NCBI RefSeq assembly: GCF_035084215.1
Contig: NC_090335.1
Location: forward strand, 61,442,001-61,506,000
Direction of reading: 5' to 3'
Origin: Heptranchias perlo
Taxonomy: Eukaryota
Length of the DNA: 64,000 nt
Positions 1 to 64,000 of the stretch are shown here, in pieces (within the stretch, counting starts at the first letter, position 1; every line of letters starts with the position of its first letter). The notes under the pieces were generated by a model that had not been told where the DNA came from, ran no database searches, and saw only the letters and a program-made list of their open reading frames with translations. A program made the position numbers and the translations under genes.

Positions 1-180
1 TGGCACTGAGTGGTCACTAAGGTTCCAGAATTAATTTCCATACATTCTCTACTTTTGAAGGAGTGTTAATTTTGAGGATGCAATTTATATAAAACAACAT
101 AAGAATGGCAAGAAGGGCAGCTTGATGGCATGACACATTCCATCATCAGGATAAGGTGCTGACCAGATGGGATTTGTGTG

Positions 181-905
181 CAACAACAACAACTACTTGC
201 ATTTATATAGCGCCTTTACACAGTAAAATGTCCCAAGGCGCTTCACAAGTGTGTAATCAGACAAAAATTGACACCGAGCCAAAGAAGGAGACATCAGGAC
301 AGGTGGCCAAAAGTTTGGTCAAAGAAGTAGGTTTTAAAGAGCGTCTTAAAGGAGGAGAGAGAAGCAGAGAGGCGGAGAAGTTTAGGGAGGGAATTCCAGA
401 GCTTAGGGCCTAGACAGCTGAAAGCACTGCCGCCAATGGTGGGGCGAAGGAAGTCGGGGATGCACGAGACTATGATTAGAGGAACGCAGGGGGTTACAGA
501 GATAGGGAGGGACGAGGCCATGGAGGGATTTGATCACAAAGATTAGAATTTCAAATTCGAGGCATTGGCGGACAGGGAGCTAATATAGGTCAGCAATGGG
601 ATTTGATGCGAGTTGGGATATGGTAGCAGAGTTTTGGATGAGTTCAAGTTTATTGAGGGTGGAAGATGGGAGGCCAGCCAGCAGAGCGTTGGAATAGTTG
701 AGTCTAGAGGTAACAAAAGCACGGATGAGGGTTTCAGCAGCAGATGGGCTATGGCAGGAGACGGCAGATATTACGAATGTGGAAGTAGCCGGTTTTGATG
801 ATGGAGAGGATATAGGGTCAGAAGCTCAGTTCAGGGTCAAATAGGATGCCGAGGTTGCGAGCAGTCTGGTTCAGCCTGAGACAATGTCCAGGGAGGGGGA
901 TGGAA
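181..905 (-). mobile_element. L2 LINE 3' fragment
   Basis: C-terminal ORF2 remnant IGGSAFSCLGPKLWNSLP...FKT, followed by the 3' UTR GGCGCTATATAAATGCAAG and a (GTT)n tail on the minus strand. Confidence 0.85.
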
Positions 906-1361
906 GTGTCGCAGTGAGCAAGACTTCCACCCCCCTTTAAACTTGTACCATTTCCCAGCACAATGCTGAGCTCAATTTCATGCCAAAAAGGAAGGAGTTG
1001 ACGTCAACCTGAACATCTTTTCTTCATCTCCTGATGGCTGATTACAGAGTTGTATTGGTGTAGGCCCCCAATACACTAATTTAAGCTCGTGGTTAATGTG
1101 GTCTGGAACTGTCCAGTACAGCATTCCAGGTTTTGTTAATGCAAGATTTGCAAATTCTCCATTGATCATTCATGTTCTCATGATTCTTGTTAAGAGACTG
1201 GAGTGGAGTGTATGACCTATGTGTATCTTTCAGTGCTGCGTGAAGTCCAGCTTGTGCATGACATGCTCCTGACTCAGCCTGATGCAAGTACTGGCTGAGT
1301 CCAGAAGGGTGTCAAGTAGGCAGCTTGCTTTAGACACAGGTTCATCATAGGTTTAACTGTA

Positions 1362-2600
1362 TCATGGAATCGAGGGAAAAGTACGGGCTTGGTTAGGAAG
1401 TTGGCTGAGCAAAAGGCGACAGAGAGTAGGGATAATGGGTAGGTACTCACATTGGCAGGATGTGACTAGTGGAGTCCCGCAGGGATCTGTCTTGGGGCCT
1501 CAATTATTCACAATATTTATTAACGACTTAGGTGAAGGCATAGAAAGTCTCATATCTAAGTTTGCCGATGACACAAAGATTGGTGGCATTGTAAGCAGTG
1601 GAGATGAAAACATCTCCACTGCTTACAATGGATTCTAGAAGTAGGGGGCACAGTCTAATAATTAGAGCCAGACCTTTCAGGAGCGAGATTAGAAAAAATT
1701 TCTACACACAAAGGGTGGTAGAAGTTTGGAAATCTCTTCTGCAAACAGCAATATTGATAGATTAGGCGAATGGGCAAAACTGTGGCAAATGGAATTCAAT
1801 GTCGACAAATGTGAGGTCATCTACTTTGGATCAAAAAAGGATAGAACAGGGTACTTTCTAAATGGTAAAAAGTTAAAAACAGTGGATGTCCAAAGGGACT
1901 TAGGGGTTCAGGTACATAGATCATTGAAGTGTCATGAACAGGTGCAGAAAATAATCAATAAGGCTAATGGAATGCTGGCCTTTATATCTCGAGGACTAGA
2001 GTACAAGGGGGCAGAAGTTATGCTGCAGCTATACAAAACCCTGGTTAGACCGCACCTGGAGTACTGTGAGCAGTTCTGGGCACCGCACCTTCGGAAGGAC
2101 GAATTGGCCTTGGAGGGAGTGCAGCGTAGGTTTACTAGAATGATACCTGGACTTTATGGGTTAAGTTACGAGGAGAGATTACACAAATTGGGGTTGTATT
2201 CTCTGGAGTTTAGAAGGTTAAGGGGTGATCTGATCGAAGTTTATAAGATATTAAGGGGAACGGATAGGGTGGATAGAGAGAAACTATTTCCGCTGGTTGG
2301 GGATTCTAGGAGTAGGGGGCACAGTCTAATAATTAGAGCCAGACCTTTCAGGAGCGAGATTAGAAAAAATTTCTACACACAAAGGGTGGTAGAAGTTTGG
2401 AAATCTCTTCTGCAAACAGCAATTGATACTAGCTCAATTGCTAAATTTAAATATGAGATAGATAGCTTTTTGGCAATCAAAAGTATTAAGGGATATGGGC
2501 CAAAGGAGGGTATATGGAGTTAGATCACAGATCAGCCATGATCTTATCAAATGGCAGAGCAGGCATGAGGGGCAGAATAGCCTACTCCTGTTCCTATATA
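1362..2600 (+). mobile_element. CR1 LINE, 5'-truncated, internally rearranged
   Basis: RT motifs [26 protein letters not shown] and RRLRGDLIEVYK; CR1 3' end CCTACTCCTGTTCCTAT. Confidence 0.93.
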
Positions 2601-2607
2601 TTCCAAG

Positions 2608-2815
2608 AGGCCTAGACTAATAATCCAGAGAACATGAGTTCAAATCACACCATGGCGGTTTGAGAATTTTAATTCATTTTTTTTAAAATCTGGAAATAAA
2701 AAGCTGGTATTAGTAAAAATGACTATGAACCTGTTAGATTGTCGTAAAGAAAAAAACAACTCGTTCACTAAGGTCCTTTAGGGAAGGAAACCTGCCCTCC
2801 TTACCCTGTCTGCCT
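2608..2815 (+). mobile_element. SINE-like fragment (unclassified)
   Basis: B-box-like GAGTTCAAATC followed by a body resembling a shark interspersed repeat; only one copy is present in this window. Confidence 0.45.
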
Positions 2816-2929
2816 CAGTCTGGCTTCCTTAGTGTTACACATAAATCAGTGCATGGAGGGAGAAGGAAAGGATATGGAACTTAAAAGATAATTAATATTT
2901 GTTGGGTAAGGAGTAAGAAGGAAGCTATG

Positions 2930-4412
2930 AACATTGCATTTATATAGCGTCTTTTACAACCTGAGGACGTCCAAAAGCGCTTTAAAGCCAAACAAGTACT
3001 TTTGAAGTGTAGTCACTGTTGTAGGGGGTGATTTTAGGAGGCAAATGCGGGTGCATTGGGGACAGGGGGGGCTCCAAAAATCGGACAAATCCCATTCGGG
3101 TTTGGAAGCCGGCTCCAAGTTTCCCAGGGACCCACCTGTGTGCGCGCAGGCTACCCGAAAACGGAAGTCCTGCCGGCAATTAAAGCCAGCAGGATGACAG
3201 TTAAAGAGCCAAATGTACCTCATTAAGGTACTTAAGGCACTTTACCTGTGACAGATGAAGGGATTAGAAAGATTTTTAACTTATCTGGGCGGCTTGCCCA
3301 CCGCTTCCGATTCACACCTGGTGAAACCAGATGTGGAGGGACGGATCAGGGAAAAAGAAACTAAAGAAATTAAATAAAAAACCATGCAAAAAAGTGAAAA
3401 CACTAAATGCACCTACCATTGAAACCTGCTCCGATGTCCGATGTCTCCCATTCCGATGTCCCCCTCTTCACCCTCCCGATGTCCCCCCGATGACCCCCTC
3501 CCGATGTCACCCTCCCGATCTTCCCCCAATATCCCCCTCTTCACCCTCCCCATCTTCCCCCAATCTTCCCCTCTCCATCCCGATCTTCCCTCTCTCCACC
3601 CCGATCTTCCCTCTCTCCACCCCGATCTCCCCGTCTCTCCCCCCTCCGAGCTTCCCCTCTCTTTCCCCCCCCCCCACCCCCGGTCTTCCATTTCAGCGCC
3701 GGATGTTGTCTGACTATCTCTTTCTCGCCACCCCTCCCCCCCCCCCCACTGCATTGCAGGTCCTGATGGCAGCCAGCCTGTCAATCAGGCTAGCTGCCGG
3801 GCGCGAAACCCGGAGAGGATGTTAACCACTATCAATCAACATGCGATCACGTTGGAAACAGTAAGTTTGGTTCATGCGGGTTTGCCAGGCGCCCAATCGC
3901 GCCCCCCCCCCCCCGCTGCCATCCCTATAAAAATAAATTATCTGTATATTAAATAACCACTGCACCATTTTTGTCCAATAGAGCAACTGAACACTTTGTT
4001 TTGTACATGCCAAATACTGTATTCATTTAACAGTTCTGAAAACAGTGCTAACATCGGGGACGTAATGTAAGGAAACACAGCAGCCAACTTGTGCACAGCA
4101 AGGTCCGACAAACAACAATGAGATAATGACTGGATCATCTGCTGTTAGTTGAGGAATAAATATTGGCCAAGAAACCAGGAAGAACTCCCCTGCTCTTCTT
4201 CAAATAGTGTCATGGGGTCTTTTACATCCATCTGAGAGTGCAGATGGGGCCTCAGTTTTACGTCTCACCTGAAAGATGGCATCTCCAAAAGTGCAGCACT
4301 CCCTCAGTACTGCACTGCAGTGTCAGCCCGGATTATGTGCTCAAGTCTCTGGAGTGGGGATCCCTAACCTTCTTACTCAGAGGCGAGAGTGCTACCACTG
4401 AGCCAAGGCTGA
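2930..4412 (-). mobile_element. DeuSINE/SacSINE1-like SINE, split by a MITE (pieces 2930-3023 and 4062-4412)
   Basis: tRNA-like head, conserved core TGCAGCACTCCCTCAGTACTGCACTG and an L2-like tail. It is colinear with the copies at 31090-31505 and 53965-54378 once the insert is removed. Confidence 0.8.
3024..4061. mobile_element. Non-autonomous PIF/Harbinger-like element with internal CT-rich minisatellite
   Basis: 3-bp TSD GTA (3021-3023 and 4062-4064). The 5' ~400 bp is homologous to the element at 55295-56371. Internal CCCGATCTTCCCTCT-type repeats. The right terminal repeat is degenerate. Confidence 0.7.
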
Positions 4413-4885
4413 AGGAGGTTAACACTTATAAAAATAGATAACCTGTTCAGACTGAAAACGGGTACCAGTGAATTTAAATAATAATTTGCTAATTTCAGTT
4501 AATTAAACAATCAGAGTCCTGCAGTGCCCATCAGTCACAGAAGGCTTCAAGTGAACTGATCATACTCCATGGTTACACTGGCATATACCAGAGATCAAAA
4601 TATGGGCAAGCAGTTGGATAGACCCTCCCCCAGTGATCTTGCACCTTCTGGACCTTTATGCAACAGATTTCACCAAGCCAAGGTGTAGGACCACCAGAAG
4701 ATCCTCCAACCTGCTCACCAAAGATGTTGGGGAGAAGTGCAACCAGAAATTGAGGAGCAAAAACTAGAGTGCCTCTAACTATTGCATTACAACATTGAGA
4801 AATGTCCCCTCCTTCAGCAATTATGGCCCAGCACTCTTCCTATCTCCTCCCTGGTTACATTTCTTTCAACCTTCAAAAGTTCCTC

Positions 4886-4937
4886 AAAACCTACCTCTTT
4901 GATCAAATCGTAAAACCTACCTCTTTGATCAAATCGT
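4886..4937 (+). repeat. Perfect 26-bp tandem duplication within an old L2 3' remnant (~4780-5050)
   Basis: AAAACCTACCTCTTTGATCAAATCGT occurs twice in tandem. Confidence 0.85.
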
Positions 4938-6129
4938 GAACACCTTCTCTAACTCCTGCTTGGTATTCCTTCCTTTCTATGAACTCCTTGTGGAGGATTC
5001 ACTACGTTAAAGAAACTGCACAAAAAAACTTTGTAAGTGTAAGTTGTGGTATGAATTATATCCTAATACACTTCCTCATGAGCCTTAAGCCATTTTGGAA
5101 CACATGTCTAAGTTTCAATTGCGGGGGGGAGGTAGTTCCTCTCAGCTACCATAAACTGTGGTCAAGCATCCCAGGTTATATATCTGCAAACCCTCGCAGA
5201 GTACAGTTTCCTCGCCCTCCCACATTCCCCTGTTAATTCCCTAATCAGCCCCTGGGCTGCCGTGTAATTCCATTGTGCAGCCGCCTGTTCGGTAGCTGGA
5301 GGCTCTCCGCTGATCCGTCGCATCTGTCAGCGGCCTTAATCACCGTCTCGAATAGCGACTAAAGCCATTCACCGTGACTCGCCCACCATTGTCACCTCAG
5401 CCAGTTCTGTTACTGTGTTACTGGACTAATTGGTAAAATGTTTAGCTTGTTTCACCTACACAGATGTGGGAAAGGAACTAAGTAGTATCAACTAAAGACC
5501 CATTAGTTTGTGATTCGAATACAAGGGTGGGTTAACTCCATACCTACTAAAAAAAACTCAGGAAATGGAAGGGAATAATCGCTGCCTACAACCAGGCACT
5601 ATACGTCCATTATATTTAAAGGCTGCGTCATTTGGAGCTAAATATTACTCCTTTCGTTCAAATGTATTTTTATTATTAAGGATTTAAGGTATAAGTAATA
5701 CGAATCATTCATTTGGAAAGACAACCGCTTTGTAGCTAAAACAGTTTGGTAAATCTATCAGGAATAAAAACGTGTTCCCATAAATGTTAGCTCGCCCGTG
5801 TCCTATCTCAGGATTCTAGATTATCTCGCGTTGAATGTATTGTTTTTGCCGTAGTTTGAACGCATTTGTGGTATCAGATGTGCTCCGGGTTAATTGGTGT
5901 GTTACGGTTGTAAAACGATGGTTAGGTGAATCATCAGAATTTATAGAGTATAATCCATCTATCAGAAACAGCAAATAAAACTATACTAATTGCTTGTAAA
6001 CACGTTGAAGTAGAAACGCCGAGCACGTCCCAAAGTATTATAGTACGAGTGTCCTATATGATAGAATTCCTTATAAAGAACAAAAATCTACGATTTGTTG
6101 GAAATTTGAAACAAAAACAGAAAATGTTT

Positions 6130-7115
6130 GTGATTTCACCCTCCATCTAAGCTCTCCTCTGAGTTCACTGTCTTCTATTAACCTTTCCTTCTATATAAAC
6201 GCTCCTTACCATATTCATGGCCACCCATCTCACGTGGCCTCTCTATTCCCATCATCTCAATCACAGACAAGCCCATCTCTGATCACTTCCTTTTATCCCT
6301 CCCCACTCACAGCCTCCTTCCCCATTTCAACCCCACTTCCTTCTGTGTCCACCCCTGGAAAAAAAACTCTCCCCAAGTCACTTAAAATGCCACTTTCAAA
6401 CTCCCAACTGTCTAGCTTTTGGCCTTCCATTCGCCACAATATTTCTGCAGCTGTCAATCTGCTCAATCACTCCCTTATCTCCACCTTTGAATGCCCTTGT
6501 CCCCAGTTAGTCTCTCTCAACTTGGTCGTTCCCCTTGGTACAGTTTCCACTATCGTCCCTTAAGGCCAAGGAGTGCAGACCTGAATGTATCCGGCACACA
6601 ACTGGTTAAGCCATTCATCGCCAGATCTAGCTGGACCACATCAAGTACTATTTGGTCTTTCTCTCCTCTGCCAAAACTGCTCACTACTCCAGGATCATCC
6701 TGGAATGAAAAGATAACCCCCAGCTTCTTTTTTCTACTATCCACCGTCTCCTTAAACCCTTCTCCCCTACCCCCTCTACTCTTTCCTCCAACAACAAGTG
6801 CGAGGAGCTCATGGACTTCTTTATCACTAAGGTTAAGATCATATGTTCGAATGCCTCTGCCAAATTCCTCCCTTCCATTTTCCCACCAAGCCAAACTTCC
6901 TCTCGTGCTCTCTCGACTTTATTTCTACTAAACTGCTGACCACCCAACTTCCCTTCCTGGCTCCCATATTCGCTAACATTGTAAACATCTCTCTCTCCTC
7001 AGCTACTGGCTCCCTCCCTTTTAAATCTGCTGTCATCAATCCCCTCCCTTCTCAAAAAATCAACCGTTGATCTCTCTGTCCCTTGCAAACTACCACCTCA
7101 TCTCCAACCTCCATT
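6130..7115 (+). mobile_element. L2 LINE internal fragment (end of endonuclease to start of RT)
   Basis: Pyrimidine-rich; SDHF-like motif; KLLTTQLPFLAPIFANIVNISL...FKSAVI typical of L2 ORF2; many frameshifts. Confidence 0.75.
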
Positions 7116-7119
7116 TGAG

Positions 7120-8997
7120 ATGACATAATTCCCATTGCACGACTGTCCCTGCACAGAACTGCTACTGATCTGTAGGAGAGCAGACTGTAGGAGATCCATG
7201 ATTTGATTGACGCACCTAACCATTCGCTCCCCCAGTCTGTCCAAGGTAGAGGAGATGGTTGAGCCCAAAGCCTGCATGGTCCAGTATGAGCATCCCTGAG
7301 AGATTCCATTACTGGTATCATAGTCGGCTGTGGGGGAAGGGCGGGCTCAGCTGAAATGTCCATTGAGGTGACCACATGCTCCAAGGTTGACTGCAGCATA
7401 TCAATACCATGCAACAGGAAGCCACATAAGTTGGTAGTGAACGCTGCCAAATTATCTGATATGTTTTGGAAGCTCCCTGACAAGCAATCCAATGCATTCA
7501 ACAATTGCTGGGTTTTTTTTATTCGTTCATGGGATGTGGGCGTCGCTGGCAAGGCCAGCATTTATTGCCCATCCTTAATTGCCCTTGAGAAGGTGGTGGT
7601 GAGCCACCTTCTTGAACCGCTGCAGTCCGTGTGGTGAAGGTTCTCCCACAGTACTGTTAGGAAGGGAGTTCCAGGATTTTGACCCAGCGATGATGAAGGA
7701 ACGGCGATATATTTCCAAGTCGGGATGATGTGTGACTTGGAGGGAAACATGCAGGTGGTGTTGTTCCCATATGCCTGCTGCCCTTGTCCTTCTAGTTGGT
7801 AGAGGTCGCGGGTTTGGGAGGTGCTGTCGAAGAAGCCTTGGTGAGTTGCTGCAGTGCATCCTGTGGATGGTACACACTGCAGCCACTGTGTGCCGGTGAT
7901 GAAGGGAGTGAATGTTTAGGGTGGTGGATGGGGTGCCAATCAAGCGGGCTGCTTTGTCCTGGATGGTGTCGAGCTTCTTGAGTGTTGCTGGTGCACAGAA
8001 ATCATTCTTCTTTTAATGGTTGGGCCCCTAAAGTCTGCATTTCTATCCTCTTCAGCAGAGCTAGGATGTGTTGGCCTTCTGGTGAGCTGTTTCCTGGGCC
8101 ATCCTTGCCACCTCCACCTGCTCCTGCTCACTTGTGCTCAGTGAATCATCCAGCCCTCTAACTTATTATCTATGTGGAGTGCCTATTTTTGTGCTGGTGT
8201 TTGGCAAGTAGGAGCAAGTGAGGGTGCACTTCTGGAGGGTTCTCCTCCTTAGTCTGTCTGACTGGAGTGGCCAAGTCATTTGATTGACCTAGAAAAAAGG
8301 GAAAAAGACAAGTGATAGGATATAGTTCCAAAGGTAAGCACTCGCAGATGAGTGGCAGTGCAAAGCACCACTAGGTTGCCATGCTTAGTGTGTGAGAGTG
8401 TGTTATTGAGAGAGTTAAGTACAAAGAGAAAGGAACATGAAGATGCCCAAACAGACTGCTGTGCATGGCTCCAGTCTTGCATTTCTGATACTGGGTGTCC
8501 TTTGTCTGCCCATGATGTTGATAGCAGCCATTGGTGTCAGTGTTTACCATAGTGTGCATGATGGTAAGAAGAAGCAGCAGGTGAGGCCAAGAAGGAGAAG
8601 TAGTTGTGAGGGTAGTAACAGCTTTTCAAGGTGTGAGTGCAAGCAAAAAGGGCCATGAAGTCGTCCTTGCTGATTTATGGAGAATCGTGGGAAGTTAAGA
8701 AAGGAACGTTTGAACTGTCAAAGGTAGGGTCCTCCAGGGCTTTGCAGATAGCATGAGAGATGCGAAAGGGAGTGTTACTTTGGAAGCCCTGGTCAGATCA
8801 TTACATTTTTATGGTACTGCAGTCTGGTCCTGGGAACAATGCTGATGATATTGACATTTTGTGCCTCCTTCTCCATGGCCGTTCACTATTTTGCCTTGGT
8901 ATCCCTTACATATCCAGGAGGAAGAGGACCTCGTTTCTGATGATAACTTCTCTATCAGCGTCTCTACTACTGTATTGGAAACCCTTGAGGCCCTACT
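7120..8997 (-). pseudogene. Harbinger-type Myb/SANT-domain gene remnant (minus strand)
   Basis: Frameshifted translation of 8997-8779 gives RASRVSN..VETLIE/EVIIRNEVLF...PW/EKEAQNVNIISIVPRTRLQYHK/CNDLTRASK followed by a GTAAC donor. A downstream helical segment KRRMISVHQQ|LLNALDCLS is interrupted by a LINE. Confidence 0.6.
7513..7984 (-). mobile_element. Non-LTR retrotransposon 3' fragment (CR1/L2 group, clade unassigned), poly(A)-tailed
   Basis: C-terminal ORF ...AGSKSWNSLPNSTVG...FKKVAHHHLLKGN, near-identical to 32992-33868; flanked by a TTGCTGG direct repeat (7506-7512 and 7985-7991). Confidence 0.85.
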
Positions 8998-9024
8998 GGA
9001 ACTCATGTTCTTTGAAGCCCCGGC

Positions 9025-9293
9025 TGCCCTCCCAGGTGGACGTAAAAGATCACATTGCACTATTTCAAAGAAGAGCAGTGGAGTTCTGACCAATATTTAT
9101 CCCTCAACCAACATCACTAAAGAACAGATTTGCTGGTCACATATCTCATTGCTGTTTGTGGAACCATGCTGTGTACAAATTGGCTGGTGCAATTACAATT
9201 ACAACAGTGACTTCAATTCAAAAGTACTTCATTGGCTGTAAAGCACTTTGGGATGTGAAAAGCACTATATAAATGCAAGTCTTTCTTTCTTTC
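9025..9293 (+). mobile_element. DeuSINE-like SINE, 3' half
   Basis: Homologous to the other DeuSINE copies; ends CTATATAAATGCAAGTCTTTCTTTC. Confidence 0.8.
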
Positions 9294-10149
9294 ATGTTGC
9301 CTGCTGCTCCATAGTCTTGTTTGTCTCTGTTCCCTAAGAAAAAGGCACCACCCCTCTAAACTGCTGCTGTAGGCCTATTAGAAGCAACTGGACCACCTGA
9401 TTCCCCACCCTTCTAATCAACAATCTGTCTATTGGAGCATGTTTCGTGCTTACAGCTTGACGACCACATGATAATGAGGGTTAACCTGGAAAAAAAGGTC
9501 CAATGAGACTCTTCCGGGCAATTGCCACGCAAGCCCTGCCCACTGCCCACCTGTTTGCCGAATGCATCTTTAAGTTCTTATCACTTTTTGCGCATTTTCA
9601 AATCTTATATTCTGAGCAAGTTTGCGTGCAGGTGATCTGTTCCCAGGCATCTGTCAAGCCTTCTCCACAACCGTGCTATGAGCTGTGTAAGAGCGGCCCA
9701 ATATGTAACCTGCAGTTTTCTGTTCTTTCTACTAGAAAAGTGTTAATCTGTTCTTATACATTATGTACATGGGCCACAAATTTCCATGAGGTGAATTGTA
9801 CTGTTGTTATGCCAATAAAAAAGATTTGATTCCATCAGTGACCTGCAGAGTTATTTACACTAGAGTTCCCTGGGTCAGCTTATTTGCATATCCATTGGAG
9901 AGTCATTGGTATAAATCCCATGTAAAATAGGTGTAAGTTACTGCAGTGCACAAAAATTAGGGCACATCCTTTAAAAGTACTCTTCAGCCTGTATATCTTC
10001 AGCAGCAGATTGGGGGACATCCAGCTAATGAAGTGACAATGCTTGGCTCTTTCTCTTGACTCTCAGATAACTTCACTCCAACTCATCAATCTTTTATATC
10101 ATACTTTTCAAGAAGTATGACATCATCAGCACCGAGAAGGCAGCAGGGC

Positions 10150-10818
10150 ATGGGACCAAGCCAGAGAACATAGAAATTCACTGATTCAGATTGCCAAGCC
10201 CTCCTGGAGGAGATTGAAGGTAGGAAGAACAATCTCTTGAGTGTGGGTGCCAACAAGCCACCTAGATATATCAATCTTGACACCTATCAGGAGATGGCAC
10301 TAGCACTGAGTGCTAACTCCTTCATTCCCAGGACTGCATGACCTCACCAGGGCAAGCAAGGTAACAAACTGAACAGTCTTCCTTTTTCTCCTTGCCCACT
10401 CTAGGCATCAGCTCATTCTTCACCGTCTTAAAGCAACTAACCCTTCACAATGCACTCTGGTTAAGGGCAGCTTTAAAACTGTATCCTGCACTATGGCTGC
10501 ACAGTCCCCTAAACACCAATAACTGGCATGCAGAACCCAAAAATCCTTTCCCCCAATTAAAAGCCTCATACTCCCACATCTCTTACTTCAGCTCTCCCAT
10601 GCCACTTGACAAAGTTCAACAGCTAGCCTTCCCCTCATTAACTCTATCTTCTTGCAGGATAAATTGGAGCACAATGTCTACCAGAGGCAGGCCACTGGAG
10701 GGATATCCCTGCTCTTAAACACCTCACCCCTTTGAGGAGAGGGCCATAGAGCTCATGGGGAGGTACTCAGCTCTTGCAGTGGGAGGTGGCAAGGTCGGCG
10801 GAATATTGCTGGTGCCAG
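10150..10818 (+). pseudogene. Harbinger-type Myb/SANT-domain gene remnant with a GT-AG intron (10361-10657)
   Basis: Exon 1 reads MGPSQRT*KFTDSDCQALLEEIEGRKNNLL...YQEMALALSANSFIPRT/DLTRASK|gt. Exon 2 reads ttgcag|DKLEHNVYQRQATGG/..PFEERAIELMG...|gtaagt. Stops and frameshifts are present. Confidence 0.7.
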
Positions 10819-11364
10819 GTAAGTGACTGAACATCTAAATTTTCAGTCCCCTGAAGGCTAAGAGAAAGTTGTAATTTATCCATTCTAATATCTCTTTTAC
10901 TTTACTCAGGACTCTCTTTTTAACGTACTGTGAGACTTGATTTCCACTTTCACTGTTCCTTTTCTCATTCTGGACTTTTGAAATTATGTGCTGTTCTTAT
11001 ATATTGTTTGATAGTTCCTAATAATCCAGCATCAAAAAATGAAGGAATAACAACTAGATTTGTTATAATTTAAAAGAGCTGTACATGTAGCAGCATTTAG
11101 AGGCCTACTGCTAGCTTACAAACCTCACTTACAGATTGTCTGATTTCTCCAGACTAGATCTAACCAATTGCTTAACTGAGACTTTGACACTTAAGGGAAC
11201 ATCTCTAAATGGTGATACTCAAACTGACTTGTCATCACTATTAGCTTTTGTTTAACTCCTTCCCCAATGAGCTGGACCTAGCTCTTAGCATATATATGCC
11301 AAATAATTATAGGTATTATTCTATCTTTTTGCTTTTCCCCTTCAGTATACAGATCAGTATGAAA

Positions 11365-11724
11365 TCCCTATCTCTGTAACCTCCTCTAGCCCTATAACTC
11401 TCCGAGTTCTCTGCATTCTTCACTCCAATTCTGGCCTCTTGCAGCCCCAATTTCCTTTGCTCCACCATCGGCGGCTGTGCCTTCAGCTGCCTAGGCCCTA
11501 AACTCTGGAATTCCCTCCCTAATCCTCTCCGCCTCTCTACCTCTCTCTCCTCCTTTAAGTCACTCCTTAAAACCTACCTCTTTGATCAAGCTTTTGGTCA
11601 CCTGTCCTAATATCTCTTTATGTGACTTTGTGTCAAATTTTGTCTGATAACGCTCCTATGAAGCGCCTTGGGGCATTTTACTATGTTAAAGGCACTATAT
11701 AAATGTATTTTGTTGTTGTTGTTA
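11365..11724 (+). mobile_element. L2 LINE 3' end
   Basis: Same 3' ORF, UTR and (TTG)n tail as the other L2 copies. Confidence 0.85.
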
Positions 11725-22305: not shown

Positions 22306-25300
22306 TCTGAAAGTGTACCAAGTATATTTAAATGATTTGCAATCATTTTGATAAAATAAATCTTAGTCCTGATATTTCCTCATGTTGACAGCTCTATATA
22401 TTGTTAAATAATTATTCCTGCTCCTTAAAGTAAGGTACCAAATTTTAATATATGCAGCAATGGCCAGTCATGCCAATGACTCGGAGATTTTCTTGAGAAA
22501 AACAATGTTATTGGAATCCCACTGAAATGAATACAGTTACCTCACTTTGCAGAGACAAGTAGGTAGAAATTACAATTTTGGACTAAAAACAGCGATTGTC
22601 ACAAAAAAAAGATTTGATAGGTCAGTAGATGGAGTAAATTCATTATTTCAAAGAAAACATTGGTGTTTCGGGATCTTTGAGAGACATAACAAGGTATTAC
22701 ATAAATACAAATTAAGTGCAAGTTTCTCCCTTTAGATATAGATTAAGATTTTGACCACAACAACTGTCTTATCTTAAGCGGTATAATGTCTGAACGTTTA
22801 CATTTCTGAATTCTCTGCAGGTCTTGTCTAATTTCTGAGACCGTAGTCACTGCTTTCGAATAACAGAAAGCACTGAAGGCCACGGGTGTTATCTCCACAG
22901 GTGTTATCTCCAGGAGCAACATGATAGCCAAAAGCATGCCGCTCGTATTTGCTGCCACAAACATTTGAAGCACATGAGTCAGTTTAGTGATTACCTCTAA
23001 GGACACTAGACCCCATTTTAAAGCAAATGTTTAGAGACTTCAGGTGCCCCTAGTGCCGCATTAGTAACGCGAACTATAGCCCGCGGTCATAACACAAGCA
23101 CGAATAGTTAAATGTAAAGATGGTATATTATTAAACTAATCCACATTTACGAGGGTCGTGCATTACACAATGATCAATCGAGTGTAAAAATTGCACTCGC
23201 GTTCACACCAAATGATCTAACAGGACAGTGATTCCAGTCCAAAACTTTCTGACACATGACCGCCCTACCAACGTAGCCAAAGGTCACACTATTGAGCCTC
23301 CAGTATATATCAATTGAAGTTCAGTCAAATACACAATACAAATTCAAAATAGTCCCAAGGTAAGAAGTATAGAGATCTAATAAGTATATATTACATGGTA
23401 TGGATTAGGTAGAGCGATGACATACTTTACTGCGAGATCATGAGCTTTGTAGTCAATCTGTACTGTCATGTTTCTATCCCAGTTCATTGTCCTCAAGCAC
23501 ACCCCCTCACACACACACAAAGTATTAATTGAATGCATTTATTTGTCTGACACAAGCAAAAGAACCTAATAAATGCAGTAACTGTACCCTCCTATCGTAC
23601 CTCTTGTACAGTCTCCCAAACATTTCACACCCACTTTTTGTACTTTGTTTTTGGTTTCCAAATCAAAGGTTTCAAACTAAAATCAAAACGCCACTGTGTA
23701 CGGCGCCGCCCAGTTCCTCACTCAGATGGTGAATTTTACTTAAGAACAAGACGCTATTCTACACCGCCACAGTCCCATCCCAGTGGCACTACATTTTAGA
23801 CAGGCTGTTTCAATGGTTGCAACGAGTGTTTCATTTATCTAAATGTTCTATGGTAAACGAATGACTCAGGTTAAAATGCTGGGTATTCGATGACTGCATG
23901 TTCCCGTGTCCTATGTGCCTTTGTCGGGCTGTCTCCATATAATTAGGAAAAACATTGAACATTTCACAAGGGGCACAGAACCGTTTCATGACATATTGTG
24001 TTATTACCCTAATAAGTCAGGTTACAAGAAAACTATACATTTTGTGTGACACAGATTAATAATATTCATTTAGATCATATATTAAACTACATTGTGTTAT
24101 ATATTTATAAAACTAACTTGTGCAACACTGTTAACTAACAATGAAATTGAATGCCCAAAAATACATATTCGTTAAAATTCAGACTTTATTGGTAACTTGT
24201 ATCCAAGACACGGTTACAAAAAAAATTAACTAGTACCATTTGCAATTTCCATTATCCAAAATCTTAAAAGTATATATTGTTTAAAGGGAATATAAAGGTA
24301 CAGTTACGTATTTGTTTTAAAACTCATGCAAATATCGAGGCCGATTATTGCGGGATGGCCCTGACCTCCTCTTTGTGCGTTCGCATCCAATTTCACTCCG
24401 ACTTTCTGCAAGTTCTGGCGCAAAATTCTCCATTAAAATAAAGTGAAGAATTCGCAGTTCGACAGTAGCGATCCTGGGAATAAATGTGCAAAATTTATTT
24501 CCCCGTCAGTTTCTCTTTCCAACCGTGGACAAAGAAAGAAGACAATAATAACTGCGCCCATTCAAATTAGCTGGTTAGAATTAACTGGAGTAGGGGGTCG
24601 GGGGGTCGGTTTGGTATGGGCGCAGACGTGCACATTGCCCTATCTAATTGTTACTTTTTTCTTGATAATTGTATTTCTCACCAGCAGTGCAGACGGGATG
24701 CAATCGAATTTGGCCTGTGGAAAAGTAAAAATGTCGACAACGGCTTATGCTGTTCAGTATTTTAGTAAATCACCACTCCGCCGGATTTCTTGTCGGACTC
24801 ACCGGATTCGCTAAGTGTGGAAAGAATTGCAAAAAAAGTCTTCAAACTGAATTTAAAACATATTTTCTTCGTATTTATCCTTCTTGGTTTTTCCATATAC
24901 TTAGATTGCAATATAGCCACCTACTTAGATATAGATTTTATTGTGTAGTATATTAAATAACTCCACTAATTTGAGAGACAAAGCTCACCCCAGTTCAGGT
25001 TTAGCAGTTAAGGTACAGAAAACAACTTTCAACTTCTTCGGTGCTGCAATTGGAGTTTTAAAAAGTATAAAGGTGAGAAAGTCGTGTGTTTTATTTTAAA
25101 ATGCACGTGTTTCTCGCGCAATGTGCAGTTCTCTGCACAATATTTTCCAAAAAAAAATGGGACGTGTTAGACCCCGCTATCGGCCCTGAGCCCCAGACTT
25201 GTGGCTGTTGCAAATGATGGATTTAGTCGAACGCTTTGGGTCTCACTCTTCCTTCATTGAAATGCATTTTACAAAAATAGAGAGGTGGAAACTCTGATAA

Positions 25301-25599
25301 AACTGAACCTCGGGATTTCTTTTGCGAGTTTCCTTGCCCTGTCCGGAAATTGCAAGAGAGTCCTCGTTTATATAACGTTGATAGAAGTGCAAAATAGCAC
25401 ATTACAACACAACATATATCATCCACAAAAATAAGCATATAGTCAAAGGGTTGAACCGATCGTGGAATCTCTGTAATTTCCCCGCTATTCCCTCACCACC
25501 CCTCTCCTGGATGATACTTTCAAAGAAAATGCGAGATGGGGTTTATCAGGGCAAGCAGACTCTGTCCCACAAACGGTCATTCGGTGTGTACTGAATGAC

Positions 25600-27060
25600 A
25601 TTTATGTTAATACCTTTTTGTTGTTCAGGTTTTCACAATTATTCCGTGGTGTGTACAGTAAAAAAAAGAATAATTTTTTTCTCAAACATAGAAATTAAAA
25701 CAAGCACAATATCTATTTGTGTTTTTTTTATTAATTTTAAAATCTCGACAGTTACTCGAACACTCAGTTTTTTTCTCCTCCGAACGAAATAAGTAATAAA
25801 TATTATTTAGCACATTTTTTTTACAAAAATAAACAGATGAAAAGCAATTTTTGCTTTATTTCTTTTTCTTCGTTTTCTCTCGCGAATGGGTAACAAAAAA
25901 AAACTGTTATGGGAAGAACGTTACAGGTGGCTCTTAGAAATCAATTTGTTTAAGAAGGCAGGGTTGTAAAGCGCAAGACAGTAGTTGCAGTGAGCTAAAA
26001 GCAGGTTAAACAGCTGACGAGATCCAGGATTTTGCAGTGAAAACGATATATAAGAGACTCACAGAAAACGTTTAGGCAAAGTCAGCCCGAGAACAAACGA
26101 AACACAAGCAGATAAATTCACAAAACTGTTCTGGGGGGAAAAAAAAGTCATTCATAACGGTGCAACAAACATCGCTTACCCTTATTTCATAAAGTTTAAC
26201 GGCTATTTTACAAGAATGGTGTACACACTTGTCTTTGTAAGTTCGGGGCTGGAGTAAATATTCTAGATGCACTCATTTCTAACCGAACGCGTGCATCAAA
26301 GTTTCCAACAAACTACACAGGAAAGCAAGTCCCGAGGTCTTTGCAAATAGTCCTTTCCACAACTTCGGGGCAGTCGAGTTCTTTCGTGTAGATCCCGGAG
26401 TAAGAAACTCGACGTGGCTGTTCTCCCTTGTGGTCTTTTCGCCTCTTTATCCGTTGTTTGTGGTCGTTTCATAGAAGCCTATGGAGAGCAATGTCCTTCG
26501 TACACATGATTTTAGAAATTTCATTTAATGTAACACTATCATCGGATAGAGCAATGTTGCATAAAATATTTCCCGAGGTTACCTACAGTTGAAAACCATA
26601 GTTACGTTTGCTGGCGGGTCACTTTACAGTCAAATTCACCTTAAACAAAGCTGCAGTATCCCTTACCCCCGTGTCTCTTTCGACCTTTTGTTGTAATGTG
26701 GAAACAATACATCTAATTTTCTCCAGAGAGGAAAAAAAGTATATTTGAATTGTGATGTATTTCTAAATTCTATTTACACACCATCTGCTTCTTTATCTGT
26801 TCGCGAGATAAATAGATGATTAAATAAATGAGGTGAAGGGCTGGTTTGGAGAGGGGTTACTGCAACTTCCACACAGATACATTAAAAATACATTTATCAC
26901 AAAGATAACGATTTAACCGCTGTAAGATTTACCTCTGTGCAAGGATAGAAATAACAAGATACAACCTGATGTTACAACTTGTCTTGTGAGTCAGATACTC
27001 TCACCTCGACTCAATTGCTAAAGGCGTTTGAAAGAGTCTTTGGGCTCCTGGTATAGTTTA
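25600..27060 (-). other. Probable OLIG2 3' UTR with polyadenylation signals
   Basis: Repeat-free AU-rich sequence downstream of the stop codon, with minus-strand AATAAA at 25860-25855 and 25732-25727. The actual cleavage site cannot be determined. Confidence 0.5.
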
Positions 27061-27843
27061 TTACTTGCTGTCAGAGGATAACCGCGACATGCCGGCTGTG
27101 GTCATGCTGGCGACATGGTGAGGTGGCGGCACCTGGCACATGGTACAGGGGCACGGCATCCCTCCCCACTGCTGAAAACTGCTGCCCAGTGCTCCGGAGG
27201 CTGCGGACGCGGATTTGAGGAGACCGTGAGGGGGTCTGATACTGTTCACGGCCGAGATGCTGCCGCCGGAGAGAGAGGCTGAAGTGACGGACGGGGCCAT
27301 GATGGGATGGTGAACCGGATGAGGTACGTGAGAAGCCGGGTGCCCTGGCAGAGGCGCCCCGGCGTGGGCAATGGTCCCGCAAGCCGCCGATGGATGGAAA
27401 CTGCTGTGGTGGCCACCATAGATCTCACTCACCAGCCTCTTCATCTCCTCCAAGGAGTTAGTGAGCATCAGGATGTAGTTTCTGGCTAGGAGCAAGGTGG
27501 CGATTTTGGACAACTTTCTCACAGAAGGTCCATGTGCGTAAGGCATGACTTCCCGGAGCCCATCCATGGCGATGTTGAGGTCGTGCATTCTTTTGCGCTC
27601 CCGGCCGTTGATCTTCAGCCTCAGCTGCTGGAGCTCCGGCTCGCTCATTTGCTTCTTGTCTTTTAGCCTGATGTTGCTCTTGGACAGCTGTCCCCCTCGC
27701 TCGTCGCAGATCTCCGCGCTGCAGTCGTTCTGGGTGGATGACACGTTGCCCGAAAAGCCCGAGGTTGGCTCGTCAGATAGAAAAATATCGTCTGTCTCCG
27801 GAGAGGACGGTTGGCTTGATATTAAACTGGCATCGGAATCCAT
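27061..27843 (-). CDS. OLIG2: Oligodendrocyte transcription factor 2 (bHLH), 260 aa, uninterrupted CDS
   Basis: The N-terminus [16 protein letters not shown], the b[59 protein letters not shown] and the C-terminus [14 protein letters not shown]...RLSSDSK all match vertebrate OLIG2. The ATG is at 27843; the ORF track start at 27879 is a non-ATG codon. Confidence 0.96.
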
Positions 27844-27989
27844 TCGGCAGGCTTGAGGAGGGGTGGGAGAGAAGTTCAAACTTGCTATGGGCGCCCCAGT
27901 TGCTCATACATAAGAGTGTGTGTGTTGTTCTGCCTATCTCCCAGGTAAGATAAAATGTTATCACGGTTTGCGTAGTCGCCTTGGGCTGC

Positions 27990-28150
27990 TTCTGCGTTTT
28001 ATAGGCGGATCGGAGATGATTCGGGGAATATCTTCTATTGTTTCTGGCACTGGGATGTCCAATCGTGACAAAGTAACGAAGTACTAAATGGGAGACTCCT
28101 CCAATGCCGGGAGATGTGGGAGGCGCCGTTTTCCATTTACAACTAAAACA
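27990..28150 (-). promoter_or_regulatory. Candidate OLIG2 proximal promoter
   Basis: TATAAAA on the minus strand at 28003-27997, about 155 bp upstream of the ATG. CCAAT boxes lie near 28060 and 28101, in CpG-rich context. Confidence 0.6.
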
Positions 28151-30394
28151 GAAGAAAGGGGCGGCGGGGGTGGGGGGCTCAGAGTAAAATACAATAGCCG
28201 GAGTCAGCGGCTGGGACATCTGCTAAAATAAGAGCTCGAACAAAGTGCACTCCTTCCAAAAAAAAACAATAACACTTCAAACCAGCATGGCCTCCGTACT
28301 CAGCACCACTACATCCGCACACCAAGTTTCAAGGGGAATACTTTTTTTCTCTCGCTCTCTCTAACTGATCTTCATTCCGCGAACAAACAGACCAAACAGG
28401 CTGGAAGCCAGCATCAAAACTAAATAACGGGACCGGGACTAAAATGATAGAAACAAATTCATTCATATTAAAACCTCAGTCAGATGCTCAGTGGTCTATA
28501 AATCACAAACTGCAAACCAATACTTGGATCAATATTTTAAAGCATTGCACCACTTTCATCCATTCCTTTCTTCATCTTCCTCTTATACATAAACATCTCT
28601 CAGGTTCTTATATTTGTATAATCAGTCTTGTGTAAATCTATACAATATTCTGACTGGAAAAGGACAAAAAAAATCTTTATTTTTAATGATAAACTGCAGC
28701 ATACAAATAAAATGCACACTCTTGTCAATCGTTCTAACCAAGAGTGAGTGCAACACTTGAAATATGAACACATTTCCGTCTGTAATCCCCGATACATTTA
28801 CATTCTCAGGAATGGAAGATGGGACCGTACGGCGAGCAGTTCGGGGGTTCGTTCTGTCACGGGGGAAGGGGGTTGGGTGGTGTCGGTCGCATCCGTTTTA
28901 GTGAAACCAGTTGCAGGCGTTCGTTGCAAAATTTAAAACTTGATTTCAAGAGTTTCAGTTATATATTTGTCAGTCAGTTACTGAATCGTAAAAAGGAAAT
29001 ACGATTTTTTTTTAAAAAGTACTTTTAAAACATTTTTTAGCGCTGTTAAATATTAATTGACCCGTTGGATTCTGCCTTTACTGATTCATTGGTCATGACA
29101 ACCATGCGATGGATTAAACTGTCAGTTTAAAGAAATATCAAATATATGCTCGACTTTGAATGGCAGGTTACAACATTTGAAAGTCGAATCCGCACTAAAC
29201 AATCCGGCGTACTTTTCTGCTGGGACACGCTCTCCTCTCCGCTCAGTCCCTCTCTGTTTAACAGCTGACTCCACAAGCATTAATGAACCGTTGAAGAGTT
29301 GTTGAAAGAGGTTCCAAATTAAAGCGTTGTAATTGTCCTTTAACGGTTATGATCCATGACGGTTCGATTAGTCAAGCTGTTAGATTTAATCCTGTAAAAA
29401 AAAGAGGGGGTGGGGGGAGGCATCTAGCCCCTCGGACAAAGCTGCATTAAAAAAATCGACAATGAGGAATGTAGAGAACACTTGGTTTGTATAATAGCAA
29501 CATATGTGTAGCGATGCAGCAGTGCACAGATTTTGTAATTGTGTCATTTTTTTTCTGCTTGTGATTGAAGTTTGCGTGTCTGGAGCTTGCACTCCCAACA
29601 CCTGGCGGCTCGAAACACATTGAAAGATCGTCCTCCTTCACGCCATCTAGTGCCCATGTAAAATAATGATCAAAAAAGAACACATTTACACAGTCACCCC
29701 TTACAGCCGTCCGTTCACCCATTTTCTATTGTCTCTAATCCTTGCTACAGTTCTGTACTCTGTTTACTCTGATCCTCTTTTTGGCAGATTTCGTGAAAAT
29801 TCCTTCGCTTATCTTTTACTCTGCACTTTCACTAAATCGTTCACTTTACTTCCATTTGGGAGGCTGCTGGTTGGTATTCAACAACTTCCCATCTTTTTGA
29901 TCGATCTTTTTCTAGTCGTCTTCCCCAGATTTCCCCCAATTTATGGAGTATGAGAGGAAGCCTTGTACCCATTGGTGTACGTCGAGAAATAGCGAACTTT
30001 CTTGAGTGAGACTGGTAACATAAAAAAAAAGCTCCAGTTTGGAAAACTTTCGAATATGATTGTTTTATTTTATGATAAAACCCGCACCGCCGAGACCCTT
30101 TTCTGTAGTTGCAGGGATATGAGGACACCGAGTGATTGTGGTACAGTGCCCGTATACTATAAAGCACCTTTAGAGTGTAGAAAGTTTATCACTGGGCATT
30201 TCGTGCACTTTCTGGTTGAGCTGGACAAACTCCGCCGAGATTGATCACACTTGGAGAAAGTGCATTAAAGTAAGGCCACCTCAGGTTGCAAAAGAAATAG
30301 AGACAATTTTTCGTTAGCGATGATTATGAAAGTCCGTAGTTTGCATGGGTTCCAAATGTTGCACATGAATTCCGTGGACCTGCGGTGTGAGTTG

Positions 30395-30530
30395 CTTACC
30401 CGGGGCGCCTCTATAACGGGCTCTGATGGCGAGACCAGAACACGCTCGTCCTGCTGTTGAGATGACGTCACAAATGATGACATCATAAGCCCTTCGGTGT
30501 TCCACTACGCTCATGATGTCACAATGGTCA
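30395..30530 (-). promoter_or_regulatory. CRE/ATF motif cluster followed by a splice donor; possible upstream OLIG2 promoter/exon
   Basis: TGACGTCA 30463-30470, TGACATCA 30478-30485, TGATGTCA 30514-30521, SOX-like ACAATG 30521-30526, and a minus-strand CGG|GTAAGC donor at 30400/30399. Confidence 0.4.
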
Positions 30531-31089
30531 GGCAGCTAATGCTACTCTATAATAATCATTACATTTTCATTTGGATTCTTGTCAAAACTCAGATTATTTT
30601 TTCCAAAATTGACTCCTGCTCAAATTGATTTGGCATTTCACTTATCACACGCGTGGTTTTATGTTGTCCCAGCAATTCGAATACTTAGAAATGTTGACAA
30701 AATAAACCGAATAGTGAGTGTATCTGTCATGAATGAATGTTTATTCCACATACATGCAAATTATTTAAACTAATACTTTAAATATGTAAGCTTTGATACC
30801 ACAAAAAATAAAGTACAATATAGCATCCAAATCAAACTTTCAACACTTGTTTTCAAGTCTAATAAATACCAAGAAGTGTCATAGAAAGGCGTGATTGCAA
30901 TAATTGACTTGGTTGAATCTTCCAACGTATGGGCTCCGAACAAAGCATAATGATTATCATATCGATATATATATATTTCTTCACATTTTTATACACTTCA
31001 CTTTAGAGCACAGAGTTCGCTAGATCGTAATGTAATAGGATTTTAATGTAATCCGATGTAATAGGATTTCAATTAAGATCTGAGAGACT

Positions 31090-31505
31090 CATATAGCACC
31101 TTATCACAGTTGTGAAATATCTCAAAGCACTTCACATAAAATAAATTACTTTTAAGTAAAGTGACTGTTGTAATGCAGCAAATATGGAAAGATCCCACAC
31201 ACAGCAATGTGATAGATAAATAAATGGTTGATCTGTTTTTGCTGGTATTGGTTGAAAGAAGGACGCTGGGAGAATTCGCTGCTCTTCTTCAAGGAATAGT
31301 GAGATCATCAAATAGTGCTGTGGGATTTTTAAAATGCACCTGAGCCTTATCTTAACATCTCATCCAAAAGACAGCATCACTGATAAATGCAGCATCCCCT
31401 CAGTACTGCACTCAAGTGTCAATCTAGATTATGTGCTCAAGTCCTGCAGTGGGGCTTGAACCCAACGGACTCAGAAGTGACAATGATACAATTTGACCCA
31501 AGTTG
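31090..31505 (-). mobile_element. DeuSINE-like SINE
   Basis: Core CCCTCAGTACTGCACT, B-box GGGTTCAAGCCC on the minus strand, and an L2-like tail. Confidence 0.8.
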
Positions 31506-32991
31506 ATATTTGATATAATCAGGCTGACACCATCAGTAAATGGCCACTTTATAGAACCTGTAATGCCTGAATTTTTATAGTCTGGTACATGATCTGATCT
31601 GACCTTCTGGAGACCATCTAGCCCAGTAACATTAGGCCTCAGCCTGGTCTGATACAATAACATCTACTATATATTAAAACCTTGAGTTTAGCATGCACCA
31701 TCACACATTTGCTGCAATATATTTGTATAACGCTTCCTGTAACACTTTTGTGTAGCATTTCTGTAATGCTTCTGTGTCACTGCTAATCATAGGCAAATAT
31801 ATTTTAATCCAGGCAAATTTAATCGGCAGATTTATTCTTTCATACCTGATTGGGTTACCCTGCTCACATGATTATCTCTCGGACCTGTCATTCATTTCCT
31901 CAAGGGTGCAGCAGACCACGGGCAAACAATTCAAAACAAACTGAATGCAATTGAACAGCTTTCAGCTAGGTGTAAATAAATGTAGGAAAATTTAAACTTT
32001 TAAGCAGTGACTTTTACAATTCGAATAATTTACCCTTTCTACTTCCTATGCTCAGGTATTTCCCTTACAGAATGCAAAGCAAATCTAAAATGCTATTTAT
32101 ATACCGGTTCCACGTTGTCACCAATTTGTTAATTGTCCTGTCAATCAAACAAACCCAGAGTTCTAATCTGCAACATGGCCTGTAAATGATACCATTATTC
32201 ACTTCAAGAATGCAAACCAATTATACTTTCTAGCTTTAAAGAGGCACATGCATACAGTCTATTTCACACTATTATATTCCTGTCCTTATAAAACAGTGCA
32301 TTTTCCGACTTACCGTTAACAGTTCCATGGGAGATTCATTAGTATTTAAATACTAGTGGGTCTCCCATGGTATTGCTCATGCACAATTTATTTTGTGAGA
32401 AAATTTATTTATAAGATTATTAACTAATGCCCTATAGTGTTGTTCACAGTGAGTTGGAGATTTCAGGAGGACAGGTTGTTATGATAAGTATTACCAGGGA
32501 CACTAGACTCTGGAAACATTGGGGTGACCTTGTGATCAGTAACAGTAGGGATGATCCTCTGGGGTGGGAGGATTGGGTGATCTCAGGATTTTGGAACACT
32601 TGATGGATGCTGTAGGGGTTTGTGAGCACAGAGAAGGGGGAGGGGTTCACAAGATCTGGGAGTAAAAGGGAGGTCCTGGAGAGAGGGACTCACAGCCAGG
32701 ACAGACTTTGGAAGGGGTCTGTGACTATTGAGGGGAACAGGGTCTGGCAGCATTGATGGTTGCAGGGACTGGCAATTTTGAAGGGCAGGGTCTGGCAACC
32801 GTGAGAGAGGGGGGAGTCAGGAGAATGGGCTAAACTGTCCCTTTTGGGTCATCAGGTAATTTGTCCCACCAATTTCCCCATTGTCGGCCAGTTTATGCCT
32901 TTAACTTCTACCTAAAGCATTTAGCGCATTATTAGTGTGTTTGCTGACTTATAAGGTCTTTAATAAACATAAATTTCCATAAATAAAAATA

Positions 32992-33868
32992 ATTTTTTTT
33001 ATTCATTCATGGGATGTGGGTGTCGCTGGCAAGGCCAGCATTTATTGCCCATCCCTAATTGCCCTTGAGAAGGTGGTGGTGAGCCGCCTTCTTGAACCGC
33101 TGCAGTCCGTGTGGTGAAGGTTCTCCCACAGTGCTGTTGGGAAGGGAGTTCCAGGATTTTGACCCAGCGACGATGAAGGAACGGCGATATATTTCCAAGT
33201 CGGGATGGTGTGTGACTTGGAGGGGAACGTGCAGGTGGTGTTGTTCCCATGTGCCTGCTGCTCTTGTCCTTCTAGGTGGTAGAGGTCGCGGGTTTGGGAG
33301 GTGCTGTCGAAGAAGCCTTGGCGAGTTGCTGCAGTGCATCCTGTGGATGGTACACACTGCAGCCACTGTGTGCCGATGGTGAAGGGAGTGAATGTTTAGG
33401 GTGGTGGATGGGGTGCCAATCAAGCGGGCTGCTTTGTTCTGGATGGTGTCGAGCTTCTTGAGTGTTGTTGGAGCTGCACTCAACCAGGCAAGTGGAGAGT
33501 ATTCCATCACACTCCTGACTTATGCCTTGTAGATGGTGGAAAGGCTTTGGGGAATCAGGAGGTGAGTCACTCACCACAGAATACCCAGCCTCTGACCTGC
33601 TTTTGTAGCCACAGTATTCAAATGGCTGGTCCAGTTAAGTTTCTGGTCAATGGTGACCCCCAGGAAGTTGATGGTGGGGGATTCGGCGATGGTAATGCCA
33701 TTGAATGTCATGGGGAGGTGGTTAGACTCTCTCTTGTTGGAGATAGTCATTGCCTGGCACTTGTCTGGCACGAATGTTATTTGCCACTTATGAGCCCAAG
33801 CCTGGATGTTGTCCAGGTCTTGCTGCATGTGTGCACGGACTGCTTCATTATCTGAGGGGTTGCGAATA
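32992..33868 (-). mobile_element. Non-LTR retrotransposon 3' fragment (same family as 7513-7984)
   Basis: RT C-terminal part QQDLDNIQAWAHKW...FLGVTIDQKLNWTSH...MEYSPLAW...; poly(A) end. Confidence 0.9.
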
Positions 33869-35649
33869 CTTCATAAATGTACAAAAATAAATTTTAACAA
33901 CATTTCTAAGTTTTTATACAAAAATAACTTCTAAATGCCCAAAATTGTTTTCAGAAAATATCTCTTGAACTGAATTTGGAACCAAGATGTAGAATGGAGA
34001 GGCTTGTTGTGAGTGACACGAACAACAGCCAATGAGGAGAAATCCAATAATTCAAATTCATCTTCCAGTTATGTTTAAATCACTTGGAAAAACAAACTAA
34101 TATACTCGTTAGCCTTTCCACTGAGATAAACAAATCCATTCTCAATGAACAATTTTTCTTTCTAAATGACAAAATAAACCACAAAGGCTGTTAATCATAG
34201 GTGTTCTCTAACTGCCTGTACATTACATATCTTGTTATTCCCAAATTGCTGCTGTTTCACTTTGAGACAATCAACAAAATCTGACAGCAAAAGTATGATA
34301 ACCAAAGCGTAATGATTAAAGTGTGCTGTCACAGGGAGTAAGTGTGGCAAATATGACATTGTGCTTAATGTAAGTCTTTTAATATATTATATATACTATA
34401 TATACTTTCAGCTATTCCATTGCTCTCCTGCCAACACACATACCTCTATTAATTTTATAATTAATGGAAAGAAAATGTTAAATTCTCCCTTCCATATTTA
34501 TTATTCATTTATTATTATGATAACTTATTTCTGAAAGGATTTGTTGGCGCTCAAGTAAAGCTAGTTGAAATTGTTCCATAATGTCACATTCATTCTGATT
34601 TAATTAGTTATTACTGTGATGTGGTTACCAGGGATCAATGGACAATGGTTACCACAAAGTAATGGCAGGTAAGAATTTTCAGTCGCATTAGCCCCAATTT
34701 TAACTGAGGGCGAGGGATTAGCGCGGGGCTTGGGGGTGTGGGGGTGGGCAGGCATCAGGCTCACTCTGGCTTGCCAATATGAGGGTTGGGCCATTTTAAA
34801 TAAGTTAGGCCCAACTTCCACCTGAACCCGGCATTAATGATGCAGAGCCAGTGGACTTTAAATTTTAAAGTTTAAAAAGTTTTAATATTTACTATAAGTT
34901 GTATGAAACCGAAATGGTATGAGACTACCTCCGCAAGGTGGCCTCAAGCCTGATGCTCAATGTGGAACAAAACGGATTCAACTGTAGTGATAGTGCTCAT
35001 CTTAAATCGCTGTTAAGTAGAAACCATTATGCTGTGATACAAGATGTAGAATATAAAAACATTATGGGTAAGTAGTGTGAGGCTGTGCTTCTCCATGAAC
35101 GCTTGCTTGATGTGAGTGCAGCATCACAAAATTTACTCTTAATATTCAGATTAACTCTCTATTAATTGTTTAAAATAACGTTAAATACGTTGAACAGAAT
35201 TTTGGATCTGTCCCTTCAGTTTTGTAATGAGAAAAATCCATTTAAACCTTTCCTTAAAAAGTCATCATTGGATTTTACCCAGATGTCTGACCTTTACTGC
35301 CTGCGAGCCACATCATCATATGTATCGTTATTGTCATTTTGTCAGGTACAATTATTTTTAATGTTTTGTTCCAGATATTTGATTTAAATTATTGGCAAAT
35401 TGGTCATTATTGAGCTGTAGTATAAAAATTGTTAATGGCGACTGGTGCTTCATTTCTGGGATCAGAGTTGAGCTCAGACTAAAGAGATTAAAGTCGCCTC
35501 TGTTGATTATAAAGGTCCAATGTGAAATGTGTTTGGCCATTTTCAATCCAGTTGCCAGCGGTCATAGGTCCACAGCACAAAACTGGCACCAATTAGCATT
35601 GACTTGGTAATTTCATTCAGAGAGGCCACAGGATAGCCAGAGTATTACT

Positions 35650-35765
35650 TAGAATTTACAGCACAGAAACAGGCCATAGGGCCCAACAGGTCTATGCTGG
35701 TGTTTATGCTCCACACGACCCTCCACCCACCATACTTCATCTCAGCCTATCAATACATCCCTCTA
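35650..35765 (-). mobile_element. CR1-type 3' UTR fragment
   Basis: Minus strand reads TTGGGCCCTATGGCCTGTTTCTGTGCTGTAAATTCT, like the other CR1 ends. Confidence 0.6.
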
Positions 35766-37544
35766 GGACAATAAGAAATGAAAAATGCCACACATTTTTG
35801 GGATGGAGTAAAGAAATCTTTACAAGAGGTCTTGTACCTGACCACGGATCGCTTGGAATAGAAAGAGCTCATTTCCTAGCATTGGCATCCTTGGTAACTA
35901 CAAAAAAGCAAAAACAAAGTCTTATGCCACACTTGAGTCTCCTAACCTACAAATCACAATAACAAAATAGGAGTCATATTATGACATGATCATCAGCTAT
36001 GATTCATGAACGATATATCACTTACAAATCTGATTGGTGTAACCGGCTGAAATGTTATGTAATCAGATTCACTTGTGATTTTAAAAAAAAATTATGCACC
36101 CCAGCTGCCAGCTACATATTCTCTTAAAGAGATAATATTTCATCAGGAGCCGATCTGGGGCTGTGACAGTCATGTGTTCTTTGGCTTTCCTCACGTGTGC
36201 AATAACCTTTAGGCTTCTCAGTGGAGTTAAGCTGACGTCCTCATAAATATGAATGTGTTAACTCTCACCCTGCTGAATAAATAGAAAATACCATATGCCG
36301 AGCATAAAAACTATGATTATCATTTTAATTTAATATTATTATTGGTAATTAATTTTAAAATAATTAAGACCAGGTTCTGGTTACATATACTTGAATAGTG
36401 AAATTGCTTAGCAAATACATTATTATAGTCCTTATCGCCAGTGGTCCATGTAAAGACATCAAGGGAAGCACATATTCAAAGCCACGTTTATATCCCACAA
36501 TGCCAAAAGGCTTCCGTAAACATCACCACCACTTTCTGGGTGGCATTGTTTACAAGTATCGCAGCAGATGGCCAAAAATATTTCTCAGATCAGTCAAAAA
36601 GAAACTATATACAATTAAACATGGATGCCAGAGCAGCACACATAAGAGGCACGTTCACACATGTCTATTTGTTACTGTGTCTATTCTGTGTGCTTTAAAC
36701 CCTCTTTTAGCTGCGGTGTCAATCCTTTTCTCTCTCCAAGTTTATGTTTACTTGTGCTAAATAGATTATGCTAATGAGGAACATAAATGCATGCAACTGG
36801 TATTATGGCATTTTAATCAGAAGGCTTTTCCTCTGGAAGCCTTCATTAGGATTCTTATAATCTCACTTGTCAGTGAGACAAACGGTAATAAATGCCAAAG
36901 GATCCTGTCTTATATCTGAGGTGTTTAAACATGAAAAAGACAAACATGAAAATAGTTTGGACATTCTGCATTTCTATTTTAAATGTCAAACAAACAGATT
37001 TAGACTGGAATGAGGTGTACTTATTAATGCACATTGCTAGTTAAAAATCCCCCAAAAAGTCCTTGTAAATGTTATTATGCAACTTTGAGCCACTCCCATT
37101 TCAACACACACAATATTTGTTTCAAAGTCATTTTTAGCCTATTCATTGTATCATTTATTTTACTATATGTATTTTTTCATGTCAAATGCTAGTGCAGATA
37201 AATTGTGGCGAGAAGGGGGAGAAAGCATATGTCAGGATTATGCTTGATTAGGATTGTAATAGACTGTTCAAAAGATGACTGGAAACATTTGTTGTTCGAC
37301 TCATTTAGTCATTAATTCTAAAACTGAAGGTAAATCAAATAAACCAAAAAGACTGTAGCAGTAAGGAAGGAGCATTAATAAAATTATGCTTCAGCTGTCT
37401 TGTCACCCCAACAAACGTACAGAATCAGATCTCAGCACAGTGCTCCTCGAAGCATGCTGCTGTTACAGTTTCAGCAATAGTCCTTCACTTAACCTGTGTA
37501 ACTTAAATGCGTATCTGATTAAATACACACATGTGTGAAGACAC

Positions 37545-37632
37545 ATGTTTTTGTTTGATAATGCTCCTGTGAAGCACCTTGGGACGTTTTACTTCATTGA
37601 AGGCACTACATAAATGCAAGTTGTTGTTGTTG
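37545..37632 (+). mobile_element. L2 3' tail remnant
   Basis: CCTGTGAAGCACCTTGGGAC...ATAAATGCAAG followed by (TTG)n. Confidence 0.75.
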
Positions 37633-37887
37633 TGATATTCTCCATGGATCCTAATGTAATCGGCTTCAATGAAAGTGAACCTATCGCCATAAAAACTCAA
37701 TTTTTTCCCAAAGTTCAGATGGAGGAAGTGAATGTGGCATCCTCCAGCAAAAGTATAGCAGTTCAGTCTCTTAATTTTTACTTTCTTTAACTTTATGGGC
37801 AGTAGTCTATCCATCTTTTGAATCTGAAGTCACTCATAAATTAGACTTGTGCTACAAAATGTAAGATAATTACTCAGTAAACATTAC

Positions 37888-38441
37888 GGCCTGGAATTTC
37901 CTGTGTATTTGAGCCCACAGACGTGCGCAATTGGGGCGCAAAGCAAATCTGCAGCCTAAAAGATCACAGAATTTTGTGCTTAAGTATAATATGCCCAAAT
38001 CTCCTTGATCCTTTATGATTGTCTATAGATCACTCTGCCCGAACACATCTCTGCCCATAAAACTGGCCCTGCCCCCAAGTTACAAATGCGAGTTTCCTGC
38101 AATTGCGCTTGCTCAGAGGGTCTCTTCAAATTGCAACCAGATTTTCAGACGCACGGGTACGTGCAGTCACCTGAAGCAGGCGCAAATGAACTGATCACTC
38201 TGAAGGAACTTTTTTTCTCTCGCATTTTTATAATCTTCCACCCTTGCACCTTGAGACCCCATTGGTTCTGTTCCAATCATGTTCAAACCACGCTGGACTC
38301 TTATGCATATTTACGCTCATTTTACATTTGGGAATATGCTAATGAGGTTGGCAGGAAATTTGAGCCTAACTTGACATTGGGAGAATGGCCGCAGTTTCGG
38401 GCCTAACTTCTGGGTTGCGCCCATGCAGGAATTTCCAGGCC
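37888..38441. mobile_element. MITE, PIF/Harbinger-like
   Basis: 16-bp TIRs GGCCTGGAATTTCCTG / CAGGAATTTCCAGGCC (15/16 match) and a 3-bp TSD TAC. Confidence 0.88.
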
Positions 38442-38452
38442 TACATATTTGT

Positions 38453-39006
38453 TTAATATTCCAGTGCTCTCCTGGCCAGCCTCCCATCTTCTACCCTCCA
38501 TAAACTTGAGCTCATCCAAAACTTTGCTGTCCGTATTCTGACTTGCACCAAGTCCCGTTCACACATCACCTTTGTGCTCGCTGACGTACATTGGCTCCCA
38601 CTCCACCTACGCCTTGATTTTAAAATTCTCATTCCTGTGTTCAAATCCCTTCATGGCCTCTCCCCTCCCTATCTCTGTAACCTTCTCCAGTTCTAGAACC
38701 CTCTGAGAACTCTCTGTTCCTCCAACTATGGAGTCTTGTGCATCCCCCACTTCCTTCACCCCACCTTTGGCAGCTGTGCCTTCAGCCATCTAGGCCCTAA
38801 CCCTTGGAATTCCCTCCCTAAACCTCTCTGCTTCTACACCTCTCTACTCCATTAAGTCACTCCTTAAAACCTACCTCTTTGACCAAGCTTTTGGTCACCT
38901 GTCCTAATATCCCCTTCTTTGGCTCAGTGACAATGTTTGTCTGATTACACACCTGTGAAGCACCTTGGGACATTTTCCTATGTTAAAGATGCTATATAAA
39001 TACAAG

Positions 39007-39041
<35 letters not shown>
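38453..39041 (+). mobile_element. L2 LINE 3' fragment with expanded (GTT)12 tail (39006-39041)
   Basis: L2 C-terminal region and 3' UTR followed by a microsatellite tail. Confidence 0.88.
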
Positions 39042-39394
39042 ATATGCTTCTGTAAATGCCAAGTTGTAGTGCTCTCACTTCACGTCCTGTATCCTCCAGG
39101 GAGAAAAAAAATGGAATATTAAAATTTCTAGCATGTAATTAAAAAAAATACAGTAATAAATAACAAAAAAAAATCCCTGTTTCTCTCAACCCTTTTTAAA
39201 ATCCTGTTACTTATGTGGGGAGAAGTAGTTGAGTGTAATATAATATATCCTGCTAATTCATCTTTCATTCCAGCCATTCAGAGTGAGATTTAGCAGTTTG
39301 TTGCTGTGCAGGGCCCATACTCAGTAGGAACCGGATTGAGGCGGCCAAATTTATTTAACTTAGAGCTTACAGCTGACAGTGAGAGGAGACTTTC

Positions 39395-39475
39395 ATCCCA
39401 TCAGCCTGAGCTGGATTCAAGCCCAGGACCTCAGAGGTGAAAGCGCAGTGTGATAACTTGCTGTGCTACCCAGCT
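39395..39475 (-). mobile_element. tRNA-derived SINE head resembling the LF-SINE 5' region
   Basis: Minus strand reads GCGCTTTCACCTCTGAGGTCCTGGGCTTGAATCCAGCTCAGGCTGA; the resemblance is judged from memory of the consensus. Confidence 0.45.
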
Positions 39476-40039
39476 TCCAGCTTGTCTACATTTTAACAGT
39501 ACTTCATCATAAAGTATGCAAGGATGCAAGTGTCCATAGAGGACATAAACGAATTAACAGGATATATTATTTTACACCCAGGTTTTCTAATGTATTCGTA
39601 TCTTATAATGTTCATAAGAGGCTAATATCATCAAAACCTTTGAACAATTAGAAAATGCCAGTTTGTTCCAATAAGTACACTCACATTCAAATATATAAAA
39701 TTGATCCTTAAATCCAATTTATATTAAGACATTCTATTAGCACTTTTCATTGAGCAGTGGTAGGTGACCATCATGTCTCTGCAATCAAATGAGATGATTC
39801 GAGCGGATGTGATTTGAACTGGAGTGATGTCACATTCATTTTCACTCCATGTTACAGTGTACCCTGCATATAATCAAAACAATAATCAAAACGATCTAAC
39901 AATATACTCTGGCATTATTCAACAAACAGAAGCTGGCAAGCCCACCTGCCACATTCAGATTACCCACCGTGCTGTAAATTTGCCTGGGGTTGAGGGTATC
40001 TCCATGATGGGCAGAAGTCCCAGCACACCAGAGATTCCC

Positions 40040-40360
40040 TCCAATTGGAAATCCAGGCCTGAGTGTCAGCAGGCAATTTGACTGTATGGAACATCACAGC
40101 TAAGCCCCATCATTTCCTCACCCGACATCAACACATACACACTTTCCAGTAGGAATCACTGGATGGCGATCAGGAGTGAGAATCCTAGCTGATTTCCACC
40201 CCTTCCCTCACCCTCCAGCCTGGGACTGAGACTGATTATAACACCCATATTGCCATCTAGTAGAGATCAGCTAGCTCAGAGAGACCAGAGGTCAAGCATG
40301 AGACCTTCCTAGTCTGTATGATGCACCTACACATTATTTTGAACAACTAAGGCATTGGGA
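40040..40360 (-). mobile_element. Old SINE, family B
   Basis: Reverse-complement homology to 14562-14945 and 63252-63590. Confidence 0.6.
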
Positions 40361-40699
40361 ATAGGGAACACTATCTTGGAATTCTATGCTTGAAATTAAT
40401 TATCCTTGAATCAGGTATGTGTTTATCCAGAGCATTTACTTTAGTCTATCCAAAGGAATTTGAACATCATCCATACTACAAAAGTCAAGCACCCATAAAG
40501 GTTTCGGGTTGAGGAGGGGCAAGGTGGTTAAAAGAGGATTTAGCTTTTTTTTAAAGTGCATCCTTGAATTTATATTATGCTCAGTAATTTCTGTTATTTT
40601 TTTTCAAGGCTAGAAGCTGGGTTTTGAAACTGGAAAGTAAATATTTCCATCAATCCCACTGTCTGGTTTCTCTTATTTGATGTTGTTGCATTCAATCCC

Positions 40700-41505
40700 C
40701 ACCATAAACTCTGTTCCCTAGCCACCAACACCAATCTTCTCACTGGCCACTCTCTGAGGCTGAACCAGATCGTTCGCAACCTTGGTGTCCTATTTGACCC
40801 TGAGATGAGCTTCCAACCGCTCCATCTGCTCCATCACCAAGACTGCCTATTTCCACCTCCATAACATCGCCCGTCTCCACCCTTGCCTCAGCTCATCTGC
40901 TTCTGAAACCCTCATCCATGCCTTTGTTAACTCCAGACTTGACTGTTACAATGCTCTCCTGGCCGGTCTCCCATCCACCACCCTCCATAAACTTGAGCTC
41001 ATCCAAAACTCTGCTGCCCGTATCCTAACTCGTATTAAGTCCCGTTCACTCATCACTCCTATGCTCGCTGACCTACCTTGGCTTCCGGTCCGGCACTGCC
41101 TCGATTTTAAAATTCTCCTCTTTGTTTTCAAATCCCTCCATGACCTCGCCCCTCTCTATCTCTGTAACCTCCTCCGCCCCACAACCCTCTGAGATCTCTG
41201 CGCTCCTCCAATTCTGGTCTCTTGTGCATCCCCGATTTTTATCACTCCACCGGCAGCTGCCTAGGCCCTAAGCTCTGGAATTCCTTCCATAAACCTCTCC
41301 TCCTTCCTACCTCTCTCTCTCCTCCTTTAAGATGCCCCTTAAAACCTACCTCTTTGACCAAGCTTTTGGTCACCTGTCCTAATATCTCCTTATGTGGCTC
41401 AGTGTCAAATTTTGTTTGATAATCACTCCTGTGAAGTGCCCTTGGGATGTTTTAAAGGTGCTATATAAATGTGAGTTGTTGTTGTTATTATTGTTGTTGT
41501 TGTTG
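40700..41505 (+). mobile_element. L2 LINE 3' fragment
   Basis: Codes RNLGVLFD, LIHAFV.SRLD and LGPKLWNS remnants; (TTG)n tail. Confidence 0.9.
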
Positions 41506-42119
41506 AACTAGTATTACAATGACTATGACTACGACTACATACACAGCCAAGCAAAATATACCTCTCATATACCTCAGAATTTATACCCTTGGTTTTCCTT
41601 CACAATATCAGTAAATGATGTTCTATATCCTGTGTAGTATGAATAAGAGCTTTCGTTTTTGGCAGCAGATCCACTTTAACGAAAAATAAGTGGAATTTAT
41701 TCATTATTAAACCATTTCCTTTCATAATTCCACTGATATCTAAAGCCCATGGACAGCACACATTTCTACGCCATGATTGGCCACCATAGATAAAAGTGGG
41801 ATGTACGGAGGGTTGAATATTGCTGCCAAACTCCTGCTACTTCATTGGACGAAGATGCAGCTTCCAGGCTTGTGTTCATGAGAAGAAACCATAGATTAGA
41901 GGGATGTTGTTTGAGGGAAGAGAGGAATGGGGGAGGAGAAACAGCACAGCAGCACATTAGTGCCCCTTTTCAGCAGTAAGCTATTATTAAAACTGTATGG
42001 CGGGGGCAAGAAAAATTAGTCAATAAGCAATTACAGCAATAAGTGCCAATGGTCACCAGCTGGAATTTAGTTTCAGTGCTATATTTCCCATTTATATTGG
42101 AGGATTGAAGTTAGTTCAA

Positions 42120-42329
42120 TCTAATGCTGAAGCACAATTTTAAAATTTGCGGACGACACCAAATTGGGGGGTGTAGTAATACAAAGGAAGAATGAGTCAA
42201 AATGCAAGAAGACACTAATAAACTTGGAGAATGGGTTTGTAATTGGAAAATAAATTTTAATATAGATAAGTGTGAGGTGGTGCGCTTTGGTAGGAAGAAT
42301 AAGGAGGCCACATACTGATTGGATAACAA
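42120..42329 (+). mobile_element. CR1 RT fragment
   Basis: FADDTKLGG...KCEVVRFGRKN. Confidence 0.8.
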
Positions 42330-42870
42330 GGGCACGATTTTAAAAAGGAAAAACGGGTGGGTTGGGGCAGGGGTGTGGGGGCAATCAAAATCACTGTTTT
42401 TGGGAGCGGGCAGACATCCCGGCTGAAACCCACACATTTTGAATGAGACTTAGGCAAATCTGTGCGCATACAGCAGTCACCAGGAAGTCCCACCCCCACT
42501 TAAATCTGGCGGGCTGATAATTAAAGGAGCAAATGTACCGCATTGAGGTACTTAAGGTAGTTTATTTTTGTGTATTCTATAGTTAAAAAGATTTTAACGT
42601 TACCTGGGCGGCTTTCCCATGGCTTCCCATTCACGCCTGATCCCAATGTCCGATGTCTGTCCTCTGATCCTGATGTCCCATGGTCTGCCCTCTGATCCCA
42701 ATGTCCGATGTCTCTCCTCTAATCTTTGTTTCCCCCCCCCCCATCTGTATCCTAACTGATGATGAGGTCTGTCTCTCTCTTTTTCCCCCATCCCCCCCCC
42801 CACCTCGGATGTGCAGCTTTTGTCGGCAGCCCCGGGCGCGAAACCCGGAACAGGCCGATCTGTGCTGTAG
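42330..42870. mobile_element. Truncated copy of the Harbinger-like minisatellite element
   Basis: Starts GGGCACGATTTTAAA and shares AAATGTACC.CATTGAGGTACTTAAGG, TTACCTGGGCGGCTT and CCGATGTC repeats with the 3024 and 55295 copies. Confidence 0.7.
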
Positions 42871-42899
42871 ACTCGATGTAACTCAATGGTATATTTCAT

Positions 42900-44110
42900 C
42901 CATTGAGGGTATGGTTGATGTTGTGTATATGGACTTTTAAAAGGCATTTAATAATTGCTACATAATAGACTTGTTAGCGAAATTAAAGCCCATGGGATTA
43001 AAGGGACAGTGGCAGCATGGATACAAAATTGGCTAAGGGATAGAAAGCAGAGAGTAGTGGTGAATGGTTGTTTTTCAGACTGGAGGGAAGTATACAGTGG
43101 TGTTTCCTAGAGGTCGGTTTTAGGACCACTGCTCTTTTTGATATATAGTATTGACCTGGACTTGGGTATAGAGGGTGTAATTTCAAAGTTTGCAGATGAC
43201 ACGAAACTCGGAAATATAGTAAACAATGTGGAGGATAGTAACAGGTTTCAGGAGGACCACAGACAAACTGGTGAAATGGGCAAACACATGGCAGATGAAA
43301 TTTAACGCAGAGAAGTGCAAAGTGATACATTTTGGTAGGAAGAATGAGGAGAGGCAATATAAACTAAATGGTCCAATTTTAAAGGGGGTGCAGGAACAGA
43401 GAGACCTGGGGGTGTACATACAGAAATCTTTGAAGGTGGCAGGACAAGTTGAGAAGGCTGTTAAAAAAGAATATGGGATCCTGGGCTTTATTAATAGAGG
43501 CATAGAGTACAAAAGCAAGCAAGTTATGCTAAACCTTTATAAAACACTTGGTTAGGCCCCAGCTGGAGTATTGTGTTCAATTCTAGGCACCACACTTTAG
43601 GCCATGGAAAGAGTGCAGAAGTGATTCACTAGAATGGTACCAGGGATGAGGGATTTCAGTTATGTGGAGAGACTGGAGAAGCTGGGGTTGTTCTCCTTAG
43701 AGCAGAGAAGGTTAAGAGGAGATTTGATAGAGGTGTTCAAAATCATGAACGATTTTGATACAGTAAATAAAGAGAAACTGTTTCCAGTGGCAAAAGGGTC
43801 GGTAATCAGAGGACATAGATTTAAGGTGATCAGCAAAAGAACCAGAGGTGACATGAGGAAACATTTTTTTTACGCAGTGAGTTGTTGTGTTCTGGAATGC
43901 ACTGCCTGAAAGGGTGGTGAAAGCAGATTCAATAGTAAATTTCAAAAGGAAATTGTATAAATACTTGATGGAAAAAAATTTACAGGGTTATGGGGAAAGA
44001 ACAGGGGAGTGGGACTAATTGGGTAGCTCTTCCAAAGAGCAGGCACAGGCACGATGCACCGAATGGCCTCCTTCTGTGCTGTACCATACTATGATACTAT
44101 AATACTATGA
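42900..44110 (+). mobile_element. CR1 LINE, 5'-truncated (same subfamily as 17016-18570)
   Basis: RT fragments and an (ATACTATG)n tail. Confidence 0.92.
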
Positions 44111-44119
44111 TTTCATTAA

Positions 44120-44238
44120 TGTTTCCTACATTACAACAGTGACTGCACTACAAAAAAGTACTTCATTGGCTGTAAAGCACTTTGGGACATCCTGTGGTTG
44201 TGAAAGGCGCTATATAAAATTGAAGTCTTTCTTTCTAT
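44120..44238 (+). mobile_element. DeuSINE-like 3' tail
   Basis: CATTGGCTGTAAAGCACTTTGGGAC...GGCGCTATATAAA. Confidence 0.7.
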
Positions 44239-46128
44239 TTGATATTCTCATTCTCTTTTCAAAACATTGTCAATTTTGTGTAATATATCCTGAAAATAAC
44301 AAGTTGAAATCATGCTGTATGATATAAATACTGAACGTGTTAATGCTTTCGTATGAAATTTCTCTGTCTACTATTTTAACAATGGCGTTAATCCATTTAT
44401 TTTAACATTTTGCTACTAATTGATACAGTGCAATTTAATGCCTAAATGGCTACTGTAGGAATAACAGCTACTGAAGGTAAAGCACCAGCCTCGTGAAACG
44501 GAGGATTAAGGTTTGATCATCATAGTCAAAAGTGTCAGCCATTGAGGTAATGTAAGGGCATTCCTCTTCCATGAAAGATGAATGTATTTCCTTGAGTTTA
44601 CTAATGCTTCTTGTGAGTAAAATCTTTGTGTATTCACAGGGATTCAAGGAACCTGTGCATGTTTCTGTGGTTCCTTTGCTGCTTACTATTAGCCTGTGAA
44701 ATTTTTAAGAGGCTTATCCATGCTGACTTTGATATCTGTGTGAGCACTCTGTCTCTTAACCATATTATTATACCTTAATATGCTCTTTCCAGATTATGCA
44801 TATTATCTAATGTCAACAACCTATGTGCCAGTATATTGGATATAGTTTTAATGCATGGTTTGGTTTCTTGGTTTGTTTGCTCAGCTAGATTCTGGCTGGT
44901 TTATTGCCAGACATAATACCATGAAATTCAAAACATTGTACATGTAGGTTGCACCTCAACCCTGCTCTCTCAATATTAAACACAAGTTAGCACTTATGTG
45001 GGAATTGTATTCATTTATGTCAGTTACTTTTCATCCAGGATTCAGAGTTTGGAAGAGTTTAACTCCAATTTAAGATTACAGTAAAACGAGCACCATTCAT
45101 CCAGTAATTTTTAATTAGAAGCTGCTTTAAATTCAGAACAAATTCTAGTTTATGACTACAGTGGCTAGGTCCTTAGCATCATTTGGATTGCACATAAACA
45201 AATTGGAGCTTTGTTCTACTTTTAAGAGTGGTATCCCTGTGTAGCAAAATAGCACGGTGCTCCTTCCTACCCAGATGGTCACGGGTTTGAGCCCCAGGGC
45301 TGCCTGCCACTTGAGTTTGGCTGTCGTTGTTATCAGAGGGTCTTGTCATTTCCGGTCCAGACTGCTAGATGCTCCATCTGCAGGGGAATGAAAAACTGAC
45401 AAAGTGATCTCCCCACATTGGATGACAATCATCTGTTACCTAGTCACAGATTGTCTATGTGTATGTTTCTATACGTTGATCGTTCCTTTGTCAAATAATA
45501 CTGACACTAAACAGAAATTAAATGATTGATGAGTTTACATGATAAGAATGTCTATCAGGACAGCTTAAAGAGACATTGTTTTAGTTGTCACAGCATGACC
45601 AGTGAATTCTTCCACTTGCTTTAGCACATTTAATTAGCACTGTAGCATAAACATTTACATTCAGGTATCTTTTATCTTTTATGTAAACTCTATTGCTCAT
45701 ATTTTCCTCTCTTCAATTAGGTTATCATCTGGAAAGAGCATATTAAGGTAGTGATGTAATGCAAGTGGAATTGTTCAACATTGACCACAAAGTTCTGTAT
45801 CTTCATTCAAGTCTAGAAGGCTGCGCCTCTGCCTGTACCTGCTGGCCCCCCATCAACCCTCTGCCACTGGTACCCCTTCAGCACAGGAGTTCTGTGCCTC
45901 ACTGTCACATTTCAGGATGTTTTGACCATTTTTCCCCACAGAAATTATTTGAAAATAAGAGTAACTTTTAATGTTTTTTTTAAGCAAAAGTGCATTGCCA
46001 CAAGTTTGAAAAAAAAGTCCTGGATGATAGGTGATTAATATACTAAATTGAAGTTTTTTCCTCCAACGACTAAACAATAAGCAATTTGTTCGCCTGTCTG
46101 GGTAATCAAAAAAAAAATCACACTTATA

Positions 46129-46315
46129 GGGGATAATTTTAACCTAGCTGGCCAGACGGGAAAGCCCCGGGATTGGGTGGAATGCCAATTTTACACTCCA
46201 CCCAACATTACTCTCCATTGACTTCAATGGAAGGTAAAATCGAGTTGGGAGCAAAACCAGTGTTGCACCCGATCCTGTCAGTTTTCCGACGGTTGGGTTA
46301 GATTAAAATTGGCTC
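46129..46315. mobile_element. Short palindromic MITE
   Basis: Ends GGGGATAATTTTAACCTA / TAGATTAAAATTGGCTC, with a central quasi-palindrome CCATTGACTTCAATGG. Confidence 0.65.
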
Positions 46316-46814
46316 AATTGTGTTGGAAAGCCCTTTGATCTGTCTGTGGAGCGAGATATAAAAAAGAGGGGGAAGCTTTTGCAAGAGAGAAACCGCTGAC
46401 ACAGGGAGGCCTAAAATATGGCCAGCTCAGAAAAAGGCAGGAGACTGCAGGGAGAGGAGGTTATGCCCTGGGCTGTAGGCCAGAATGTAGAGGAGTTATT
46501 CTGTGTAAATTAAGTAAGATGACCCACTGATGCGGGGTGAGATGTTTTGTTTTCATTATTTTACATTATTATGTGAAGACAAATCCTATGGATTGCAAAG
46601 AGTGATCTTAACTATTGTTTTGTGTGTTCACCTGCTGTGAAAAAAGCAGCTGATGATTCATCTCAAGCCTTGTCTCACCAAGTGTTTACACAGTCTGCCT
46701 TCAGAGAGATTTTACAAATGCATATGTGAAAGACACAGATATCCACTTCGGGTCAAAAAGTGGGTACTATTGTTACAGTTCAGGTCATACTATTGTGTGA
46801 ATAGATATGAAGCA

Positions 46815-48957
46815 GTGTAAAAGGGATGACAGTGGATAGGCAATGGATAATATTTAAAGAACGTGTGCAGGAATTACAACAATTATTCACTCCTGTCTGG
46901 CGCAAAAATAAAACAGGAAAGTTGGCTCAACCATGGCTTACAAAAGAAATTAGGGATAGTATTCGATCCAAAGAGGAGGCATATAAAACTGCCAGAAAAA
47001 GCGGCAAGCCTGAGGATTGGGAGCAGTTCAGAATTCAGCAAAGGAGGACAAAGAGATTGATTAAGAGGGGAAAAATAGAGTATGAGAGTAAACTAGCAGG
47101 GAACATAAAAACTGACTGTAAAAGCTTCTATAAATATGTCAAGAGAAAATGATTAGTGAGGACAAATGTATGTCCCTTACAGTCAGAAATGGGGGAAATT
47201 ATAATGGGGAACAAAGAAATGGGAGGACAATTAAACACATACTTTGGTTCTGTCTTCACAAAGGAGGACACAAATAACCTGCCAGAAATGTTAGGGAACC
47301 AAGGGTCTGGTGAGAGGGAGGAACTGAAGGAAACCAGTATTAGTTTAAAAATACTGCTAGTGAAATTAATGGGGCTAAAGGCTGACAAATCCCCAGGGCC
47401 TGATAATCTACATCCCAGAGTACTAAAGGAAGTGGCCCTGGAAATAGCGGATGCATCTTCCAAAATTCTATAAACTCTGGAACAGTTCCTACAGATTGGA
47501 GGGTGGCAAATGTAACCCCACTATTTAAAAAAGGATGGAGAGAAAAAACAGGGAATTACAGACCAGTTAGCCTAACATCAGTAGTGGGGAAAATGCTAGA
47601 GTCTATTGTAAAAGATGTGATAACAGAACACTTGGAGGGCATTAATGGCATTGGACAAAGTCAGCATGGGTTTATGAAAGGGAAATCATGCTTAACAAAT
47701 CTACTGGAGTTTTTTGAGGATGTAACTAGTGGAATAGATAGGGGAGAACCAGTGGATGTTTGTATTTAGATTTTCAGAAGGCTTTTGATAAGGTCCCACA
47801 CAAGAAGTTAGTGTGCAAAATTAAAGCACATGGGATTGGGGGGAATATACTGGCATGGATTGAGAATTGGTTGACAGACAGGAAATAAAGAGTAGAAATA
47901 AACGGGTCTTTTTCTGGGTGGCAGGCAGTGACTAGTGGGGTACCACAGGGATCAGTGCTTGGGCCCCAGCTATTCACAATATATATCAATGATTTGGATG
48001 AGGGAACTAAATGTAACTTTTCCAAGTTTGCTGACGACACAAAGTTGGGATGGAATGTGAGCTGTGAGGAGGATGCAAAGAGGCTCCAATGTGATTTAGA
48101 CAAGTTAGATTAGTGGGCAAGAACATGGCAGATGCAATATAACATGGATAAATGTGAGGTTATCCACTTTGGTTGTAAAAACAGAAAAGCAGATTATTAT
48201 CCTAATGGTGAAAGATTGGGAAAAGGGGAGGTGCAATGAGACCTGAGTGTCCTTGTACACCGGTCGCTGAAAGTGAGCATTCAGGTGCAGCAAGCAGTTA
48301 GGAAGGCGAATGGTATGTTGGCCTTCATTGCAAGAGGATTTGAGTACAGGAGCAGGGATGTCTTACTGCAGTTATACAGGGCCTTGGTGAGACCACATCT
48401 GGAGTATTGTGTGCAGTTTTGGTCTCCTTATCTGAGGAAGGATGTCCTTGCCATGGAGGGAGTGCAACAAAAGTTCACCAGACTGATTCCTGGGATGGCA
48501 GGACTGACGTATGAGGAGAGATTGGGTCGGCTAGGACTACATTCACTAGAGTTTAGAAAAATGAGAGGTGATCTCATCGAAATGTATAAAATTCTAACAG
48601 GACTAGACAGACTAGATGCAGGGAGAATGTTCCCGAGGGCTGGGGAGTCCAGAAGCATGGTTCACAGTCTCAGGATACGGGGTATGCCATTTAGAACCGA
48701 GATGAGAAGAAATTTCTTCACTCAGAGGGTGGTGAACCTGTGGAATTCTCTACCACAGAAGGCAGTGGAGGCCAAGTCATTCGGTGTATTCAAGAAGGAG
48801 ATAGATATATTTCTTAATGCTAAAGGGATCAAGGGATATGGGGAAAAAGCAGGAACAGGGTACTGAGTTAGACGATCAACCATGATAATTTTGAATGGCG
48901 GAGCAGGCCGAAGAGCCGAATGGCCTACTCTTGCTCCTATTTTCTATGTTTCTATGT
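46815..48957 (+). mobile_element. CR1 LINE, longest copy in the window (tether plus RT), frameshifted
   Basis: Consecutive ORF2 fragments [43 protein letters not shown] and FADDTK; (TTTCTATG)n tail. Confidence 0.95.
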
Positions 48958-48973
48958 GAGTCAACTCCCATAA

Positions 48974-49080
48974 AATAAGTAAAAACCAGAAATGCTGGAA
49001 CCACTCTGCAGGTCAGGCAGCATCTGTGGAGAGAGAAACAGAGTTAACGTTTCAGGTCGATGACCTTTCATCAGAACTTA
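48974..49080 (-). mobile_element. ~107-bp non-autonomous retroposon carrying a hammerhead motif
   Basis: 11-bp TSD AACTCCCATAA (48963-48973 and 49081-49091). Confidence 0.8.
49042..49078 (-). ncRNA. Minimal type I hammerhead ribozyme motif
   Basis: Minus strand reads AGTT CTGATGA A AGGTC-ATC-GACCT GAAA CG T T AACT: perfect stem I and stem II, with a palindromic ACGT helix III. Confidence 0.78.
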
Positions 49081-49298
49081 AACTCCCATAATAGAAGGAC
49101 TGACTGACATCACTGAGCCCAAGAAGGTGTCCAAGGCAAACTCTAATCGTGTGCTTTCTTGTTGTCCTCCTTATAATCTCCTCTTAAGTTACACGTATTC
49201 ATGCTGATTAATGCTTCAAGTGTGGTTGTGACAGTTGGTGTTCTGGTATGTGGTAGTGTTTGGATGCACTTTGTTGATCATAGGGATCTCCTAGTTCT

Positions 49299-50335
49299 GT
49301 AAGAACATAAGAACATAAGAAATAGGAGCAGGAGTAGGCTACAAGACCCCTCGAGCCTGCTCTGCCGTTCAATCAGATCATGGCTGATCTTTGACCTCAA
49401 CTCCACTTCCCTGCCCGATCCCCAGATCCCTTGATTCCCCATAGAGTCCAGAAATCTGTCTATCTCAGCCTTGAATATATTCAATGACTCAGCATCCACA
49501 GCCCTCTGGGGTAGAGAATTCCAAAGATTCACAACCCTCTGAGTGAAGAAATTCCTCCTCATCTCAGTCTTAAATGGCCGACCCCTTACCCTGCGACAAT
49601 GCACCCTAGCTCTAGACTCTCCAGCCATGGGAAACAACCTCTCAGCATCTACCTTGTCAAGCCCCCTCAGAATCTTATATGTTTCAATTAGATCACCTCT
49701 CATTCTTCTAAACTCCAGAGAGTATAGGCCCATTCTACGCGACCTCGTATCATAGGACAACCCTCTCATCCCAGGAATTAATCTAGTGAACCTTTGCTGC
49801 ACCGCCTCTAAGGCAAGTGTATCCTTCCTTAGATAAGGTGACCAAAACTGTACACAGTGCTCCAGGTGAGGTCTCACCAAAGCCCTGTACAATTGTAGTA
49901 AGACTTTTGTACTCCAAACCCCTTGCAATAAAGGCCAACATTCCATTTGCTTTCCTAATTGCTTGCTGTACCTGCATGCTAACTTTTTGTGTTTCTTATA
50001 CGAGGAAACCCAAGACTCTCTGAACACGAACATTTAATAGTTTCTCGCCATTTAAAAAATATTCTGTTTTTCTATTCTTCCTACCAAAGTGAATAACCTC
50101 ACATTTCCCCACATTATACTCCATCTGCCACCTTCTTGCCCATTCACTTAACCTGTCTATATTCCTTTACAGACTCTTTGTGTCCTCCACACAGCTTATT
50201 TTCCCACCTAGCTTTGTATCGTCAGCAAACTTGGATACATTACACTCGGTCCCTTCATCTGCGTCATTAATGTAGATTGCAAATAGCTGAGGCCCAAGCA
50301 CTGATCCTTGCGCCACCCCACTAATTACAGCCTGC
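49299..50335 (-). mobile_element. CR1 LINE, 5'-truncated
   Basis: LVRPHLEHCVQFWSP and RMRGDLIETYK; (TTCTTATG)n tail. Confidence 0.92.
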
Positions 50336-52139
50336 GAGCCTGTAAAGAGAGCAGATGGGAAAATATAAATTCATAACCACACTTATCCCTTTAGTTACTG
50401 TATTATATCACAGGCACTATGGTGTGCTTGTATACCACCAGTTTGTATAGATACTCTGAGATAATGTACATGGCAATTCATAGAATCTATATGATGCATA
50501 TCAGTTGGTCTGCACAGCCCTCCAACCTCCAAGGGCTGAACATTTTCCAGAGTCCCTTTCCTGAATAAATCTATTTCTTCATCATATGCAATGAGTTATT
50601 TATGCTGTTTGTGCTGATGGAGTGCACTACTTGTTCCATGCTATGCCTTGGAGTTTTGTGCTAGTTTTGCCTTCAAACATAAAGCAATGTGGATGCCGAC
50701 AGGGTGATTTAGCCCATGGAAAATCCTTCTTCCAATACATTCTCTTTGCCATCATAGCATAGATAATATAACTTAGATAACCCCACTATTTTTATGCCTG
50801 TTACCTTATTTGCTGCATCCTCAGAACATTTCTTGGTCTGACTATGAGTTATCTTCATGTGCATGTCTGTCCTGTGCTGCTACTATACACTAATGCTATT
50901 ATCTTACATTTGTGCTTTTTTTTAGAAATCATGCAACTTATTCTGCACTTTCTGCCAAGTACTCCATAAGGATATTACATTGTCTATCGCATATTGGCAC
51001 CGTTGCTGACTCTGCATCACATTGTGGCCCATCTTCCTGTGCCAAACATGTCATCATGTTTCTCCTTTACACAGTTCACGTCCAGGGATTGTTTGTTTTT
51101 TCTCAGTGGTTTTTAACCCTTTAAATATGCACTTTACCGCTGCATTAATGGCTTTTTCAACAGTTATACCAGTTACATGGCTCGTTAGCTGCTTGTGAAT
51201 CATTAAAGGGTCATTAATGCAGGTGTGCCGCAATTGGCTGCTAGTTTCTTATTGCCATTAATGAGACTGCATTCTCACAAATCACATGGTTCAAAGCCAT
51301 GCCTTCCTGCCATTTTGTTAATGAGTTGTAAATTACGATGAAGAAATGAGTCTTTTAACCCGTGTTTTGCCATGAAAGGAAAATGTAATGTTTTGAGAAT
51401 TTGAAATTAATTTTTAAAAATTTGTCATTGTTGAACATACTTGGGCAAAAACTTCTAAATATGTAAATTGGACCAAAGGAAAAATAATCCTGAAATATTA
51501 TTATCTGGTAGGTCATTGTTTATATCAGCATCAAACCATATCACTTAAATAGCCTGATTAACAGCAATCATGGCCCAGACTGTCCTATTCCACCATCCCA
51601 GTCAAGGCAGGCTGGCTTGAAGGTGACAAAAAGCTTTAACCATAAGCGAAGCATGATATTCCAGATCACACAACCCAAATTTTAAATGCAGTTAATTTTA
51701 TTTACTTGGCCTCTCCCCATTAGAGTCACTCACTAATGGAGCGATGGGCAGGGTGATCTGTTCCCATGCCTCTGTTAAAACTTCCTTTTGTTCCTAAGTC
51801 ATTTTCTACATCTCTCCCTTCTGCTGAGTTAATACCTGCCTAAAAATAGTGCACAGAAAAATTTAATATGAGCGTGCTCAGCATTCATAACCAAACTTCA
51901 TACATAGAAAATCCAGGATTTCAAGTCTGAAGTTTAAAACCCAATTTCCCCACTATGGAAAATTTTGAAGTTGGTGTTTATTTCAATGACACAGATAGAA
52001 TATCAGAATTAAGGGAAAAAAGTTAAAAGAAAACTGAGATGCTTATTTGTCTAGCACACTCAAGTTGTACATGAAAAATTTGTGATTATATGCTTTCTCT
52101 AATGGTGAAGCAGAAAAAGTATTCATTCAACCTGATGCT

Positions 52140-53905
52140 ATTGATAGGATACAGAAGAGAGCAGCCAGAATGATTGAGGCCAATGGTGGGATTGGATTAT
52201 GGGGTGTGATTATGTAAATTGGGCATGTTCTCACTGGAAAAGAGATGGTTAAGATGTGATATGATTGCTGTTCTTAGGATTCTAAAGGAACCAGGTACTG
52301 TACACAATGACAAGTTATTTCACCTTGTCCAGAACAGTAGAATCAGAGGACATGCTTGAAGGGGGTAAATTTGAAAACGGAAACAATATTTCAGTGAGCA
52401 AATGGTCAATCAATGGAACATACTCCCTAGGGAGACGGTAGAAACAGCTGGTATTAATTCATTCAAATGCAAATTAGATAGATTTCTTTCAGAAAATAAC
52501 ATTTTGGAATACAGTATGAGTAATTTGAGATATGACATAGAATCATAGAATCATAGAATGATGTAGCACAGAAGGAGCGCATTCAGCCCATCGTACCTGT
52601 GCCGGCTCTTTGAAAGAGCTATCCAATTAGTCCCACTCCCCATGCTCTTTTCCCATAGATCTGCAAGTTTTTCCACTTCAATTATTTATCCAATCCCCTT
52701 TTGAAAGTTATTATTGAATCTGCTTCCACCATTCTTTCAGACAGTGCATTCCAGATCATAGCCACTTGCTGCCTAAGTTTTTTTCCCTCATGTCGCCTCT
52801 GTTTCTTTTGCCAATTATCTTAAATCTGTGTTGTCTGGTTACCGACACTTCTGCCAAATCTATCAAAACCCTTCATGATTTTGAACACCTTTGTCAAATC
52901 TCCCCTTAACCTTCTCTGCTTTAAGGAGAACAACCCCAGTTTCTCGAGCCTCTCCATGTAACTAAAGTATTTTATCTCTGTTACCATTCTAGTAAATCTC
53001 CTCTGCACCCTCTCTAAGGCCTTGTCATCCTTCCTAAAGTGTGGTGCCCAGAATTGGACAGAATACTCCAGCTGAGGCCTAACCAGTGTTTTATAAAGGT
53101 TTAGCATAACTTTCTTGCTTTTGTACCCCATGCCTCTTATTTATAAAGCCCAGCAACCCAAATGCCCTTTTAGCAGCTTTCTCAACTTTGTCCTGCCACC
53201 TTCGAAGACTTGTGCATGTACACCTTCAGGTCTCTCTGTTCCTGCACTGCCTTTAAAATTGTACCATTTAGTTTATATTTCCTTCCAAAACGTATCACTT
53301 CACACTTCTCTGCATTAAATTTGATCTGCCATGTGTCTGTCCATTTCGCCAGTCTGTCTATGCCCTCCTGATGTCTGTTACTATCCTCCACATTGTTTAC
53401 TATATTTCCGAGTATCGTGTCATCTGCAAACTTTGAAATTATACCCTGTATACCCAAGTCCAGATCATTAATATATGTCAAAAAGAGAAATGTTCTAATA
53501 CCGATCCCTGGAGAACACCACTGGATACTTCCCTCCAGTCTGAAAAACAACTGTTTAGCACTACTCTCTACTTTCTGTCCCTTAGCCAATTTTGCATGCA
53601 CGCAGCCATTGCCCCTTTAATCCCATGGGCTTCAATTTTGCTAACAAGTCTATTATGTGGTACTTTATGAAACGTCATGTGGTAAGTGTAGCAAGTTTGG
53701 GGAACAGGTGACTTTGGACCAATGGTTCCCAAAGCTCGCACCATGTCTGGGTCTGTTGTTGATTAATTGATAGAGATTGTTTGTTATGATTAATCAACAA
53801 CTCTATTATCATTGTATCATACGACTACCAGGATGATAGAAGGCGAATTGGATGGACTTTGGTCTCTTTTCGTTTAGTAAATCTAATGTTTCTATGTTCC
53901 TATGT
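52140..53905 (+). mobile_element. Old CR1 3' fragment (52140-52536 plus 53676-53905) split by a younger CR1
   Basis: Decayed LGMFSLEKRWLRCDMI coding remnant; TTTCTATGTTCCTATG tail near 53890. Confidence 0.65.
52537..53675 (-). mobile_element. CR1 LINE (minus)
   Basis: ISKFADDT and LVRPQLEYSVQFWAP; (ATTCTATG)n tail. Confidence 0.92.
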
Positions 53906-53964
53906 TGCATAACGCTGAAACTGACCCAATCAGGAATTAAACAAACACTGTGTACGTTATTGTG

Positions 53965-54331
53965 ACCAAAGGACGCCCCAAAGTGCTTAACAGCCAATGA
54001 AGTACTTTGGAAGTGTAGTCACTGTTCTATTGTAGGGAAACAAGATACTTATTTGCACACAGCAAGGTCCCACAAACAGCAATGAGATAATGACCAGGTA
54101 ATCTGCACCAATGATCTTGGTTGAGGGCTAAATATTGGCCAGGACACCAGGGAGAACTCCCCTGCTCCTCTTTGAATAATGCCATAGGTTCTTTTACGTC
54201 CATCTGAGAGGGGAGATGGTTTAATCCAGCTGAAAGACGGCACATCCGTAAGTGCAACGTTCCCTCAGTACTGCACTGAAGTGTCAGACTAGATTATGTG
54301 CTCAAGTCTCTGAAGTGAGACATGAATCCAC

Positions 54332-54362
<31 letters not shown>

Positions 54363-54378
54363 AGTAAGCCAAGACTGT
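53965..54378 (-). mobile_element. DeuSINE-like SINE, near full length
   Basis: Head, core CCCTCAGTACTGCACTG and tail are colinear with the other copies. Confidence 0.82.
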
Positions 54379-54699
54379 GGTCATACCTTGTGCGCTCAGT
54401 TTTATCTGATTTTACCGTAATGAAAGAAAAGCAGAAAGTATTGATAAAAGTCAAATTTAGTGCAACCAAAAACATTTCCAAATTAGCACCAAAATCATTA
54501 AAAATAAACACCCTATGGAAACTCAACCTATGCAGAATATACACAAGGTAGTGAACTTTTACTGTAATTCACTGCAAACTTGTAATAATAGAGGCTTAAT
54601 GTCACATATTTAATATGCCATCAGGATGGAAATCTCTAAACATTTTTAGATGGGAACAGTGTCTTAATAGTAATGGTACAGAAAATAGAGAGAAAAAAT

Positions 54700-56490
54700 T
54701 CCATTTATATAGCACCTTTCACATCCTCTGGACATCCCAAAGTGCTTCACAGACGGTGAAGTACTTTTGAAGTGTAGTCATTTTTGTAAGCAAATGCAGC
54801 AGCCCAATTTGTGCTAAGTTAAGTCCCAAAACACTGCAGGTCTTCAGCTCAAGAAAAACTTGACATATAACAAATAAAAACTAGTAAAGATATTTGATCT
54901 TTTTTAGCAAAGAAATATTTCAATGTTATAGACTAGAAATTCGTTGGTGCTGCAGCTGTTTTTCAGGCGCCTAAGCGTCCAATATGGCAGGAAGTGCGCC
55001 ACCTGCCATATTGGTCAAGATAGAAAAAAGGCATCCAGGGCCCACGCCTGAAACAGGCATTAGGCCCTTTACATATGCAAATAAGGGGCCTAACACCTGA
55101 TTGAGGCCCCCTTTGTAAAATTGGTCTGCCTGAGCCGGCTGCATTCTGGAAAATGTGGTGTACATGTGGCCTAATTAACTGTCCCTAAAAGGACAACTGG
55201 AGGCTGCCACCAAAAGGTAATAGTGCCATGGGATCTATTATAACTACCTGAGGGCGGATGAGGCCTCAGCTTAATGTATCATTTTAAAGACAGCGGGCTC
55301 AATTTTAAAGTCAAATTGCGGGTGCATTGGGGGCAGGGGACTATGAAAATGGCGAAAATCCCAAGTGGGTTCGGAAGCCGGCTCTAACCCGTCGACTTCC
55401 GGGTTCCCCACAGAAGCACCTGTGTTCATGCGCGCTTCACGAATGCAGAAGTCCCGCCTGCAATTAAAGCTGGCGGGATGATAGTTAAAGAACCAAATGT
55501 ACCTCATTGAGATACTTAAGGTACTTTATTTCCGACATAGTAGATAGTTAAAATAATTTTAAACTTACCTGGGCGGCTTTCCCATGGCTTCTGATTCACG
55601 CCTGGTGAATCCAGGCATGAAGGGCCAGATCAGGCAAAAATAAACAAAATAAATGAAATAAAAAACCATTGCACAAAGTTAAAAAACAAAATAAACCTAC
55701 CTTTCCACCCTGCTCCGGTATCCGATGTCTCCCTCTCCGATGTCGCTCTCAGCCCACGATGTCTCCCTCTCTGATATCCCTCTCAGCCCTCGATGTCTCC
55801 CTCTCTGATGTCCCTCCCCCCCGATGTCCCTCACCGATTTCCCCCTCTCCCCCCCATCTCCCTCTCTGATCTCCCCCTCTCCCCCCGATGTTCCTCTCCA
55901 ATCTCCCCCCTCCCCTCCCCGATGTCCCCCACGATCTCCCCCTCTCCCCCGATCTTTCAATCTCCCCCCGATCTTCCACTCTCCCCCCGATCTTTCCCTC
56001 TCCCCCAATCTTCCCCTTTCCCCCAATCCTCCCCTCTCAACCCCCCGATCTTCCTATCTCCCCCAATCTTCCCCTCTCCCCCCGATCTTCCCCTCTCCCC
56101 CCACCCCTGATCTTCAGCACCCTCCACTCTCTGTTCCAGCGCAGGATGATGTCTCGCTCCCTCTCTTTCTCTCCACCACCCACCCCCCCCACCTCAGTGT
56201 TGCAGCTCCTGTCGGCAGACAGCCTGTCAATCAAACCCAAAAACAACTTCAATCACCATCAATTACATCGCAATCGCGTTGGAAAAGGTACGTTTTTTCA
56301 TTCGGGTTTGCCACGTGCAACTTCACCCCCCCCCCCCGCTGCCAACCCGCCACCATTTCAAAATTGAGTCCAGCATCTCTGATAGTGTTGCACTCCCTCA
56401 GTACTGCACTGAAGTGTCTGCCTAGATTATGTGAACCCATGACCTTTTGACTCAGAGGTGATAGTGCTTCTACCACTGAACCAAAACCAA
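54700..56490 (-). mobile_element. Fragmented DeuSINE-like SINE (54700-54815, 55220-55294, 56372-56490) hosting MITE insertions
   Basis: AAAGACAGC|ATCTCTGATAGTG rejoins once the 55295-56371 insert is removed. Confidence 0.7.
55295..56371. mobile_element. Non-autonomous PIF/Harbinger-like element with ~400-bp CT-rich minisatellite
   Basis: TIRs GGGCTCAATTTT / AAAATTGAGTCC, 3-bp TSD AGC, and CCCCGATCTTCCCTCT-type repeats at ~55720-56115. Confidence 0.85.
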
Positions 56491-57514
56491 CGCCTAGAAA
56501 CTAATGCATCTATATTGTTTAAAGAATTGAATATGTCCCTTTCAGTGTGGTGTCACTTTGTAGTAAGCCCATTGCTCGTGGGAACCACATAATTACAAAA
56601 TCTCTTCCTGTTGGCTGCCAGCAAGCACGTGACTGTTTTCTCCAATTACATGTTTAATAGATTCCCAAGTCTGCCATAATGTTGGAAGGGATTACTGAGT
56701 AATGACCTGTTTGTGGCGGGCTTCTTCTTCAGCTGGAAAACTCTAAGACTTTTTATGACGTCATAAATTTTATTGAGCTTTCTGTTAAATTTTATTGACT
56801 TTTTCTTGTGTTCACCACTCCTAGGCTAAATCCTGGGTCTGCTGAGCTATTCCTGCAGCCTTGTAGATTGGGTTCAATTCACAAGGTGAAAAGCTCAGAG
56901 GGTTTTTCTCATTTTGGACACTTTATGCGCCTTTAATTTGTAATATTTCTCGAGCTATATTTCTTTCCTCATTCTGTTCCTGTAGTTCTGTGGATTGTTG
57001 GAACCTTGTGGACAATCAGGCTTGTTTCCATCTATTTCTATCGCTATTTTATTTTCCAGCCCCATTTATTTATTTTAAATGATCACTAGTAGATAAAGAA
57101 CCATCGCAGGTCATCACATCAAAGGAAATTTGACACATGACAAACAAAAACCAGTAAAAAATCTTTTTTTAGCAGAGAAACATTGCAACATTATATTTTT
57201 AGCCAACATTTATCCTGTGAGATTTTCAAAAATAAATATATTTGTTAACTCAGAACACAGAAAATATATTTCGTAACAAGATGTTTAAGCATTTTTTTAA
57301 TTGCCGAAACTTCCTCCTTGAACAAACTGCTTTGTATCTATTACTATTTGACACTGATAGAATTAAAGCTGTGACAAAATTTAGTGGCACGTGTGATCCC
57401 GCAACTGGATATCATAAGAGAGTGTTAGCGTCAAAAATATTAATCATGCTGAGATCGGTGCAAAATAATCCTTCAGTTGTACAGGTTATGTTTTCATCCT
57501 TTAGGCCTAAAATT

Positions 57515-58389
57515 AGGAAATATCTAGGCTCGTTATTGCAGTACAACTCTGCCTTTATCACAAGTGTAACACTGTAAATTAGTTACGTGTCCTTGTAGTG
57601 TAATGGAATCAAGAGGTCCGGATAATACCATAAACCACAAAAATAAAGTATTAATTGCTATTATTTCTAATATTAATTGAACTCCCTTGACATTGCTTAA
57701 TGAGTGAATACATCTGTTAAAATAACAGGGAAAGAAATTTCATATAAATGTTTTAAATGTGTATACGCTTATTTTCATTAAGTTTACACTTAAACTTAAT
57801 GAAAATAAGCGTATACACATTTAAAACATTTATATGAAATTTCTTTCCCTGTTATTTTAACAGATGTATTCACTCATTTTTAACAAAAAGTTGATTTTCA
57901 CATCACTATTTTTTTAATTGATTTTTATTGAGTGTAATTTACACTTTGTTCTCCTTCATTTTTTTTAGCAAAAAGTATTCCATTATCTGACTGTGATCAG
58001 TTTTGATCACGTGATTGCTATCCTTGAGATTTACATAGTGCCTTTTGCTTCATATTCTTATCATTATTTTTATTTTCGTTAAGCTTACACTTCATTGCCC
58101 ATTTACTGCTGCTAAAATATATTAATCATTTAGTTTCCAGTCACTGTAATACTGAGGAAAAATACAGCAAAGTTCTCCAAGCCCATATTTTTGCATTTCT
58201 CTTCATTAGCAATGTCAAGGGAGATCAATTAATATTATAAATAATAGCAATTGATACTTTATTTTGTGGTTTATGGTATTATCCGGACCTCTTGATTCCA
58301 TTACATTACAAGGTCATGTAACTAATTTACAGTGTTACACTTGTGATAAAGGCAGAGTTGTACTGCAATAATGAGCATAGGTGTTTCCT
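57515..58389. repeat. Outer inverted repeat with ~187-bp arms (57515-57702 and 58204-58389), roughly 90% identical
   Basis: For example TTATTGCAGTACAACTCTGCCTTTATCACAAGTGTAACACTGTAAATTAGTTAC is matched by its reverse complement at ~58317-58371. Confidence 0.95.
57699..57878. repeat. Perfect AT-rich palindrome: 88-bp arms, 4-nt spacer
   Basis: 57699-57786 is the exact reverse complement of 57791-57878; the spacer is CACT. Confidence 0.97.
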
Positions 58390-60389
58390 TGTAATGTAGC
58401 GTGTCACTTGTACATTTTAAGACAAGAAATCCAACAGTTGTGTCTGACAACATCAATCTCTGGGCGCATGTATTAATGGGTGTTTGATCCAAACTTTTGT
58501 AGTTTCCCCAATGTATTTGGTTTGGGTGTATTTTCCCTTGTGCTGAGAGTTATGCCTTGTTGTACCAAGTCCCTCCATAGCAAGGTTTGACTATCTACTT
58601 TCCCACGAGGGACAATTGACATTCACCTTCCATGCTTTTAAATATTCTGCCCTTTTAATTATGGCCCAATTCTGATTAATTTGAATTTGAGAAAAATGTC
58701 ATCAAAGCTTGTCTCTGGGCAAGTGATTCCTGCAACAAGATAAAAGGGGAAAAGTAGAAGTAAGAAGAGTGTTAAAATACAAGAAGCTTTCTTTTTCCAA
58801 AAATCTATGTGTCAGTTTGAGGTCAACTAAATAAAATCAATTAAGCAGCTCCAACTCTTTAAGAAAGTTGTTCTGTCAATAATCGCAGCAAAACTGATTA
58901 CAATGACAGACTACAAAAAAAAGCCAGGAAAAAGGAAAGCTGCAACTTTTCTGAGAGGAGCAGATTTTTAAAAGGGGGTTGAAGTAGCAAACAGCCCATC
59001 CTTCGTGGGTTTCGGTGTTGAATTTGATTAAGTAATTCTTTCACTAGCTGAGAGCTTTCCTCCGTTACAGATTTCAAACTTCGTTCAGAGACTGTATAGC
59101 TCTCTACAGCTTCCTGGGTGGTGGCAACGCTGTGATGTCCTGAATACCAATAGTGAAGCCGAACATATGTGAACCTTTCTTAATCCTGCTAATCTGCCTT
59201 CAAAAAACCTCTCTGAAAGTGTAGGCAACATCCAGATTTAAAAAGCTACTGAGCATTTTAATGACAAATAATCTTTGTAAAGGAGTGCCTCTGCTGGAGA
59301 TGGAGCTTATAAACTACAGCAGGTAGAAATAACCGCTGTATTACCTCATGTAATCTCCACTATTCAGTGTCAGATTAAGTTTGAATGCTATGCGAAATAG
59401 ACTTCTCTTTAAAACAGGAGGCTTTGTCCCAACGACGACTATTAAGCAGTAATTAGTTGTGACACAGAATTACCAGCGGCACAATTGTAGCTAGGTTCTT
59501 ACAAGGGCTTTGCACTGATTAGACAAAATGAATAGACTTTACTGATTTTTCTCCTTCAAATTCCATCTGGATGTGAAAGTTATGAGGACTTTTTGCAGCA
59601 TGTTATGTCGGAATCACTGACAAGACATGTGTAACTCAGTGCCATTAGCATTCTCACTTTTTAAATCTTGATTAGTGGTCTTGTTAACAACAGTGAGGCT
59701 ATTGCTGTGTGAAGCTTATCATCCTGGATGTAATGTTATTCTCTTGCCTCCTGCAAGGGAAGAACAGAACTGCACTGGGTCATTTTTAATACACAGCTAT
59801 GCACTTTAAGCCTGAAATGTACATCTAAACCATTTAGATAAAAGGAAGTACCAATTTTACACTGGTATTGAACTTCACTCTGACTTCTAAGCTGATAGCA
59901 TGGTTGCATAATGGCCGGGATAAAATTCACTTATTTTTGGCATGTAATCTGGATGCCTATTTCTCCAATCCAGTTGTCTAGCAAAATATAACTTAACTCA
60001 AGAGCAATAGAACAGCCCATCTATTCCACCTGCCTCTAGTCATAAAGCTAATGATGCTCTTCATACAACTGTACGTTGTCAGCATGCAGACAACTAAACT
60101 TTCATCACTGTGGCAGCTGGATGTCTGCATTAGTCTCCACTCAAGACCAGCCATTCTGCGTCATGATGTTATTCTCTTTTAGCATCTCTTCCCCATTTAT
60201 CACTTTTTTCAGATGTCGTAATACTTTTCAATTGAGGCCATGTTCAGTTTTGCCTCAACGCAGCAGAGCAAGTATTATACAATTAATTTGATACAGTTTA
60301 TTATCCTTTTTTTTTCTAACATCAGTCAGATGCAGATGCGTTTATAGCTTTCTCTCCAAGAATCATTATAATTAGAATCTCCACTTAGG

Positions 60390-60540
60390 AAGGTAAATTC
60401 AGCGATCCTGCACTCTCAGCGGGAGCCAGGCTCGAAACGAGTGAAGGTTAGAGAATCGGTGCCACAGTGTTGTAACCCAACCTGCACTCCCTTCAACCAT
60501 AGCTCTCTATTGGGAGCACGGGATTGGAGAATTTACCCTA
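60390..60540. mobile_element. Short MITE-like inverted-repeat element
   Basis: Ends GGTAAATTC..CGATCCTGCACTCTCA / TGGGAGCACGGGATTG.AGAATTTACC. Confidence 0.55.
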
Positions 60541-61535
60541 GGGAGTGAAATTCTTCTTTTAACAAAGAAGCGGAAAAATCCTTATTTCTCTCTGTAATTA
60601 ATGACCTACTGATGAAATCAGATTTTCAAGAAATTGCACGTTTCAAAGCCATGCATTCCCATGATTTTGTTAGTAATTATGGAGAAAAACAGTCATTCTC
60701 CTGTTTTGTTTTGATTAAAAGAGGAATTTCAGATCGTAATCTACACACAGATGGGTTTGCAATCTGGGAAATGTGGTTGTTTAGCATTTGATAGCCTGGA
60801 CCTACCAGGCTGTATGTATTACAGACAGTACTGCAAACTTTGATCCCTGTGTAGTAAGGGGCTTACAGTGTGTCACGCAGTGAGGGTTGATTCAGGGGGG
60901 AAGAGTTCGGCATTGAGATATTCCTTAATATGCAACTGTATCACCTATTTTTATGTTAAATTGCACTTGGAATGCACAAGTAATGTATGTGACATCACAT
61001 ATATACATTTGTACCCAAACCTTGCTGGGTAAATGCAAAGTAGAGTAGCTGGGGTTGCAAAGAAAAACAGGTGGGATGCCTGCAGTTTCTAGCATCAACA
61101 TCCTTGCTTTTCTTTAACTTCACACGATTGGTAAGAAATGTCTGATGTATTGAAAAGGCAAGCTCCTGATCCAAAGAACTCCTCCTGTTTGTTGCCATGT
61201 TCTGCTTACCATGACTTTTTAAAAAAAAAATCAAACTTTTCAATAGACCATTGCTCTTTATCACCTCATAATGCCGTTTATCCAATTTTGATCATGTATA
61301 ATTTTTTTTTACAACATAATTTCCATGCACATATGCAGTTGGTTATTGTGTTATCATCACACCAGGCAAATGCAAATTTTTGCAGCTCCCTCCGACAACA
61401 ACTGCAATCAGAAATTAAAACAGAAAGTACTGGACTGGAAGTGCACAGCAAGTCAATCATAATCTGATAAAAGAGAGACGGGTGAAAGCTTGGCTTCTCT
61501 TTTAGATTTTGATCAACCTGCTGTGTAATTTCAAC

Positions 61536-62547
61536 GGCCCAGGTTTTGCTGTCAAAATAACAGTGAGGCTAATGGCGCTTGTCGTTATTTATGCGCAAAC
61601 GGTACAGCAACTTCAGGCGAGGGGCAGATGCGCGGTTAAACGTGGAAATCCAGAAGTTGCTGTCCGAGATGCGCTGCTTCACTATTAGCATCGCAAAAAT
61701 GGCATCTCGCTGCCTGACTCACCATAAAATGCATTGAACGGCCTGAAGCTGCTGTTTTTGCACGGTAGATACGAACAAAACTCGCCACAGAAAGTTAAGT
61801 TTTGTCCATTCCAGTCTAAGTATAAGTATTAATTACTGCCAATCAACCTCTCTGGCACTGAAAATTAACTATTACAAATGTGGAGTCTCATTCCTTCAGG
61901 TTTTAATTGTTGGTGGAGATTTTAAAAGTGTAAAATTTTTTTTTCTACTTTTCCTTTCTGTCTCCTTTTTCTCTCTCTCTTAATCCAACCTTTCTTTCCC
62001 TCACTTTATTTCTCTTTCTGTTCCTGATTTGACATTGAATTCACCCACTCTAATTTACGCTTTCTTCTCAATCCTTGCACTGCTAATTTCACAATCTGAT
62101 TGTTTAAGGAGATACCCTGTTGCTTGCCCTGTTCACTCAGGTCCCAGATGCCCTCTTCCCCTCACTGCGACGTTATCACCTCACACTTTCAGCAACTTGC
62201 CACCTAAAAAAAGTTAAAACCTAAATGTGCAAGGGCAAGTCTAAATAACGGCAGTCGCAAATTATAGTATCATAGTAGGTACAGCAAAGGAGGAGGCCAT
62301 TGGGCCCTTCAGGCCTGTGCCGACTCTTTGGAAGAGCTATCTAATTAGTCCCATTCCCCTGCTCTTTCCCCATAGCCCTGTAAATTTTTTCCCTTCAAGT
62401 ATTTATCCAATTCCCTTTTGAAAGTTACTATTGAATCTGCTTCCACCACCATTTCAGGCAGTGTCGTCCAGATCATTACAACTCGCTGCTTAAAAAAATG
62501 TTTCCTCATGTAGCCTCTGGCTCTTTTGCTCTTTGGAATTACGGCCC
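61536..62547. mobile_element. Harbinger-like non-autonomous element containing a CR1 3' end (62262-62530, minus)
   Basis: 3-bp TSD AAC (61533-61535 and 62548-62550), GGCCC...GGCCC ends with weak TIR match, and a CpG-rich interior. Confidence 0.6.
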
Positions 62548-62884
62548 AACATTTTCTGTTTCAACTTCTAACTTCCAGCACTTGCAATTTTTCTTTTTGT
62601 CAACTGAAGTCAGAATCTCCTTAAAGCTATAACATAACTTTTCTTGTTAAATTTTTTAGCTTCAATGAAATTACGAATGAAGTGGCATCATGTACAGTGA
62701 AATCTTGTTATTGCCACTTCCGTCTTATTGTCACCTTTTTGATTGATAAACTAAAAATGGCAGTAACATGAATTTAACAAATCTTTCTGAAATTACAGTT
62801 CGTGCCAGACGTAGGCCTTAAAATTACATTGTGCAAATATTGGACTATGAATGCTTAACATATTTGTATCCTAATATTTGGAGT

Positions 62885-62980
62885 ACATAATTAGGAAATA
62901 GAAACAGGAGTAGGCCATTCAGCCCATCAAGCCTGCTCTACCATTCAATTCATTTACCCGCCTTTGCTCCATAGCCCTTG
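62885..62980 (-). mobile_element. CR1 3' UTR fragment
   Basis: AGGAGTAGGCCATTCAGCCCATCAAGCCTGCTC matches the other CR1 ends. Confidence 0.7.
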
Positions 62981-63251
62981 CTTTGCACCAGAACGGTCAT
63001 TTGTGTTATACGCAAGTGCATGTGAATCCCAAACAATGGCTAAATCAGTGACATCAGTGACAAAATGTCATAGTTTCTATCTGTGACAAGAAGAAAACTT
63101 TTTAACATTCTCAACATATTTCCTACCAATTGCAGTTTGTCAATACTCGTGATGAAAAATCAAAGGTTAAATCATTCCAACGAAATATTGTTCTCAATTG
63201 CAAGTTGATATAAATCATGAGTTTATTATTGTGATTCGAGGCAATATGTTC

Positions 63252-63590
63252 AGATGCCTCAGTGGGTAAATGCACTGACCAGGGTAATACTAAGTCATAG
63301 CGATCAGGAAGATCCCAGATTCAAACTCCAATCAGTTCTAAGTTACCTGATCTCAGCAGGGATGGTATCAGGGACTGTTACAATTTGCCACAGCACCCTG
63401 GATGAAGAAGGGGGAAAAGATCAGTCAGGGTTCCCAATCCTGTTCACTATTGAGTGACTACTGGGAAGGGCATGTGTATGGATGGCAGGTGAGGATAGGA
63501 CTGGGCTTAGCAATTATGCACTCCCACAGTCAAATAGTCTGCTGATACTCACTGTCAATGATTGGAAATAAAGAACTGCCACTTGGTTGA
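63252..63590 (+). mobile_element. Old SINE, family B
   Basis: Head GCCTCAGTGGGTAAA; homologous to 14562-14945. Confidence 0.65.
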
Positions 63591-64000
63591 GAGGCTGCAA
63601 ATCACTTTGCCATTGAACGAAAGAGCATAGATTCATTACTGTGATTCTCGGGAGGATTGAAGATTAACAATTTCCCACAGGGTAAAAAGGGGGAAAATTC
63701 ATCTTGATATGTTTTTATATACTTCCTGCTGGTCAGGAGTAGCACAGGAAGAGGCTTGAAAGTGAGTCACCTGCCCTGTCAACTGGAAATAAAATGCATG
63801 GGAGGCATTGAATAAAATTAGTAAGTTAAAAATAAGAGAATAAAAACTTTTTCAATTAAAAATGGAGTCTGAAAAGCACAGCAGGGCAGAAAGAGCTATG
63901 TAAAGTAACAGCTTTATTAATGCTATCTATTTCTCTTATTAATGACAAGATTAGGGTTCCTTAACATGTACTATTATCTCTAGGTGAAACCAAGTCATTG

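What the first reader, a model, noticed from the sequence alone, without database searches (positions are those of the whole stretch)
57515..58389. Nested fold-back: perfect 88-bp AT-rich palindrome inside an older ~187-bp inverted repeat
Seen: the layout is A-B-loop-B'-C-A'. B/B' are 100% identical over 88 bp with a 4-nt spacer, while A/A' carry multiple substitutions and indels. A abuts B directly, and C (~325 bp) is unpaired. No TSD, ORF or similarity to other repeats in the window was found. Inference: either a large inverted duplication that lost C' from one arm, with the centre kept identical by hairpin-mediated conversion, or a recent second fold-back event. It could extrude a cruciform (like palindromic AT-rich repeats) or, if transcribed, form a branched long dsRNA as a Dicer/ADAR substrate. 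It lies between two candidate OLIG2 enhancer blocks.
Basis: partly seen in the sequence, partly recalled or inferred. Interest (0 to 1): 0.7.

Follow-up and report, generated by a model that had tools for sequence, protein, structure and literature searches.

The report
Fold-back copy inside an old transposon
This nested mirror repeat is a 271-base backwards copy of neighbouring DNA that splits an old miniature transposon and was not seen in two related species; it was likely made by a DNA-copying slip and likely re-copied at its centre later, so it is probably an ordinary mutational scar with no function shown.

Summary
The structure is real: B/B' 88/88 around a 4-nt loop, A/A' 177/189. Short contigs from the same sample carry the apex at flank depth, so an assembly error is unlikely.

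B' is not unique. It is the left arm of an old, abundant, ~203-bp palindromic MITE (3-bp target duplication, PIF/Harbinger-like). The MITE's first 12 bp lie stranded just left of A. So A+B (57516-57786, 271 nt) is an insertion inside the MITE: an inverted copy of downstream B'-C-A' that lacks C, joined at a 5-nt microhomology. Two related organisms hold A' in its right-hand context; no contig showed A on the left.

The pre-event site was a 6/8 quasi-palindrome, a fold-back seed. A and A' have both mutated since; B has not (p about 0.004-0.03). The family's own hairpins, of similar geometry, decayed to 69%, so chronic conversion looks weak. A late re-copy at the apex is more likely.

This is a known kind of event (four-point template switch). 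The scan has noted similar fold-backs in other genomes, and this genome has another. No function is shown.

The parts
57501..57503 (+). TTA just outside the MITE's left end; candidate left target-site duplication of the old MITE insertion (right-hand copy not found)
   Evidence: family has a 3-bp TSD, 5 of 19 copies against 0.9 expected
57504..57515 (+). Stranded left terminus (first 12 bp, one base shorter than consensus) of the palindromic MITE; ancestral sequence; left switch point
   Evidence: terminal PWM score reached by 2 of 127,976 window positions; organism C's left-flank contig runs into a matching MITE end
57515..57703 (-). A: inverted copy of A' (derived arm, older layer; 10 substitutions and 2 indels against A')
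   Evidence: not seen in left-flank context in organisms B and C
57699..57703 (+). AATGA microhomology shared by the end of A and the start of B; equals the TCATT repeats that bracket C (57874-57878, 58203-58207)
   Evidence: 5 nt or more in 1.1% of random deletions
57699..57786 (-). B: perfect inverted copy of B' (derived arm, younger layer)
   Evidence: contig of 88 nt at double depth
57787..57790 (+). Loop CACT; the four bases that follow the MITE terminus in the family consensus; fold-back apex
57791..57878 (+). B': ancestral left arm of the MITE (family match continues to about 57889, into C)
   Evidence: 61 of 91 columns match the arm consensus; organism B's contig covers 57832 onward
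57879..58202 (+). C: ancestral single-copy spacer, missing from the copied arm (329 nt between the TCATT repeats counted with one repeat); starts with the MITE centre; the MITE's right arm is not recognisable
   Evidence: (organism B contig 57832-58192)
58203..58389 (+). A': ancestral template of A, continuous with C and with the right flank
   Evidence: contigs of organisms B and C continue into the right flank; paralogue L006 aligns across the C/A' boundary, score 75 against 28 for the A/B side

Best explanation
The left half (A+B, 271 nt) is an inverted copy of the DNA to its right, inserted 12 bp inside an old MITE, likely by a fold-back template switch, and its centre (B) was likely re-copied in a later, second switch. 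Step 1 (shown by homology): an old ~203-bp palindromic MITE sat here before organism A split from organisms B and C; its right arm has decayed or been lost. Step 2 (junctions shown, mechanism inferred): mutations left a small quasi-palindrome 8 bp inside the MITE end (TAAAATTA-CACT-TAAACTTA, 6 of 8 pairs). A nascent or resected bottom strand folded back there, copied B', C and A' off itself (about 600 nt), then rejoined the original template at the point it had left, with 1 nt of microhomology. No sequence was lost and TTA was duplicated. This is a four-point event of type 1-4-3-2 (mirror 3-2-1-4). Step 3 (shown): A and A' then both drifted, 5.3% apart, against about 10-16% to the relatives, so the event dates to roughly the last third to half of the time since that split. 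Step 4 (inferred): a later switch primed at the same apex re-copied B from B' and returned at the TCATT microhomology. This one step would explain why B is perfect, why identity stops exactly at the microhomology, and why C is missing from the left arm. C may instead have been lost earlier. The product is most likely neutral. My odds: copy direction and fold-back origin about 0.9; a late discrete re-copy about 0.65-0.7.
For: MITE anatomy. With A+B removed in silico, the family HMM matches from model position 2 to 103, against 23-106 for the present sequence. The stranded terminus is as good as 2 of 127,976 positions and sits exactly at A's edge. The window's palindrome is head-to-head, unlike the family's own. 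The exact head-to-head pattern hits 2 places genome-wide (the window and one other); the natural orientation hits 15. Relatives: every long A-like contig in organisms B and C (3 records in X6, X8, X9) is on the minus strand, stops at 57515 and continues into the right flank of A'. Organism C's left-flank contig runs 102 nt past 57485 without being laid on A. Polarity: of 5 readable A/A' substitutions, the relatives show the A' letter at 3 (57587, 57598, 57667) and, by absence of a listed difference, the A letter at 2 (57590, 57652), so both arms aged. Seed: a 6/8 quasi-palindrome occurs at 0.9% of window positions; a microhomology of 5 nt or more in 1.1% of random deletions. Two ages: 0 of 88 against 12 of 189, p 0.004-0.013, 0.011 with GC weighting, Fisher 0.02-0.03. 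Chronic conversion is weak: natural hairpins average 68.6% (maximum 78%, 40 copies), and the L071 fold-back has mismatches within about 30 bp of its apex.
Against: No relative's contig joins the left flank to B', so the pre-event allele is reconstructed, not observed. A plain pairwise score did not single out the true join: 68, against a median of 62 over 1,200 control joins, six of which scored higher and three the same. The pre-event alignment needs a 6-7-nt insertion relative to consensus. The two-age statistic is modest, and the site was picked because B is perfect. Family arms are slightly more alike within copies than between copies (68.1% against 66.7%, 40 of 2,000 permutations), so some arm correction or subfamily structure exists. 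Under step 4 as written, a ~600-bp-arm palindrome had to persist while it drifted by 5%. All full-length support comes from one sample.
Confidence: 0.68

Rival explanations
1. One old fold-back event with early loss of C (skipped during synthesis or deleted by microhomology joining). B and B' have since been kept identical by repeated hairpin-mediated correction, while A/A', held apart by C, drifted.
For: Same junctions as the best explanation. An 88-bp perfect stem with a 4-nt loop is a strong hairpin (-94.8 kcal/mol, DNA parameters). Family hairpins show a small within-copy excess of identity (68.1% against 66.7%, p 0.02; concordant changes 4.5% against 3.9%, p 0.056; 26 copies). Early loss avoids a long-lived 600-bp palindrome.
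Against: Natural hairpins of similar geometry decayed to 60-78%, longest perfect run 15 (40 copies). Other palindromes here carry stem mismatches (88-94% in four of the five palindromic repeats in 264 kb; L071 98%).
Confidence: 0.17
2. One event made A+B; B is identical to B' by chance, with no later correction.
For: Simplest history; the site was selected for being perfect; Fisher p is only 0.02-0.03.
Against: 4.5-5.6 differences expected, 0 seen (p 0.004-0.013).
Confidence: 0.08
3. The hairpin is kept by selection, as a cruciform or a transcribed double-stranded RNA acting on the bHLH (OLIG2-like) gene 29.7 kb away.
For: Position: about 30 kb upstream of the gene, and mouse has an Olig2 enhancer 33 kb upstream (10.1101/721043, passages). 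Perfect stem.
Against: The structure was not seen in two relatives. Its parts differ from them by 10-16%, like the flanks. Rfam gives only sub-threshold miRNA-hairpin matches (38 bits against a cut-off of 72). Perfect stems of 81-88 bp occur elsewhere nearby as ordinary repeat products.
Confidence: 0.03
4. A and A' are the terminal inverted repeats of a non-autonomous transposon that carries B-B'-C, or two MITEs inserted head to head.
For: Long inverted ends; B and B' are MITE arms; Harbinger-type transposases are abundant in the genome (150 of 150 scored candidates pass).
Against: A matched only A' and one partial 79% stretch in the genome search (which skips very common words). Only 6 contigs of X2 lay on 57200-57712. 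Relatives have A' and C without A. The MITE end lies outside A, and B has no left arm of its own. No duplication flanks A...A'.
Confidence: 0.02
5. B is a sequencing or assembly fold-back artefact.
For: Perfect identity with a 4-nt loop; the supporting runs are from the same sample; no piece spans the whole structure, and the A/B junction contig is just under the tool's bridging rule.
Against: Apex and A/B junction contigs have flank-level depth (11.4, 12.2 against 10.3-11.3) and the B contig has double depth (22.1). X2 repeats the A/B junction contig. The junctions use exact microhomologies inside an older, diverged duplication.
Confidence: 0.02

Closest known systems
Short-range template-switch events, four-point model, type 1-4-3-2 / 3-2-1-4 (Walker et al. 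2021, PMC7954356; passages read)
   Same: A local reverse-complement copy of nearby sequence that makes a single inverted repeat; ancestral hairpin potential at the switch point; net gain of length.
   Different: The copied tract spans about 600 nt (271 nt kept), against a median of 12 and a maximum of 128 in their gold-standard set (a short-range search). There is an extra internal junction, and the tract has two apparent ages.
Local fold-back inversions (templated inverted insertions) at double-strand breaks in yeast (Yu et al. 2024, PMC11724301; abstract and outline only)
   Same: Fold-back on a microhomology beside the break, synthesis, then capture of the other end with little homology.
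   Different: Theirs are mostly 5-34 bp and induced; this is a germline event of hundreds of bases, with no break shown.
Secondary rearrangement of palindromic junctions, ODIRA model (Brewer et al. 2024, PMC10766186; passages read)
   Same: A palindrome formed at a short interrupted inverted repeat, later rearranged through microhomology with loss from one arm.
   Different: Their events are kb to Mb inverted triplications whose secondary deletions widen the spacer. Here the deletion is inside one arm and leaves the perfect apex in place.
Tourist-like (PIF/Harbinger) MITEs (PMC4561436; passages read) - for the host element only
   Same: Short non-coding element with inverted ends and a 3-bp target duplication.
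   Different: The whole element is a palindrome; the TSDs seen are TAT, ATA, TAA and AAG, not only TTA/TAA; no autonomous partner was found. The family's database name could not be checked.
Palindromic AT-rich repeats (PATRRs) of human translocations (recalled, no call)
   Same: AT-rich (77% A+T) perfect stem with a tiny loop that could extrude a cruciform.
   Different: The arms are 88 bp rather than several hundred; it is MITE-derived; no rearrangement hotspot or cruciform is shown.

Membership tests
Four-point template-switch / fold-back inverted duplication | Inserted sequence is the reverse complement of nearby ancestral sequence | tested here: met
   A = rc(A'), B = rc(B'); A', C and B' present in relatives, A not seen on the left
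Four-point template-switch / fold-back inverted duplication | Direction fixed by an ancestral (pre-event) allele | tested here: inconclusive
   Reconstructed from the split MITE and consistent with contig ends in two relatives, but no contig joins the left flank to B'
Four-point template-switch / fold-back inverted duplication | Microhomology or quasi-palindrome at the switch points | tested here: met
   6/8 quasi-palindrome at the apex (0.9% background), 5-nt TCATT at the inner junction (1.1%), 1 nt at the outer junction
Four-point template-switch / fold-back inverted duplication | Made in replication rather than in break repair | not testable with these tools
   Both routes give the same junctions
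PIF/Harbinger (Tourist-like) MITE - host element B' | Short, non-coding, multicopy, with terminal inverted repeats | tested here: met
   About 203-bp palindrome; 1,179 candidates, 40 scored, 68 matches; consensus self-complementary; 8 places in 264 kb counting this one
PIF/Harbinger (Tourist-like) MITE - host element B' | 3-bp target-site duplication | tested here: met
   5 of 19 copies with both ends placed (of 44 tried), 0.9 expected, p 0.001; 0 of 19 for 2, 4 or 5 bp. At this locus only the left TTA is visible
PIF/Harbinger (Tourist-like) MITE - host element B' | TIRs shared with an autonomous element that codes for a DDE_Tnp_4 transposase | tested here: inconclusive
   20 transposase loci (of 150 matches), 1.5-kb flanks: no exact 13-nt terminus (best 9-11 of 13); one locus, L100, holds an 80-nt family arm
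Non-autonomous transposon with A/A' as TIRs | Multiple genomic copies with a TSD | tested here: not met
   relatives keep A' and C without A
PATRR-like cruciform site | Arms of several hundred bp (feature recalled) | tested here: not met
   88-bp perfect arms
PATRR-like cruciform site | Cruciform extrusion and recurrent breakage | not testable with these tools
   Only a single-strand fold was computed (-94.8 kcal/mol)
miRNA or hairpin-RNA gene | Rfam family match at the curated score | tested here: not met
   Best 38.4 bits against 72
miRNA or hairpin-RNA gene | Processed small RNA or edited dsRNA | not testable with these tools
   Needs raw RNA reads of this organism

The most novel reading that the evidence does not exclude
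A perfect short-loop hairpin apex acts as a reusable priming site in the vertebrate germline: the same apex fired twice, millions of years apart, first building a ~600-bp palindrome and then trimming and re-perfecting it. Such nested palindromes would be two-clock records of recurrent fold-back repair at one site, readable wherever an old repeat acts as a ruler, and here next to the OLIG2 upstream control region.
Probability: 0.3. Interest if true: 0.5.

Novelty: new member of a known kind. Interest (0 to 1): 0.27.

Why it matters
It is a clean natural example in which the pre-event sequence, all switch points, the copy direction and a relative date can be read, because the event split an old MITE. 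It suggests that a fold-back apex can be re-used, and that deletion can spare the apex rather than open it. The family's own hairpins give an internal control: long-term arm correction is weak in this genome. It also warns that perfect 80-90-bp stems are common here (three in about 470 kb examined) and need no function. Nothing ties it to regulation of the nearby gene.

Tried and rejected
Rfam scan: only sub-threshold hairpin matches.

Expression: no RNA holder listed; not used as evidence either way.

Coverage holes: right of 58352 in X1, and over A in X5/X7. Not used as evidence; one search showed that such records exist.

B/B' as the MITE's own hairpin kept perfect: rejected. The family centre lies at the C end of B', and the window's apex is at the family's outer end.

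Apex as a second MITE terminus (two MITEs head to head): rejected. The terminal score is 3-6 there against 16.7 at 57504, and the head-to-head pattern is not recurrent (2 places; exact match only, so insensitive).

Transposase cut at the TIR as the trigger: disfavoured by inference. The switch is 12 bp inside the end, the terminus is kept on the left, and the copy was already far from consensus.

Error-prone synthesis as the source of the A/A' differences: disfavoured, because changes fall on both arms.

Pairwise score of the reconstructed join against 1,200 control joins did not discriminate.

Autonomous partner: not found in 20 loci. Gli-motif scan at chance level.

Literature: four searches. 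One search (29 papers, 20 listed; titles and abstract starts only) showed no paper naming this MITE family. No repeat library was available, so it may well be catalogued. One search found nothing useful on germline palindrome revision. No supplementary files were read; Walker's S1 Table on event types may bear on how common this type is.

No earlier scan notes near this place.

Full report
Observation. The layout A-B-loop-B'-C-A' is in the sequence. B (57699-57786) and B' (57791-57878) are 88 of 88 complementary around CACT. A (57515-57703) and A' (58203-58389) differ at 10 substitutions and 2 single-base indels in 189 columns. C (57879-58202) has no partner. A and B overlap by 5 nt (AATGA), which is the reverse complement of a TCATT found at both ends of C (57874-57878, 58203-58207). 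The window is G000:C11:61,442,001-61,506,000 in a 3.25-Gb genome.

Artefact check. Of 13 listed runs, four are from one sample of organism A and hold 94-95% of the sampled words; this may be the assembly's own sample. Run X1's contigs tile the structure as a graph with a collapsed hairpin would: flank to 57562 (depth 10.3), A/B junction 57613-57728 (12.2), apex 57757-57820 (11.4), B alone (88 nt, 22.1), B' end-C-A' 57849-58291 (11.3). X2 repeats the left part and lists no loose end behind 57515 (15 of 16 rows shown). This argues against an assembly error and suggests both haplotypes carry the structure. It is one sample, contigs rather than raw reads, no piece spans the whole, and the A/B junction contig has only 25-30 letters on the B side.

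B' is an old MITE arm. The genome search returned, besides the locus itself, 13 other places: 12 match B/B' at 72-100% over 30-98 nt and one matches the C/A' boundary. Six of the 12 are decayed palindromes of about 110-260 bp. One copy used as query gave 1,179 candidates, of which 40 were scored, with 68 matches at 67-84% apart from the self-hit. Twenty-eight copies gave a self-complementary consensus of 203 bp that begins GGCC. A 3-bp target duplication is seen in 5 of 19 copies with both ends placed (44 tried; 0.9 expected; p 0.001), and none of 2, 4 or 5 bp. A 3-bp TSD marks Tourist-like PIF/Harbinger MITEs (PMC4561436, passages). No autonomous partner was found in 20 transposase loci. B' runs from near the family's outer end to its centre, and the match continues about 10 nt into C. 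So the window's palindrome is head-to-head, the opposite of the family's own. The exact head-to-head pattern occurs at 2 places in the genome, the natural one at 15.

The insertion site. Positions 57504-57515, right at A's left edge, are the MITE's missing terminus; only 2 of 127,976 window positions score as well. The loop CACT is what follows that terminus in the consensus. With 57516-57786 removed in silico, the family profile matches from position 2 to 103 instead of 23 to 106 (30.6 against 28.0 bits), at the cost of a 6-7-nt insertion. A plain pairwise score did not separate this join from controls (68; median 62 of 1,200; six higher, three equal). The argument therefore rests on the position of the terminus, not on that score. 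The restored site is a quasi-palindrome, TAAAATTA-CACT-TAAACTTA, 6 of 8 pairs; 0.9% of window positions have one as good. The 271-nt insert is flanked by TTA on both sides, as expected if those three bases primed the fold-back.

Relatives. Organisms B and C differ from the window by about 10-16% over the laid pieces. Organism B has a contig over 57832-58192 (B' and C). In one search the three long A-like contigs (X6, X8, X9) lie on the minus strand, stop at 57515 and continue into the right flank of A'. One further 39-nt piece in X9 is a paralogue. X9's left-flank contig aligns to 57485 and runs 102 nt further. So flank-MITE end and B'-C-A'-flank are ancestral, and A+B is the copy. No contig joins the left flank to B', so the empty allele is inferred. 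At 5 readable A/A' substitutions the relatives side with A' at 3 and with A at 2 (the latter read from the absence of a listed difference). Both arms have aged, which places the first event at roughly a third to a half of the way back to the split.

Why B is perfect. At A's rate, 4.5-5.6 differences are expected in B and none is seen (p 0.004-0.013; GC-weighted 0.011; Fisher 0.02-0.03). This is modest, and the site was chosen for being perfect. The family supplies a control for chronic hairpin correction. Forty natural hairpins (42 tried) with about 100-bp arms and a short loop are 68.6% complementary on average, at most 78%, with a longest perfect run of 15. Within-copy identity exceeds between-copy identity only slightly: 68.1% against 66.7% in the 26 copies not picked by a two-arm pattern, 40 of 2,000 permutations. 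I therefore prefer a discrete late re-copy primed at the apex and ending at TCATT. It would account at once for perfect identity, for its end at the microhomology (5 nt or more in 1.1% of random deletions) and for the loss of C'. Early loss of C' with repeated correction remains possible.

How unusual. In 264 kb around the locus there is one other perfect 88-bp stem, and in 209 kb of other loci one of 81 bp. Both belong to a young repeat family, and four more palindromes of that family are 88-94%. A unique-looking 493-bp fold-back at 98% turned up by chance (L071). Earlier scan notes report similar fold-backs in other genomes (unchecked).

Comparison. It works like a four-point template switch of type 1-4-3-2 / 3-2-1-4, one of the majority patterns in great apes, though longer than their maximum of 128 nt (PMC7954356, passages). 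It also resembles yeast fold-back insertions at breaks (PMC11724301, abstract), and the inner junction resembles the microhomology-led secondary rearrangements of palindromes (PMC10766186, passages). It is not a transposon with A/A' as ends, not an Rfam family, and too short for a PATRR as I recall them. Mouse Olig2 has an enhancer 33 kb upstream (10.1101/721043, passages), but A is no more conserved than its flanks and Gli-like sites are at chance level.

Verdict. Real, well explained, a new member of a known kind; most likely neutral. Interest 0.27.

Noticed in passing
window 44304-44405, 51825-51909, 62814-62870; loci L005, L013, L016, L026-L055, L058-L070, L072: An abundant old ~203-bp fully palindromic MITE family (GGCC ends, 3-bp TSD, copies about 78% to consensus); 8 places in 264 kb by profile search. 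Family-like pieces were also laid from contigs of organisms B and C. Database name not checked.
   Followed up: partly
window 14395-14552; beside the window at -5604..-5427, -96800..-96553, 69617-69768, 146002-146173 (window coordinates); L072:234-411: A young repeat family often forms 150-250-bp head-to-head palindromes (88-99%), including a perfect 88-bp stem with a 2-nt loop. A copy of this end lies about 250 nt after a GIY-YIG-like ORF (15478-16071; Pfam E 7e-4, under the cut-off), which suggests Penelope-like elements (label recalled).
   Followed up: partly
L071:1301-1793 (G000:C34, about 29.45 Mb): A 493-bp palindrome, 484 of 494 columns matched, with no other match in the DNA held; likely another fold-back duplication of unique sequence.
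   Followed up: partly
organism B contigs (X6, X8), equivalent to window about 58233: Organism B's A' contig stops matching about 30 nt before the C boundary and continues in unrelated sequence; likely a lineage-specific insertion between C and A'.
   Followed up: no
window 27061-27903 (-): Intronless bHLH open frame (Pfam HLH E 3e-14), start codon at 27843; OLIG2-like by recollection.
   Followed up: partly
L006:1500-1585 (G000:C34, about 22.39 Mb) and window 58160-58242: A 79% match across the C/A' boundary; may be a second very old low-copy repeat.
   Followed up: partly
window 55720-56102 and 3453-3671: C-rich minisatellite-like arrays (periods 15-65) inside a dispersed repeat.
   Followed up: no
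G000, genome-wide: DDE_Tnp_4 (Harbinger-type) transposase: 34,316 candidates, 150 scored and all over the cut-off, most without stops in the match, many in open frames of about 500 aa; suggests a recent large expansion.
   Followed up: no
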